Below the pieces are notes generated by a model. That model was not told the origin of the DNA, searched no databases, and saw only the letters and a list, made by a program, of their open reading frames with translations. 64,000 nucleotides of DNA from Sedimentisphaerales bacterium (GTDB lineage: Bacteria; Planctomycetota; Phycisphaerae; Sedimentisphaerales; SM23-30), in contig CAXXFK010000028.1 of assembly GCA_963663965.2 (NCBI GenBank), forward strand, positions 1-64,000, given 5' to 3'. Positions 1 to 64,000 of this stretch are shown here, piece after piece. Every line of letters starts with the position of its first letter. The first letter of the stretch is position 1. A program made the translations under genes and the position numbers.

Positions 1-483
1 GGTACATTCCCGGGTCCATGTCGGTAGGAGCTTTTGCTTTGTCCAGAGTGAGATAATAAATGAATATCTGACCGAGCCCGGTTGAGACAGGCCCAAGCTT
101 TGGTGGTTCGTGCATCTCTGGCAGAGATGCTTGAGCCTGGTTTAAGGCTTCTGATACTATCTGGCGGGCAAAATAGATATCAGTATCATCTTCGAAGTAT
201 ACATATACTGCAGATAGCCCAAATGCTGATGTCGATTTGACCTGCAGAACGTTCGGTAGACCGTTCATTGCTGTTTCGATAGGGTATGTGATAAGTCTTT
301 CCACTTCTTCCGGAGCCATGCCGTGAGCTTCCGCGAAGACGGGCACCATGATTGGTGAAATGTCAGGGAAGGCATCAACCGCAATTTGCGGTACTGCTGG
401 ATACCGAGTGCGAAAATAGCAGCTATAGCCAGTATAACAAAAAAGCGATACTGTAATGCTGCTTTTACAATTTTTGTGTGCAT
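1..483 (-). CDS. czcA: CzcA/CusA-family heavy-metal RND efflux transporter, N-terminal part (runs off the window; apparent 1-bp deletion at ~381)
   Basis: Starts MHTKIVKAALQYRFFVILA. Restoring one base at ~381 gives KLPVDAFPDISPIMVPVFAEAHGMAPEEVERLITYPIETAMNGLPNV..., the typical HME-RND N-terminus. Lies downstream of the adaptor and TolC genes. Confidence 0.9.
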
Positions 484-558
484 ATTAAAACCTCGTAATA
501 ACCGGGTAGATCCAGTTAGAGTTTATATATATTTGTTTGGATTAGTTTTATACTATCA

Positions 559-1839
559 TTAATGACCGTGTCCGGCATGGCTGCCAAGGTTGGCTGTAAC
601 GATCTTCGACTTTAGTGCGAAAGCTCCTTCGGTTACATATTCAGTGCCGGCAACAAGGCCTGAGAGCACTTCCGCTGTACCGTTAACAGTTGGTTTGTAT
701 TTGATGAAAACCGCTTCGTAGCCGTGATCTACAACAATGAAAACACACTTTTTGTCACCTATTACCTGTATGGCATTTTGCTCAATAACTACAGGTGCCT
801 GCCTTCTGGCAACAGATATTAAGGCCGATACATAGCTTCCAGGAAGAAGGTTATTGTCAGAGTTAGAGATTATCGATCTGGTCATAACCGTTCTGAGCTG
901 ATCGTTGATCACAGGTGAAATATAATCCAGTTTCGCATGTATAGCCTGATCTACTGACCTGTTTGTTGCAACAACTGGTTGTGATAATTCCAGTTTATGT
1001 GCATCGGCGGCATTGATATTTATGTCTAGCCAGACAGTTGAAAGGTCAGCAATGGTAATTACCGGCTCACTGTCATCAAGTGCCTGGCCTATATTGATGT
1101 CTTTCTCTATGATCTGTCCGGCAGAAGGTGACTTTAACAAATATTCGGCAAGGTTTTTTACTTTTCCTTCCTGCAGGCTGGTAAGCTCTTGAGAACTAAT
1201 ACCCATTGAAATCAGGTTTTGAGCTGCGAGCTCCATGGTTATTTTTGCTTCTACGGCTGCTTGTCGGGCTTCAATGAGATCTGCCTGTGAGGCTAGTTTT
1301 TCCTTAAATAAAGATTCTTCGCGGTCTAAAGTAACCTGTATAAGATTATGACTCTCAAAGGCTGCAATGTATGCGGTTCTGCATTCTGCAAGTTCGCGAC
1401 TGATGATAAGAGCTACTGTCTGGTCTTTAGATACTGAGTCGCCCAGTTTGACATAAACATCTTTTACTATGCCGCTGATAACAGGAGTAATGTATGACAT
1501 TGTGTCTGTATTTAGTGTTATCTGGCCGGAAGCTGTAATTGTCTGATCTATCATGCCTGGGGCAGCTATTGCTGTTCTAATGCCTATGTTAGATTTTTCC
1601 TGGCTGGTAAGTTCGATAAATTCAGAGTGTTCTTCATGTTCATGCCCTGCATGTTCATCATGACCATCGTGCTCTTCATGCTCTTCGTTCTCTATGGTGT
1701 TGTCTGAATGTTCTTCATGGTCGTGATCACTGTGGGACGATGCTTCAGTTTCATGGTTTGAGTGCTGAGCTGATGTTTTAGAGATAAGCCAGCCAGCTGC
1801 TGCAAAAATAGCTATTAGTATAATTATTTTGTATTTCAT
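559..1839 (-). CDS. czcB: CzcB/CusB-family RND periplasmic adaptor with His-rich N-terminal linker
   Basis: N-terminal anchor, His/Glu-rich tract, lipoyl half-motifs (ITPVISGIVKDVYVKLGDSV; LKSPSAGQIIE), C-terminal HAGHGH. Confidence 0.9.
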   Translation of the reverse strand: MKYKIIILIAIFAAAGWLISKTSAQHSNHETEASSHSDHDHEEHSDNTIENEEHEEHDGHDEHAGHEHEEHSEFIELTSQEKSNIGIRTAIAAPGMIDQTITASGQITLNTDTMSYITPVISGIVKDVYVKLGDSVSKDQTVALIISRELAECRTAYIAAFESHNLIQVTLDREESLFKEKLASQADLIEARQAAVEAKITMELAAQNLISMGISSQELTSLQEGKVKNLAEYLLKSPSAGQIIEKDINIGQALDDSEPVITIADLSTVWLDININAADAHKLELSQPVVATNRSVDQAIHAKLDYISPVINDQLRTVMTRSIISNSDNNLLPGSYVSALISVARRQAPVVIEQNAIQVIGDKKCVFIVVDHGYEAVFIKYKPTVNGTAEVLSGLVAGTEYVTEGAFALKSKIVTANLGSHAGHGH

Positions 1840-1865
1840 TTTATTTCATTACCCTTTTTAAATGT

Positions 1866-3112
1866 TTATTGAAGGTTTGTTATGGCAATTATATCTGCTT
1901 TAATGTTGTGATATTCAGCGAGAGACTCGAGATATTGTGAGCGGCTGTCAAATAGGGTTTCCCTTGCTTCCAGAAAATTCAGGAATGATATTTTCCCAAG
2001 CTTATACTCTTTTTCAGCTGCAGAATAAACCTCTTCGGCCGCAGGTAAAAGCTGTTTTTGTATATCTGTTACAGTTTCGTAAGCATTACACCATTGCAGG
2101 TACAGGTCAGAGAGTTCATAATCAAGTTCTGCTTTTGCTGCAAAGTAGTTTTGCTGGCTGACCGCCTGGGATGATGAAGCCTGTTGGATTGCGGCTTTAT
2201 TCTTTTTACTGGAAGATATAGGGACAGCCATGCCAATGATAAAAGCATTGTCATTCGATTCTCTAAAGTATTGGACACCGGCCGAGATAGAGAAGTCATT
2301 TACCGATTCTGCATATTCAAGGTTTACCCGTGCTTTGCTGAGCTGAAGCTCAAGTTCCAGCATCTTGAAAGCCGGGGTGTTTTTTGCTGAATTTTGCAGT
2401 TCCTGCCAGCTTACCGGCTCAGATATACCTTCAAATTCACCTGAGGCGATCTCGAAATCAGTATCGCTACTGTCCCATAAAGTCTGGAGTTTTGCTTTAG
2501 CTGATTCCAGTTGATATTGTGCCTGCTTAAGCTGGCGTTGAGCGTTAAATGTATCAGTCCGGGCATGGGCTGTGTCTGTTTTTGTTCCTTTGCCTAGCTC
2601 ATATTGTCTCTGGGTAAGGGAGTAGGTATCTTCTGTGTTTTTTAAGGAATCTTTCGCCAACTGTAGCTTTTGCTGGCAGAAAAGGATGTCATAAAAAACT
2701 ATTGTAGTTTCAGATGTAAGTTGCTTGATAGTGGCAGCCTGATTAGTTTCAGCGATGATCCTCTCAAGTTCTGTTGTTTTTCTTCGAGCTGGTTTCTTGC
2801 CGCCGGTTTCAATTGTTTTGCTGAGAACGATTGCGGTTTCGGTATTATCTATGCCGGAATCATCAATACCTTCAACTTCGATTTCCAGTTCAAGTTCAGG
2901 AGAGACCTCAGCAATTGTTTTGCGAGTTTTTGCTGTGTCGATCAGGCTGTCTACTGCCTTGAGTTTGGGGTTATTGTTAATTACTAATTGTAAGGCCTGG
3001 CTGTAGGTTAGCTGCTGGAAATGCCTTGTGGTAGTATCGTCTGCATAGCAAAAGAAATGCCGATTATACATACAGACATAATGACAGATATATATCTATT
3101 GGTTTTAGTCAT
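1866..3112 (-). CDS. czcC: CzcC/TolC-family outer membrane efflux protein (apparent 1-bp deletion in the A4 run at 3050-3053)
   Basis: TolC-like repeats (YELGKGTKTD; YKLGKISFLNFLEAR). The ATG at 3112 gives a signal peptide MTKTNRYISVIMSVCIIGISF that joins CYA-DD... if one base is added. Confidence 0.85.
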
Positions 3113-3235
3113 ATTTTATCCTTAGATACTGAATATAGACATTGTTTGGTATATGCGCGCATACATATGCGGATATATATAATTTAATCTGTGGATAAGC
3201 CTCCGGCCTGAACGACGGGAAGCGAGAAAAGTATT

Positions 3236-3649
3236 CTATGTCAGTAGAATTACACTGCGCAGTGGAGTATGGAAAGAGTTTCCTTTGAATGTGTCAGTGT
3301 ATATTGTATATAGTTGTGAACTATTATCAGGGGTTCTGCTAAGCAGGCTGGTCATAATAAGGCACAATTGTTTTACCTGATTTACCTTTGCTATCTGCTT
3401 AACTGGTAGGTGTTTAGTCTCGGAATTCTGGCTGTCGTGACAATGATTATGCTTGTCATTTACTGCAGTTTCATGGTCATGGCTCTGCTTTTGTACCGTT
3501 GTTTCTGATGGGCAGTGACAGTGGTTGTGAATGATTGGCTCCAGTTCCAGCTTGCCATTGTCCTTTTCGCATACTACTGTAAATAATGTACTTACAGTAC
3601 CTATGCAGTACAGGAGGATCAGGAAAATTGTATGTTTATACTTTACCAT
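3236..3649 (-). CDS. His/Cys-rich small exported or membrane protein upstream of the czc operon
   Basis: Hydrophobic N-terminus, HNHCHC and HNHCHD motifs, C-terminal LRSVILLT; co-oriented with czcCBA. Confidence 0.7.
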   Translation of the reverse strand: MVKYKHTIFLILLYCIGTVSTLFTVVCEKDNGKLELEPIIHNHCHCPSETTVQKQSHDHETAVNDKHNHCHDSQNSETKHLPVKQIAKVNQVKQLCLIMTSLLSRTPDNSSQLYTIYTDTFKGNSFHTPLRSVILLT

Positions 3650-3960
3650 GCTAAACTATTATACACAAATAAGTCAAGTTAATCAACCAGCTATTGTTAC
3701 GTCTGTTTAGCTAACTGGTTCAGCTGTCTATCGAGATGGTGAAATACACTTTAAATTGGCTGACAATTAAATATAATATACTACTTGGTTTACAGTTGAT
3801 CGCTGTAATACCGTTTGATAGAAAATGCCATAAAAATGAAGCATATTGTTCAGGTGCCAGATCAAGCTTTACATTGTAGTAAGTATTGTTGTTTATTTGT
3901 GTTAAAGATGGCAAGAGCATTTGGATAAAATTATTGATTAGTGAGATAAATATTTAGAAT

Positions 3961-4956
3961 ATGACAATGTCAGAAAAAGAAATCGTAGGTAGTATACAGG
4001 AATTGATCCTGCACGAAGGTAATGCTGTTAATTCAATGGCTGGCGTGGTAGATGAGGGCTATGTCAAGGCTGTTGAGCTAATGCTTAATTGCAAGGGTAA
4101 TGTTATTATTAGCGGTATCGGTAAGGCCGGGATAGTTGGCGAGAAGCTGTCAGCGACATTGGCGTCAACTGGCACGCCCAGTTTGTTTTTGCATGCCGCT
4201 GAGGCTATCCATGGTGATCTTGGCCGTGTTCAGCCGAATGATATTGTGCTGGTATTGAGCTATAGCGGTTCGAGTGGTGAGATAGTGACACTGATCGAAC
4301 ATTTGAAGCAGCTGGGTGCTACTATGGTTGGTATGACCGGTAACCGTAATTCTCCATTGGCTAAGTATTCTGATGTTACTGTTTGGCTGGGTGACCTTAC
4401 TGAGGCATGTCCTCATGGGCTGGCACCAAGTACAAGTACTACCTGTATGATAGCCGCTGGTGATGCTTTGGCTTTAACTGTTATGAAGTTGCGAGATTTC
4501 CAGCCGGAAGATTTCGGTAAATATCATCCGGGCGGAGCGCTTGGTCGCCAGCTGATAACTGTTGAGCAGGCGGCCTTGTTCAATACAGGAAAGCCGCTGC
4601 CTATTGCCCCAGACAGCTGTAGTGTACAGGAGGCATTGAATACGGCTGAGAATCAGGTTGGCATTAGGCATGGTTGTATTATGCTGGTTGATGGCAGCGG
4701 TAAGCTTACCGGGCTGCTGACAGATGGCGATCTGAGACGCGGTATCGAGAATAAGCAGCAGGAGATCCATAATCTGCCGGTGGCTGATCTGATGACTAAA
4801 GGACCAATAACGGTAAAGGCAGATACATTGGCTAGTGCTGCGATGGCTATATTCAAGGAAAAGCGTATTGATGAGATCCCGGTTGTTGATGGAAATGGTG
4901 TGCCGGTAGGGCTTATCGATATTCAGGATGTGCTGGCGTTAAAGATTAATGATTAG
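3961..4956 (+). CDS. kdsD: Arabinose-5-phosphate isomerase (KpsF/GutQ family, SIS + 2 CBS domains)
   Basis: SGIGKAG, STGTP, HGDLG, APSTST, HPGGALG motifs; C-terminal CBS pair. Confidence 0.93.
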   Translation: MTMSEKEIVGSIQELILHEGNAVNSMAGVVDEGYVKAVELMLNCKGNVIISGIGKAGIVGEKLSATLASTGTPSLFLHAAEAIHGDLGRVQPNDIVLVLSYSGSSGEIVTLIEHLKQLGATMVGMTGNRNSPLAKYSDVTVWLGDLTEACPHGLAPSTSTTCMIAAGDALALTVMKLRDFQPEDFGKYHPGGALGRQLITVEQAALFNTGKPLPIAPDSCSVQEALNTAENQVGIRHGCIMLVDGSGKLTGLLTDGDLRRGIENKQQEIHNLPVADLMTKGPITVKADTLASAAMAIFKEKRIDEIPVVDGNGVPVGLIDIQDVLALKIND

Positions 4957-4976
4957 TAGTTAGTGGAAGTGATACT

Positions 4977-5795
4977 GTGACGGCGATAAAGATAACAAGT
5001 TTGAAAAACGACCTGGTGAAGAAGGTTATTGCTCTTTCTGAGGGGAATAAACGTCGGAAGGCTGGTCAGTTTGTGATCGAAGGGCGTAAGGAGATTGCTC
5101 ATGCTTTGAATGCTGGGATACAGATCACGGACTTCTTCTATTGTCCGGGTATAATAGCTGATGATGAGGCTTTAAGTGAATATCCGGGGCTGCTGGATGC
5201 TGTGTCGTGTTCGACGCATCGTGTGTACGAGGTTACGCCGCAGGTTTATAATAAGATCGCATATCGTGGTAAAGTTGAAGGACTGGTAGCGATAGCAGAG
5301 TATCCTAATTTTGAACCGGACTTTGAAGGAATGGGCGATTCGCCGCTGATTCTTGTTGTTGAAGGTGTAGAAAAGCCAGGTAACCTGGGTGCGATATTGC
5401 GGACTGCTGATGCGGCCGGAGTAGATTTGGTGCTGGTAGCTGATAATGGTGGGACAGATATTTACAATCCGAATGTTATTCGCTCGAGCCTGGGGTCTGT
5501 GTTTACGCTGAAGGTGTTTGCATTATCTATTGAAGGTGTGATCGATGTGCTGAAGACCAATAAGGTTAAGACTGTGCTAACCAGTCCTGACGCGACCAGG
5601 AGTTTCTGGCAGGCTGATTATACCGGGCCGACGGCGATTGTGCTGGGAAGCGAACATGATGGGCTGCCGAAGTATTGGCTGGAAAGTGAAAAAACGTCTG
5701 TGTATATTCCTATGGCTGGGCTGATGGACAGTTTAAATGTTTCGGTGTCGGCGGCGGTTATGCTGTATGAGGCGAGAAGGCAGCGAAGCGTTTAA
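4977..5795 (+). CDS. TrmH/SpoU-family RNA 2'-O-methyltransferase
   Basis: PGNLGAILRTADAAG, LGSEHDGL, IPMAG..DSLNVSVSAA SPOUT motifs. Confidence 0.92.
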   Translation: MTAIKITSLKNDLVKKVIALSEGNKRRKAGQFVIEGRKEIAHALNAGIQITDFFYCPGIIADDEALSEYPGLLDAVSCSTHRVYEVTPQVYNKIAYRGKVEGLVAIAEYPNFEPDFEGMGDSPLILVVEGVEKPGNLGAILRTADAAGVDLVLVADNGGTDIYNPNVIRSSLGSVFTLKVFALSIEGVIDVLKTNKVKTVLTSPDATRSFWQADYTGPTAIVLGSEHDGLPKYWLESEKTSVYIPMAGLMDSLNVSVSAAVMLYEARRQRSV

Positions 5796-5941
5796 CGTGG
5801 TAATTGGGGTGTTGTGTTTTTTTTTGGGGGGCTTGACACATTAAAAGCATGTTTGGGTAGTTTTTGTGCCGTTTTTGACAGCATGCATGATGTCAAACTG
5901 GATGTTTGGCTTTCTTGCGTTTTTGGTATTTATAACAAAAA

Positions 5942-5969
5942 GATGGGCAAAAGAATTTGCCCATCCTAC
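5942..5969 (-). repeat. GTAG-type REP-like palindrome (may also act as a terminator)
   Basis: Minus strand reads GTAG-GATGGGCAAA-TTCT-TTTGCCCATC: a GTAG tetranucleotide followed by a perfect 10-bp stem. Confidence 0.55.
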
Positions 5970-6254
5970 CTTTTTCAGTCGTGCATGTCCTGATATTTAA
6001 TTGGATAATAAATTAATATTTTAGTGCATAAAACGACAAAGTAAATGGATTATGATGATAAATATATCACCATTTTGCGAACAGTTATTGTGGGAGTGGC
6101 GTTAGGTACGTTTATATAATAATTTCGCATCTAAACATCCATATAATAGATTTTTTGAACTGCGGGCAAAATATAGGCGTAATGAATTTGTAAATAAAAC
6201 CACTGAGTTTATTAATTGTAACGTTTTTAATATTAAGAGTTTATGGAGATATAG

Positions 6255-7130
6255 ATGCTGCCGCAGGAAGTACTTAAGCAGATTAAGCGTATTCAGATAT
6301 ATACAAACCGGAAGGTGAACGATATGTTCGCCGGGGAGTATGAGAGTGCGTTTAAAGGGCAGGGTATGCAGTTTGATGAGGTGCGAGAATATGCACCGGG
6401 CGATGATATTCGCTCGATCGACTGGAATGTGACGGCCAGAATGGGTAAGCCATATATAAAGCGATTTGTGGAAGAGCGTGAGCAGGTCGTTATGCTGGTG
6501 GTAGATACCAGCGGGTCGGTGGACTTTGGTACTATCGAGAGAACTAAAAACTCATTGGCGGCAGAGTTCTGTGCTGTGCTGGCGTATTCCGCGATTAAAA
6601 ACGGTGATAAGGTCGGGCTGATAACATTCAGTGATAAGGTTGATAAGTATATTCCTCCTCGTAAGGGAGCTCAGCATGTATTGCGTATAATTCGCGAGCT
6701 GCTGTTTGATAATAAGCCGGGCGGGAGAACTGATATTGGTGAGGCACTGGAATATATGGCCAGGGTGCAGCGGAAGAAGGCGACGGCATTTATTGTCTCT
6801 GACTTTGCTGGCGGCGATGTATCCAAGCAGTTAAGGCTGGTTAGTAAAAGACATGACCTGATAGCTGTTACCGTTCGTGATCGGTATGAAGAGATGTTGC
6901 CAAATTGTGGTCTGGTACAGTTTCAGGACGCAGAGACCGGTGAAATTGTTGAGGTTGATACTTCATCTAAACGGTTCAGAACTGCATTTGCCGCTAATGC
7001 CGTAGCAGAAGCCGACAGGCTTGAGCGTATGCTAAAGCAGTCTAGGGTTGATCGTATTCCTGTTACGACAGGTAGAGATTATTTCCCTGAATTGGTGAAG
7101 TTCTTCATGATGAGACATAAGAGGCGGTAA
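6255..7130 (+). CDS. DUF58 / vWA-like protein (MoxR-associated type)
   Basis: GEYESAFKGQGMQFDEVREYAPGDDIRSIDWNVTAR, VDTSGS, IVSDF. Confidence 0.9.
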   Translation: MLPQEVLKQIKRIQIYTNRKVNDMFAGEYESAFKGQGMQFDEVREYAPGDDIRSIDWNVTARMGKPYIKRFVEEREQVVMLVVDTSGSVDFGTIERTKNSLAAEFCAVLAYSAIKNGDKVGLITFSDKVDKYIPPRKGAQHVLRIIRELLFDNKPGGRTDIGEALEYMARVQRKKATAFIVSDFAGGDVSKQLRLVSKRHDLIAVTVRDRYEEMLPNCGLVQFQDAETGEIVEVDTSSKRFRTAFAANAVAEADRLERMLKQSRVDRIPVTTGRDYFPELVKFFMMRHKRR

Positions 7131-7200
7131 TGGCAGTTTGCAGTGAAGCAGTAAACTGTTAACAAAGTGGTTTTGCACAATATATTTTTTAGTTCGTTTT

Positions 7201-7479
7201 ATGCCTTCTTTGGGAAATTTAAATTACGTAAGGGCTGAATGTATGTGTTTCAAGTATTTGTCTGGTGAATTTGTAGAGCAGGGCGATGTCGTTAAGACAG
7301 ATATTCTAGGGCAGGAAGAAGAAGCTTTTGTCTTTTTTGTCGCGAAGCCGCATAGCAGGAAAGCTATGGAAATATCTCAGGATGAAGGCGGAGTAATGTT
7401 TTGTATTGGCAGTGAACACAGCCTGATGTTGGTTGCTGAGCTTAATGAACATTTCGTTTTTGTTAGCAGAAAAAAATGA
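7201..7479 (+). CDS. Small hypothetical protein (start may be the internal Met of MCFKY)
   Basis: 92-codon ORF filling the gap; no recognisable motif. Confidence 0.5.
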   Translation: MPSLGNLNYVRAECMCFKYLSGEFVEQGDVVKTDILGQEEEAFVFFVAKPHSRKAMEISQDEGGVMFCIGSEHSLMLVAELNEHFVFVSRKK

Positions 7480-7543
7480 TGTAGGCTAGGAGTGTTCTTT
7501 GGGTTATTGTCAGCTGGAAGCCGATTCCTGTCTCAAGTGAAAA

Positions 7544-7972
7544 TTATTTTTCCCATATTTCAGGAGTCATGTTGCTTGGGTTTATAAATTCTATGCGGTA
7601 TGGTTTTATTATCATTACGCCATAGCTCGGGTCGTCGGGACCATCGAATACTGAGTTTAGCATTTCAAACCAGGTTAGGTGCTTTTCCTGAATTTCATCT
7701 GAAACTTCGGCAGTACCCTGGAGCTGAACATATGGTTTATTCATGTCTTTGAACAGATTGGTAATGCCAAAGGTCAGGTGAACTTCAGGGTTATTTTTTA
7801 CATGCAGTACTTTTCTGGAGTCGAGTGAGACAGCAACGCGTATGGTAAGCTCGTTATCTGAACGTACCATTACGTACCTGGTCCATGGCTTGCTGTCATT
7901 GGTTATAGTAGCAAGGTTTGCCAGTTGAGGTTCACGCAGCATTTCGATAACGGTATTTCTTATGTCTATCAC
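7544..7972 (-). CDS. Pyridoxamine 5'-phosphate oxidase-like FMN-binding protein (general stress protein 26 type)
   Basis: LATITNDSKPWTRYV, SRKVLHVKNNPEV, FDGPDDP; GGAG RBS upstream of the GTG start. Confidence 0.85.
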   Translation of the reverse strand: MIDIRNTVIEMLREPQLANLATITNDSKPWTRYVMVRSDNELTIRVAVSLDSRKVLHVKNNPEVHLTFGITNLFKDMNKPYVQLQGTAEVSDEIQEKHLTWFEMLNSVFDGPDDPSYGVMIIKPYRIEFINPSNMTPEIWEK

Positions 7973-8058
7973 GATCGACTCCTTTTTTTAGTAATTTACT
8001 TGTAAACAGTAAATAATTATAGGCATGTTACATTGTCCAGGCAACTTATTTACTACAG

Positions 8059-9612
8059 TTACGCCAGTTTATCAGTTGCGACATGCCAGTGTTTCAGGTC
8101 TTCATATATCTGGATATCAATAAGATCTCCGGCATTATCGATAAGCTGGGTGCATTCCTGACTCAGGTCTATTAGGTGCAGGGTTTTGCCCAGTTTGATA
8201 TATCTTTCTGCTAGCGAGTTTATGGCCTCTATGCCGGAGTGGTCAAATACACGGGCGTAATGGAAGTCGATGATGACATCGGTCGGGTCATCTGCAGGGT
8301 TGAAAAGCTCAGCAAAGTTTCTGACAGAACCGAAAAATAGTGAGCCCCTGAGTCTGTAGACTTTTGAGCCTTTCTGGTCGATCTCTGAGTGAAACTCGAT
8401 CTGGCTGCCTTTTTTCCAGGCGAAGGCAAGTGAGGAAACAATAACACCAACGAAAACGGCAGTTGCCAGATCTTCAATTACAGTTACCGCAGAAACCAGA
8501 ACGATGATAAATGCATCGGTTCTAGGAATTTTCGGTATGATCTTGATACTTGAGAAGCTGAAGGTGCTGATAACGACAGTTATCATTACGCCAACCAGGG
8601 CAGCTACAGGTATGATTTCAATAAGTTTGGCACCGACAAGAACGAACAGAAGTAGGGCAGAGCCTGCAACTATGCCTGACAGACGGCTTCGGCCGCCGGA
8701 GTTTATATTGATCATACTCTGGCCGATCATCGCACATCCGCCCATAGCTGAGAACAGGCCGCAGATTATGTTGCCAAGCCCTTGTCCGATACATTCCTTA
8801 TTGCCGCGACCGCGAGTTTCTGTTATTTCGTCCACCAGGGTGAGTGTCAGCAGAGACTCGATCAGGCCGACAGAGGCCCCCAGGAACGAGTACGGCAGAA
8901 TAATCTTCAGGGTTTCGAAATTCAGAGGTACGGCCGGGAAATGGAACGGCGGCAGTGATGCTTTGAGTGATGTCATTTCCGGATCGAGCAGCTTAACATA
9001 GTCCAGCACACTGCGATAGTGGAATATGTCCATCTTACCGCCAATGATACAAATGATCGTGACGGTAACAATAGCGGTTAATGATGCCGGGATGGCTTTG
9101 GTTATCATTGGCAGAATATAGCAAATGGCAAGGGTTATACCGACAAGTGCCAGCATGACGTACATGTCAGTACCTGCCAGCCAGGAAGCATCCTCTCCTA
9201 CACCGGTTTTGAATTGGCCAAGCTGAGCCATAAATATGACAATTGCAAGACCGTTAACAAACCCCAGCATAACCGGGTGCGGGATAAGTCGGACGAATTT
9301 CCCCAGCTTAAGGAATCCTGCGGTTATCTGCAGTATTCCCATTAACAGAACGGCGGCAAATAGGTACTCTACGCCGTGTTCTAAAACCAGTGAGCCTAAC
9401 ACTACTGCAATAGCCCCTGTGGCACCCGATATCATCCCGGGACGACCACCAAGAATGGCGGTAGTCAGCCCCATGATTACCGCGGCGTACAGACCGATTA
9501 CCGGTGATACATGGCAGACGAATGCGAATGCGATGGCTTCCGGCACAAGTGCCAGGGCAACGGTTAAACCTGATAAAATATCGTTCTTATTCTGTTTTAA
9601 GTCAAATTTCAT
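8059..9612 (-). CDS. SulP-family inorganic anion transporter with STAS domain
   Basis: GLTVALALVPEAIAF, GGRPGMISGATGA, GGCAMIGQS, C-terminal STAS (GSLFFGS...DHSG). Confidence 0.93.
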   Translation of the reverse strand: MKFDLKQNKNDILSGLTVALALVPEAIAFAFVCHVSPVIGLYAAVIMGLTTAILGGRPGMISGATGAIAVVLGSLVLEHGVEYLFAAVLLMGILQITAGFLKLGKFVRLIPHPVMLGFVNGLAIVIFMAQLGQFKTGVGEDASWLAGTDMYVMLALVGITLAICYILPMITKAIPASLTAIVTVTIICIIGGKMDIFHYRSVLDYVKLLDPEMTSLKASLPPFHFPAVPLNFETLKIILPYSFLGASVGLIESLLTLTLVDEITETRGRGNKECIGQGLGNIICGLFSAMGGCAMIGQSMININSGGRSRLSGIVAGSALLLFVLVGAKLIEIIPVAALVGVMITVVISTFSFSSIKIIPKIPRTDAFIIVLVSAVTVIEDLATAVFVGVIVSSLAFAWKKGSQIEFHSEIDQKGSKVYRLRGSLFFGSVRNFAELFNPADDPTDVIIDFHYARVFDHSGIEAINSLAERYIKLGKTLHLIDLSQECTQLIDNAGDLIDIQIYEDLKHWHVATDKLA

Positions 9613-9784
9613 TAATCTACTTTCAGTTATTTTTTCTATCTATATCTATTAGTTTCTATTTTTGGTGTTTTGTACTCTTGGAATGTGTAAACAGGGAAAT
9701 ACCATGAGTTTATATTTGTGAGGGTACAGAATAGTATCTGTAATTTGGGTTTGTGTCTCCCGTTGCTACCATAACAGAAAAAAT

Positions 9785-9812
9785 ATTATAGCAGAAATGA
9801 CATATTTGTCAA
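9785..9812 (-). promoter_or_regulatory. Sigma70 promoter of sulP with an overlapping TGACA-N4-TGTCA palindrome
   Basis: Minus strand TTGACA-16 nt-TATAAT with an extended TG; palindrome at 9798-9811. Confidence 0.7.
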
Positions 9813-9950
9813 TAGGTGCATTTATTTCGTGAATATCAAAACGTGTGACAAAAAAGTGTATATATTTGAAATTGATTGAAAGTGGTATGTAGTTTAAAGT
9901 TATACGGTTATTTAGGTAATAATTGTATTGAAAGTGTTTAAGGATTATTT

Positions 9951-10520
9951 ATGAGAGTAATATTAGCAAGTGGGTCGCCAAGGAGAGAGCAGCTGCTGCG
10001 TGAGCTGGTTGAGAAGTTTGAGATAATACCAGCTCAGGTTGATGAACCTGGTTACTATGGTCAGGCATTGTGTCCGGAATTATGGGTTGAGTCGCTGGCA
10101 TATCTTAAAGCTGCCGAGGTTGCTCAGGGTAATCCAGCTGCTCTTATAATAGCAGCTGATACAATATGTGCCCATAGTGGCAAGATAATTGGTAAGCCGA
10201 ATGATGAGGCACATGCCCGGTATATTTTAACCAATTATTTTGCCGGTGTTGGCAGGGTCATAACCGGAGTAACTATTTTGAAGCCGGATGAGGGGGTGCG
10301 GATAGTAGATCATGTTGTGACAGAGCTAACTATGAGAGCAATGACGGAATGTGAGCGTGAAGAATATCTGGCAAGCGGCACATGGCAGGGCAAAGCCGGG
10401 GCATATGCATATCAGGAAGGTGGGGATAGGTTTGTTGAGACAATTAACGGTAGTGAGTCAAATGTTGTTGGGCTGCCGGTAGAGTGGTTGCAGGAGAAAT
10501 TGCATGGCATATTGAAGTGA
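9951..10520 (+). CDS. maf: Maf-family nucleotide pyrophosphatase
   Basis: ILASGSPRR, IAADT, GKP, GKAGAY, NVVGLP. Confidence 0.92.
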   Translation: MRVILASGSPRREQLLRELVEKFEIIPAQVDEPGYYGQALCPELWVESLAYLKAAEVAQGNPAALIIAADTICAHSGKIIGKPNDEAHARYILTNYFAGVGRVITGVTILKPDEGVRIVDHVVTELTMRAMTECEREEYLASGTWQGKAGAYAYQEGGDRFVETINGSESNVVGLPVEWLQEKLHGILK

Positions 10521-10551
10521 ACAGGAGTGTATCAAGGAAACGAATATAAAG

Positions 10552-10576
10552 AAAAAGCCTGTCGGGGTGACAGGCT
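10552..10576 (-). terminator. Intrinsic terminator
   Basis: AGCCTGTC/GACAGGCT 8-bp stem with a U-run on the minus strand. Confidence 0.75.
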
Positions 10577-10785
10577 GTTCCAAGATCTCCTTTTTCTAAA
10601 GCCTCAAAATGCTCTAGAAAAATACAAATACACATATGTCCAGAAACACTTAATTCATTAATGAATTAATGTACTTGCAAAAATACTCTCTTTTTCTCCT
10701 AAGATTCAAAAAGCAAATACAGCAATGAAATCGCTGAATAAAAACAAATAAAAGATATCAAAAAATAACAGATTCTCTTTCAGAG
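10552..10785 (-). ncRNA. Candidate intergenic sRNA (~230 nt)
   Basis: TTGACA (10820-10815), 18-nt spacer ending TGG, TAATAT (10796-10791); no credible ORF; internal 20-bp palindrome; ends at the terminator. Confidence 0.4.
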
Positions 10786-10863
10786 ATTTCATATTACCAA
10801 ATTTCAGTAGGGAGTGTCAAGCTACAATTATAAAAAAGTAGTTAGTAATTTAGTAATTAGCCG

Positions 10864-11592
10864 TTAGTAAAGAATTTCCATGAGACAAAGCCCCTGAGGG
10901 GGGGCTGGTTGCGGGCAAAAGCGGTTATCGTGGGCGTTTAGAAGTTGGTCAATATAATCCGTTGATTTACGGCCCGAGCCGATTTCAACAAGTGTGGCTG
11001 TAAGTGAACGTATCATAAGATAGATAAAGTTGTCGCCCCTGAAATCAATATAGATGTTATTCTTTTCACAGCTGATATTGCATTGGAAAATAGTTCTGAC
11101 GCAATCTTTCCTGCGGTCTTTAGATTGTTTGATTCCTACAAAATTGTGAGTTCCGACAAGTTTGTCAGCTGCTGATTGCATAGCCTTTATGTCAAGTTTT
11201 GTGCCAATGTGCCAGCTTGTATTATTGGTATCAGTGTTTGATATTGTATAGCGATAGTGCTTTTCCAGGTTGCCGCCAATTGGGTCAAACCCCCGTGGAG
11301 CTGGTGTTATTGATTTTATCTCGATATCGTCAGGGAGCAATGAATTTACCTGTTGCCTAAATGCCTCGCAGTTAATATTGCTACGGATGACCAAAGCGGC
11401 TGTCTGCCCGATTGCGTGTACGCCAGCGTCAGTCCAGCTTGCGGCGTGGACATTGACTTTCAGGTCAGTCATTTTTCTAAGAGTTTCTTCGATGACCTGC
11501 TGAATGGTTTGCGGCTGGTCTTTTTGTCTACGCCAACCGAAATAGTTAGTCCCATCGTACTTGATAATAGCTATGTAAGTCTTTTTTTCCAT
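10864..11592 (-). CDS. truA: tRNA pseudouridine(38-40) synthase TruA (RTD motif reads WTD)
   Basis: YDGTNYFGW, xTDAGVHAIGQ, YRY, GTHNF, APPQGLCL. Confidence 0.9.
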   Translation of the reverse strand: MEKKTYIAIIKYDGTNYFGWRRQKDQPQTIQQVIEETLRKMTDLKVNVHAASWTDAGVHAIGQTAALVIRSNINCEAFRQQVNSLLPDDIEIKSITPAPRGFDPIGGNLEKHYRYTISNTDTNNTSWHIGTKLDIKAMQSAADKLVGTHNFVGIKQSKDRRKDCVRTIFQCNISCEKNNIYIDFRGDNFIYLMIRSLTATLVEIGSGRKSTDYIDQLLNAHDNRFCPQPAPPQGLCLMEILY

Positions 11593-11612
11593 TTTCTATG
11601 ACAGTTGATCGA

Positions 11613-12815
11613 TTAGATTTCCATGCCGCAGCAGTAACCGCTGGACCAGGCCCATTGCAGGTTATAGCCGCCAAGCTGCCCGGTAACATCTAGTACTTCA
11701 CCGATGAAATATAGCCCGGGTACTGTATTAACTTCCATAGTTTTTGACGATATCTGTTTAGTGCAGATGCCGCCGAAAGCAGCTTCAGCTTTATTAAAAC
11801 CGGCATCGGAGCGAGGTGTGAATTGCCATTTATTTATGCTGTCGGCTATGGTTATTATTTGTTGTTTCGATAGGGATGCTATTGGACCGGTGCAATCTGG
11901 AAAGTATCTTTGCTGCCATAGGTTTATGAACCGTTGTGGCAGATTCTTGTGTAGAAGTTTTGCTATTGTCATAGCTCCATCTGTCTGGCGCGTGATATTG
12001 ATAATATTTGCCAGATCATATCCGTTAAGCCAGTCAATAGCAATTGTGTCACCCTGTTGCCAGGTGTTTGATATCTGTAGGATTGCCGGTCCGCTCAGGC
12101 CGGTATGAGTGAAAAGTACATCTTCTATGAATGTGCTGTTATTACAGCTGACGGCTGCGATAACGCTATTTCCTGCTAAGTCTTCCATATGTTCCAGGTC
12201 TGTCTCATTGTACATTAGAGGAACCAGGGCAGGTTTGGGTTTGATTACTTCCAAACCAAATTTTCTAGCGATCGTATAGCCTGTATTGGTTGCTCCGCAT
12301 TGCGGCCAGGCAGGGCTGCCGGCGGAAACTACAACCTTCTCGGCGGTGAATGATTGGCTTGCTGCTGAAGTGACTGTGTAAATACCATCGTTAAATATTA
12401 CCGAATCTACCGGGAAATCACATTGGATATCGACGTTGGCTTCTTCGCACTTTTTTATGAGTATCTTGACGATGTCCAAAGCACTGCCTGTGCAGAACAG
12501 TCTTCCATAGTCTCTCTGTTCCCATTTGATATCATTTGAATCGAGCAGGTCAATAATGTCCCATTGAGAGTATCTGGCCAAAGCCGATTTGACAAAGTGT
12601 TTGTTATTGCAGTAGAAATTTTCTGCAGAGCAGTCAATATTGGAAAAATTGCATTTACCGCCGCCAGAGATTGGGATTTTACCACCTGGCTTATAGGCTT
12701 TTTCAAGTATCAGTACTTGCTTTTCTCTGGCAGCTGCTGTTGCCCCGCAAATCAGCCCGGCAGCACCGGCACCAATAATGATTATGTCGTATTTTTTCGT
12801 TATTTCTGTCATCAA
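11613..12815 (-). CDS. HI0933/YhiN (BaiN)-family NAD(P)/FAD-dependent oxidoreductase
   Basis: IIIGAGAAGL, SGGGKCNFSN, LFTHTGLSGPAIL, GEVLDVTGQLGGYNLQWAWSSG. Confidence 0.92.
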   Translation of the reverse strand: MMTEITKKYDIIIIGAGAAGLICGATAAAREKQVLILEKAYKPGGKIPISGGGKCNFSNIDCSAENFYCNNKHFVKSALARYSQWDIIDLLDSNDIKWEQRDYGRLFCTGSALDIVKILIKKCEEANVDIQCDFPVDSVIFNDGIYTVTSAASQSFTAEKVVVSAGSPAWPQCGATNTGYTIARKFGLEVIKPKPALVPLMYNETDLEHMEDLAGNSVIAAVSCNNSTFIEDVLFTHTGLSGPAILQISNTWQQGDTIAIDWLNGYDLANIINITRQTDGAMTIAKLLHKNLPQRFINLWQQRYFPDCTGPIASLSKQQIITIADSINKWQFTPRSDAGFNKAEAAFGGICTKQISSKTMEVNTVPGLYFIGEVLDVTGQLGGYNLQWAWSSGYCCGMEI

Positions 12816-13214
12816 AATTATATCTTAGCTTTTCTTATTGTTTAGTTGAAAGCAATATATCTTAAATGTATATGTAGTAAAAGGATATTTTAGAAATCAT
12901 TGTAATTGGTGGAATTTGAAGTATATTTTATTTAACTATGTGTAAAATTGGGAAGTTTATGCCTTTTGTTTTAGTCAGTTAATATATATATAATAGTTAT
13001 TTTATATTATGATTCATTTATATTTTAGCAAGATAGTGATAAGGTTAGAGTATAGAATAGCTCAAGTGGAATAGCTATATGTATATTTAAGTTGTTTTAT
13101 TGTAACCTGTTATTGGTTTTAGTCTATTATTTTAGTGCAATGGCGGTAAAATAGGTAAAGAGTTTTGGTTTCAAAATAATAGATCAAAATAATATCATTC
13201 AATTAAATTTTTTA

Positions 13215-13223
13215 TGGTATAAT
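13215..13223 (+). promoter_or_regulatory. Extended -10 promoter candidate for the downstream PEP-CTERM gene
   Basis: TGgTATAAT in AT-rich DNA, 42 bp left of the IS insertion site. Confidence 0.4.
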
Positions 13224-13402
13224 GCGTTTTTATTTTGTAAGTGGTAAAATGTTATGCAGTTTTCTTGTACTGGTTCAGCGTGAACTGGACAAATCCGTTT
13301 CCAATTTAATAGACTTTTCACTTTGATTATAACAATTGTTTTGCCTTCGGCAAGGCTTTATTTTACAGGTTTTTTAAGGCATTGCAAAGCTCTGAATAGT
13401 TG

Positions 13403-13508
13403 AAAATGGTGGCAGCATATAACCGCCACCATACGACAATTCGTCGCTTAGTTCCGGCTATCCCTGGCAGGTTGCGCCTCCGCAGAGCCTGCTTCCGTTT
13501 CGCCGGAC
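13403..13508 (-). ncRNA. Candidate structured RNA encoded in the IS3 3' region
   Basis: TTGACT-16-GATAAT promoter overlapping the orfB stop; nested stems UCCGGC/GCCGGA and GCAGG/CCUGC, hairpin GCGAC/GUCGU, terminal hairpin GGUGGCGG/CUGCCACC followed by AUUUU. Confidence 0.5.
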
Positions 13509-13538
13509 AATTTCATTATCTGCAACTAACACAGTCAG

Positions 13539-14495
13539 TCAAGCTGATTTTCGTTTCTGCTTTCGGGCTTCCCTTGCTGCCTCCAGCTTTCTATCTCGTT
13601 CGGCATGGATCGCTTCAGCTCTACCTTCAAGCTTGTCTATTGGAGCAATATAACCTATCGCACTATGCAACCGTTTATTATTATAATGGTCAACAAAATC
13701 AGTTACCAGACGACGACCATCTTCCAGAGATAATGGCGTTTTTGGTCTGATACAGGTACTTTTGATAGTTTTATGATACCTTTCAAGCTTGCCGTTACTC
13801 TGTGGGTAATACGGTGAGGTTCTTACATGTGTCATGCCGCTGAGCCTGATATATTCCTTGAAGTCTTTCGATATAAACTGCGGTCCATTGTCAGAGATAA
13901 TCCTCGGATTTTCATCCGGGAACTTCTCCCGGGCTTTCTGTAATATTATTTCCACATCGTATTCTTTCATTGCTTCACGGATTTCCCAGTGAACAATATA
14001 ACGGCTGTAGCCGTCCAAAATACTGCACATATAGTAAAATGTTCCGCAAATATTGAGGTACGATATATCTATATGCCAATGATCGTGAGCCTGTATCGGC
14101 TGAACAAAGCCGGTGCCTTTCTTACTGGCTTTACGGTTCCATCTGTCCATATATCCGGCATCTTTCAATACCCGATATACACTCGATGGACTTACCGCCA
14201 CAATATCGGCATCCATCATCATATAACACAAACTGCGATAACCTTCTTCCGGATACCGCCGGAAATATTCGATTATTGCCAGACGTTCAGCTTCTGTCAG
14301 CCAGAAATCTCTCGGTATCAGACCATTATGGTCATTTTTCATACCGTAACGCTTCTTCCAGTTGTAATACTTACTGCGGGATACCCCCAGCCATTTTATC
14401 ATATTTTTGGCAACAATCTCAGTTTGGTCTGTCCAGTAGCCCACATAGTCAATTACTTCATCACGAACATCAGGTTCAGCCCAGGAACCGTTCAA
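13539..14495 (-). CDS. IS3 transposase OrfB (DDE integrase core)
   Basis: WHIDISY / ISDNGPQF / NGKLERYHKTIK DDE triad; YNNKRLHSAIGY. Confidence 0.95.
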   Translation of the reverse strand: MNGSWAEPDVRDEVIDYVGYWTDQTEIVAKNMIKWLGVSRSKYYNWKKRYGMKNDHNGLIPRDFWLTEAERLAIIEYFRRYPEEGYRSLCYMMMDADIVAVSPSSVYRVLKDAGYMDRWNRKASKKGTGFVQPIQAHDHWHIDISYLNICGTFYYMCSILDGYSRYIVHWEIREAMKEYDVEIILQKAREKFPDENPRIISDNGPQFISKDFKEYIRLSGMTHVRTSPYYPQSNGKLERYHKTIKSTCIRPKTPLSLEDGRRLVTDFVDHYNNKRLHSAIGYIAPIDKLEGRAEAIHAERDRKLEAAREARKQKRKSA

Positions 14496-14809
14496 TCCTC
14501 GCCAAGACTTTTTTTTAGCATAATATGTGACTCCATGATCTCAGCAATCACTCCGTCCTTATGTACAATTCTAGTCTCAAGCTGAGAGATTTTACGCTCT
14601 AATTGCTTATCATAAGCTACCTTACGGCTTTTAGTCTCTTTAGTGAAAGCCGCAGCCCCATTTTCAAAAAACTGCTTCTGCCATGTGTAAAACACATTGG
14701 GATTAAGCCCCGTACGCTCACAAACCTCCGATACCGCAACCTTGTCAACCAAGTGCTCTCGAAGTAACTTAACCTTCTCGTCCGCTGAATAATTCTTACG
14801 CTTTGCCAT
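14492..14809 (-). CDS. IS3 transposase OrfA (HTH)
   Basis: RKNYSADEKVKLL...VSEVCERTGLNPNVFYTWQKQF, followed by a coiled coil. Confidence 0.93.
   Translation of the reverse strand: MAKRKNYSADEKVKLLREHLVDKVAVSEVCERTGLNPNVFYTWQKQFFENGAAAFTKETKSRKVAYDKQLERKISQLETRIVHKDGVIAEIMESHIMLKKSLGED
14508..14516 (-). promoter_or_regulatory. -1 programmed ribosomal frameshift site producing OrfAB
   Basis: Minus strand CTA AAA AAA AGT (A8G); the -1 frame is open into orfB (KKSWRGLNGSW); GGAG upstream and a GGTTC/GAACC hairpin downstream. Confidence 0.8.
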
Positions 14810-14946
14810 GTTTATTTCCTTTCTGCCAGACTATACTAACAGTAATTCAGGAAATGTCCAATTCCATCTGAAGCAATACATTCTACTGTGAGTTTGTTGA
14901 AATAAATATAGAAAAGTGGATTAATACGAAAAAATAAGAAGGTTTT

Positions 14947-16008
14947 GTGGTTATGAAAAAGTTACTAGCTATTTGTATATTATTATATATTTCTTGTGCT
15001 TCGTACGGAGCAAATAGTATACGTCAGATATACTCTTTTGAAGATATGCAGACGTATTTTCCAGCTCAATATGTTTACGGAGCTGTTACAACAGGTGGTC
15101 AGACTTACTGCCAATTGTTTGGAACTTATGTTTCCGGCTTAACATCAGTTTCACGCAGTAGTGATGGAGTTCTATCTAACGATACACTTATTGACCCTGA
15201 GTATTGGAATGTTTTTTCCAAAGGAAAGGAAAGGATGAACTCATACAATAGCATGTCTACCGATGGAAGGTACTTGTATTATATTGAAATGAGTACTGAC
15301 CAGATTCTCAGGACAGACACTTACGATGGAAGTACTTCAGTTTTTGCATATGCTAGTGATATAGCTGCTGCTACAGGTAATACTTCTGCTATATTAGTTT
15401 CCTATGGTGATGAGTATAATAGTGAATATTACTTTTTTGATGCAAGCAGTAGGAGTGTTGTAAAGGCAGCTGGTTCTGGGGTAGATGTATATCTCTCTAA
15501 AACAGAACTTGAGTCATTAACTTCTTATGATGGTTTTTCAGGTTCGTCTTCAGTTGCTGGTGGTATTACATTTGATGATTCAGGTAAAATGTATTGGGGA
15601 TGTAATTCAAATCACAGTATATATTCATGGGATGGTACAGATTGTGAAGTGGTTATTAGTGAAAGTGATATTTCCGCTATTACAGGTCAGGATGTTTTGA
15701 GTTTGGGTGATATTTTTGTTGCACCTGATGGCAATATGTATTTTATGGACAATGGATTTGGAATCTTGAAATATATTTTTCCTGATATTGATAACACAAA
15801 AGGGGCAGTTGAGGTCATTCTAACAGTTGAAGAGTTACTTGATCTTGGCCTTGATACTCAATATGTTTTTTGTTTTGACTGGTGTGATGATAGTTTGGCG
15901 TTTATCGAAAAGACATCTGGTTATTACGAAGTGGTAACACCAGAACCTATGGCAATGACTATGATTAGCTTGGGAGCTATGTTAGTTGCTCGCAGAAAAA
16001 GGCAATAA
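14947..16008 (+). CDS. Secreted PEP-CTERM protein, probable beta-propeller
   Basis: Signal peptide; blade-like motifs (STDGRYLYY, ITFDDSGKMYW, VAPDGNMYF); C-terminal VTPEP + TM helix + RRKRQ. Confidence 0.88.
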   Translation: MVMKKLLAICILLYISCASYGANSIRQIYSFEDMQTYFPAQYVYGAVTTGGQTYCQLFGTYVSGLTSVSRSSDGVLSNDTLIDPEYWNVFSKGKERMNSYNSMSTDGRYLYYIEMSTDQILRTDTYDGSTSVFAYASDIAAATGNTSAILVSYGDEYNSEYYFFDASSRSVVKAAGSGVDVYLSKTELESLTSYDGFSGSSSVAGGITFDDSGKMYWGCNSNHSIYSWDGTDCEVVISESDISAITGQDVLSLGDIFVAPDGNMYFMDNGFGILKYIFPDIDNTKGAVEVILTVEELLDLGLDTQYVFCFDWCDDSLAFIEKTSGYYEVVTPEPMAMTMISLGAMLVARRKRQ

Positions 16009-16066
16009 ACACTAAAAAGAGTTTATTAAGTCCAATTCGGAATAAAATTTATATGTGATATTAAAT

Positions 16067-16110
16067 ATAGAGGCAATAGTGACTTTTGTGATTGTTGCCT
16101 CTATTCTTTT
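16067..16110 (+). terminator. Intrinsic terminator after the PEP-CTERM gene
   Basis: ATAGAGGCAATAGT / ATTGTTGCCTCTAT stem followed by TCTTTT. Confidence 0.75.
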
Positions 16111-16267
16111 GTAATTGGGGTATTTATACTTGTGTGTCTGGAACACAGGTGATTATTTTCTATAAAATGCTTGTAGAAAAAGATTTACTGGCTATTATAT
16201 TTATGTCAGAGTTTGTCTGATAATGTGGATATCTGTCAACTATCTTAAAACAGCAGAATAGAAATGG

Positions 16268-18343
16268 ATGAGTATGAGTGTGTGTAAGTTTACATTATTC
16301 CTTAGCTTATGTCTTTTTGTATGTTTAGAGACTACAGGCATAGGGAAAACACCAGATGTTTTTGAGGAATTAGTGCCTCAAAATCATGCAAATTATGATG
16401 AAAGATCAGGAGATCATACAGGTGCTTTTGCATATAACCCTGTAAATGGTCGTTTTTATGTTTCGACATATGAAGAAGGTGCAGGCATTCGTTGTTTTAT
16501 GCCTGGAGAGGCTGAAGAACCCAATTATCCAGAACCTTATAAGCCTAATAATATTTTAAAAGATGAAAAAGGAGTTTCCTGGTTGTGTGCGAGCAGTTCC
16601 ACTTTGGCTACTGTAATAGGTAGTCCTGACATCGAAGAAGGATTGTATAATCCAGTTTCTTATTTTATTATTCACGGTATGGTACTTAATCCTAAACCGG
16701 TGACAGTAAATGGTACAAATTATGGTGTTGGGGAGCTTGCTATTTTATGTGACGGCGGAGAAGCTGAAAAATCAAGTTATACAAAGAGGATTTTAAGCTG
16801 GGATTTACGAGAAGTCGGTTCTCCTGCTGGTTGTGTTGAAGGTGAAGATCCGAATCTTTGGGATCCGAGCTCAGTATTTTATAATCCCGATAATCTTCCG
16901 GATAAAGCTAATGCTTATTTTGATGTTGACGTCTTGGATATAGAGAAGTTCGGTCAGCAGTTCGGTTATGGCTGTACAAACTGGAATGATACATTTGATT
17001 CTCTGGTGACGCTGCAGGATATGGCCGATGCGATAGGTCTGGGAAATGTGCCAGCGACAAACTACGATAGAGCTGGTGATAAAAGAGCTTGTTTTTCTAG
17101 TGATGGTAAAACGCTTTTTTGGGGTTCAAAAGATTCGCGAGAGGGAACGTGTTATGTTAATCCTAAAACTCATGTAAGAGTTTGTCTTGGTGATAGGAAG
17201 TTTTCTGGTATCTGGTCCTATGGATTGGAGACGGGTGAATTAAGGAGGATTTTCGACGATACCAGTTCGAGTCGGTATACTATTACCAGTTCAGAGATGG
17301 CGGTAGTTCCTGTTGGAGTAAGGAATTTGTCCGGTTTGCCTTATGATGATTCTGTTGATCAGTTGCTGTTTGATGGTTCAGAGGCTAGTGGTAACTTATC
17401 TGGTGTGAACTGTATGATGGTAGATGGTACTAATGAGCCGCCGATCTACCCTGTGGTAAGCGGGACGGATTTCCTGGATTTTGCAGAAATAGATGTTTAT
17501 TCTTTAGAGTACTATGGAATAGATCTGAATGAACCAAATTCTTATCCAAGTGATGAGTTTGATCCAGAATCTTTCGATTTAGAAGATTATGTAAATATTG
17601 ATAAATGGCCGAAGGTCTGGTCTATTACGACTGATGATCAGGGAAATGTTTACTTTTATATGCGTAAACCTAATTCAGTTTATATGTATGATACTAAGGG
17701 GCGTATGGTCTGTATAGAGAATATGGTTCAGGATATTGCTATAAATTATGAAAAGGGAATAGATTCCTTTTATTCCGAGAACCTGAGGCTTGAAAATAGG
17801 AAAGTTGAATATAAGCCAGAGGTTGGAGATAAGTATGAAATAGTTCAGCTTATGTATAATGCCAATGGATTAAATAGTATATATGGGTTAAATGTATTTA
17901 AGCCATGTGATTTTGATCGTGATGGTATTATTACTGAAGCTGACCTTGAGTTTTTTGAAACACAGCTAAATAGGACAAAGGCTGATGATATTCCATTTAT
18001 AGAGGATGAAGGTTATCATGATTACCTTAAGGCTGACTTGAACGGCAGTGGTCGAACATGCAAGGTTCTAATGGAAAGTGAATGTCTGCCAGATAGAACG
18101 GAATTTGAGCTTGGTAATGCCTCTGTTACGGAAAAAGACGTAGAGGTGCTATATGATTTTATTATTCCGGGTAATCTTAACCTGGATGATAGAGTTGATA
18201 TGGCAGATTTTAGTGGATTTGCTAAGAATTATCTTACTGAAGATATGGCCGGCTGGTCTGAAGGTGATTTTGATTTTGATGATGATGTTGACCTGGATGA
18301 TCTTATGTGGATGGCTGATTCCTGGATGATGTATGATGATTAA
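16268..18343 (+). CDS. Secreted acidic propeller-like protein with C-terminal dockerin/EF-hand-like repeats
   Basis: Signal peptide; AYNPVNGRFYV, FSSDGKTLFW, TTDDQGNVYF; Ca-binding loops DFDRDGIITEADL, GNLNLDDRVDMADF, GDFDFDDDVDLDDL. Confidence 0.8.
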   Translation: MSMSVCKFTLFLSLCLFVCLETTGIGKTPDVFEELVPQNHANYDERSGDHTGAFAYNPVNGRFYVSTYEEGAGIRCFMPGEAEEPNYPEPYKPNNILKDEKGVSWLCASSSTLATVIGSPDIEEGLYNPVSYFIIHGMVLNPKPVTVNGTNYGVGELAILCDGGEAEKSSYTKRILSWDLREVGSPAGCVEGEDPNLWDPSSVFYNPDNLPDKANAYFDVDVLDIEKFGQQFGYGCTNWNDTFDSLVTLQDMADAIGLGNVPATNYDRAGDKRACFSSDGKTLFWGSKDSREGTCYVNPKTHVRVCLGDRKFSGIWSYGLETGELRRIFDDTSSSRYTITSSEMAVVPVGVRNLSGLPYDDSVDQLLFDGSEASGNLSGVNCMMVDGTNEPPIYPVVSGTDFLDFAEIDVYSLEYYGIDLNEPNSYPSDEFDPESFDLEDYVNIDKWPKVWSITTDDQGNVYFYMRKPNSVYMYDTKGRMVCIENMVQDIAINYEKGIDSFYSENLRLENRKVEYKPEVGDKYEIVQLMYNANGLNSIYGLNVFKPCDFDRDGIITEADLEFFETQLNRTKADDIPFIEDEGYHDYLKADLNGSGRTCKVLMESECLPDRTEFELGNASVTEKDVEVLYDFIIPGNLNLDDRVDMADFSGFAKNYLTEDMAGWSEGDFDFDDDVDLDDLMWMADSWMMYDD

Positions 18344-19085
18344 TTATGGAGCAAAGCTTGAATCTCATGGTAAGTCTAAAGGCTTTACCATAATAGAGCT
18401 TCTGGTTGTGGTAACCATAATAGCGGTTCTTGTTTCTATTATGCTTCCCTCTATGGCCAGGGCAAGAAAGCAGGCACGGCTAGTAGTGTGTAGCTGCAGT
18501 TTACGTGAGATTGGCCGTTGTTTATTTATGTATGCGATGGATAATAATGATCACTATCCAGATAGTGAAACTCTGGGCGGCTGGAAGTTCAGGGCCGCCC
18601 CAGGCTATGTTGATCCGGATGATCCATGGAGTAAGTATGAGAGATTTGGCCTGGCGGCAATGCTTGATGGCAGAGATCTTGATTTACTCACTGGTAAGTT
18701 CCAAAGCAATAAGCCCAAATACCTGGATAGCCAAAGTGATATATGGATTTGCCCAGATTGCCAGCAAGATTGGATGAGGGAGCTGGGGAATACTTATTCG
18801 TTTTATACAGGGAGCCTTTTAAAAGAAAAAACAGCAACAGATCTGCAAAGAGCGTCAGTTGCAACTGGCGGGCTTATGAATAGTAAAAGGTGGTTTGTCT
18901 GGGATAATATATCTCAATTGCCATATATTTCAGGTGTTATTTTACCTGAAGGTGTAAGTCCAACGGGTTATGTTTTTAAGCCAGAGAATAAAAAGTATCC
19001 TCATTTATTTGGGGGTAAATACAGGAGTGCAGCAAATGTGTTGTACTTTGACCTTCATGTCGAACATTATCTGACTCCGGAATAA
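18333..19085 (+). CDS. Prepilin-type N-terminal cleavage/methylation protein (DUF1559-like)
   Basis: KGFTIIELLVVVTIIAVLVSIMLPSMARARKQA...C..LREIG; C-terminal H...ANVLYFDLHVE (variant of the H-X9-DG motif). Confidence 0.9.
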   Translation: MMINYGAKLESHGKSKGFTIIELLVVVTIIAVLVSIMLPSMARARKQARLVVCSCSLREIGRCLFMYAMDNNDHYPDSETLGGWKFRAAPGYVDPDDPWSKYERFGLAAMLDGRDLDLLTGKFQSNKPKYLDSQSDIWICPDCQQDWMRELGNTYSFYTGSLLKEKTATDLQRASVATGGLMNSKRWFVWDNISQLPYISGVILPEGVSPTGYVFKPENKKYPHLFGGKYRSAANVLYFDLHVEHYLTPE

Positions 19086-19098
19086 TAAGATCAGACCC

Positions 19099-21303
19099 AT
19101 GAATAGAGTTTGGAAGTTATACTTTTTATCTGCACTTTACCTGCTTATGCTAAATGCAATAGCACTTAGTTATGATAGTCTGGATATTATTTACCCAAGC
19201 GGCAGGGTTGCAATTCCATGCACTATAAAATGCAATGGGCAGAGTTATCCTGTTAATTTACTGTATAATGCCAGTGTAGGCCAGCGTGTAGTGCTGCATT
19301 CTGAATTTTTAAAAGAACTAGGCTTAGAAGAGGGAGACAGCCTTGTTTTCAAATTTAATGACAGTGTTGAATTAGAAGTTAAAGATCGTATGTCTATGGA
19401 TCTTGCTAACATAACTATGCTGGCTAAAAGAGATAGCCTGGTAAATAAGATGGATCGTCCTTTTATCGGAATCATTGGTCCTGGAGTCTTTGATTGCTAT
19501 GATATAATAGAGCTTGATATTGCAGGTAGAAAGTTAAATTTGCTGGACGAATATGAGGTTCAGCCAGATAGTATTAAGATGAAATTTCAAGTTCAGGATG
19601 ATATTGCTTATGTAAACTTTGAGCCTGTCAGGGATTACAAGCTCAAGGCGATGGTTAACACAAATTTTTACGAGACATCTATTGACAGAAGCTGTGCTAT
19701 GGTAGCCGGGGTAGATAACGCTGATTTTCCCAGCTGCTGGTTAGATGGTATTGATATTGTGCCTTATACTGCAATAAAACCAGAAGAAAATTTAAGCTAT
19801 TATTATTCTGGTTTTGATGGTGTTATTGGCAATAGCTTCTGGCAGAATTTTAAAATGATAGTGGATTATCGTGAAAATATTATTATTCTAGATGAAATAG
19901 CTGCAGCAGAAAAAGATCTTTATAATAAAGAATATTATAATGCACTATTGCTTGAAGATTATAATTCGATTCTGAAGTATCTTGAAAATAATCCTGAATC
20001 AAAAATAGCTGATGATGCTGCCTTATATCTGCTAAAATATATAGTATCGGGTACTGATTTTGATATTGATACCGCTTACAGGGTATGTGATTGTATCTTT
20101 TCTGTGTATTCAGCCAAAAATGCCTCTCACATAATTCTACAGTATATCAATAGTAGTTCAGATGGTGATTTATATAAACGTATTTTGCAGATACTTAAAT
20201 ATGTGAAAGATAAGCTGAGTGCGACAGGTACTTATAATGATACTGCAATGGCTATTGATGCCAGGATTGCTGAGCTTATGCTGGATCATGAGCAGGTTGA
20301 AGCAGGATATGAATATCTTCTGGCAGCGGTATTCAGGGATCCGGAAAATCCTGAGATCAATTACCAGTTAGGTAGATATTATCAGTCCAAAGGGCGGATA
20401 GTCAGAGCGTGGTACAGGTACTTTAAGGCAGCAACAGGCAGAAATTTTTCAATTGATGCTGTGAAGAAGTTATGTGAGCTTCATAATCTGGAGAGCTTTC
20501 GTAGTGAATATGATATAGAAGATTCCGCAGAACTCTTTCGCAGTACTCAAGTGGCTTTTTATCCTGCACTTGGAGAAATGAACTGGAATGAGGGTGGTTT
20601 TGGTTTGCTGGAATTCTTTATTTTTACAGATAATAACGAACTGGAACAGCTTCAATCAGCAATTGATATTATTAAACGGTACAACAACCGTTCGAAATTT
20701 AATGCCATATGTTACTATGTGGATAATCCTGAGATCTCTCCGCTTGCCAGTAAGTATTCGAATGAAATATTAGAGAGATATCGCGGTTATGGCAGGCCTT
20801 CTATTTATGTCAATGGTAAGTCATATGGATTCAGCAATAAAGAGCTTAAAGATCCGGTTGCGATCATACAAAATCTTTATGAAATTAAAAATATCAGAAG
20901 TGTTGAGAAGTGTGCCCTTAATGCTATTTGTCATGATGGGATATGCCAAATGGAGCTTTTAGTCCCAATAGAGCTGGTAGGGAGTAATTATGAAGTTGTT
21001 CTGGTAGAAAATAATGTATTATATTATGATAAAGAGCTGAAGTTTTTGGATCATATTTGTAGGGGGCTTGTCTGTAAAGGTGAGGTGAAAAGCCAGAAAA
21101 TCAAAAAGATAATATCTCTGGATGAGTTTAGGAATATCTTTACTGAAAGCCGCGTGTTGAATAATAGTGTTTCCGGTGCAGGAGTAAACTGGGTATCGAA
21201 ATATATAGATCTAAGGCAGTGCAGCCTTATTATAAAGTTTTTTGATAATGAAGGTAATGTGACAGGTATCTCTAAATGCTGTCTTAAGGAAACAGGAATA
21301 TAG
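19099..21303 (+). CDS. Secreted protein: two degenerate aspartyl-protease-like lobes + TPR + thioredoxin/Omp28-like domain
   Basis: FIGIIGPG and FDGVIGNSFWQNFKMIVDY motifs; TPR (DPENPEINYQLGRYY); GRPSIYVNG and VVLVENNV...HICR. Confidence 0.65.
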   Translation: MNRVWKLYFLSALYLLMLNAIALSYDSLDIIYPSGRVAIPCTIKCNGQSYPVNLLYNASVGQRVVLHSEFLKELGLEEGDSLVFKFNDSVELEVKDRMSMDLANITMLAKRDSLVNKMDRPFIGIIGPGVFDCYDIIELDIAGRKLNLLDEYEVQPDSIKMKFQVQDDIAYVNFEPVRDYKLKAMVNTNFYETSIDRSCAMVAGVDNADFPSCWLDGIDIVPYTAIKPEENLSYYYSGFDGVIGNSFWQNFKMIVDYRENIIILDEIAAAEKDLYNKEYYNALLLEDYNSILKYLENNPESKIADDAALYLLKYIVSGTDFDIDTAYRVCDCIFSVYSAKNASHIILQYINSSSDGDLYKRILQILKYVKDKLSATGTYNDTAMAIDARIAELMLDHEQVEAGYEYLLAAVFRDPENPEINYQLGRYYQSKGRIVRAWYRYFKAATGRNFSIDAVKKLCELHNLESFRSEYDIEDSAELFRSTQVAFYPALGEMNWNEGGFGLLEFFIFTDNNELEQLQSAIDIIKRYNNRSKFNAICYYVDNPEISPLASKYSNEILERYRGYGRPSIYVNGKSYGFSNKELKDPVAIIQNLYEIKNIRSVEKCALNAICHDGICQMELLVPIELVGSNYEVVLVENNVLYYDKELKFLDHICRGLVCKGEVKSQKIKKIISLDEFRNIFTESRVLNNSVSGAGVNWVSKYIDLRQCSLIIKFFDNEGNVTGISKCCLKETGI

Positions 21304-21306
21304 ATA

Positions 21307-22698
21307 TTGAAAAACAGTATTGCTGACAATTATTTAGGATTGGCCCAAAGGCAAGTTAAACAGTCAAGGCTGGCATATGCTAGAGACTCTGTGGTAAAAT
21401 GGTATAATCGTGTATTACTTCCGACTGGAATAATAACTGTTTGTTGTTCTGCAATTATTTATTTAAATAATATAATTGTAAATTCACTGTACTTTATCCT
21501 GATCATTGTATTGATGGCAGTTAGCAGTGGTTTAGTCGTTTTATGTAGAAATTACATTAAAGCTGTTAATACTGTTTATGTTCTTAGTTTGATAGACAGA
21601 GTGACAAATGAGCACAATGTTATTGTTAATTCATATGAACTAGCCATGGGTGGCTGCCAGTCTGTTTTTGCCAGGATGACTATTGACAAAGGCCTGGCAA
21701 TACTTGGTCGTAATATGGATCTGCAGTTAGCATTTGACAATGTACGGATCTCAAAAAACAAAGTAGCTTTGGCTGTCTTCTTAATAATTGGTTCATGTCT
21801 TATTGTAGAGTTGGCCGGTAATAAAAATAGTGAGCTTTACAATATAGATAATATGTATTCGGTTGAATATGATCATTCTAATGTTGACAATAGTCTGCTT
21901 TTGGAAAGTGACAGGTACAATACTTTTATTGATAATGAAAAGTTTTCTTACAGCCGGTCAAATGCACAGGATGTTTATGAGGCAGCGTCGGCTGACAATA
22001 TGCCTGATAGAAGAATATTAAACGGTAATCGTAAGCATAGCTTTGCTTCAGAAACTGAAATTGCAAACCCGGTAACCACCAGTGCAGGAAATTCCTTGTT
22101 GATGCCTGAGATCGATGTTACTTCTGGTTTGCTGGAGTACCTTACAGATTCAGCTGAAGCGGAGCTCGCTGAGGCTGCCAGGCAGGTGCATATAGAAAAT
22201 GAGAAACAGGATGCGGTGGTAGGTTTTGGCCAGGTTCATAGCAGTCAGGTTAAGTCAAATAATCTTGTTACAGGTGGGATTGGCGGCGTTAATAGTGAAT
22301 TGTCGCAAAATCCAGTTAATTCCAATGCGTTGACCGGTAGAATTGCTGTTGCACCTGAGGCATATCTAATTGATAGATTCAGAGACCCTATTCGTGAGAT
22401 TGGATTCTTTCCAGAATCCAGCAGTAATAATATTGGATTTGGCTTATTTGGAACTGATAAGAGAACCAGATCTAAGTCACTAGTGGTTATGAGTGATATT
22501 ATTCCATTGTTTATAAAAGGAATAAGGCAGGATGGCAGGAATAAGGTTTATAATATCTCATTGCCGTCAGGAGCTGCAGGTGTTGATCATAAAATAATTC
22601 CTGATAATGTCGAACAGTATCATGGCAATATCGATAGATATGATCTGCCAGACAGGTGGAAGGCTAGTGTTTTGAATTTTTATAGTGAGATTCATTAA
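21307..22698 (+). CDS. Membrane protein of MoxR-vWA gene clusters (3 TM + low-complexity tail)
   Basis: TM segments near the N-terminus; LIDRVTNEHNVIVNSYEL; C-terminal LPDRWKASVLNFY resembles the vP.eyr..V..YF tail of such proteins. Confidence 0.65.
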   Translation: MKNSIADNYLGLAQRQVKQSRLAYARDSVVKWYNRVLLPTGIITVCCSAIIYLNNIIVNSLYFILIIVLMAVSSGLVVLCRNYIKAVNTVYVLSLIDRVTNEHNVIVNSYELAMGGCQSVFARMTIDKGLAILGRNMDLQLAFDNVRISKNKVALAVFLIIGSCLIVELAGNKNSELYNIDNMYSVEYDHSNVDNSLLLESDRYNTFIDNEKFSYSRSNAQDVYEAASADNMPDRRILNGNRKHSFASETEIANPVTTSAGNSLLMPEIDVTSGLLEYLTDSAEAELAEAARQVHIENEKQDAVVGFGQVHSSQVKSNNLVTGGIGGVNSELSQNPVNSNALTGRIAVAPEAYLIDRFRDPIREIGFFPESSSNNIGFGLFGTDKRTRSKSLVVMSDIIPLFIKGIRQDGRNKVYNISLPSGAAGVDHKIIPDNVEQYHGNIDRYDLPDRWKASVLNFYSEIH

Positions 22699-22765
22699 GA
22701 AGTGGACAATAATATTCTAACGTTCACAAAATAAAGACATATGATATAACTGAAAGATTATTTTA

Positions 22766-23761
22766 ATGCTTGATAATCAATATAAAGAAGCTGAAGCTGT
22801 TATCGCAGAGTTTCAGGAAGATTTTAACAAGTTAAGAGCTGAGATAGGTAAAGGCTTTATCGGTAATGATGCTTTAGTACAGGATTTGCTTGACTGTATA
22901 TTGGCTGGCGGTCATATCTTATTGGAAGGTGTTCCAGGTACTGGTAAGACCGTTTTAGCTAAAACTATTGCGTCTTCCATGGGGCTTAGCTATCAGAGAA
23001 TCCAATGTACCCCTGACCTTATGCCGACAGATGTTACCGGTCACTATGGCCTGGAAGAAGATAGCCGTGGCAGCCATAAGATAATTTTCAAGCCTGGGCC
23101 TGTAATGGCAAATTATATACTTGTAGATGAGATCAACAGGGCAACTCCAAAGACTCAGTCTGCTCTTTTGGAAGCTATGCAGGAAGGGCAGGTAACAGTT
23201 GCAAGGGAAAGTATAAAACTGCCGCAGCCAAATATCTTTATTGCTACCCAGAACCCGGTTGAGCATGAAGGTACTTATAACCTTCCAGAGGCGCAGCTAG
23301 ACAGGTTCATGGTAAAACTTAAGGTTGGTTATCCTGGTCTGAATGATTATAAGACTGTTCTGCTGAATACTACAGGAGAGAAATCTGCGTCAATAGAGTG
23401 TGTCTGCAGTGTTGATAGAGTTTTGGAAATGCGTGAGCTGGTAAAGAAGGTTGAAGTTGCCGATAGTGTGCTTGAATATGCCGTGAGGTCTGCGATATTG
23501 TCAGACCCTCAAAGCAGTGCTCTGGCAGCTGTAAAAGATTTTGTTGTATTAGGTGTCAGCCCTAGGGGTGTGCAGGCATTGATAATGATGGGGAAAGTAA
23601 AGGCACTATGTGATGGCAGAACAGCGGTATCCTGCAAAGACCTTGTAGAGGTAATACCAGTTGTATACAGACATAGGATCTTACTTGCTTTTTCTGCAAG
23701 AAACTCGAAAGTAGTGCCTGAGGATATAATTGAAAGTATTATTTCTGAGCTAAATAAATAA
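22766..23761 (+). CDS. moxR: MoxR-family AAA+ ATPase
   Basis: GHILLEGVPGTGKT, RIQCTPDLMPTD, VDEINRATPKTQSALLEAMQE, ATQNPVEHEGTYNLPEAQLDRF. Confidence 0.95.
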   Translation: MLDNQYKEAEAVIAEFQEDFNKLRAEIGKGFIGNDALVQDLLDCILAGGHILLEGVPGTGKTVLAKTIASSMGLSYQRIQCTPDLMPTDVTGHYGLEEDSRGSHKIIFKPGPVMANYILVDEINRATPKTQSALLEAMQEGQVTVARESIKLPQPNIFIATQNPVEHEGTYNLPEAQLDRFMVKLKVGYPGLNDYKTVLLNTTGEKSASIECVCSVDRVLEMRELVKKVEVADSVLEYAVRSAILSDPQSSALAAVKDFVVLGVSPRGVQALIMMGKVKALCDGRTAVSCKDLVEVIPVVYRHRILLAFSARNSKVVPEDIIESIISELNK

Positions 23762-23806
23762 TGTAATGTTTACTGATTATCCTGATCTGCAGGCAGAGAC
23801 AATAAT

Positions 23807-24661
23807 ATGCTTTTGACAAAATATGAATTAGATATGCTGGCTGGTTTTAGTGTTGGCATGACGGAAAACTATAGCAGTGCCGTACTAGGCTGCCAACCAG
23901 GGCGTAATTATGGAAAGGGAACTGACTTTTTCGAGTATCAGAATTATAGCTATGGTGAGGATCTACGCTGGGTTGACTGGCATAGGTATTGCCGGACAAG
24001 GCAGCTGGTAGTTAAGTCATTTGAGCGTTTTGAACAGTTTGAATACCTGTTAATCATAGATCTTTCAGACTCTATCATGTGTAATGGTCCTCAGAAGACG
24101 GAATCAATATTGAGACTGGCTGGGGCACTTGGGTTCATTTTGCTGAATAATAATATAAAAGTATGTCTCTCTTTTCTCGGACGGGCTGAACAGACGGTAT
24201 TTTCTCATATATCACAATTTGGTGATCTTAGTAATACACTGGAGGGAGCAGTTATTGGCGGTAAATCTGAGATAACAGACCATTTCCAAACAATGCAGGT
24301 TTTGCATGGCCATGCTATTGTTTTGTCTGATTTTATTGTTTCTGCTGGTGTTGAACATCTTGAAAGTGTTTTTAATGATTACTTTGGGGACTTATCATTA
24401 TTTAATATAAGCACAGAGCAGGAAAGGAAACCTGCACTGGACGGTGACCTGACGCTTGTAGATATTGAAACTAAATCGAAAGTTGCAGTTAATGTATCTG
24501 AGGATGAAGTTAAACAGTATATTAAGCTAAGAGACAACTATTACCAGGGCCTTAAGGAATATAGTGAAAGTCGTGGCTGGATGTTCTATGATCATCATTG
24601 TGAAGAACTACTGCTGGATTTTTTGACTTGTATCGTGCATAACAGAAAGCTATATCTGTAG
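23807..24661 (+). CDS. DUF58 domain protein
   Basis: GKGTDFFEYQNYSYGEDLRWVDW, IIDLSDSI, IVLSDF, LVDIET. Confidence 0.88.
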   Translation: MLLTKYELDMLAGFSVGMTENYSSAVLGCQPGRNYGKGTDFFEYQNYSYGEDLRWVDWHRYCRTRQLVVKSFERFEQFEYLLIIDLSDSIMCNGPQKTESILRLAGALGFILLNNNIKVCLSFLGRAEQTVFSHISQFGDLSNTLEGAVIGGKSEITDHFQTMQVLHGHAIVLSDFIVSAGVEHLESVFNDYFGDLSLFNISTEQERKPALDGDLTLVDIETKSKVAVNVSEDEVKQYIKLRDNYYQGLKEYSESRGWMFYDHHCEELLLDFLTCIVHNRKLYL

Positions 24662-24672
24662 GAGAAGTGTGC

Positions 24673-26014
24673 ATGAGTTTTATTGGAATACCGGTTATTT
24701 TTGCTTTAGCCTTGTCTATGTTGGTTGTGGTATTGCTTGTAGTCTCACATATACTGCATAAAGTTAATAATGAGGTTATAGTCCCAACAACTCTGTTCTG
24801 GCAGGTATCTGTCAGAAGGAAAATGAGGTCTGTATTAACCGGCCATTTTAAGAATATCTTTACCTTCCTTTTTTTACTACTCATTAGTCTGCTTTTTATT
24901 ATGGCAATGACAAGACCAGTATATGATAAAGGGAAAGAACATTATATATTCGTATTTGATCTGTCAAACAAGATGGCAGAAATGGATAATGGCCGAACCA
25001 AGCTGAGTAATTGCCAGGAAGCAGCTTCTGCAATAATTGACTCATTGCAATATTCAGATGATGTGACGCTTGTTTTGGCTGGTGAAAATATAGAGATTGT
25101 TATGGCTGAAAGTAATAATAAGGCCATGCTGAAGAGTAAGATTTCTGAGTTAATGACATGTAGTTCTACTGCTAGTTCTTTAATAGAAGCTTTTTCTTTT
25201 GCTAGTAATATATATGCTGAAGAGGGTAATTCCAGTATCATTATTTATTCAAATATTGTCTCTGAATATCTTGCTGACAGTGTTAATGCTAATAGTGACT
25301 TTTTCTGGTATCGACCGGGTTCAGGATATGCTGATCTAAAAGATGTGGTAGATAAAGTCTACATACAGGATACCGTGCCGCAGGTAGTTGAATTATTCTT
25401 TAAGAATAACCCCGGTATATGAGATTACAAAGGATCTTAGTGATGCAGATCTGGTCGTATGTTCAGAGGTAATTGGCAGAGGGGAACTTCCCTGTCTGGT
25501 GATAGCTAAAGGTGACGCTGAAATACAAGCAGAAGGCAGAGTTTATATATCAGACTATATGTACAGTTGTTTTAAGTATAATCAGAACCTTGCAACCGAT
25601 CTATTTGCCGGCAGTGGAGATGTTTTAACTCAACCAGACGGCCAATATTATCCATTGGTCCGAAGCAGTGCAGGAGAATTGCTCGGTTACTTTTCCGGCG
25701 AAGTCATTCGGCTGTCAGATGCTCTGTTTAGTGATGATGCCACTTTTTGGAAACAGCCGCAGTTTTTTCCGCTTATAAATGATATGGTGTCTTTATTGTT
25801 AAAGGAAAGCCACAGCTTACCTGCTGGAAACTATATTGTGTCACCATCTGTAAATAGTGTGTCTGCTGTATTGCCGGAAAATTGTATCGGTCAGCTCCCA
25901 AATAATACATTTTCGCTTGCAGCCTGTATTGAGCCATATATCTTTATAATGATGACAGTTGCTTTAATGATCGTTATAGATATTTTTCTGTTTTTGAAAG
26001 GTTTTCTGGTTTAA
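24673..26014 (+). CDS. BatA-like N-terminal domain + vWA membrane protein (split by an apparent +1 error at ~25410-25415)
   Basis: HILHKVNNEVIVPTTLFW (BatA-like), TM...RP, FVFDLSNKM vWA. ORFs 24667-25422 and 25388-26014 join as ...FFKNNP-VYEITKD... if one C is removed from CCCCGG. C-terminal TM. Confidence 0.75.
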
Positions 26015-29000
26015 TGCTTCATTTTACAGATAGTTTATTTTTGCTGCTTTCTATTCCTGCAGCAGTATTCATTCTTTTATGGATTAGAAAAATTGGGTTC
26101 AGGTTGACCGCTGAATCAGTTGCTGTATATTCTTTTGCCTTGACTATTATCGCTGTTATCTTGGCTTTGGCTGGTCCATATGTTATGATGCAGCATAATG
26201 CTGGCTCTGTTGTGTATTTGATCGATGTGTCCAGCAGTGTGTCAGATGAAACACTGGATGAAGTTGTACATGATATCGTTCACAATACAGATATTTCAGA
26301 TAATAAACATAATATTGGATTTGTTGCATTTGGCAGTAGTTGTATTGATATTGATTATGCTGATCTAAGAGGATTAGTAAATGGCAGGGGCAACAGGACA
26401 GGAGTTTTTGCAGAAAGTAGTATAGATCTCTTTGATGGTACTAATATTGAACAAGCTATATCCTGGGGTATCTACAGGTTAGGAGGTTCAGGCAGACTGG
26501 TATTATATAGCGACTGCTGCGAAAATGCAGGTAGGACTAGACTTCTAGAAAAGGTTCTTAGCCAGGGAAATGTTGAACTTGAAGTCAAGCCAGTATCTTC
26601 AATCCGTGATGAAGTTGTCCTGCAAAATGCTTATTGGGGGCAGTTACCTGGCAGTAGTTGGTGAGGCAACTCTGTATATTAGCATTGAGTCAACCGTGCC
26701 AACTGAAGTCAACTTTATGATATCGTATGAGAATGGCCAGGTACTGCAAACTGGTTCAGCCAGAGTTCACGAAGGTAAAAATACTATTGCAACGGTTTTG
26801 GCTGCAGGTACTAAGCCGATAGAAAACTATGTTATAACTATTAGTTCAAAAGATGATTCTTCAAAGGATAATAACCATTATCTTCTTTGCAGACAATCTT
26901 CTGGTAAAAATAGTATTTTTACAATTGGAGCCAATCAGGAATATTTACAGACTCTCAGGTTGGTATTGGGTGATCAGGTTGAAGTAAGTGAATACGTCGA
27001 AGGTTCAGATGTAAATAGTTGTAGTCTGATGATCATCGTAGATCCATCAGTTTTAGGTTCTGGGTCACAGGATGATTTTTGGGAGCAGGTCAGGGAAAAT
27101 GTTTCCGATGGAATGGGAGTGTTGACATATTCATCTGATGGGATAAATAATTTAAAAGAAAATGCAGGTAATATATTTTATGACCTGCTGCCTGTAAAGG
27201 TGGTGCGTGATAATAAAGGTTATAGCTCAGACAATGCAGTTGTTTTTATTATTGATACCTCTGGTAGTATGGAACAGGAGAGAGTCTCACTGGCTAGAGA
27301 GGTAGTTCTGCATTCGCTGGCAAGGCTGGAAAATAGCGATATGCTTGGCATTGTAGAATTTTATGGCCGTAAGAATTGGGCCGTTTCACTTCAGCCGGTA
27401 TCGAACAAGCTTGCGGTAAACAGGGCGTTGAGTAAATTGACACCTGGTGGAGGTACAGTATTTTTACCTGCACTTGAAGAGGCTCACTTCGCGTTACTGA
27501 ACTCTGATTGTTCTGTTAAGCATATTGTTTTGATATCCGATGGTGGTCTTGAACAGGGTGATTATAAGAATGATTTTATAAAGGTTAGAGAAGATAATAT
27601 AACAATATCGACTATTTTAGTTGGTTCTGGATTAAATCTTAGTTTTATGATGGAGCTGGCTAATATAGGCGGGGGTGCTTTTTTTCATATAAAAGATCGA
27701 ATGGAACTGCCTGGTGTTAATTTTAAGGAAGTGTTCAATGATCCTGGTGATATGGAAGCTAAGAATATTGGACAGTTGAAGTATCAATATGGTTATGAGT
27801 TGCTTGAAAATATTGATCTTAATGGGTTAAAGAAGGAAATGAAAGCTGTTAAGTGTTTACCATATCCAGGGTCGCAAACGTTGCTGAGTTACGGTGACAA
27901 TCAGCCATTATTGACATTTTCTCTGTATGGTCTGGGCAAAAGTGCATTTTGTGCTTCAGATATGTTTTTGAATAATCTTCAAGATTATAATACCGCTAAA
28001 CTCTTTGGCGGCCTGTGTAATATGCTGATAAGAGACCCAGGGAGGCCAGATAATATTCAGTTAAGAATGAATAATAATATTCTTGAGCTTGAGTATTATA
28101 ATCCCGTTTTGTCGAAGGAAGATGTCTTAAACTTCGATATAGCAAAAGGCGGAATGTCGCAAAGGTACAGGCTCTATTATGTCGACGGTTTATGGCGTGG
28201 AAGTGTAAAGATTAGTCAGTCAGGTATCTATGAGATCTCTATAGTAAATGAAGATGTGGCTATTGACGGCATAAGTTCAGCAGTAAATGTTAAGCCGGAA
28301 ATCAATTCTGTTGGTTTTAATGAATTAGTCCATAGGAAGTTAGCTGATTTTGGTATAGGTGAAACCACTAATAGCCATGTCGTAGATGTGATTAAACCAC
28401 TCTGGCTATACTTCGCTATAGCGGGGTTGATCTCCTTTATTGCCGGTGTTTTTCTTCGCAGAATATCATATGGTAATTTGTTATCTAAACGCTGTAATAA
28501 TAGTGCTGTATCTCTGATTATCCTTGTGATATTATTGTCATCATCCTCAATGTTTGCAGCTGATAATACTGAAAATATACAGCCAGATGCCAGATCTTGT
28601 AATGCTATTTCGTTCATAAATGGTGTGAAGCAGAATTTAGATGATAATGGACAAGTAATAGCAGTAAACAGTTATGTAGATGCGATGCTTTATGGTTATG
28701 AACTGTATTTTAACGGTCAATATGATACAGCAGTAGATATATTCCACAAGAGTGCATTGCTGGCAGTTACAAGCGATGATATGGAGTATAGTGCAGCCTG
28801 GGCGTTTACTGCTGCTGTAAAGTGCGACCGCAGCAGAGAATTGATCAGTGAAATATTAACTGAACCAAAGCTGGCAGTGGTAGCGAAGGATCAATTATTG
28901 CTGATCGCATCGCTTAATGGCTGGGTTAAAGAGCTTGAAACCTTGGAGTATTGGGTTAGCGAAAGTGATATCTCTGATAAACAGCGTAAAGAGTTTAGTG

Positions 29001-32000
29001 ATAAAATATATAGAGCCAGGCTTGATCTTGGTGTTGAAACCAGCCTTGATATGTCTGCTGATCGATTTATCAGCTCGCTTAAATATTGTATAAAGAATAA
29101 AGGAAGAGAACAGGCTGCAGTTTTATTGAATGATTTTGTGGAAAATGAAGGGGAGGGGCTTATTCTTATTGAAATTGCAGAAGAAATATCTCATTTTGGT
29201 TTTATTGATGAGGCATTTAAGATGCTTGACCTGATAATGCCAGATAAAGCATGTTACTATCAGGCACAATTATGTCGCAGCACGCTCAAAGAGAGAGCGG
29301 GCGACCCAGATGGTATGCTGAAATGTTTGTTAGAACTTTCAGAGAATGATAGTATTGCTCCTGGTCAGATGGCTAGTATTGCAGATATTCTAAGGGGGAA
29401 GGGCTATAATGAGCAGGCTAAGAAAGTATTAGAAAGTCTGTATAAACGGACCCAGTCGGTTGATCTTTTAATTAAGGTAGCAGAAATTGCAGATGATACA
29501 AATGATAAGTCTTCGTATGGACTTTGGCTTGATCTATGGCGTAAATCAACAGATAAAAGCCGGCTGAACTATCTTAAACCCCGGCTTTTAGCTTCAGCCT
29601 CTAAGACTGAAAACCTTACTAAGCTTGTATTGTGGTTGGAAGAGCAGGTCTGTACTGGTAAAGATTCTGATAAGTATATTGATATGTTAGTTTCAATATA
29701 TGAGTCAGTTGGTGATCCTGTAGGTGTAATAGAGATTGTCAAAGAATATTACGGTACTGACAGTCTTCGATCATTACAAATGCAGAATCGCATATATTAT
29801 CGTACAAGGCACTTCAGCTACTGTATTAAGGTTCTGGAAAAACTGCTGGAGATAGATCCGGAAAATTATGATAATTATTTGTATCAGCTTGCTCTGGCGA
29901 CCCTGGAAAATAACAGGCCTGGTGATACATATGACATTATTGAGTACCTTCAAAATTATGATGATGGTAGTGTTGAAAGAAAATTATTTATTGCTGGATT
30001 GTACAAGATATTAAAAATGTATGGTAATGCATGTGATATTTTTCAGGAATTGATAGATCAAAAGTATGAGAGTTATGATCTATGGCTATCATGGGTTGAA
30101 ACTGCTCAATTGGCAGGCAAACGAGACGCTGCTATGAAAGTACTATCAGAAAATCTGGATTCGGAGCTGTCTGATACGATGTTTTGCGTGACTGTTGATT
30201 CATTATTGTTGCTTAATGCTAATGAAGATCTGCTGTCAATTGCTTATGATAAAACTGTTCAGAGGCTGGCAGGACATTTAAATCAGTCAGTATATTACAA
30301 ACTTGCTTCAGATATTCTATGGGAAATGAATAGAAGTTTTGATGAACGGGCGTTACGCCTTTGCCTTGTATCTGCGTTAAATTGTCCGAGGCAGAGAATT
30401 ACTAATCTGAGGGATATGTTATTGACATCTACAGAAATGCAGGTGTGTGATCTTGATCTGCTACTGTTACTGCTAGATTGTGAAGTAACTGATAAGTATT
30501 TATTGCAGTATGGAATGGATTTTATTGATGGAGGTCAGTATGAACTGGCATCGTATTTTATTTCAAGGAATATAATCCCAACTTGTGATGTTGCTAAGAT
30601 AATTGAAACTATTAATTCTTTGAACAGAGCTGGGCAGTTCGATCTTTCTATTGATGTCATCAATGAAGCATTAGTGTTCCATCCTGATAATATTTTATTG
30701 CTAAATCAACTTGGAATGGTTTATGAAATTCTTGGCAACTTTAAGCGAAGTTTCCATGAGTATTATAATTGCTATTGCCTTCTGGCGGCAAGGAGTAAAT
30801 ATGAGTTTGATGCTGGGCTCATCCGAATTGTAGATGCGGACATAACAGAGAGATTGTCTGCATTAAGGGGTATGATCGATACCGGTGATGCTAAAGATAT
30901 CAGTGATTTGACAGTGTTTATTTCTGCAAATATCTCAGAGCTGGTAAAGGAATATGAAGCAGTCAAACAGAAAGATCAGTTGTATTCTTATTTGTATGAT
31001 CTCGACAGGATCTATCTGGCTTCGGGTGATCTGCAAAGTTCAATTACCTTGTATAAGAGTTATCGATATTTATTTAATGAGCAAGATCATAAATTTAAAC
31101 AGAAATTACTGGAGCATAGATTTGACTTTAATGTTATTGGTGATACCAGCTATGATGTAGGTAAAATGTCAAATGTAGATGTTGATGAATTGCTGCTAAC
31201 TAATGATATCAGTATATTGGATTGCAGTTGTAGTAAATTAAGACATATTGATAAACTGTATGCTCAAGGTAAGGCTAATGATGCTTCGGATCAACTTAAA
31301 GATCTAATTTTAAACAATAAGATTGAAAGTGAATCTGTGTTTTACAGGTGTGTTGCTTATTGTGTTATCCTCAATAAAAAAGAATATGTTTTAGAACTCA
31401 TTAATAATTATATTGTTAATTATGTTTATAATAAAATACAGGCAAGCCAGGGTAAGTTGGAGGATACTTTGCTCGCAAGTGTCTTCAAGATATGTGATAT
31501 AGAGGATTTTAACGAGATATGTGCAAAATTAAAAACACAATACTATGATAATCCTGAATTGCTGAATATTGTTGAACTGTACCAGGCTAAAAAGGATCCA
31601 GATTACTTCTATTCATCTAAACTAGCTCTGGATTATATTTTAAGTCAAAGTGATATTGATTACAAAGTGTTAGCTAGTATTGTTCCTCTCTGTAACTCTG
31701 CCGATAGGGGAGGGTTGGTAAAGAAGTGTCTGGATAAACAAACAGAGGATGTTAGGGGGACCTTCCTTATTAACTATATAAAATATCTCCCATATATCAT
31801 TTCTGGCAATGAGCTTCTATCATATCTGGGGATTATCTCTGGATTATCTGAGTTGAAGCCTACTGCTAATAATTATTATGGAGATCTTGTTAAGAAAACA
31901 TCTGTGTTCTTCCATAATTATTCTATTGTTAAAGCGGTGTGTGACAAAGCTCTTGAGTTAGAGCCTGACAGGATGGATTATTTGTGTTTTGCCCGAATTG

Positions 32001-33553
32001 TAAGTAGGTATGACCCATATGAACCTCAGTTAGATGAATCATACAATATCGAAACAGTTGATATGTTATTCAATCTGGATCCATCATCCGGGGTTATGAG
32101 CTTTTTAAAAGCGGTTGAAGATATTGTAGGATTGCTTTCGCAGGAAACAGCTAATGAACTCTTAATTAATTATGAGTCATCTAAAGTGTCTACAAATATG
32201 AACATTTTTCAGTTTGCTATTTTGCTCGAACTATCGTATCAGTGTGGTGATATGGAAAGGTTGAGTAAATATGCATTAGAATGTTATAATATCATGCCGG
32301 AGGACCACGTTGTTTTTCAGTATCTGAATGAACGTATGGCTATGTGTGGCAGGGTAGATTTACTTGTTGATGCGATGAGTAAATATTTAGATCAACATCC
32401 AGAAGGAAATACTTTTTTCTGGCGTTATCTGTTTCGTCTTTCGTGCAGTATAGGTAACTATAAATTAGCTGAATATGCCCTAAGAGATGAAGCTTCTACT
32501 CTTTATGTATTAAATTCCATTTACCTCGAGTATGCCAGGGACGATCGTGACAAACTTAAGCAGTTATTCAGAAAAGCGATTGTTGACACAAGGTGTTCTT
32601 ATGAAAAACGGAATTACAAATGGGTAGATTGGCAGGAGAAAGGTGGTATATCTGGTTATCTTGACAGCAAAGAATATAAACTTTTTGGCTTTCTGGCTAC
32701 CTGTCAGTGTCTAAAGGATGATTTTCTTCGTTATGCGAAAGGAATGAGTAATGATCTTGTTTACGATGAAGTTTTCAGCGATTTTATTCAGAATGAGAAA
32801 ATTCCCCCAGAAGGTAATAGTTTTGTTGATATAATGGAGATGTTGATAAAGTGGAATGGGGATAATGATGGAAGTATCTATCAGTCTTTTTCCAATTGGT
32901 TAGAAAGTAATCCTTCACAGGAAGAAAAAGCGGCTGTCGTTAGTATTATATCATCTAGTGATTCTATACTCTTTGTTGATAAATTTTATGAGTTGAAACT
33001 TCGTCTATTGTATTTGGCTGGCGATAAAGATGGTGTTGCTAATTGTGTGAATTGGATAGTTTCATCAATATACAGTGAGTATAGCCCAGACTTGTCAGTG
33101 CAGATTATTAAATACTACCTTATGGTTGGTGATGAAACTGGCTTGGAGAGAAATGTCCTAAGATTGCTGACTGCAAATGACTTAAAAATCCCGACGGTGA
33201 AGCCTGGTAATCTATTGCAGATAGAAGATGAGTTAGTTAAGAATAAGGCTGATCTGATCGATAGAGCTGCTGAAATTACCCTGGATTATTATAATAATAA
33301 CCCGGAATCAAGCAGCAGAGCTGTAAAGTATTTATCAATGCTTACTGTATTGAAATATAAGGCTGGCGGCAGCTGTTGGGATCTTTTAGATAAGCTGAAT
33401 GGCCTTTCTGGTGCTTATGTTGAGTTGAGACTCTGGTACCTTGATGTATTGACATTGTGCGGCTATACCAGGGAAGCTGAAAATGAGTATAATTCATTAC
33501 GTGCCAAAGGAGTAATGCCTTATAGCCGGTTAAAAAATGGAGGCATTAAATAG
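26014..33553 (+). CDS. Giant (~2500 aa) double-vWA / GATase-like / TM / TPR protein (apparent +1 error at ~26647-26651)
   Basis: YLIDVSSSV vWA1; FIIDTSGSM...GGGT...LISDG vWA2 with intact MIDAS; PLLTFSLYGLGKS; two TM helices; very long TPR-like tail. ORFs 26014-26664 and 26570-33553 join as QLP-AVVGEA. Confidence 0.78.
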
Positions 33554-33575
33554 TTCCATTTTTGTTTTTCCAAAA

Positions 33576-36500
33576 CTAATCAGAAAACTGCTGAATGTCA
33601 TTTAATCTGTCTTTAGCGGTATCTGGCTGTTGCGGCATTATGACAGATTGAAGATCTTTCGCCAGAGTGTTGATCTGGTCAATATAATTGTCCAGCCGCT
33701 CAATAGTATTTTCGTTAATGTTATTTTGTTCCTTCAGCAGGTTTTCCAGCTCGTTTAGGTTGTCCTTTATGTCACATGCACCTATATTGCCCATACTACC
33801 TTTTAAGGTATGGATGAGTTTGCTTGTTGTTTCAAGGTCATATTCGTGAGCCGCTTTGTCTAGTTCATTTAGTTGAGAAGGAGTTGATGTGACCATTTTT
33901 TCCAGTATCTTAATAAATCTTTCCTTGTCGCCGCCTGCATATTTTATGCCGTCTATGGTATTGATGCTGGGAATTTTAGCCAGGGAATCTATTATGCTTT
34001 TATCTGATTTTTCCTTGTTCTTATTATTCAAATGCTTTTCAAGTATCTTGTAAAGCAGGTTTGGATTTATAGGCTTTGATAAATGATCATTCATCCCGGC
34101 ATTGATACTGTTTTCTATGTCTTCTGGCATGACATGTGCCGTCATGGCAATGATAGGTACGATCTTGGCCGCATCATTGTTACTATTTCTAATGTTGTTT
34201 GCAGCCTGGTAGCCGTTCATTTCCGGCATTTCAACATCCATTAAAATAATATCAAATTCGGACTGTCTAAATTGTTCCAGTGCCTCAATGCCATTTTGAG
34301 CAGTTGTTATCTGTATACCGGTTTTAGCCAGCATATTGATGATGATCTCCTGGTTGAGTTCCTGATCTTCAACAAGCAGCATTTTGTATTTTGACAGTTC
34401 AGGTATGACCTTCTCTTTTTTAGCCGGTTGCGTATATCCTGAAAGGTTGAATGCTTTTCTGATCTGAGAGATAAGGTTCTGTGGTATTATTGGTTTATTC
34501 AATACTGCAACAAAACCGGCATTCAGACATTTCTGAATTACACTGTCCTTATTGTAAGATGTTACTGCAATTAGAATGGGTTTTTTATACTGGGTTGATT
34601 CCTGGATTTCAAGAGCAGTTTCTATACCATTACGTTTTGGCATATTCCAGTCAATAATAGCCAGGTCATAGATCTTTTCGCTATTAGTAAGAATGTCAAT
34701 TACTTCATCGCCATTTTCAGCAATAGTAACATTGAAACCGGCATCGATTACCATTTCGCTGATAATTTCAAGTGAAGTGTGATTGTCATCAGCGATAATG
34801 GCATTTTTGCCGGTAAGTTCCGGAATCTGGTTTGAGCTCTTTGGTTCCTGGTTTTCCGGTATTTCAAAAGGCAGCTCAACTGTGAAGCATGTACCTTTTT
34901 TAACTTCACTTTCAACCTTAATTGTTCCACCCATTAGTTCTGTGAGTTGTTTGCATATGTTTAGGCCCAGACCAGTTCCTCCGAACTGTCTGCTGGTTGA
35001 TTTTTCGGCCTGAATATATGGTTGGAATAGCTTTGCGATGCTTTCCTGTTTAATACCGATTCCTGTATCAGTTACTTTGAAACATATGTTAATAACAGTA
35101 TCTGTTCTGCTGAATACCTCTGCTGAAATCGTTATGTCGCCATGAAGAGTGAACTTGATAGAATTGCTTAATAAGTTTGTCAGGATCTGAGATATTCTCA
35201 GTGGGTCGCCAATAAGCCTTTCTGGTATACCAGGTTCGATCTTAACATGCAGCTCAACGTCATTGTCTTCTGTACCTATTGCCAAAATAGAAGCGTTATT
35301 ATACATTAGATCTGCAATAGAAAACTCAATATTTTCAATTGTAAGCTTATTTTCTTCTATCTTGCTGATATCAAGTATATCGTTAACTATTTTAAGTAGC
35401 GAACTTGAAGCATGTTCTATTTTATGTAAGAAATTATGTTGGATCTCATCCAGGCATGTTTCCTGCATAAGGTGTGTCATGCCGATTACTACATTTATTG
35501 GTGTTCGGATCTCATGGCTCATGGTTGCCAGGAACTGGGCTTTAGCCTTGGCAGCAGCCTCGATCTCTTTCTGCTCAATCTCTTTCTGTTCTCGTTCTTT
35601 AATATCGGTTACATCAATCGCAATCCCAAGTACGCTTTCCAGACTGCCATCTTCATTATAAAATGATTCCCAGCTATTATTCATGTGTTTAATTTGGCCA
35701 TGAATGATGGATTTATGGTAGATGTTCCCTGTTGGCCTTAGACCGCTGACTACCTGTCTGAACATTTGGGTCATCTTCTGATGGTCATCTGGGTGGGTAA
35801 ATGATAAAATATCTTCCAGAGTCAAAATTCCATCAATATGATTTTCTCCCCATATTGACCTGGTGTTTTGGATAATGATCTGTTTTTGGTCTGCATCGTA
35901 CTGCCAATAGCATATATGGGCAATATTGGCAGCCTGAAGAAGAAGCTGTTCTCTGCTGGAAAGTTCATTTTCCAGCTGCATTCTTTCTGTTATATCCTGT
36001 ATTACACCTATATATATAGGATTGTTATTTTTGTCCATTGTTAGTCTGGTTGTACTGGATATTGTTTTTATTGTTTTCCCATCCTGGTCTATTATGGTAT
36101 TTGTGTCTTCAATATGGTCGCCTACAACTTTGAGCCTTTCAATGTTATTATAGAAGTATTCTGGATTACCCAGTTTCGCCAAAATAGTTTCAACATTTGT
36201 CAGTCCCTTTTCTGGATATGGCAGGTTGAATATGTCAAAGAATCCTTGTGATGCTCTACCGATATTATTGTCTGGAAACAGCTGCCAGTTGCCTATCTTG
36301 GCCAGTTCCTGTGCGTCTATTAGCTGATCATTTATGTCTTTAAGCTCTATTTCAAATTCTTTCATCGTAGTTATATTTGACATAAATACACCAATACGAA
36401 GGACTTCTCCTGATAGATCTTTCTCTAATATATTGGCTCTGGCGTAGAACCATTGAGGAATGTCTGAAAATTGTAATTTGATTTCAAACGATGATGAATC

Positions 36501-38249
36501 CTGGTACTTATATAGTATCTGGTGCAGTTCAAATTCAGCATCATGTTTGTCAAGCTTTGACACATACTTCCAGAAAGAATCAATGTCAATTTTTGTTTTC
36601 TGGTTATCATGCATTCCCTGGCATTCCCAGAAATGTGAATCGACTTCAATACACTGTTCTTTAATGTTCCAGCTCCAGTAACAGCTTTTGCCTACAGACA
36701 GAGCTATGTCCAAAAGATTGTTTTTTTCTTTTATCAAATTGGATGTTCTGGCTTTTTCTGTTATGTCTACTACAATAAAAACTGATGATGGAATTTCGTA
36801 GATATTATCCTTTAGTGGTTTTGTAATTCCAACATATTTTTTACCCTCAAAGTCAAATTCCAGTTCAATGATTCTGTCGTTCTGCACTGAATTGACAACA
36901 GCTTCTATGATCTTTTCTTTATTTTTTGTGATCGGATAATTGAGGTCTCCGCTATATTCACTATTTGATACAAGTATTTTACCGTTTGAGCCTATAATGC
37001 CGCACCAGAGCGGCAGGGATGACATGATGGCAGAGCTTTCTTTGCTTTGCTGTATTTGCAGGTTTTTTACCTTTTTATATCTTTTTATATATATAGTTAT
37101 AGCAAAAAGAGAAATAGATAGTGCTGCAATAACAATTGATAATATCCATATTAAAACAACAACTGGTTTTGGTAATGGTATTGGAGTATTAATAAGCAAG
37201 GCATTATTTGGGATGTTTTTGGGATTTATTTTCCATTTTTTTAGGGTTTTATAATTGAGTTTAGCGATTTGTTCCGGCACAATAACAGGTGGTATTGATT
37301 TATTGTTGGATTCTAATATCTCGACAATTTGTTTTACAACAGATTCTGCCTGAACATCAGCTGTTGCTATCATTCCGCCTGCCAGACCAAATTCAATTCC
37401 AAAGTCTGTATTTGTAAATATTGGAGCATTGCAATTCTTAATTAATTTAGGGTACATCTTACTTTGGCTAAAATATGTCCCAGAACTATCGTATAGCCAT
37501 ACACCAAGTATAACAATGCTGTCAGGAGGTATTATACTTACCTGTTTCAGCATGTCATATGTTGTTATAGATGAACCATTTATATTATGGAAATTCAGGC
37601 TTTTGTATTCTGATCTTAACTTAGGAATTACAGATGTTCTATATATGCTGCCAATTTGAGAATTGTCCGTGATATATATAATATTTTTCGTGTTTGGAAA
37701 TAGATTTAAGGCAAGTTTGATCGTAGGGTTTATATTAACGCTTTGAACAACCCCTGTAATGTTTGGATAATCCTTAATGTCATATGGTTCATATCCGCTT
37801 ACACCGCAAAATACAATTGGTATTGATAGTGGATTTTCCTTTAGGTATTCAAGTATACCTAAATAGGCGCCATCGTCATTGACAATAATAGCATCTATGT
37901 GCAGGTTTAGATAATGTTTTAATATTGACCTGATAACATTTTGTGAGCTCTGAGTGTTTTTAACTCTTAGCGTGTCAAGGTTTGTAATGTATATTTCGAA
38001 ATCAGTTTCGTATTTATTGAAGTTTCGTTGAATTGCACTTGTGAGCATATCGCTCCACTCAAAGCCAATATGGTAAGAGTTGATGATAAGTATTTTTTGA
38101 GTGCTATCGTTGTTGTCATTTAAGCTGTATTTGGTATTAAGATCACTTACCGTTATGTTGCTTGCATTGCTTACTGCATAAATAGCCGTATTGACGGCAT
38201 GAAGCAGTATGAAGCTTAATAATAGGATGTATTTATATGTATATTTCAT
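33576..38249 (-). CDS. Hybrid sensor histidine kinase (periplasmic ABC-SBP-like sensor, PAS domains, HisKA, HATPase, 2 REC, Hpt)
   Basis: ATMSHEIRTP, QILTNLLSNSIKFT, DTGIGI, GGTGLGL, IIDWNMP, LMDVEMP, HTLKGSMGNIGA. Confidence 0.93.
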   Translation of the reverse strand: MKYTYKYILLLSFILLHAVNTAIYAVSNASNITVSDLNTKYSLNDNNDSTQKILIINSYHIGFEWSDMLTSAIQRNFNKYETDFEIYITNLDTLRVKNTQSSQNVIRSILKHYLNLHIDAIIVNDDGAYLGILEYLKENPLSIPIVFCGVSGYEPYDIKDYPNITGVVQSVNINPTIKLALNLFPNTKNIIYITDNSQIGSIYRTSVIPKLRSEYKSLNFHNINGSSITTYDMLKQVSIIPPDSIVILGVWLYDSSGTYFSQSKMYPKLIKNCNAPIFTNTDFGIEFGLAGGMIATADVQAESVVKQIVEILESNNKSIPPVIVPEQIAKLNYKTLKKWKINPKNIPNNALLINTPIPLPKPVVVLIWILSIVIAALSISLFAITIYIKRYKKVKNLQIQQSKESSAIMSSLPLWCGIIGSNGKILVSNSEYSGDLNYPITKNKEKIIEAVVNSVQNDRIIELEFDFEGKKYVGITKPLKDNIYEIPSSVFIVVDITEKARTSNLIKEKNNLLDIALSVGKSCYWSWNIKEQCIEVDSHFWECQGMHDNQKTKIDIDSFWKYVSKLDKHDAEFELHQILYKYQDSSSFEIKLQFSDIPQWFYARANILEKDLSGEVLRIGVFMSNITTMKEFEIELKDINDQLIDAQELAKIGNWQLFPDNNIGRASQGFFDIFNLPYPEKGLTNVETILAKLGNPEYFYNNIERLKVVGDHIEDTNTIIDQDGKTIKTISSTTRLTMDKNNNPIYIGVIQDITERMQLENELSSREQLLLQAANIAHICYWQYDADQKQIIIQNTRSIWGENHIDGILTLEDILSFTHPDDHQKMTQMFRQVVSGLRPTGNIYHKSIIHGQIKHMNNSWESFYNEDGSLESVLGIAIDVTDIKEREQKEIEQKEIEAAAKAKAQFLATMSHEIRTPINVVIGMTHLMQETCLDEIQHNFLHKIEHASSSLLKIVNDILDISKIEENKLTIENIEFSIADLMYNNASILAIGTEDNDVELHVKIEPGIPERLIGDPLRISQILTNLLSNSIKFTLHGDITISAEVFSRTDTVINICFKVTDTGIGIKQESIAKLFQPYIQAEKSTSRQFGGTGLGLNICKQLTELMGGTIKVESEVKKGTCFTVELPFEIPENQEPKSSNQIPELTGKNAIIADDNHTSLEIISEMVIDAGFNVTIAENGDEVIDILTNSEKIYDLAIIDWNMPKRNGIETALEIQESTQYKKPILIAVTSYNKDSVIQKCLNAGFVAVLNKPIIPQNLISQIRKAFNLSGYTQPAKKEKVIPELSKYKMLLVEDQELNQEIIINMLAKTGIQITTAQNGIEALEQFRQSEFDIILMDVEMPEMNGYQAANNIRNSNNDAAKIVPIIAMTAHVMPEDIENSINAGMNDHLSKPINPNLLYKILEKHLNNKNKEKSDKSIIDSLAKIPSINTIDGIKYAGGDKERFIKILEKMVTSTPSQLNELDKAAHEYDLETTSKLIHTLKGSMGNIGACDIKDNLNELENLLKEQNNINENTIERLDNYIDQINTLAKDLQSVIMPQQPDTAKDRLNDIQQFSD

Positions 38250-38497
38250 TTTCCACCAATGACTAATATTAATTAATTCTGTATAGCTAATGTCGACATT
38301 TTTAGTTCTTGGGGAAAATATAATTCGGCGTGCTATTATTGTGAAAGATAATAAATATTTGCTATATTTCGTTAGTATTTATTATTTAATGTCTTATAGA
38401 AAGTATTGTTTTATATGATTTGGCACTAGAGTTGAAATATAGATTATTATTGGACTGAAAATATGAACTGATATAATTGTTCTGGCACATATAGCAC

Positions 38498-38530
38498 AAA
38501 AAAAACCTGTAGTTTTAGCTACAGGTTTTT
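38498..38530. terminator. Intrinsic terminator downstream of ahpC (symmetric)
   Basis: AAAAACCTGTAG / CTACAGGTTTTT stem. Confidence 0.8.
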
Positions 38531-38568
38531 GCAAAAATAATTAACTACAATATTATTTTTAATACTTT

Positions 38569-39150
38569 TTATGAAGCGAAATATTCTTTGAGACCATCGT
38601 TATCTGGCTTCATTGTTTTATCACCTTTGGTCCAGTTGGCCGGGCATACTTCGCCATGAGCTTCAAAATGCTGCAGGGCATCAACAACTCTGAGAGCTTC
38701 ATCAACACTTCTGCCAAGTGGAAGGTTGTTTACTACCTGATGCTGAACAATACCGTCTTTATCGATAAGGAAAAGGCCTCTTAGGGCAACGCCGGCATCT
38801 TCCAGCAGTACATCATAATCACGAGAAATGCTCTTGGTGATATCAGCTACCAGCGGATATTCAACTCCTTCGATTCCACCCTGTGATTTCGGTGTTGTTA
38901 CCCATGCAAAGTGAGAAAAATGTGAATCTACACTAACGCCGATAAGTTCAATGCCTTTGCTCTTAAATTCAGCATATTTGTCCTGAAACGCATGTAGCTC
39001 TGTTGGGCAAACAAAAGTAAAGTCAAGCGGCCAGAAGAAAAGAATTACATACTTCCCTTTATAGTCAGAAAGCTTTACGTTTTTGAACTGGCCACCAACA
39101 ACAGCTTGTGCATCAAAATCCGGTGCAGGCTTGTTAACTAAAACACCCAT
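38569..39150 (-). CDS. ahpC: Typical 2-Cys peroxiredoxin (AhpC/TSA)
   Basis: [11 protein letters not shown] and GEVCPANW. Confidence 0.95.
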
Positions 39151-39457
39151 GTTAATTACTCCGTTTCTTTTAAGTTATGTTATTAAATTATCTATTACGT
39201 ACACAGTGTTCGTTTTATTATAGATGTGCAGAAGTTAGGAGGTCCAAAAAAAAATGTTTTTTTTATATTATTATATTTCTTTTGGTATCTTCTTAATTAG
39301 TAGTATCTTATAGTTAATTAAGGTTAGGTTTCTAAGTCTATCTGTTTTTGTAGACATGGAAGAAAACTGCAAAATCAACTTTTGCCTGGCTGTTGTTTTT
39401 CATGTGTACCTTATTGTGGTTATTTTAGGAGCTGACTGTGGATATAGTCTATTATTC

Positions 39458-39493
39458 TTGACAAATAATAGATTGGTACTACAATCAGTAGTA
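39458..39493 (+). promoter_or_regulatory. blaI promoter overlapped by a BlaI-type operator
   Basis: TTGACA (39458)-16-TACAAT; palindrome TACTAC-AATCA-GTAGTA at 39477-39493. Confidence 0.7.
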
Positions 39494-39557
39494 TTAATGA
39501 CGATACACAATTTTGGACATTGTTGCAGGGTTGTTGGTAAAAGAATAGCAGAGAACT

Positions 39558-40088
39558 ATGGCAGTAAAAAATAAAACAATAAGTGACCTTGGTGAGCTTC
39601 AGCGGACAGTTATGGAGATAATCTGGGAGCAGAAGCAGGCTACAGTTAAGGATGTTCTGGAAGTAGTTTCCAGCAGGCGGAAATCGCCGCCTGCTTATAC
39701 GACGATCTTAACTGTAATGCAGAAGTTGGAAAAAGCCGGTTTTATCAGGCATATTAAGCAGCGAAATAGCAGTAGCGATGATATCGCTGTTGTTGATGCC
39801 GGCAATCAGTCTGCCAAAAAGAGGGCTTATAAATATGAGCCGGTTAGAACCAGGGAATATGAGCAGTCTCGAGCCTTGCGGGACTTTATCGAAACAGTAT
39901 GGACGGAAAAGGAGCTGCTCGAAAGTGATGGTCAGTCTGGAGATTCGCTGGAGTCGTTCTCGCGTTTAACTGCTACCAGGGCGAAAGTTCTACTGTTCAA
40001 GTATTTGTTGGACGATGAGTTGTTAAGTAAAGAACAGCTTATGGAAATAAAGGTAAAACTGGATAGGAAACTGGAAGGCAAGAAGTGA
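39558..40088 (+). CDS. BlaI/MecI/CopY-family transcriptional repressor
   Basis: LGELQRTVMEIIWE...ATVKDV...AYTTILTVMQKLEKAGFI...RAYKYEP. Confidence 0.9.
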   Translation: MAVKNKTISDLGELQRTVMEIIWEQKQATVKDVLEVVSSRRKSPPAYTTILTVMQKLEKAGFIRHIKQRNSSSDDIAVVDAGNQSAKKRAYKYEPVRTREYEQSRALRDFIETVWTEKELLESDGQSGDSLESFSRLTATRAKVLLFKYLLDDELLSKEQLMEIKVKLDRKLEGKK

Positions 40089-40147
40089 GCTTGTCCACAG
40101 ATTCGCATAGATTAAAATAGTGATTTCATAAATTATAGAGAGTTAAA

Positions 40148-41530
40148 ATGGCAAAGAATAAGAGCTGGCAGAGCCGTATGGCTGTTGAGCAGGATAAACT
40201 GGCAATACAGTTTGTAGAGTCGATCAGTTATGATAAACGTTTGTATCGGTATGATATTGATGGCAGTATCGCTCATGCCCAGATGCTGCAGGAGCAAGGG
40301 ATTCTGACTAAAAAAGAATTTGGTCAGATAAAAAAAGGGCTGAATGAGATAGCTGCTGAGATGGAGTCTGGCAAGTTCAAATATGATATTACCTGTGAAG
40401 ATATTCATATGGTTGTTGAGGCTGCCCTGATCAAGAAGATAGGTGATGTAGGCAAAAAGCTGCATACTGGCCGTAGCCGTAATGACCAGGTAGCACTTGA
40501 TATGAGACTATGGGCCAGGGATGAGGTCGATACCCTTTGTGAACTCCTTAAAGACTTGCAGAAGGCCCTGATCGAGCTGGCGGAAAAAGAAGGCGAGATC
40601 GTTATGCCTAGCTATACGCATCTGCAGAGGGCTCAGCCTGTTGTTTCCGGGCATTACCTGCTGGCATATGTAGAAATGTTCGAGCGTGACCGTCAGAGGC
40701 TGCTGGATGCTCGTAAGCGGATAAATGTTTCACCAATCGGAAGTGGTGCCGTTGCCGGCAGCACACTGGCTCTGAATCGTAAGCGTACTGCCGAATTGCT
40801 TGATTTCCCAGCGGTGACAAGAAACAGTATTGATAGTATAAGTGACAGGGATTTCTGTCTTGAACTGACATTCTGTTGCTCTACAGCTGCTATGCATTTA
40901 TCGCGTATTGCCGAAGACTGGATCATCTATATGACAGAAGAGTTCGGCTTTATTAAGATATCTGATGCCTTTTGTACCAGCAGCAGTATGATGCCGCAGA
41001 AGCGTAACCCTGATATGCTTGAGCTTATTCGTGGTAAGACAGGTCGTGTTTACGGTGCTCTTGTTTCTCTTTTGACTGTGATGAAGGCACAGCCGCTATC
41101 CTACAACCGTGATATGCAGGAAGATAAAGAGCAGATGTTTGATGCTGTAGATACTCTAAGGGCATCACTTACTATTATGGCAGCTATGGCGAGAAATACC
41201 AGCTTTAAGGCAGAAAAGATATCTGATGGCCTTGATAGAGGATTTCTGGATGCTACTGCTTTGGCTGAGTACTTTGTTTCATGCGGTATGCCTTTCAGAC
41301 AGTCACACCAGGTTGTAGGTAAATTGGTGGCTAAGTGTGAGAATGCTGGTATTAAGCTGGCAGAACTGCCGCTTGAAGATTTTACGGCAGAGTGGAAGAA
41401 TGTGACAAAGGATGTTTACAAGAGCCTTGATCCGGTAAATGTTGCAAAGTCATATAAGTCTGATGGTGCCGGTGGTGTTAAGCAGTTGAATACGCAGCTT
41501 AAATACTGGAAAAAGCAAATGGGTAAATAA
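40148..41530 (+). CDS. argH: Argininosuccinate lyase
   Basis: HTGRSRNDQV, YTHLQRAQP, SSMMPQKRNPD, YNRDMQEDKE. Confidence 0.97.
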   Translation: MAKNKSWQSRMAVEQDKLAIQFVESISYDKRLYRYDIDGSIAHAQMLQEQGILTKKEFGQIKKGLNEIAAEMESGKFKYDITCEDIHMVVEAALIKKIGDVGKKLHTGRSRNDQVALDMRLWARDEVDTLCELLKDLQKALIELAEKEGEIVMPSYTHLQRAQPVVSGHYLLAYVEMFERDRQRLLDARKRINVSPIGSGAVAGSTLALNRKRTAELLDFPAVTRNSIDSISDRDFCLELTFCCSTAAMHLSRIAEDWIIYMTEEFGFIKISDAFCTSSSMMPQKRNPDMLELIRGKTGRVYGALVSLLTVMKAQPLSYNRDMQEDKEQMFDAVDTLRASLTIMAAMARNTSFKAEKISDGLDRGFLDATALAEYFVSCGMPFRQSHQVVGKLVAKCENAGIKLAELPLEDFTAEWKNVTKDVYKSLDPVNVAKSYKSDGAGGVKQLNTQLKYWKKQMGK

Positions 41531-41657
41531 GTTACCATTAACAAATAGATAATTAGTATAAGGGTAGTAGGTTTTGCCTTCTAACCTTATACTAAAGTTT
41601 AGCAAAGTAGTTAGTATTGTGACATTGATTGTTTAATATTATCTGGAGAGATAATAA

Positions 41658-41972
41658 ATGCTTTTTGATCCGGAAAAAAGGGAGCACTTTCTCAATATAA
41701 CCAGTCACCAGCGTATTATTTTGATGACATATCCAGAGCTTTATAGTGACCCGGAAGTGTTTAGGCATGTCAGTATTGCCCTGAAGAATGTCGATGGTTA
41801 TAAAATACTGGTAAGTTATTTTGACCTGGAAGAGCTTGAGTCTGTAGCTATTGATATTATCCAGCGGGTCGATGACCATGAGATCGCAGTTGAAATGGAT
41901 AATCTTATCGAAGCTGTGTGGAATCGGGAAAAGTGTGTTGACCCGGATGCTGATGAAACAGGTAAAAGGTAA
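41658..41972 (+). CDS. Hypothetical acidic protein
   Basis: GGAG RBS, 104-codon ORF; no motif recognised. Confidence 0.7.
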   Translation: MLFDPEKREHFLNITSHQRIILMTYPELYSDPEVFRHVSIALKNVDGYKILVSYFDLEELESVAIDIIQRVDDHEIAVEMDNLIEAVWNREKCVDPDADETGKR

Positions 41973-41992
41973 AAGTTGATCCTCCTGATGAT

Positions 41993-42919
41993 TTATCTGG
42001 TTATTAGTTTTGGATTCACCAGCTGGTCATCGGTTAGGAACAGATATTGTCCACGGTAGGTTTTAGCCAGTTCAATCAGGTATCTTTCATTTTCCATTGT
42101 TCCGCAAAGGATGATATTTACAGTAGCGGGTGTTTTTCTTCTCTTTTGTATGCCTTTGACGGCCTGATCTATGATGGTATATTCGAAATCACCGTCGGTG
42201 AAGAGGTATATCATATTAGCTGATTTCTGATCGAAAGTCTGGCTGTCAAATCCATCACGAAGTGCCTTTAAGATCGGTCGCCATGATTCCATATTTGAAG
42301 GCACGGCCTGAACGCTTATCTTATTGATAAACTCTATTGCATTTTTACGGTTATAATATGATGCCCTGGTAAGAGAGCCTTCTGCAAAGCAAATTGGAAT
42401 ATCTGAAGCATAAAATATTATCTGGAAATACTGATTGGGGCCAAGTTTAGAGATAGATCTAATTAGTTCAGCCTTGATATAGTCGATCGCCATGACCATG
42501 CTGCCAGAGATGTCTACCACATAGCATATTTTATCACCCTGGCCAGAAGTACCAAAGAAGATGCTTTTAGGTGTAGTATTTGACTTAACTACCGATGGCA
42601 ATGTTGTTTTTACCGCGGTAGCCGGAACCACTACAGGGGCAATTGAAGCCTGAAATTGATCAAAACTGGCTTCTGGAAAATCCGGCATCGGCACAGCTGC
42701 TGAGTATGGAATATCGACAATCTCACTTTCGATCTCATTTTCTAGTTTGATGTTTTCCTGGGTAACACTTGCAATTCGTGCTGGCGGCTTATCATTATTG
42801 CTGCTCGTCAGTGTTTTGCTTGTAGTAATGAGCAGTACAGCAATAATAATCCCGTGCAGGATAAATGACACCAGCCAGCTGGTGCGATTAGCATTATTGT
42901 ATTTTGAGGCTAGTGCCAT
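41993..42919 (-). CDS. Membrane-anchored vWA domain protein
   Basis: SFILHGIII anchor, Pro-rich linker, FFG...ICYVVDISGSM, IYLFTDG, LIELAKTYRGQY. Confidence 0.85.
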   Translation of the reverse strand: MALASKYNNANRTSWLVSFILHGIIIAVLLITTSKTLTSSNNDKPPARIASVTQENIKLENEIESEIVDIPYSAAVPMPDFPEASFDQFQASIAPVVVPATAVKTTLPSVVKSNTTPKSIFFGTSGQGDKICYVVDISGSMVMAIDYIKAELIRSISKLGPNQYFQIIFYASDIPICFAEGSLTRASYYNRKNAIEFINKISVQAVPSNMESWRPILKALRDGFDSQTFDQKSANMIYLFTDGDFEYTIIDQAVKGIQKRRKTPATVNIILCGTMENERYLIELAKTYRGQYLFLTDDQLVNPKLITR

Positions 42920-42941
42920 AAGTTTTCAGTGAACGATTCCT

Positions 42942-45251
42942 TTATTCCTCTGTTTTTTCCAGACTCTTTAGAAGTTCTTCTTCTGCTGAAATCTCCTGGG
43001 TGTCATCTATTGAATATTTTGGAGTGACAAGAGTGTCCTGTTGATCCAGGGGTTCTGTTGATCTGTCATCTCTTCTTTCGCTGCGAGAGCGTGACCTGTG
43101 ATCATTTGTCATTCTGAGTGACTCGTCAGGTGTTTCCAGAATATGCGGAGTTAGGAAGATGATCATTTCGATCTTTTCCCGTTTTTTAGTTGTATGTTTG
43201 AAAAGGGCGCCGAGTAGTGGTATATCACCAAGAAGAGGTACTTTTTCTTCTACATCGTTGATTGTATCACCTGTAAAACCGGCAAGGCAAACTGTCTGCC
43301 CATTTTTTATTCTTAGGTTTACCTTTGCAGTTCTTTTGTTGATGATCTGCGGGTTAAAGTCTTCTGTGATCTGGAAAGTCTGGGCACTAATATCATCCAC
43401 TGTCTGTTCAATATTCAGAGAAATAAAATCGTCTGGATGAATCTGAGGTGTGACTTTAAGTGAAGTGGCAACATCTTCATACGTGACTTTACTGATATAT
43501 GCTTGATCGTATCTGGTTTCAATGCTTTCAAGTTTTGGAACTTTATTACCCAATGAGATTTCACCCTGAACATTATTCTTAGTAACAAGGTGCGGCCTGG
43601 ATATTACATCGATATTTCCTGAGGTAATCATTGCCTTGAGACTTAGTTTGAAATCGTGGTCAAGTACTTCATATGATAATCCAGAGATATTGTCAAAACC
43701 ATCAAAAGAAGTTCGGCAGAATAAGTAGCCGTTCTGTCGTTACGTAAATATTCGCCAGCATAATCCAATTGAACACCCATTTCATCAGCATTACTTTTAT
43801 TAACCTGGGTGATGAATACTTCAATATACACCATTTGTTGTGGCTTGTCCAGCTGAGCGATCATCTGCATGATCTTAGGGAAATTTCCTTGAAAAAGTAT
43901 AGATTAGAAGAGAATTTCTTATTTTATCTGCAACAATTGTGTATTCATTCTGGCTAACTAGTGCAAGTGACTGGCTGATTCTCTCTGCGAAGCTATTGTC
44001 TTCAATACCTGCACGAGAGAGAGTTCTTTTGATCTTTTCTGCGGTAACATCCGACTTGTCAGCATTTGCTTCTGCTTCCAGTAGTTCCTTAGGGGTTTCT
44101 GCCGGGGCCTGCTTGTATATATTATTAAGAAGATTGGTAATATCTTCCGCTTCGGCATATGAAAGTGGTATATACCTTAATTCCTTCTTGTCGATATCAA
44201 ATTTATTTTTCAATTCATCAATAATAGGGAAAATAGCTTCATCCTGAGTTTCAATAACCAGGACATTATTACGTTCTTCAGACGATACGTATTTGTCTTT
44301 CAGAGATGGATTATTTGCCATTAATCCCTGAAACGACTCAACGCTGATATAGTTTAAGGTAATATATTTCTGGATAACTGGAGGGCCGGGAGGGGCAATA
44401 TCCAGCTCTTCTTTGATAACTTTTTCCATCTCATCGATAACAAAGTCAGGACCTTCTACTACGATCTTACGCTGCTTTGGATGTTTGTGTATTTTGTAAA
44501 CTTTTCTGGCTCTTTCTTCAACTGTAGCATTAGGAGAAACCAGGTATACTTCTTTAAGATAGTCAAGGATCTCATCAGAAACAGCATTTTTCAGGTCAAT
44601 ACTTCTGATAACAATTTCCGGCATATCATTCTGCAGGAGTTCAGCTACATCGCTTTTAGGTATATCTGTTTTGGGTGTCTGGTGAGGGCTAAGGGCAATG
44701 TTTTTTACTGGAATATCGATTTCGGCCAGATAGGTCTGAATTTCCTTTATTACTTTTTCAGGGCCGCGAACGATAATAGAGTCTCCGTTTGGATGAGGTT
44801 CTATCATACTTGGCTTTTTACTCTTATTGTCACCTTCTGGCCCTGGAGGCATGAAACGTTTTTTCAGGATCTGTACCGTTTCTTCCGGCTTAAGGAATTT
44901 CAGCTTTATAACCTGGTCTATATCCTGAATTTGAGTAATAGTTATTATTTGCCCATTGAGTATTGCTTTTCTGTTCTGTTTGAGAAGAACTTCGTTAAGT
45001 AGTGAAAGCATACCGCTTACGTCAACCTTTTCCCGGCTTATCAGAGTGATAGGGCCAGAAACAAGCTCTACCCCGTCAAATTGGACATGGTATGTTTCGG
45101 ACAGCATCTGGAATAACTGTTTAGGTTCCAGGTCCGGGTAATAGCAGCTAGCCTTAACAACATCATCTTTTGGAGCTTCCTGTGCGTAAGTTATTGTTGG
45201 TAAAGCGAATATGAGAAAAAGCAGGGCAAGTAACAATCCATTATTTTTCAT
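42942..45251 (-). CDS. Secretin (GspD/T2SS-like), split into three ORFs by compensating +1 (~43884) and -1 (~43714) errors
   Basis: Repeated secretin_N units; IAQLDKPQQMVYIEV; ISRPHLVTKNN; LKVTPQI; KVPLLGDIPLLGALFK; EMIIFLTPHI. The first and third ORFs are in the same frame. Confidence 0.85.
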
Positions 45252-45502
45252 TTTTGTCTCCTGATTCTGTAATGTAGCACCATGTATCTGGTCTGTCCGA
45301 AAATCATTATGAAGTCTTTAATGGTTCAAGGAGCTATTAAAATTGCTATTGAACGGACAAACTTAATGGTAAGTATAATATCTTTTACCATAAAACCGGA
45401 GAATTTTCAAGATATTTGTATGTGCATAAGGTGTTGGTTTTTAAAGGATTACAAAGTTAAGAATGGAGGTCTTATTTCGAATGCAGAGTCTTATTGGCAT
45501 AT

Positions 45503-45553
45503 AAAAAAATATTCCCGACAAAATCATTTATAGTAGGATGATTTTGCCAGGAA
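45503..45553 (-). terminator. Terminator-like hairpin after the FecR gene
   Basis: CAAAATCAT/ATGATTTTG stem with a U-run on the minus strand. Confidence 0.6.
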
Positions 45554-45646
45554 CTAATGCGTGAATAACACAAGGTTATTGCGTTTAGGAGATCTCATCA
45601 AACTGTAATGCACACAGTTGTTTTAAGATACTGCGATTGTGTTATT

Positions 45647-47371
45647 TTATTTATCCAGCGGGAAATTGCTGTATAGTTTTTTTATTGCTTCTGGTTTCAG
45701 GGCATAATCCCATATAGCCATGTCGTAGATGTTGCCATAAAATGGATAGCTGAGAGAATTAGATCTTACGCCAAGATGTATCTTGATATCATTGCTCAAA
45801 TCCATACTTTTAGCGATAGAATTGTCCATTTTATTTGTTATCTGGAATTCGACATCGCTTTTCTCCAGCGTGTCTTTGCTGGCAGAGTGCCAACTAATAT
45901 CACTGCCATCAAGGTATCCTTTGAATGTGCCGGTATTACGGTCTACTACCATTGCTATTGAATGCCAGTTATTGTCATCAATTGTGATATCAGACGTGTA
46001 CCAAAGCTGAATAAGTTCGCCATCCACATGGCCGGAAAGTCTGACAAAAGGTTTGTTGTCAAGTAGTCCCATACGCCAGCCTTTTTGGCCAACGGGCATA
46101 AATCTACTTGCAATGAACTGTTTATTATCTTGAGGGTTGGCATCAATGTCAGTCTTGAACCATAATGCAACAGTAAAGCTGTTTTCCTCGTATACCGGGA
46201 TTTTGTCAAATATCACATAACCTGGATTATCTATATCAGGAGAAAAGTATGCCGAAGAGTCAGCGATACCTGCTTTGTTATTATTCGCAAATTGCTGGAA
46301 TAGTACATTTGTGTATTCAATATGATCTTTAAGATCAAAACTGCTTAAGTACCTGTTTACCCAGGATGCCTTATCGTTGAATGTATAGTAGGTTGAGACA
46401 TTACTGATTTCGATCTGTTTTTCATAGCTGGAAAGTGGACGGTCCATAACACTATTTTGGATAAATGGTATATCTTCCATTACTCCAAAATTATCAACAG
46501 ATTTTGCAATACCAGCTTTAAGTATCTCTCTACTGCTATCGTCTTTGCTATTGGAGATTACAGCGGAGCCTTTATACATTTGCACTTCAGTAGAACGAAG
46601 ATACCTGTCTACGTTTATACTAAATTCAGTACCTAGGTCAACGATCATTGCATTTGGCGTTTTAACGGTGAAGCCTGTACCTTCTTTTTGAACTTTCGAG
46701 TACATTTTACCATAGCTGAGAGTCAGTTCAGATTGTGTTTTGAACTGGAATCTGGCTGGAGCTTCCATGACAATGCTTACATTTCGATCTGTTTTTAGTT
46801 CTATTATGCCGTTTGCGAGAGTTATGACTTCGTTCAGGTAAATATTGTCACCCTGGTTTAGATTCTGAACATCGCCAGTCCATTCACACTTGTATGTATC
46901 TGCAAGAAGGGCAGCCCTTGGACTTGGAGTCAGAGGGTTGAATTTTATATAAACAACAAGAAATATTATTGCTGCTGCTGCTGCTGCTATGGCTAGCGGA
47001 GAAGGTCTTTCAGCCTTGGCTAAAAGTACAGGTCTTTCGATTATATCAAGATCTAGCTCAGTCGATTTGTTATCAGATGGTATATTTACAACTGGAGCCT
47101 GGTTTTCATATTCTGCAAATTTATGAAGTATATCACAGTCACAGGAATCATTTTCCAGCTCTGAATCTGAAATCGATGAGAGTATATCGAAAACAGCCTG
47201 TTCTTGTTTATGGATCATTACAAACTTTTCGACATACTCCTGTTGCATGAGGTATGCCTTGAGGATGGCCGCTTCATCTTCAGTAATAGTTTCATCCTGA
47301 TATTTTTGTACAAGAATATCGAAGTCGCTGTCAGAGATATCTGAAGTCTGATTGTAGTTATTATCAGTCAT
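45647..47371 (-). CDS. FecR-domain anti-sigma factor with C-terminal LamG domain
   Basis: TM, GFTVKTPNAMIVDLGTEF (FecR), FTVALWFK...WHSIAMV...FYGNIYDMAIWDYAL (LamG); TAATG overlap with the sigma gene. Confidence 0.9.
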   Translation of the reverse strand: MTDNNYNQTSDISDSDFDILVQKYQDETITEDEAAILKAYLMQQEYVEKFVMIHKQEQAVFDILSSISDSELENDSCDCDILHKFAEYENQAPVVNIPSDNKSTELDLDIIERPVLLAKAERPSPLAIAAAAAAIIFLVVYIKFNPLTPSPRAALLADTYKCEWTGDVQNLNQGDNIYLNEVITLANGIIELKTDRNVSIVMEAPARFQFKTQSELTLSYGKMYSKVQKEGTGFTVKTPNAMIVDLGTEFSINVDRYLRSTEVQMYKGSAVISNSKDDSSREILKAGIAKSVDNFGVMEDIPFIQNSVMDRPLSSYEKQIEISNVSTYYTFNDKASWVNRYLSSFDLKDHIEYTNVLFQQFANNNKAGIADSSAYFSPDIDNPGYVIFDKIPVYEENSFTVALWFKTDIDANPQDNKQFIASRFMPVGQKGWRMGLLDNKPFVRLSGHVDGELIQLWYTSDITIDDNNWHSIAMVVDRNTGTFKGYLDGSDISWHSASKDTLEKSDVEFQITNKMDNSIAKSMDLSNDIKIHLGVRSNSLSYPFYGNIYDMAIWDYALKPEAIKKLYSNFPLDK

Positions 47372-47895
47372 TACTCTTCCTTGATAGCCTTTACCTTCTT
47401 CTGCATGCAATTATATAATGAACGGTGGGCACGGCTAACTGCGACATACACCGATTTGACATTTCTGTTAAGAGAATTGGCTAGATCTGCGCCGGTCAAA
47501 TTATACTTATACCGTTTTTCGAGTAATTCTCTAACGGGTTTAGATAGCTGATCGATGCATTTTTCAAGAATCGTCAATGTTTCAGGATTGTCCAGGAAGG
47601 AATTCTTCTCGTTTTCATACTGAATCAGAGTCAAAATGTTATCGTCAATTACTAACGGTCGCTTTTTCTGTTCGCGCAAATACTTTAGGGCTTCATTTTT
47701 GCCAACAACCCAGACCCATTTCAATAGGTGGCTGCTGTCCTGAAACTTTTCTTTGTTTTGCAATGACTGTAAGCAGATCTTTTGGAAAATATCTTCTGCG
47801 ATATGGAAGTCACAGACAATTGACCTAAGAAACGACAACAGTTTAACTCTGTTTTTCAGTACTGCCTCTAAAACTTGTTCTTCTTTAAGGGCCAT
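47371..47895 (-). CDS. ECF sigma-70 factor (Planctomycete/Verrucomicrobia type)
   Basis: DFHIAEDIFQ, LLKWVWVVGKN, LEKCIDQL...RY...SVYVAVSRAHRSLYNCM. Confidence 0.9.
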   Translation of the reverse strand: MALKEEQVLEAVLKNRVKLLSFLRSIVCDFHIAEDIFQKICLQSLQNKEKFQDSSHLLKWVWVVGKNEALKYLREQKKRPLVIDDNILTLIQYENEKNSFLDNPETLTILEKCIDQLSKPVRELLEKRYKYNLTGADLANSLNRNVKSVYVAVSRAHRSLYNCMQKKVKAIKEE

Positions 47896-48197
47896 TATTA
47901 TCTCTACACTTTTATAATCCAGAAGTTTAATTTTCTTAACATGGAAAATAATAAAAAACATTTAAATGATCATTATTGTCATCGGCTAGGAGTGTGTATG
48001 AACATAAAAGTTTTAGCCTCAATAACTTATAATACCATTGCAGATTCTTATGACGCTACTTCACTATGAATAATATCTGGTTGGTAAATTATTTTAGCAC
48101 TTTATGGAGGGTAAATCTAGATGTCTGCGTCTTAAATATACATTGAAATGTTAATATGGGTATTGATTATGAAGAAGTTGTAATTTACAATTCAGAA

Positions 48198-49355
48198 ATG
48201 ACTTATAAAAAAAGAAATATAGCAGTTGTGACGGGAACCAGGGCTGATTACGGTATATTAAAGCCGGTGATCGAAGCTATAGATGCTAACAAAAAACTAA
48301 ATCTGGGCGTCCTGATTACAGGGCAGCATATGCTTAAAAGGTTTGGTAGCACCTGTAAGGAAGTAGAAGCTGACGGCTGGCCGATCATTGGTAAAGTCAG
48401 GCTGCAGGGAGAGAATTATGATCTCAGATCTCAGGCTGTATCCACCGGCAGGGCGATCTCCAAATATAGCCAGATATTTATAGATAACAATACTGATATA
48501 GTTGTTGTTTTAGGCGATCGCCTGGAACAGTTTGCAGCGGCAACTGCGGCAATTTCAGCTGATAAGTTTCTGGCTCATATTCATGGCGGTGACAGGGCAA
48601 CCGGTATTACAGATGACAGTTTCAGACATGCAATTACTAAGCTGAGCCATGTTCATTTTGCTGCCAGCGAGATGTCGGCCCAGAGAATTAAGCGGCTTGG
48701 CGAGGATGATTTCAGAATTTATCGGACCGGCTCGCCTGCAATTGATGGAATTTTAAAAAATATTTGCCGGGATAAAAAGGTACTGTCTGAGTATGTCGAT
48801 TTTGATATTGAGAATGATTTTGTGATCGTTCTTTATCATCCTGCTGGCGGATCAGAGAAAACAGAGCAAAGCAGAATGGCTGATATTCTCAAAGTTATGA
48901 GCTGTAAGTCACTGCATAAAATGGTGTTATATCCTAACTGTGACCAGGGGAGCCCAGGTGTTATTAAAGCTATGAATAGCTATAAGGGGCGCAAAGGCTT
49001 TTCTATTGTAAAGCATCTGCCAAGAAGTATATACCTTGGTTTGTTGGAGAGATCTAAAGGGTTAATAGGTAATAGTTCTGGTGGAATTATTGAGGCGAGC
49101 ATCATAAATGTCGATGTTATAGACGTTGGCAGCAGGCAGTCTGGCCGTGAACGCTCTAAAAGTGTAATTCATTCTGAATATGGCACAGATAATATTGAAA
49201 AAGCTGCCCAAATGATGGTAAGACGTCAAAAACGTTCGTATAAATATACTGATTGTGATATTTATGGGGACGGACGCAGCGGAAAAAAAATTGCCTCGAT
49301 TTTGACTAAAATCAAGCTGAATGACCAGTTAAAGTTAAAAACTATAGTATATTAA
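48198..49355 (+). CDS. neuC: UDP-N-acetylglucosamine 2-epimerase (hydrolysing)
   Basis: VVTGTRADYG, GDRLE, HIHGGD, DDSFRHAITKLSH, YPNCD, GNSSGGIIEA, GSRQSGRE, YGDG. Confidence 0.9.
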   Translation: MTYKKRNIAVVTGTRADYGILKPVIEAIDANKKLNLGVLITGQHMLKRFGSTCKEVEADGWPIIGKVRLQGENYDLRSQAVSTGRAISKYSQIFIDNNTDIVVVLGDRLEQFAAATAAISADKFLAHIHGGDRATGITDDSFRHAITKLSHVHFAASEMSAQRIKRLGEDDFRIYRTGSPAIDGILKNICRDKKVLSEYVDFDIENDFVIVLYHPAGGSEKTEQSRMADILKVMSCKSLHKMVLYPNCDQGSPGVIKAMNSYKGRKGFSIVKHLPRSIYLGLLERSKGLIGNSSGGIIEASIINVDVIDVGSRQSGRERSKSVIHSEYGTDNIEKAAQMMVRRQKRSYKYTDCDIYGDGRSGKKIASILTKIKLNDQLKLKTIVY

Positions 49356-49463
49356 TATCTTTAACTTAACTGGCACTGCAATTATTCCGATATGCTGGAT
49401 GGAAAGAGGCCTCCTGTTCAAGCAGGAAAGGTTCAATTGTCAATTTGTGCGAAGGAATTATTT

Positions 49464-50321
49464 ATGAGTGAAACTGAAGCTCTCAAAATAGCGAATAATA
49501 CAATCGAAATTGCTACATTACCTGAAGTTACGATGAAGATCATCGAGGTCGTTCAGGATCCGCGCAGTACCGCTCATGATCTGCATGAAATTGTGAAGAA
49601 TGACCCGGCCTTGTCTTCAAGAGTTTTAAGAGTAGTAAATTCAGCGTTTTATGGGTTGCCTGGCCAGATCGGCAGTATAGACAGGGCAATTATGCTTCTT
49701 GGGTTAAATGCTGTAAAAAACATTGCTATAGCTGCTTCATTGAGCAAAATGTTCAAAGGTGGAGCTGTTTCTGATGATCTTACAGGAAAAGACTTATGGA
49801 CTCATAGTGTAGCTGTTGGAGCTGCAAATAAGCTTATCACTCAGGCAATCGGTTTAGCATTGCCGGATGAGGCATTTCTTGCAGGGTTGATCCATGATAT
49901 TGGTGTCGTTGCAGAACTTCAGTGCTGCAGCAGTGAAATACCAAAGGTTGTAGATGCTATTCGTGCAGGGCTGCCATTGCTAAAAGCAGAAGAAAAAGTG
50001 CTTGGCGCAAATCACCAGGAAATAGGTGCTTTACTGTCTTCTAAATGGAAATTCCCTAGATCATTCCAGTTTGTTACCGGCTACCATCATACTCCATTTG
50101 AGCTGGCACCAGAAAACCGCCTGCTGGCATGTGTGACATATCTGGCCGACTACGTCTGTACCAAGAAGGGGCTTGGAATTGTTAAGACCCACGGTCAGGA
50201 ACAGTCAGAAGAGCTGGATATGGATGTGCTTAAAGAGATCAAGCTTTCTGAAGAATCTCTGGAACATGTTATTGATAATATCGATGAAGAGCTCGAAGTT
50301 GTAAGAACTCTCATTGAATAG
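49464..50321 (+). CDS. HDOD domain protein
   Basis: TLPEV, DPALSSRVLRVVNSAFYG, AIMLLG, LWTHS, AGLIHDIG, WKFP, YHH. Confidence 0.9.
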   Translation: MSETEALKIANNTIEIATLPEVTMKIIEVVQDPRSTAHDLHEIVKNDPALSSRVLRVVNSAFYGLPGQIGSIDRAIMLLGLNAVKNIAIAASLSKMFKGGAVSDDLTGKDLWTHSVAVGAANKLITQAIGLALPDEAFLAGLIHDIGVVAELQCCSSEIPKVVDAIRAGLPLLKAEEKVLGANHQEIGALLSSKWKFPRSFQFVTGYHHTPFELAPENRLLACVTYLADYVCTKKGLGIVKTHGQEQSEELDMDVLKEIKLSEESLEHVIDNIDEELEVVRTLIE

Positions 50322-50334
50322 TGCGAATAAGGCA

Positions 50335-50757
50335 TTAATTGCCATTTAAGCATAAAATAATATCAATTATCAGGGCTATTGCTGATAGTATGAAAATTGC
50401 AAAATAGTTGAAATTCTCTTTCGATTTTACAATAGAATTCAATAAATATAGCAATACAGCTCTCTGGTCATCAGTCATGCATTTAGCTTCTTTTACTGCT
50501 TCTATCAGATTGTAATCTTTTACAGCCAATCTTCTTTTGTTAGATATCTTAAAACGATATAAAAAAAAGAAAATATATCCGATCACTCCAAAGTACCATA
50601 CTGGCCTGACAAATGATGGTGATAATTCTGACAAAATTGTAAGTATTCTGAATGATATTGTGCATAAAAGACCAAGGATAAAAAAACTGTAAATGATCCA
50701 TGGGCTTTTGGTTTTCGGGATTTCAGCCATTGGCGGGTGTTTCTCTCTTAAATTCAA
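50335..50757 (-). CDS. Hypothetical 3-TM membrane protein
   Basis: Three hydrophobic segments; start may be the Met of MAEIPK. Confidence 0.7.
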   Translation of the reverse strand: MNLREKHPPMAEIPKTKSPWIIYSFFILGLLCTISFRILTILSELSPSFVRPVWYFGVIGYIFFFLYRFKISNKRRLAVKDYNLIEAVKEAKCMTDDQRAVLLYLLNSIVKSKENFNYFAIFILSAIALIIDIILCLNGN

Positions 50758-50888
50758 TATTTCTAATGCTCTTATCTGTAATATTTTAGCTTAAAGAACT
50801 GCTTTAAGTCAATATTGCATATTAAAGATATTTCCGTTAGAATAGCGGTCTGAAAACATTGTCTCCCTTTGCTTGATAAGGAAAACTG

Positions 50889-51668
50889 ATGCAATTTGTA
50901 GATACGCACGCACACTTGACATTTGAGCAATATGAAGGAAAGCTCGATCATTTTGTTACTCAGGCTGCTGAAGCCGGGGTTGGCAGGATTGTCACTGTCG
51001 GCACAGACCTTCTGGACAGTCTTAAAGCCGTTGCTATCGCAAAAGAGTATCAAGATGTCATTTATGCCGTTATCGGCGTACACCCGCATGATGCCGCATC
51101 TAACAGCCCACAGGATATCGACGATATGGGGCGAATTATCGAAGATGGCTCTGTTATAGCAGTAGGGGAAACCGGTCTTGACTATTACTACGATCTTAGC
51201 CCCAAAGCCGCTCAGCAGGAGATATTTCGCAGTCATTTGACATTAGCGAGAAAGTATTCAGTGCCAGTAATAATTCACTGCAGAGATGCTTTTGATGACT
51301 GTATAGGGATAATCAAAGAGTTTGGTCCACAGCCGGAAGAAGTGATTTTCCACTGTTACAGCGGTGGTTTGAAAGAGACAAAAGAATTAATGGATTTGGG
51401 TGTGATCTTTAGCTTTTCTGGTACAGTGACCTTTAAGAAATCCTCTGAAATTCAGGAAAGTGCCGTCTATCTGCCAATGGACAGAATTATGCTCGAAACA
51501 GACAGTCCATATCTAAGTCCTGAACCTAAGCGTAATGTTAAGCCAAACGAGCCAGCATTAGTAATTCATACTGCTGCTAAACTTGCAGAGCTTAAGGGCT
51601 GTAAGCTGGAAGAGATCGCCTCAGCCACAACTGCCAATTTTGAAAGAGTTATGCTGAAAATAAGTTAG
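50889..51668 (+). CDS. tatD: TatD-family DNase
   Basis: DTHAH, GVHPH, GETGLDY, IHCR, FHCYS, LETDSPYL. Confidence 0.95.
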   Translation: MQFVDTHAHLTFEQYEGKLDHFVTQAAEAGVGRIVTVGTDLLDSLKAVAIAKEYQDVIYAVIGVHPHDAASNSPQDIDDMGRIIEDGSVIAVGETGLDYYYDLSPKAAQQEIFRSHLTLARKYSVPVIIHCRDAFDDCIGIIKEFGPQPEEVIFHCYSGGLKETKELMDLGVIFSFSGTVTFKKSSEIQESAVYLPMDRIMLETDSPYLSPEPKRNVKPNEPALVIHTAAKLAELKGCKLEEIASATTANFERVMLKIS

Positions 51669-51740
51669 TTGTTGTCTAACCTTACAACGCTTCGATCTAA
51701 TTCGGCTTCACTCTTAGTTTTCAGTTTTTCTCTATTGTCC

Positions 51741-53507
51741 TCAGACAGGCAAAGTTATAGTAAAGATACTACCGTTGCCTGGTGAACTCTGGACCGATAC
51801 ATTACCTTTATGTATTCTCGCAATGTGCTTAACGATAGCAAGGCCAAGCCCTGTCCCGCCCAGTTTTCTACTTCTGCTTTTATCAACGACATAGAAGCGT
51901 TCAAACAGGCGTTCATGGTGATCAGCAGGTATGCCGCAGCCTTCATCTTTTACACTGATATATACATCAGGACCTTCCTGTACTGCAAATATATCAATAT
52001 TACCTGATTCTGGACTGTATTTAAGAGCATTGTCTACCAGATTTCCCAGAGCCTGAACAAGCAAAGCTTTATTGCCATGTATTTTCAGGTGCTCATTACA
52101 GTTAATACTGATTTGAATATTCTTGTCATTTGCCCTGGTTTCAAAAGTGTCTAAAATGTCTTCAAATAGTTCTGAAATGAACACGCCGTCAAATGAGATT
52201 TCGTCTGATGTTACACTGTGCTCCAGTCTGGAAAGGCTAAGCAGATCTTCTATTAGAGCGTGCATTCTTTCCGTCTGGCGAGAGATAATGTCCAGGAACT
52301 TCTCCGCCTGTTCTTTATCATCTATTGCACCATCCTGCAGAGTTTCCACAAAACCGCGAATTGCAGTAATAGGTGTTTTAAGTTCATGTGACACATTTGC
52401 AACAAACTCTTTGCGGATATTCTCAAGGATCTTAAGCCTGGTGATATCTGAAATAACAATGATAACACCAGCTTCGTCGCCTTTTATGTCATATGCGGCA
52501 CCTCTTAACAATAGGTGCCGGTCAGATTTACCAGGAATAGTGATTTCTGTTTCAGTTCCTTCGCCGGAATTGAAAGTATGTTCTACAAACTCTATAAGCT
52601 CTGTTTTCCTGATAACAATAGCGATATCATTTTTTAGGACATGTTCAACATCAATGTCAAAAATATCAGCAGCCGCCTGATTGATATTGATCAGCTTTCT
52701 TTCATTATTAATAGCCAACAGGCCTTCAGACATATTGTTGAAAATGGTTTCTGTTTCATTTCTCTGCTGTATTATCGTTTTAATTCGACTGTCAAGTTGA
52801 GATGCCATATCGTTCAGGCCAGCAGACAGGTCATTTAGCTCGTCAATCTCAGATTGAGGTGCACGGCTGGTAAGGTTACCATTAGCAAAACTTCTTGCTA
52901 CCAGACATATTTCAGCAAGAGGCTTTGTGAATTTATTTAGTATCACGATACTTAGTAGTGCCATCGTGACAATAGCTGTAATGGCGCCAAGAGAAATTTT
53001 TGTAAGGATATTTTCAAAGATATTGCTAATGGTAAGGAGAGTAAGGCTGGTTCTCAGGACAGCACTGTCTCCATCATTATAATCAACCCTGATAGCAACA
53101 TACATTGTCTCAGCGTTTTGGGTACCGCTTTGGCGTGTGCTGGTACTTTCACCAACCTTGAGAGCTTCGACTATTTCAACGCGGTCTTTGTGTGAAGCCA
53201 TTTCTCTGGGGTCACGTTCGGATTCAGCAACAACAGTACCTTCAGGCAATACTACAGTTATTCTTAGTCCTGTAAGTTTCCCCTGACGTTTGCAGTAAGC
53301 GTCAAGCTCACTGTATCTGTTTTCAGACAGGAAATTTTTTACTGGTTCTTTTAGAATTTTGGCACTGCGAGACAGTTCATTGTTTATCTGGTTATAATAG
53401 AAATTCCGGATCGAACTAATAGAAAATCCGGCAAGTGCTACAAGTACAGCTGCCATTAAGACAAGTAACGGCAGGTATAGCTGAGAAAATAACTTTTTTT
53501 TAGCCAT
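51741..53507 (-). CDS. phoR: PhoR-like sensor kinase (HAMP, PAS, HisKA, HATPase)
   Basis: RKEFVANVSHELKTPITAIRGFVETL, NLVDNALKYS, FERFYVVDKSRSRKLGGTGLGLAIVKH. Confidence 0.88.
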   Translation of the reverse strand: MAKKKLFSQLYLPLLVLMAAVLVALAGFSISSIRNFYYNQINNELSRSAKILKEPVKNFLSENRYSELDAYCKRQGKLTGLRITVVLPEGTVVAESERDPREMASHKDRVEIVEALKVGESTSTRQSGTQNAETMYVAIRVDYNDGDSAVLRTSLTLLTISNIFENILTKISLGAITAIVTMALLSIVILNKFTKPLAEICLVARSFANGNLTSRAPQSEIDELNDLSAGLNDMASQLDSRIKTIIQQRNETETIFNNMSEGLLAINNERKLININQAAADIFDIDVEHVLKNDIAIVIRKTELIEFVEHTFNSGEGTETEITIPGKSDRHLLLRGAAYDIKGDEAGVIIVISDITRLKILENIRKEFVANVSHELKTPITAIRGFVETLQDGAIDDKEQAEKFLDIISRQTERMHALIEDLLSLSRLEHSVTSDEISFDGVFISELFEDILDTFETRANDKNIQISINCNEHLKIHGNKALLVQALGNLVDNALKYSPESGNIDIFAVQEGPDVYISVKDEGCGIPADHHERLFERFYVVDKSRSRKLGGTGLGLAIVKHIARIHKGNVSVQSSPGNGSIFTITLPV

Positions 53508-54198
53508 TATCGATAGTGTCCTTCATGCGATAGCCAACACCTCTGACAGTTTCAATGTATTTACCACTTTTGCCCAGTTTCTTTCTGAGAGAAACGATCT
53601 GAACATCAACTGATCTGTCAGTAACCATATGGTCGTTGCCGTGAACTTCGTCAACTAGCTGGTAGCGGGTAAAAACAACTCCTGGTCTTTTTGCCATAAC
53701 GCATAGAATACCAAATTCTGTATATGTCAAGTCGATCTTTTTGCTGCCAGCAAGTACTTCATGCTTCTGGGCGTTGATCTCAATGTTATGAACATTGAGA
53801 ATGTCAGTTGTAATAGATTTGGTTTTCTGTCTACTTAAGCTGCGTCTGATCCTCGCGATTAAAACCTTTGGACTAAATGGTTTAGTGATATAGTCATCAG
53901 CACCTAATTCCAGTCCGGTGACAATGTCGGCCTCTTCGCTTTTGGCAGTGGCCATAATAATAGGGATATCAGATGTTTTTTCGTCGTTTTTAAGCTTTCT
54001 GCAAACTTCCAGGCCGTCTATTCCCGGGAGCATAAGGTCCAGAAGAATAAGGTTGGGACGCAAAGATACCGCTTTGGCTATTGCCTCTTCGCCTGTTAAT
54101 GCTGTTTCAATACGATAGTTTTCTTTTTGAAGGTTATAAGAAACCAACTCCAGTACATCTTCCTCATCGTCAACAACAAGAATTAATTCTTTAGCCAT
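53500..54198 (-). CDS. phoB: PhoB/PhoP-like OmpR-family response regulator
   Basis: VVDDE, LLDLMLPGIDG, GLELGADDYITKPF, DRSVDVQIVSLRKKL, IETVRGVGY. Confidence 0.88.
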   Translation of the reverse strand: MAKELILVVDDEEDVLELVSYNLQKENYRIETALTGEEAIAKAVSLRPNLILLDLMLPGIDGLEVCRKLKNDEKTSDIPIIMATAKSEEADIVTGLELGADDYITKPFSPKVLIARIRRSLSRQKTKSITTDILNVHNIEINAQKHEVLAGSKKIDLTYTEFGILCVMAKRPGVVFTRYQLVDEVHGNDHMVTDRSVDVQIVSLRKKLGKSGKYIETVRGVGYRMKDTIDNG

Positions 54199-54298
54199 AA
54201 CTGTATCCTGTAACATATTTTATATTAAATAATTACAAGTGATATCCATATCACATATAACAAATCATAAATTATTTATGATAATAATAAAAGATAAT

Positions 54299-54326
54299 TG
54301 TTAGAGCAATGTTAAGGTGTTGTTAA
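54299..54326 (-). promoter_or_regulatory. Pho-box-like triple direct repeat upstream of phoB
   Basis: Minus strand TTAACA-N5-TTAACA-N5-CTAACA, 11-bp period. Confidence 0.6.
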
Positions 54327-54425
54327 TATTGGATGCAGAATGTGATCGGTTATGATTATTTGATGTGAAAACATAGGAATTTTACTGAAATATGTTAAGG
54401 AATAATAAGGAACAAAGGTAGAAAT

Positions 54426-54461
54426 AAAAAAACGAGCCAATACTTCAGGAGTACGGCTCGT
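54426..54461 (-). terminator. Intrinsic terminator
   Basis: ACGAGCC...GGCTCGT stem followed by a long U-run on the minus strand. Confidence 0.8.
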
Positions 54462-54469
54462 AATTTAGC

Positions 54470-54637
54470 ACTGACTTTTGTGAGCATATCAATCGTCGGG
54501 GCACTCTATAGACTACTCAAAAAGAAGCTAACTCTATAGTTCATCCTGAACTAAAACGTTAGGCTACTCATTTGTGGGAGCACACTTAACAGAGATATCC
54601 GCAAAAGCCACCGACGCGAATATGCAAGTTGACAGAC
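54470..54637 (-). ncRNA. Rod-shaped structured RNA, 6S RNA-like candidate
   Basis: End-to-end pairing GCAUAU/AUAUGC, CGUCGG/CCGACG, CUCUGU/AUAGAG, UGCUC/GAGUA, CUAAC/GUUAG, apical UAGUUCA-GGA-UGAACUA, with internal bubbles; ~165 nt; followed by a terminator. Confidence 0.5.
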
Positions 54638-54638
54638 A

Positions 54639-54905
54639 TTATTTGTTATTGTCTGTTTCTTCTAACATCTTGCGAAGATAGCTGTTTTCACGGCGAGTTG
54701 CTTCCAGGTCAAACAACAAGTATTTGATGCTCAATCTTAGATAGTCCAGCGAATCCTGTAGTGAAGATACGCTTTTCTTTAGTTGAGCATGACGCTGTTT
54801 TGTTTCTTCTGCTAAAGACTCGAGCTTCTTTCTTTGAGAAGCTGGGAGTGTACCGATTTCCTTGACTAGTTCACCAAGTTTCTTTTGAAATGTTGCTTCG
54901 TCCAT
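54639..54905 (-). CDS. Small conserved coiled-coil protein (Planctomycete-type, function unknown), 88 aa
   Basis: AGGAG RBS before ATG 54905; MDEATFQKKLGEL...LDYLRLSIKYLLFDLEATRREN. Confidence 0.85.
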   Translation of the reverse strand: MDEATFQKKLGELVKEIGTLPASQRKKLESLAEETKQRHAQLKKSVSSLQDSLDYLRLSIKYLLFDLEATRRENSYLRKMLEETDNNK

Positions 54906-55275
54906 GCTACTGCTCCTATGGCATATAAAAAATTTAGTAATATGAATTTCTCTTATTTCTCTTCCTGATTTCGACCAGAAAGCTCTTATGATTTCATTAT
55001 AACAGATAAAACATACCCCATGCAAAGTAATTTGAAATATTGTCGAATAAAGTGTTGTTAAATAAGGTGTTACGTGTTTTTTGTCCTGTTTGTATAATGT
55101 GGTTTGATTGTGCAGTTTTTAACGAATGTTTATTTTAATAAACATTATATGGGTGAATATATCAATGTATTTTATTGCTATAAAAGGTCTTATAATATTT
55201 ATCGTATCAGTATTATTGAGTTTTGCAATTATTTGCCAGGGTGGCTTATTTGGGGATAGATGATATAATAATTTA

Positions 55276-56154
55276 ATGAAAAAAAATAAAAATGAAAATG
55301 AAAGGCTGCCAGAATGGTTGAAAGTCAGGCATTCGGCAGGAGGCAGTTTCAATAAAGTGAATGATCTGATCAAAGGTCATGGGCTGGCAACCGTATGCGA
55401 AAGTGCAAGTTGTCCAAATCGTGGAGAGTGTTTCAGTTGTGGAACTGCCACATTTATGATAATGGGAGATGTTTGTAGCCGGAACTGCAAGTTTTGCGGG
55501 GTGAATAATGGTAAATTGTTGCCATTGGATGGAACCGAGCCGGATAGATTGGCTGAGGTTGTAAAAGAGCTTGGTCTCAAGCATGTGGTAATAACATCTG
55601 TGACCAGGGACGATCTTCCGGATGGTGGTGCAAGGCATTTTGCTGAATGTATTAATAAAGTTAAACAACTTTCTATGAAGCCTGTTGTTGAGGTTTTGAC
55701 TCCAGATTTTAATTATGACACTGATTCACTTGATATTGTAGCCGGGGCAGAACCAGATATTTTTAATCATAATGTTGAAACAACCAGGGAGTTGACCAGA
55801 ATGATAAGAAATAATGCTTCTTATGATAGAAGTCTGCAGGTTCTCAAGTATATGTCCGATAAAAAACAGGATTGGGTTGTAAAAAGCGGAATAATGGTCG
55901 GGTTGGGTGAGAGTTTTGATGAACTTATAGCTACTATTGAGGATATTCACGCAGCAGGAGCTTCAATGTTAACTATAGGTCAGTATCTAAGGCCATCGAA
56001 ACAGAATATTTGTGTTGAAAAATATTATCATCCAGATGAATTTGATGAATTAAAACAGATAGCTGAGCGTATAGGTTTCAAGCACGTAGCCTCTGGACCG
56101 TTTGTCAGAAGCAGCTATCATGCAGAAGGACATTTCAACCAGAAGAAAAAATAG
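55276..56154 (+). CDS. lipA: Lipoyl synthase
   Basis: CESASCPNRGEC, CSRNCKFC radical-SAM motif, HNVET, GQYLRPS, VRSSYHA. Confidence 0.97.
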   Translation: MKKNKNENERLPEWLKVRHSAGGSFNKVNDLIKGHGLATVCESASCPNRGECFSCGTATFMIMGDVCSRNCKFCGVNNGKLLPLDGTEPDRLAEVVKELGLKHVVITSVTRDDLPDGGARHFAECINKVKQLSMKPVVEVLTPDFNYDTDSLDIVAGAEPDIFNHNVETTRELTRMIRNNASYDRSLQVLKYMSDKKQDWVVKSGIMVGLGESFDELIATIEDIHAAGASMLTIGQYLRPSKQNICVEKYYHPDEFDELKQIAERIGFKHVASGPFVRSSYHAEGHFNQKKK

Positions 56155-56617
56155 TGAGTTCTGGTAGTACCTGTTTGGTTTTTAGGTAGAAAATGTTAAC
56201 ATTATTTACTATATTATAATCTAATCTTAATTATATCTTTAATAAGTTTTAGTCAAATATTAGCTTTTCAGTGATCGATTAATGATTGTTGAAAAGCTAT
56301 TTTATTTTGATCTTCAAAATAATATGGTTAGTTTGTGTCTGAGCTGAAGTGACATCAGTATAATGGAATAAAATATTTTAGATTTTTGCTGTCTAATACG
56401 TGTTAAAATAGGTATAATTTTAGCTCGAAAATAGAGATTACTATTATACTTTTCATATTAGTTATACATAATTGTTAATTAGATTATTTTAACGTTATTA
56501 TTTGCCGATAAAGGACATATGTTGGTATTATGCTGGTCATGATATTGATGTGAAGTTGTTTGTGCAACTGACAGGGACGGAGTGCGTCAAGAGATTCTGT
56601 TATAAAGGTAGCACCAG

Positions 56618-57526
56618 ATTATACAAGATTACGTTAAACTGATACGCCCGAATCAATGGATCAAGAATGTTTTTGTTCTACCCGCTTTGCTTTTTGGCGG
56701 GAAGTATTTTGATCCTGATGCAATTAGTATGACATTACTGGCATTTCTAAGTTTTTGTATTATTTCGTCAGCAGTATATGTTGTGAATGATATATCTGAC
56801 TGTGAAAAAGATAGTTATCATCCTGTTAAAAAGTTCAGGCCGATCGCCGCTGGTAAGATCAGTAAGTTGCAAGGATGTGTTTATTGTTTAATACTTATGA
56901 TAAGCTCATTCATTTTGTCTTATACTGTTTCTGTTCCTTTTCTTTGTGTTATTGCTATCTACCTTATATTGCAGATGTTATATTCTTTTATTCTAAAGAA
57001 TATTGTTCTTCTCGATGTAATAATTATTGCATTTGGCTTTGTTTTAAGAGCAATTGGTGGTGCGATTGCAATTAAACTGCCGTTTACTTCCTGGCTTGTA
57101 ATGTGTATCTTCAGCTTATGCCTTTTTATGGGTTTTTGTAAACGGATGAACGAGCTGATGGTATTAGGTAAATCTAAAAGTAGTATGCATCGAAAAACCT
57201 TGCTGGAATATTCTCCGCAGCTATTGAGCCATTTAATCTCTGTTTCTGCAGGTATTGCAATAGTAACATTTATGCTTTATTCATTAAGTGACAGGGCTGT
57301 AAATCAGTTTGGAACCTCAGCTTTAATTTACACTGTGCCGGTAGTGATATATTGTATTTTCCGTTTTGCCGCTTTAAGTATGACTCCAGGCAGTACGGGG
57401 CAGAGTGAAATGCTTACCGGAGATATCCCGCTAATGACAGGTGTAATGATCTGGGTTATAATGGCGGTACTGATAGTGATTAAAGGCAGAGAGTTAAGTG
57501 ACTGGTATGGCTCGTTTTACATTTAA
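56618..57526 (+). CDS. UbiA-family prenyltransferase (decaprenyl-phosphate phosphoribosyltransferase type); true start unresolved
   Basis: In-frame upstream of the called TTG: IQDYVKLIRPNQWIKNVFV; YVVNDISDCEKDSYHPVKKFRPIAAG; GFCKRMNEL. Confidence 0.85.
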   Translation: MIQDYVKLIRPNQWIKNVFVLPALLFGGKYFDPDAISMTLLAFLSFCIISSAVYVVNDISDCEKDSYHPVKKFRPIAAGKISKLQGCVYCLILMISSFILSYTVSVPFLCVIAIYLILQMLYSFILKNIVLLDVIIIAFGFVLRAIGGAIAIKLPFTSWLVMCIFSLCLFMGFCKRMNELMVLGKSKSSMHRKTLLEYSPQLLSHLISVSAGIAIVTFMLYSLSDRAVNQFGTSALIYTVPVVIYCIFRFAALSMTPGSTGQSEMLTGDIPLMTGVMIWVIMAVLIVIKGRELSDWYGSFYI

Positions 57527-57584
57527 TATAAAGTGGTGGAAATATTGTTTCTGTGAATCTGTTTAGGTAGAGTGTATAATATAT

Positions 57585-58049
57585 ATGGAAACGAAGGAAA
57601 AAAGTAAAAGCAGTAAGAATTTTGGCCTTATTATCATTGGGCTAGCAGTGCTGGCAATGGTGGCGATAAATTTAACTGCAGGCACGGCTTCTGTTAAGTG
57701 GCTGGAAAGTATTGACGCTGCAAAAGAGAAGGCTAAAGAAAATAAGAACCCTGTTTTATTATATTTTATGACAGGTTCTGGCAAAGATGCTGATCAGTGT
57801 GAGCGAATGAGCTATTCGACTTTTGGCCAGGTTGATATTGCCAGATATGTTAATAAACATTACAATCCAGTAATCATTGATGCAAGTAAGGAGCAGAAGC
57901 TGAAGTTAAAATATAATGTTAAGCAGCTGCCATCAATGGTTTTAATTATGCCTGGAAGTGATGGAAATATACTCCTGGAAGGGTATATAAGCAGTAAAGA
58001 ATTTATGTCTCGAATTACTGGGGCGATGAAGACATTAAGTGGTAAGTAA
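57585..58049 (+). CDS. Membrane-anchored thioredoxin-fold protein lacking CxxC
   Basis: VKWLESIDAAKEKAKENKNPVLLYF...QCERM...KYNVKQLPSMV...GY; only one Cys. Confidence 0.75.
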   Translation: METKEKSKSSKNFGLIIIGLAVLAMVAINLTAGTASVKWLESIDAAKEKAKENKNPVLLYFMTGSGKDADQCERMSYSTFGQVDIARYVNKHYNPVIIDASKEQKLKLKYNVKQLPSMVLIMPGSDGNILLEGYISSKEFMSRITGAMKTLSGK

Positions 58050-58050
58050 A

Positions 58051-58788
58051 ATGAAATCATTATTCACAATTCTTGTATTATTTATGATGAGCAATGTGAT
58101 ATTTGCTCAGGAAGATACTGATACGGCCACGGATACAACTACAGACACTGTCGTAGAGTCTCAAGATTATGCAACTAGTCCAGTGTTTGGCAGTAGCTCT
58201 TCGAGAGGTGTTAGTATTTTTAGTGTGCCTGGTCGTGCAAGTATTGGTAGTACTGAAGTCAGGCGTTTTGCATATTATGCTACAGGGCTTGACAGAGTAA
58301 GGTCTCCAAGGACTATATATCAAGCTAATCCTTTGGCCTACCAAAAGAGACTGCCGATTTCTGGTACTGGGGCTATTCCTACACTCAACGATATGGTTCG
58401 ATCACGATTGAATGAAAAGGTAACCGATCTTAAAGCTGATGCATATTTTAGAGATAGTTTACATAGTAAGTCTCTATATTCATCTGGCCAGAATAGCGGC
58501 AGACCTGATGATGGCAAGATACAAAGCTGGCTGCTTGGTAAAGGCGGATTTTATTCCTTAAGGATACCGAAAAGTACAAAATCTAACGCACTGCTAAAAC
58601 AGCTTGAAAGCGATAATTATAATGGCCTAAGCTCAAAGAATAAAAACTTACTACTAGATGGACGAAGCGGCAGATTGTCGTATTCCAGAAATACTATCGA
58701 TAAATCACTGGCTAATAAGGCTGGAAATATTTATGGTAAACGTTTGCTTAATGATATAAGTATTTCATCGTTGTTAGGAAGTAATTAG
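58051..58788 (+). CDS. Hypothetical secreted protein
   Basis: Signal peptide MKSLFTILVLFMMSNVIFA, Thr/Asp-rich linker. Confidence 0.7.
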   Translation: MKSLFTILVLFMMSNVIFAQEDTDTATDTTTDTVVESQDYATSPVFGSSSSRGVSIFSVPGRASIGSTEVRRFAYYATGLDRVRSPRTIYQANPLAYQKRLPISGTGAIPTLNDMVRSRLNEKVTDLKADAYFRDSLHSKSLYSSGQNSGRPDDGKIQSWLLGKGGFYSLRIPKSTKSNALLKQLESDNYNGLSSKNKNLLLDGRSGRLSYSRNTIDKSLANKAGNIYGKRLLNDISISSLLGSN

Positions 58789-58846
58789 CCTTATCTTGTT
58801 TCTTGATAGTAGTTATTATATCTAATCTTATCTCAAAATTATATCT

Positions 58847-59896
58847 ATGAAAATTTTAATAACCGGAACTGCGGGATTTATTGGTTATCATCTGGCTAAA
58901 AAGCTTATCGCTCGAGGTGATGACGTTTTGGGGCTAGACAATATCAATGATTATTATGATGTTAACCTGAAGTATGGCAGGCTTGCTGAAACAGGCATTA
59001 CTAAGGAAAGCCTTGAATACGGTAAAGTTTGTCAGTCAGAGAAATATAGCAACTATAAATTTATACAGCTTGATCTTGAAGATAAAGAGCAGTTGGATAA
59101 ATTGTTTGCTGAGTATAAATTTGACCGTGTTTGTAACCTGGCTGCTCAGGCAGGGGTTCGTTACAGTCTGGAAAATCCTTCAGCATATGTAAATTCTAAT
59201 ATTGTCGGCTTTGTTAATATTCTTGAAGCCTGCCGATATAATGAAGTTGAACATCTTGTTTATGCGAGTAGTTCCAGTGTTTACGGATGTAATGACAAGA
59301 TGCCTTTCAGTACTGCTGACAGCGTTGATCATCCTGTTAGCTTATATGCTGCAACTAAAAAATCGAATGAACTTATGGCACATTGTTATAGTCATTTGTT
59401 TAATGTGCCAACTACAGGATTAAGGTTCTTTACGGTTTACGGCCCTTGGGGCAGGCCTGATATGGCACCAATTCTTTTTGCCAGTGCAATATCAGAAGGA
59501 CGTCCTATCAAGGTCTTTAATCATGGTGATATGAAGCGAGATTTTACTTACATTGATGATATCGTTGAAGGTGTAATGCGAGTAATAGATAATCCACCTT
59601 CCGGTAATCCTGACTGGTCTACAGAGAATGATGGGCCTGGCAGTGCCAGGGCCCCATACAAGATTTACAATATCGGTAATTCCACACCAGTTAATCTTAT
59701 GGATTTTATTACAGCTATTGAAACTGCTATGGGTAAAGAAGCTGTTAAGAATATGCTTCCAATGCAGCCGGGTGATGTTCCTGTTACCTGGGCAGATGTA
59801 AGTGACCTGACGGCAGACCTCGGCTATAAGCCTGACACACCAATACAAGCTGGTGTCAATGATTTTATTGAGTGGTTTAAAGAGTATTATGTTTAA
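58847..59896 (+). CDS. NAD-dependent epimerase (UDP-glucuronate 4-epimerase type)
   Basis: [46 protein letters not shown]. Confidence 0.93.
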
Positions 59897-59925
59897 GCAT
59901 GGTGCTTTCATTTAAGATACTATCA

Positions 59926-60333
59926 ATGAAATATAATGGTATAATTGCTAAAAAGCTTGCTCAATTATCAGATGAGTATTCAAACTTAACTGCTTTTCTT
60001 GAGGATATTTCTGAGCAGGAATTTATTTCCAGCTGGAGTGTAAAAAGTGCAACAGAACGTTCACTACAGGTAATGATTGAGATCATTATTGACATAGCTG
60101 AGAGGATAATCTCTCTTGAAAATATCGGGCCTGTAACCAGTTCTGCAGATGCTATAGAAAAATTGGTTATTTTGAAAGTATTAGAAAAAGCAGAGCCATT
60201 TAATGAGATGGTGCGATTCAGAAATCGATTGGTTCATATGTATGATAGTATTGAACCTGAAGTTCTTTACGAAATTGTAACGGTCTATATTAAAGATATT
60301 ATTCGTTTTAAGACAGCTATTGAAACGCTATGA
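59926..60333 (+). CDS. HEPN (DUF86) RNase toxin, HepT-like
   Basis: ATERSLQVMIEIIIDIA; FRNRLVHMY (RX4HXY). Confidence 0.9.
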   Translation: MKYNGIIAKKLAQLSDEYSNLTAFLEDISEQEFISSWSVKSATERSLQVMIEIIIDIAERIISLENIGPVTSSADAIEKLVILKVLEKAEPFNEMVRFRNRLVHMYDSIEPEVLYEIVTVYIKDIIRFKTAIETL

Positions 60334-60728
60334 AATTTGATATTGAACAACTTGGAATTGCAATAGAATCTACTGTTCCAGAAGTTGATTTTGCTATACT
60401 TCATGGTTCTTCTAGAGACGGTGAAATTCTTCCAGGTAGTGATATCGATATAGCTCTCTGGCTTAATAAAAAAAACAGTTTAGATGTATATAATAAGATT
60501 TTCATTGCGGTTGAAAAAGTTGTTAATTGCAGCGATATTGATCTTGGATTTCTTAATAGTACTGATATTGTATACCGGTTTGAAGCGTTAAAAGGGAAGT
60601 TGCTTTTTGCCAGAGATATAGAACAATATCAAAGTTATTTTTCTTTGACCTGTAGGTTGTATGAAAATCAGATGTATCGTTATGAATATCAGAATCGCAT
60701 AGTTCGTGAGAAAAATGGTTGTTTGTGA
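60330..60728 (+). CDS. Minimal nucleotidyltransferase (MNT) antitoxin, MntA-like
   Basis: ILHGSSRDGEILPGSDIDIA (GS-X10-DXD); ATGA overlap with the HEPN gene. Confidence 0.9.
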   Translation: MKFDIEQLGIAIESTVPEVDFAILHGSSRDGEILPGSDIDIALWLNKKNSLDVYNKIFIAVEKVVNCSDIDLGFLNSTDIVYRFEALKGKLLFARDIEQYQSYFSLTCRLYENQMYRYEYQNRIVREKNGCL

Positions 60729-60760
60729 TTTATTGCATAATTATAGATGAGAAGTAGTGA

Positions 60761-61681
60761 ATGAAAATATTAGTCACAGGCGGCGCAGGTTTTATCGGAT
60801 CTCATATTGTAGAGCATTATCAAGGAAAAGCCGATATTGTTGTGCTGGATAATTTACGTACTGGCAACATGAGAAATCTTGACGGTTTGGATCATCAGTT
60901 CATCGAAGGGACTATTACCAATGTTCAGGCAGTGGAACAGGCTATGGAAGGTGTTGACTATGTATTTCACCTTGCAGCTATGGTAAGTGTGCCTGAGTCA
61001 ATGGGTAATCCGTTGGAATGCGTAGAGCTAAATGTTAATGGAACATTGAATGTACTGGAAGCTGCGGCTCAGGCAGGTGTCAAAAAGTTATGTTTCAGCA
61101 CATCTGCAGCAGTGTATGGCGAAAATCCTGAATCTCCAAAGCTGGAGACTTTTACGCCGGAACCTAAAAGTCCATACGCAGTGACTAAGCTTGACGGCGA
61201 GTATTACTGCAGTATATATCATAATGAAGGGCGGTTAAAGACTGCCTGTTTACGTTATTTTAATGTATTTGGACCAAGGCAGGATCCTAAAGGACCGTAT
61301 GCAGCCGCAGTCCCGATTTTTATTGAAAAAGCGGTTGCTGGTGAGCCGATCACTGTTCATGGTGACGGTGGTCAGACACGCGATTTTATCTATGTGAAAG
61401 ATATTGTTAAGGCTAACGTTTGGATGGCTGAAAACGAAAATGTTTCAGGTGTATATAATATTGCCTATGGCATGAGTCAGACAATTGGCGAATTAGCCGA
61501 AAAGATCGTTCGTTTAGTTGGTTCCAGCTCTGAAATAGTGAATGGGCCGGAAAGAGCTGGAGACATTCGTCATTCACTGGCATCGGTGAACAAGATGAAT
61601 TCAGCTGGTTTGAGTCTTCCGGAACGATTTGATGAAGGGCTGACTGAAACAATAAAATATTTCAAAGAACTGGGAAGCTGA
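60761..61681 (+). CDS. NAD-dependent epimerase/dehydratase (UDP-glucose/GlcNAc 4-epimerase type)
   Basis: [39 protein letters not shown]. Confidence 0.92.
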   Translation: MKILVTGGAGFIGSHIVEHYQGKADIVVLDNLRTGNMRNLDGLDHQFIEGTITNVQAVEQAMEGVDYVFHLAAMVSVPESMGNPLECVELNVNGTLNVLEAAAQAGVKKLCFSTSAAVYGENPESPKLETFTPEPKSPYAVTKLDGEYYCSIYHNEGRLKTACLRYFNVFGPRQDPKGPYAAAVPIFIEKAVAGEPITVHGDGGQTRDFIYVKDIVKANVWMAENENVSGVYNIAYGMSQTIGELAEKIVRLVGSSSEIVNGPERAGDIRHSLASVNKMNSAGLSLPERFDEGLTETIKYFKELGS

Positions 61682-61720
61682 ATAGAAGTCAGCTAATTAT
61701 ATATAAAGAGTGAGGTTGTT

Positions 61721-62770
61721 ATGAAGATTGTTGTTACCGGCGGAGCTGGTTTTATTGGTTCCGCTCTTGTTAGATATCTTATCGAAAATACAGATCATAC
61801 TGTCCTTAATCTGGACAAACTTACCTATGCAGGAAATCTTGAATCGCTGAAAACTGTTGCTGACAGTGACCGGTATTCCTTTGTACAGGCAGATATTTGT
61901 GATTTGCCGGCAATCGAAAAGATCTATAAGGAATTCCAGCCCGATGCGATAATGCACCTGGCAGCAGAGTCTCATGTCGACCGCTCGATCGATGGACCGG
62001 GTGAGTTTATTATGACTAATGTTGTTGGTACATATAACCTGCTGGAAGCTGCCCGCAAGTACTGGCTGGAGCTTTCTGATGAGAAGAGAGATACATTCCG
62101 TTTCCAGCATATTTCGACGGATGAGGTTTACGGTTCACTGGGCGAGACAGGCTTCTTTTACGAGACTACGCCGTATGACCCGCGTAGCCCTTATTCGGCA
62201 TCAAAGGCATCGTCTGATCATCTTGTGATGGCCTGGTATCACACCTATGGTTTGCCGGTATTAATGACAAATTGTTCTAATAATTACGGCCCATATCATT
62301 TTCCTGAAAAGCTTATTCCACTTATCATTCTAAATGCATTGGATGGTAAAGAGCTGCCGGTTTACGGCAAGGGCGAAAATGTTCGGGACTGGCTGTTTGT
62401 TGATGATCATGCTTCAGCTTTATATACTGTTTTAGATAAAGGCAAAGTGGGCGAAACCTATAATGTCGGCGGCAATAATGAAAAGCAGAACATCGAAGTT
62501 GTAAGAACTATTTGCGGTATTCTTGATGAGCTGCGTCCTAAAGAATCTGGGAAATACGAAGATCAGATCAAGTTTGTTATTGACCGTCCGGGCCACGATC
62601 TGCGTTATGCAATCGATGCGACAAAGATCAAGAATGATCTTGGATGGGAGCCAGCAGAGACATTTGACTCTGGCATTAAGAAGACCGTTCAGTGGTATCT
62701 GGATAATTCCTGGTGGTGGCAGCCGATCAGGGAGAGTAAATACAGTGGCGAGAGACTAGGGAAGAAGTAG
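61721..62770 (+). CDS. rfbB: dTDP-glucose 4,6-dehydratase
   Basis: [55 protein letters not shown]. Confidence 0.96.
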
Positions 62771-62779
62771 GCCTTAATA

Positions 62780-63754
62780 ATGGAAAAGAGTTCTAAGATA
62801 TATATTGCTGGTCATAGAGGCCTGGTAGGAGGGGCTATTTATGATCTTCTTAGCAGCTGTGGTTATACTAACCTGATCACAGCTACCCATAATGAAGTTG
62901 ATCTTACAGATCAGGTGGCAACATCTGAATTTTTTCAATCAGAAAAACCTGACTATGTTTTTCAGGCAGCAGCAAAGGTTGGCGGTATTGTTGCTAACAA
63001 TACATACCCTGCTCAGTTTTATTATGAGAATATGATGATACAATGCAATATCATTCATAATTCATATTTAACCGGTGTGAAGAGACTTCTGTTTTTAGGT
63101 TCTTCGTGCATTTACCCTAAAATGGCACCTCAGCCAATGAAAGAAGAGCACTTGCTTAGCGGCTATCTGGAGCCTACAAACAGGCCGTATGCCCTGGCTA
63201 AGATCGGTGGGATTGAGCAGATATGGTCATACAATCGTCAGTATGGTACAAAGTATATTGCTGCGATGCCAACTAATCTTTACGGTCCTGGAGATAATTA
63301 TAATCTTCAAAATTCACATGTTCTCCCTGCAATGATTCGCAAGATGCATATAGCGAAAACATCTGGAAGTGAAAATGTTACTTTATGGGGAACTGGTTCT
63401 CCGTTCAGAGAGTTTTTGTTCAACAGGGATCTTGCTGAAGCTTGTGTTTACCTTATGAATCTGGATGACGATATGTATGGCAAGTTTGTCGGGCATGAAG
63501 ATATTGCACCGCTTGTTAATGTTGGCAGTTGTTCAGATCTTACGATCAAAGAGCTGGCAGAGACGGTTGCCAGGGTAGTTGGTTATAATGGAGAGCTTAT
63601 CTGGGACACATCTAAGCCGGACGGTACGCCAAGAAAGCTAATGGACTCTGGAAGAATATTCAGCCTGGGATGGAAGCCCAAGGTAAATCTGGATGAGGGA
63701 ATATCAATTTCGTATCAGGATTTTATGGATCGAATTGAGGAGTTTAAAGACTGA
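62780..63754 (+). CDS. fcl: GDP-L-fucose synthase
   Basis: AGHRGLVG, AAAKVGGI, LGSSCIYPK, PTNLYGPGDN, KPDGTPRK. Confidence 0.95.
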   Translation: MEKSSKIYIAGHRGLVGGAIYDLLSSCGYTNLITATHNEVDLTDQVATSEFFQSEKPDYVFQAAAKVGGIVANNTYPAQFYYENMMIQCNIIHNSYLTGVKRLLFLGSSCIYPKMAPQPMKEEHLLSGYLEPTNRPYALAKIGGIEQIWSYNRQYGTKYIAAMPTNLYGPGDNYNLQNSHVLPAMIRKMHIAKTSGSENVTLWGTGSPFREFLFNRDLAEACVYLMNLDDDMYGKFVGHEDIAPLVNVGSCSDLTIKELAETVARVVGYNGELIWDTSKPDGTPRKLMDSGRIFSLGWKPKVNLDEGISISYQDFMDRIEEFKD

Positions 63755-63756
63755 GT

Positions 63757-64000
63757 ATGAATAAGTATGCGGTAATTATGGCAGGTGGTAGTGGTCAGAG
63801 ATTATGGCCGTTAAGCCGTGAAAAGCAGCCTAAGCAGATAATTAAGGTTGTGAATGGTAAATCTCTGCTTGAAATTTGTGTTGAACGGATCAAAGAAATA
63901 TTCCCACTTGAGAATATATATATAGTTACCAATCAGGAATATAAAAGTGTTATCCATGACCATCTGGCAGATATTCCGGTAGATAATATTCTGGGCGAAC
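63757..64000 (+). CDS. manC: Mannose-1-phosphate guanylyltransferase, N-terminal part (runs off the window)
   Basis: MNKYAVIMAGGSGQRLWPLSREKQPKQ...IYIVTN. Confidence 0.88.
   Translation, partial: MNKYAVIMAGGSGQRLWPLSREKQPKQIIKVVNGKSLLEICVERIKEIFPLENIYIVTNQEYKSVIHDHLADIPVDNILGE

Follow-up and report, generated by a model that had tools for sequence, protein, structure and literature searches.

The window analyzed here, a stretch of 64,000 nucleotides from a Sedimentisphaerales genome (G000), holds an insertion sequence of the IS3 family in which 273 bp separate the stop codon of orfB from the right end of the element. What is this tail for? The original prediction, which put its length at about 270 bp, saw in it a structured RNA of about 105 nt on the minus strand, bounded by a promoter and a terminator. 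Comparison with related loci bears out the RNA, links it to a separate partner site, and suggests a role of the two in starting DNA synthesis on single strands.

The IS3 element and its RNA

The element is complete (Table 1). Its orfA (HTH) and orfB (DDE) overlap in the -1 frame, its ends read TG...CA, its 24-bp terminal repeats are imperfect and it is flanked by a duplication within the 3-4-bp range. OrfB scores 168 bits against the NCBIfam IS3 model (cut-off 160). In public contigs, different flanking sequences join the element at 13265/14880. An A8G run at ~14505-14520 (minus strand), directly before the orfA stop, is of the kind usual for IS3 -1 frameshift signals.

Table 1. Positions in the window of the IS3 element, the predicted RNA and its partner site
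Feature	Position	Strand	Basis or remark
Complete IS3-family element	13266..14880	-	1,615 bp; single copy in the genome
Left terminal inverted repeat	14857..14880	-	sequence
Right terminal inverted repeat	13266..13289	-	sequence
4-bp target duplication, right copy	13262..13265	.	
4-bp target duplication, left copy	14881..14884	.	
orfA (HTH_Tnp_1), 105 aa	14492..14809	-	
orfB, DDE transposase, 318 aa	13539..14495	-	
Predicted promoter of RNA (-35 13542-13537, -10 13520-13515)	13515..13542	-	consensus match, conserved in relatives
Predicted small RNA, ~105 nt, both ends inferred	13403..13508	-	fold and covariation
Conserved core of RNA	13453..13507	-	covariation, 62 sequences
P1	13507-13502 with 13458-13453	-	
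Purine-rich J1/2	13501-13493	-	
P2	13492-13488 with 13471-13467	-	
P3	13484-13473	-	
J2/1	13466-13459	-	
P5, terminator-like hairpin, then only four T	13406..13432	-	folding, scan
Recognition segment 1: last three P3 tetraloop bases (AGG), complementary to 13369-13367	13477..13479	-	
Recognition segment 2: AGGGAU of J2/1, complementary to box 13382-13377, one purine mismatch	13460..13465	-	
Recognition segment 3: variable guide (13449-13446, 13442-13436), partly hairpin P4 in free RNA	13433..13449	-	
Partner (target) site, ~34 nt	13367..13400	-	unstructured as ssDNA
Guide complement in site	13400-13394 and 13390-13387	-	
Box ATGCCT	13382-13377	-	
A-run of site	13375-13370	-	
CCT of site	13369-13367	-	
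Hairpin 3' of site, possible C-GAA-G triloop (DNA-type mini-hairpin)	13339..13355	-	ViennaRNA prefers alternative pairing
Outward-facing promoter-like site near right end, outside RNA model	13326..13353	-	promoter scan

The RNA and promoter sequences on which the prediction rested are present where it placed them, on the minus strand. The tract folds at -50 kcal/mol (z -4.65), and none of 200 shuffles did as well. In a covariation set of 62 sequences, filtered at 88% identity, 90% of cells in P1-P2-P3 are paired, with 170 double-sided changes; 0 of 500 shuffles equalled this, and slid-register controls dropped to 22-46% paired. Most core sequences were found by a pattern with fixed core letters, which left P1, the loop bases and the features of the partner site free, so that the invariance of the core letters is partly built in. 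The inner stem had been drawn as CUC/GAG; its columns are 67.7% paired, no better than shuffles, and the hairpin that covaries is UGCG/CGCA, which closes a loop of 4 nt; 98% of its cells are paired, and one of its pairs shows 28 double changes. Covariation among relatives supports the tract as a structured non-coding RNA; it has a predicted promoter of its own, and its predicted ends are about those first proposed.

The two proposed boundaries fared differently. A consensus promoter scan gave 10 matches against 5.7 expected, the RNA promoter among them, so the promoter is not significant by itself; what supports it is TTGAC at matching spacing, which 13 of the 15 relatives aligned share and which in most of them does not overlap the stop codon. 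By eye, the promoter type varies with the host: TTGACA-17-RANAAT near the window IS3 clade, TACAAT in copies of a GC-rich group and, in AT-rich copies including plasmid pOR1, a motif like TAnnTTTG, the Bacteroidota promoter consensus. The terminator fits the plasmid copies and is weak in the window and in most IS copies. Here P5 is a GC hairpin followed by its four T, on which a terminator scan made no call, and a rough script found a U-tract between RNA and site in 13/36 IS copies versus 5/8 others. Contigs from public RNA libraries extend over the entire IS, spanning the RNA region and most of orfB alike; being assembled, they carry neither ends nor strand.

The prediction could not assign the RNA to a family, and the search here assigned it to none: Rfam 15 gave nothing at gathering score in the whole window, nothing better than E 6 in 13200-13700, and nothing at E<=0.5 in 20 related loci. 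Nor was there a plain match to a known terminator or REP. Likenesses to SRP domain IV, SAM-I and the c-di-GMP-II aptamer were dropped for want of an Rfam score and for wrong pairing. A short peptide encoded over the core (a 21-codon frame in the window) was rejected because variants of 61 and 63 nt differ by a 2-nt indel, which breaks the reading frame.

A partner site and its pairing with the RNA

Just outside the coordinates of the original prediction, and overlooked there, lies a site of ~34 nt that nearly always accompanies the RNA. For 107 of ~135 cores, a box, a short A-run and a triplet were found no more than 260 nt past the RNA on the same strand. Three segments of the RNA are complementary to this site, and the three pairings are colinear and antiparallel, the RNA running 5'->3' as the site runs 3'->5'. 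Of the 107 loci with a box, 101 have a triplet complementary to the end of the tetraloop (its last three bases); when redundancy was removed and the box was found blind to the loop, the match held in 32/37, with six different triplets, against a permutation mean of 8.1 and a maximum of 19 in 20,000. The hexamer of J2/1 shows compensation in AGGAGU with ACGCCT (L239) and AGCAAU with ATGGCT (L257, L276). J1/2 is also altered in these three hexamer-swapped copies, and there are hints that it may form the third strand of a triple helix with the site.

The guide lies 3' of P1 and its target 5' of the box, and the register of their pairing is constant: 4-5 pairs, then an internal loop, then 7-10 pairs. 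Across 43 loci with <80% guide identity, 7.3 of 12 positions form Watson-Crick pairs versus 3.5 when guides and sites are crossed; none of 10,000 permutations was as good, and shifted registers gave 2.5-4.2. The 12 guide columns were picked after an earlier look at the data, and kin among the loci are not independent. Among blind-check loci, L276 agreed with all three predicted pairings, and L272 with those of guide and hexamer, its triplet showing a single G-T wobble. The guide duplex of the window has one T-T mismatch; such duplexes include tandem G-A mismatches and G-U pairs, and the linker is A-rich. One other box with CCT occurs in the window genome. Taken together, comparative evidence supports the fold and the pairing of its three segments with the site. 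A reading of the purine loops, which had been seen as suited to protein or ligand binding, as serving mainly that purpose is not supported, since the tetraloop and one strand of a loop covary with the partner site.

Hosts of the module and placement of its sites

Among 72 loci of OrfB relatives surveyed, the canonical RNA occurs in 17 (including L056 and L057) and a variant in two (L022, L024). Many IS3 sisters at 60-75% identity end soon past the orfB stop, 16/42 related OrfB loci lack the RNA before the right end, and presence and absence on the OrfB tree require three changes. In two RNA-less sisters (L014, L020), different conserved GC-rich hairpins fill the slot between orfB and the right end, and possibly serve as an alternative ssDNA signal.

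A pattern scan of metagenomes gave at least 120 matches, 119 of them true (chance locus L121 was dropped). Assigned by the nearest reference protein within 330 nt, the 119 loci among the matches listed comprise 40 of the window IS3 clade and 26 of its right end without an ORF, six of other IS3 clades on the opposite strand (two weak), nine IS110 (both orientations), five of an IS256 Zn-variant, four IS21, six RepL-type, one tyrosine recombinase and 22 with no assignment. Overall, the RNA was found in two IS3 clades besides that of the window, in IS21, IS256, IS110 and IS1202-like elements (L254 is hosted by an IS1202-like ISNCY_2 element), in an element with a DDE protein and an ExeA-like ATPase (L245), and, judged by eye without a profile, in ISL3 (L138) and classical IS256 (L272); on small plasmids it adjoins RepL or Rep_3 genes. 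Because the RNA is present in IS21, IS256, IS110, IS1202-like elements and plasmids and absent from many IS3 sisters, its assignment to an IS3 subgroup fails. Named carriers are two Tunicatimonas plasmids, a Hymenobacter plasmid and pOR1 of Ornithobacterium, and IS110 copies in Acidisarcina and Chondrinema. The hosts have no element protein in common, so a partner protein must be host-encoded or absent.

The window genome has one copy; with 36 candidates scored per genome, the model matches 5/150 other genomes of its phylum and 1/151 in the phylum of G152, and the pattern search matches 3/401. The search of phage records with blastn gave no match to the RNA, and an IMG/VR pattern gave one true match of 41, on a contig that a second pattern found again and that was also all that a protein search returned. 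Five other tiny RepL plasmids had no model match, and a crude search for guide copies in four of them found none. A non-autonomous miniature form, sought in 29 loci, had no convincing left end except in one. We rejected ISNCY_1 in L188 as a host that does not form circles: it is a separate insertion with its own repeats, and the RNA there belongs to a convergent IS3. L247 is a weak match near IS1380.

Some copies depart from the common form. A divergent subtype (L022, L024, L240, L257, L276) has AGC in J2/1 and GCT in the box; it escaped the scan pattern, so the family is wider than sampled. Shortened modules of ~61-66 nt (L120, L153, L158, L176, L199, L212, L217), in which guide and guide complement are deleted and the core is fused almost directly to the box, occur in IS3 right-end remnants. 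One of the four copies in genome G151 (L003/L250) has its orfB interrupted by another insertion sequence and keeps the RNA. On a viral contig (L236:1819-2541, same as L078), and at this one locus only, the end of a gene overlaps the RNA. Its product (241 aa) belongs to no Pfam family and has 654 relatives; the predicted structure (pLDDT 92.7) resembles the palm and thumb of reverse transcriptases (best Z 8.2; 172 residues aligned at rmsd 3.8), and no invariant catalytic aspartate pair was seen in the alignment.

The plasmid copies bear on whether the site is read as DNA. Each of the complete plasmids L237, L238 and L239 has one site on either strand, at distances of up to ~1 kb from the RNA gene. 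The pairs form inverted repeats of 26-66 bp, 29-860 bp apart, and the sites match their own plasmid's guide and loop, one L238 site deviating in the triplet. Contigs L155, L171 and L190 likewise have two sites on opposite strands that match their own guide. In most two-site cases the RNA ends in a hairpin and U-tract with no same-strand site nearby. In L155 and L238 the two sites point away from each other across gene-free gaps of 146 and 29 bp, and L237 and L239 each have one of their sites antisense to repL. pOR1 has a single site. Measured round the circle it is 963 bp away from the RNA core, and ~130 bp separate it from four iteron-like repeats that precede a Rep gene; its strand and direction are those of a leading-strand primer leaving the origin. 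Given the two-strand sites and the position of the pOR1 site, the target is probably single-stranded DNA. Other copies vary: both sites of L185 lie on one strand, L186 has no site within its contig, and in L214 guide and site form one continuous hairpin. Plasmid GC skew gave no clear signal.

A C-GNA-G mini-hairpin, which is a stable DNA motif, stands 3' of the site on the target strand in 20/64 cases and on the opposite strand in 3/64 (background 3%); one IS3 clade and one plasmid group supply most of this count. Four tiny RepL plasmids without the RNA also have inverted site pairs (L259:881-966, L260:1042-1216, L261:822-998, L262:874-1059) of 18-31 bp, 50-127 bp apart, like the paired sites of L155; these may represent another two-strand priming system.

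A proposed role in priming, and its alternatives

IS3, IS21, IS256, IS110 and ISL3 elements move through circles, and circle formation is described for IS110 in the available literature. RepL plasmids are classed as rolling-circle plasmids that require a single-strand origin (sso) in the available text of PMC5703833. Because these hosts have no protein in common, and priming on ssDNA is their simplest common need, we propose a priming model. With modest confidence, we read the RNA and its site as a portable RNA-primed module for single-strand initiation, used in second-strand synthesis on transposon circles and plasmid intermediates. Copy-out transposition or plasmid replication would expose the site as ssDNA, on a strand that is circularised or displaced. 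The RNA core would clamp the box, perhaps with J1/2 as third strand, and the guide hairpin would open on the site; a host nuclease, e.g. RNase H, would leave a paired 3' end for a host polymerase to extend. Genes for RNase H and Pol I are present in the window genome, which makes such a route possible there. For the window IS3, the sense strand would be the template, with synthesis running from ~13400 back through orfB and orfA to give the double-stranded circle needed for integration. Plasmids would use one site per strand, or one beside an iteron origin. Since close IS3 sisters lack the RNA, the module would be an optional booster for IS3. More tentative, and a little short of probable, is the wider claim that this is a new class of trans-acting, reprogrammable primer RNA (a 60-nt clamp and a ~20-nt guide) that needs host enzymes only, was captured repeatedly by unrelated copy-out transposons, and became a both-strand origin of small RepL plasmids in place of primase or nickase.

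All of the pairing and two-strand evidence would fit equally well if the RNA paired with DNA and did something other than prime: cut or nick it as a ribozyme, load PriA or a helicase, or act as a copy-number brake by blocking a protein-primed initiation site. The invariant purine-rich core is more elaborate than a primer requires, the RNA ends 3' in a hairpin that offers no ready primer, and RepL is a small HTH protein with no nicking domain described in the available text of PMC5703833. We still hold such roles to be rather unlikely, as the pairing polarity places the 3' part of the RNA at the growing end, cutting its own circle would harm an IS, and Rep_3 iteron plasmids need no nick, yet pOR1 has the module at its origin. 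Alternatively, the site could act as RNA. An IS transcript reaching ~13365 would then fold as a nested double pseudoknot of ~145 nt (a ribozyme or 3'-end protector), and the plasmid RNA would bind other transcripts in trans. The frequent same-strand site within 260 nt suits this idea, as do the G-A mismatches, G-U pairs and A-rich linker, which are typical of RNA; and because a clear U-tract is missing before the site in most IS copies, a longer RNA folded in cis is possible there. The outward-facing sites of L155 and L238, the repL-antisense sites of L237 and L239, the need for two extra transcripts per plasmid and the DNA-type triloops on the target strand make a site acting as RNA unlikely.

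At the opposite extreme, no RNA would act and the whole module would be a folded ssDNA signal of sso or ssi type. Plasmid and IS contexts suit such a signal, and comparative methods are unable to separate ssDNA from RNA motifs (available text of PMC5737381). What makes it very unlikely is that core and site stand on opposite strands in several plasmids and still covary, that a host-matched promoter lies at the 5' end of P1, and that G-U pairs are many in the core on the RNA strand (minus in the window). We give equally little credence to an RNA that binds a protein or ligand, whether as a CsrA sponge through two ANGGA-like motifs, a transposase regulator or a riboswitch-like aptamer. The purine-rich loops do contain two GGA motifs and csrA is present in the window genome; RNAs of the CsrB/RsmZ type carry several conserved GGA in hairpin loops, whereas here the two lie in internal loops, and L257 loses both and keeps its site pairing. 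Moreover, the RNA is present on named Bacteroidota plasmids although CsrA is absent from a Bacteroides control genome, and a transposase or downstream gene common to the hosts is lacking. A mere passenger (a REP-like repeat, bidirectional terminator or short peptide gene) is scarcely credible and, from the sequence comparisons, largely excluded. Its dispensability in sister elements and the 21-codon frame would fit, and where copies are convergent, some of the guide match could stem from an A-tract, hairpin and U-tract. Against a passenger speak the single copy per genome here, the frame-breaking indel, and covariation that holds over 1 kb and between strands.

How does the proposed priming RNA compare with known systems? 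ColE1 RNA II and RNA II of the MRB family (pB1067) resemble it as element-encoded RNAs proposed to start DNA synthesis through host enzymes with no shared initiator. ColE1 RNA II hybridises in cis to its own template strand. That of pB1067 is at least 465 nt long and is overlapped by an antisense RNA I (available text of PMC3035462). The window RNA, in contrast, is ~105 nt, and its family uses a separate site on the non-template or opposite strand, up to 1 kb away, rather than a long RNA hybridising in cis at an origin.

The sso and ssi signals (ssoA of pSN2/RepL plasmids, sso1 of ICEBs1, ssiA/ssiB of RSF1010) share with the site, as proposed here, an orientation-specific role in second-strand priming, an occurrence on RepL plasmids and a link to iteron origins. 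The plasmid site pairs recall ssiA/ssiB of RSF1010, which are a pair on opposite strands. As with such signals, the host elements here either have ssDNA intermediates (for the IS, given their general movement through circles) or carry the site next to an origin. Known sso and ssi signals are folded DNA to which RNA polymerase, host primase or a plasmid primase is recruited (available texts of PMC4595007 and PMC5703833), whereas the present site is unstructured, and what specifies it is pairing with an RNA encoded apart from it.

Among IS-encoded RNAs, the bridge and seek RNAs of IS110/IS1111 and Ssr9 of ISPpu9 are non-coding RNAs whose loops pair with DNA sites, and our RNA too occurs in IS110. 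Bridge RNAs are described, in the sources available, as working with one recombinase and specifying ends and targets; here there are at least five unrelated transposase families and plasmids without one, the site is internal, and only 9/119 metagenome loci listed lie by IS110 and its DEDD recombinase. A choice of insertion target guided by the RNA was rejected, as five insertions (four G151 copies with the same RNA, plus the window) have five different duplications. Ssr9 is described as opposing an antisense RNA. The omega-RNAs of IS200/IS605 (TnpB, IscB) are likewise element-encoded and join a conserved scaffold to a variable guide on its 3' side. Here the element contains both the guide and the sequence that the guide matches, and a scan of neighbouring proteins (57 of 149 ORFs listed, and 23 proteins) found neither TnpB nor IscB. 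The ARRPOF and GEBRO motifs (Weinberg 2017) are also structured, tied to plasmid replication regions and of unknown mechanism. Plasmid motifs of that study average 223-349 nt in its main text (PMC5737381), compared with ~105 nt and no Rfam family match for the window RNA. The comparison further draws on the available parts of 10.1101/2025.01.17.633520 and 10.1101/2022.12.05.519187.

Our literature search found no description of an RNA-plus-site module; subscription papers and supplements were outside its reach, and an entry in a catalogue beyond Rfam may exist. We regard the module, spread over many mobile elements, as real and, as far as searched, undescribed, with strong evidence for its pairing and a function that we infer. 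To our knowledge, how the single-stranded circle of copy-out transposition turns double-stranded is poorly explained. So is the replication of RepL plasmids with only a small HTH protein (available text of PMC5703833). For both problems the module offers a concrete cis signal and an RNA that can be mutated and rescued base by base. If the priming model is true, guide RNAs of mobile elements would serve replication priming as well as nucleases and recombinases, and would do so with no protein dedicated to the task, an RNA-based start of DNA synthesis of an undescribed kind. A short RNA that addresses ssDNA through a changeable guide might also become a tool, e.g. an orthogonal origin in Bacteroidota or Planctomycetota. 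Even if no priming takes place, the module would be a new type of object: a conserved RNA, present in many mobile families, whose pairing with its own element crosses strands.

Several minor features surround the element. Two further multi-copy DDE elements occur in the window genome (contigs C6, C10, C17, C21, C27, C28, C42), with 23-27% identity to OrfB and ten tblastn matches altogether. The IS adjoins a region (14947-19085) that, by eye, encodes a PEP-CTERM-like secreted protein, a dockerin-like protein and a DUF1559-like prepilin; such gene sets are typical of Planctomycetota. On its other side, the outward-facing promoter-like site is of the extended -10 kind and points at an AT-rich region before an HI0933-like gene (11613-12815), which it could drive.
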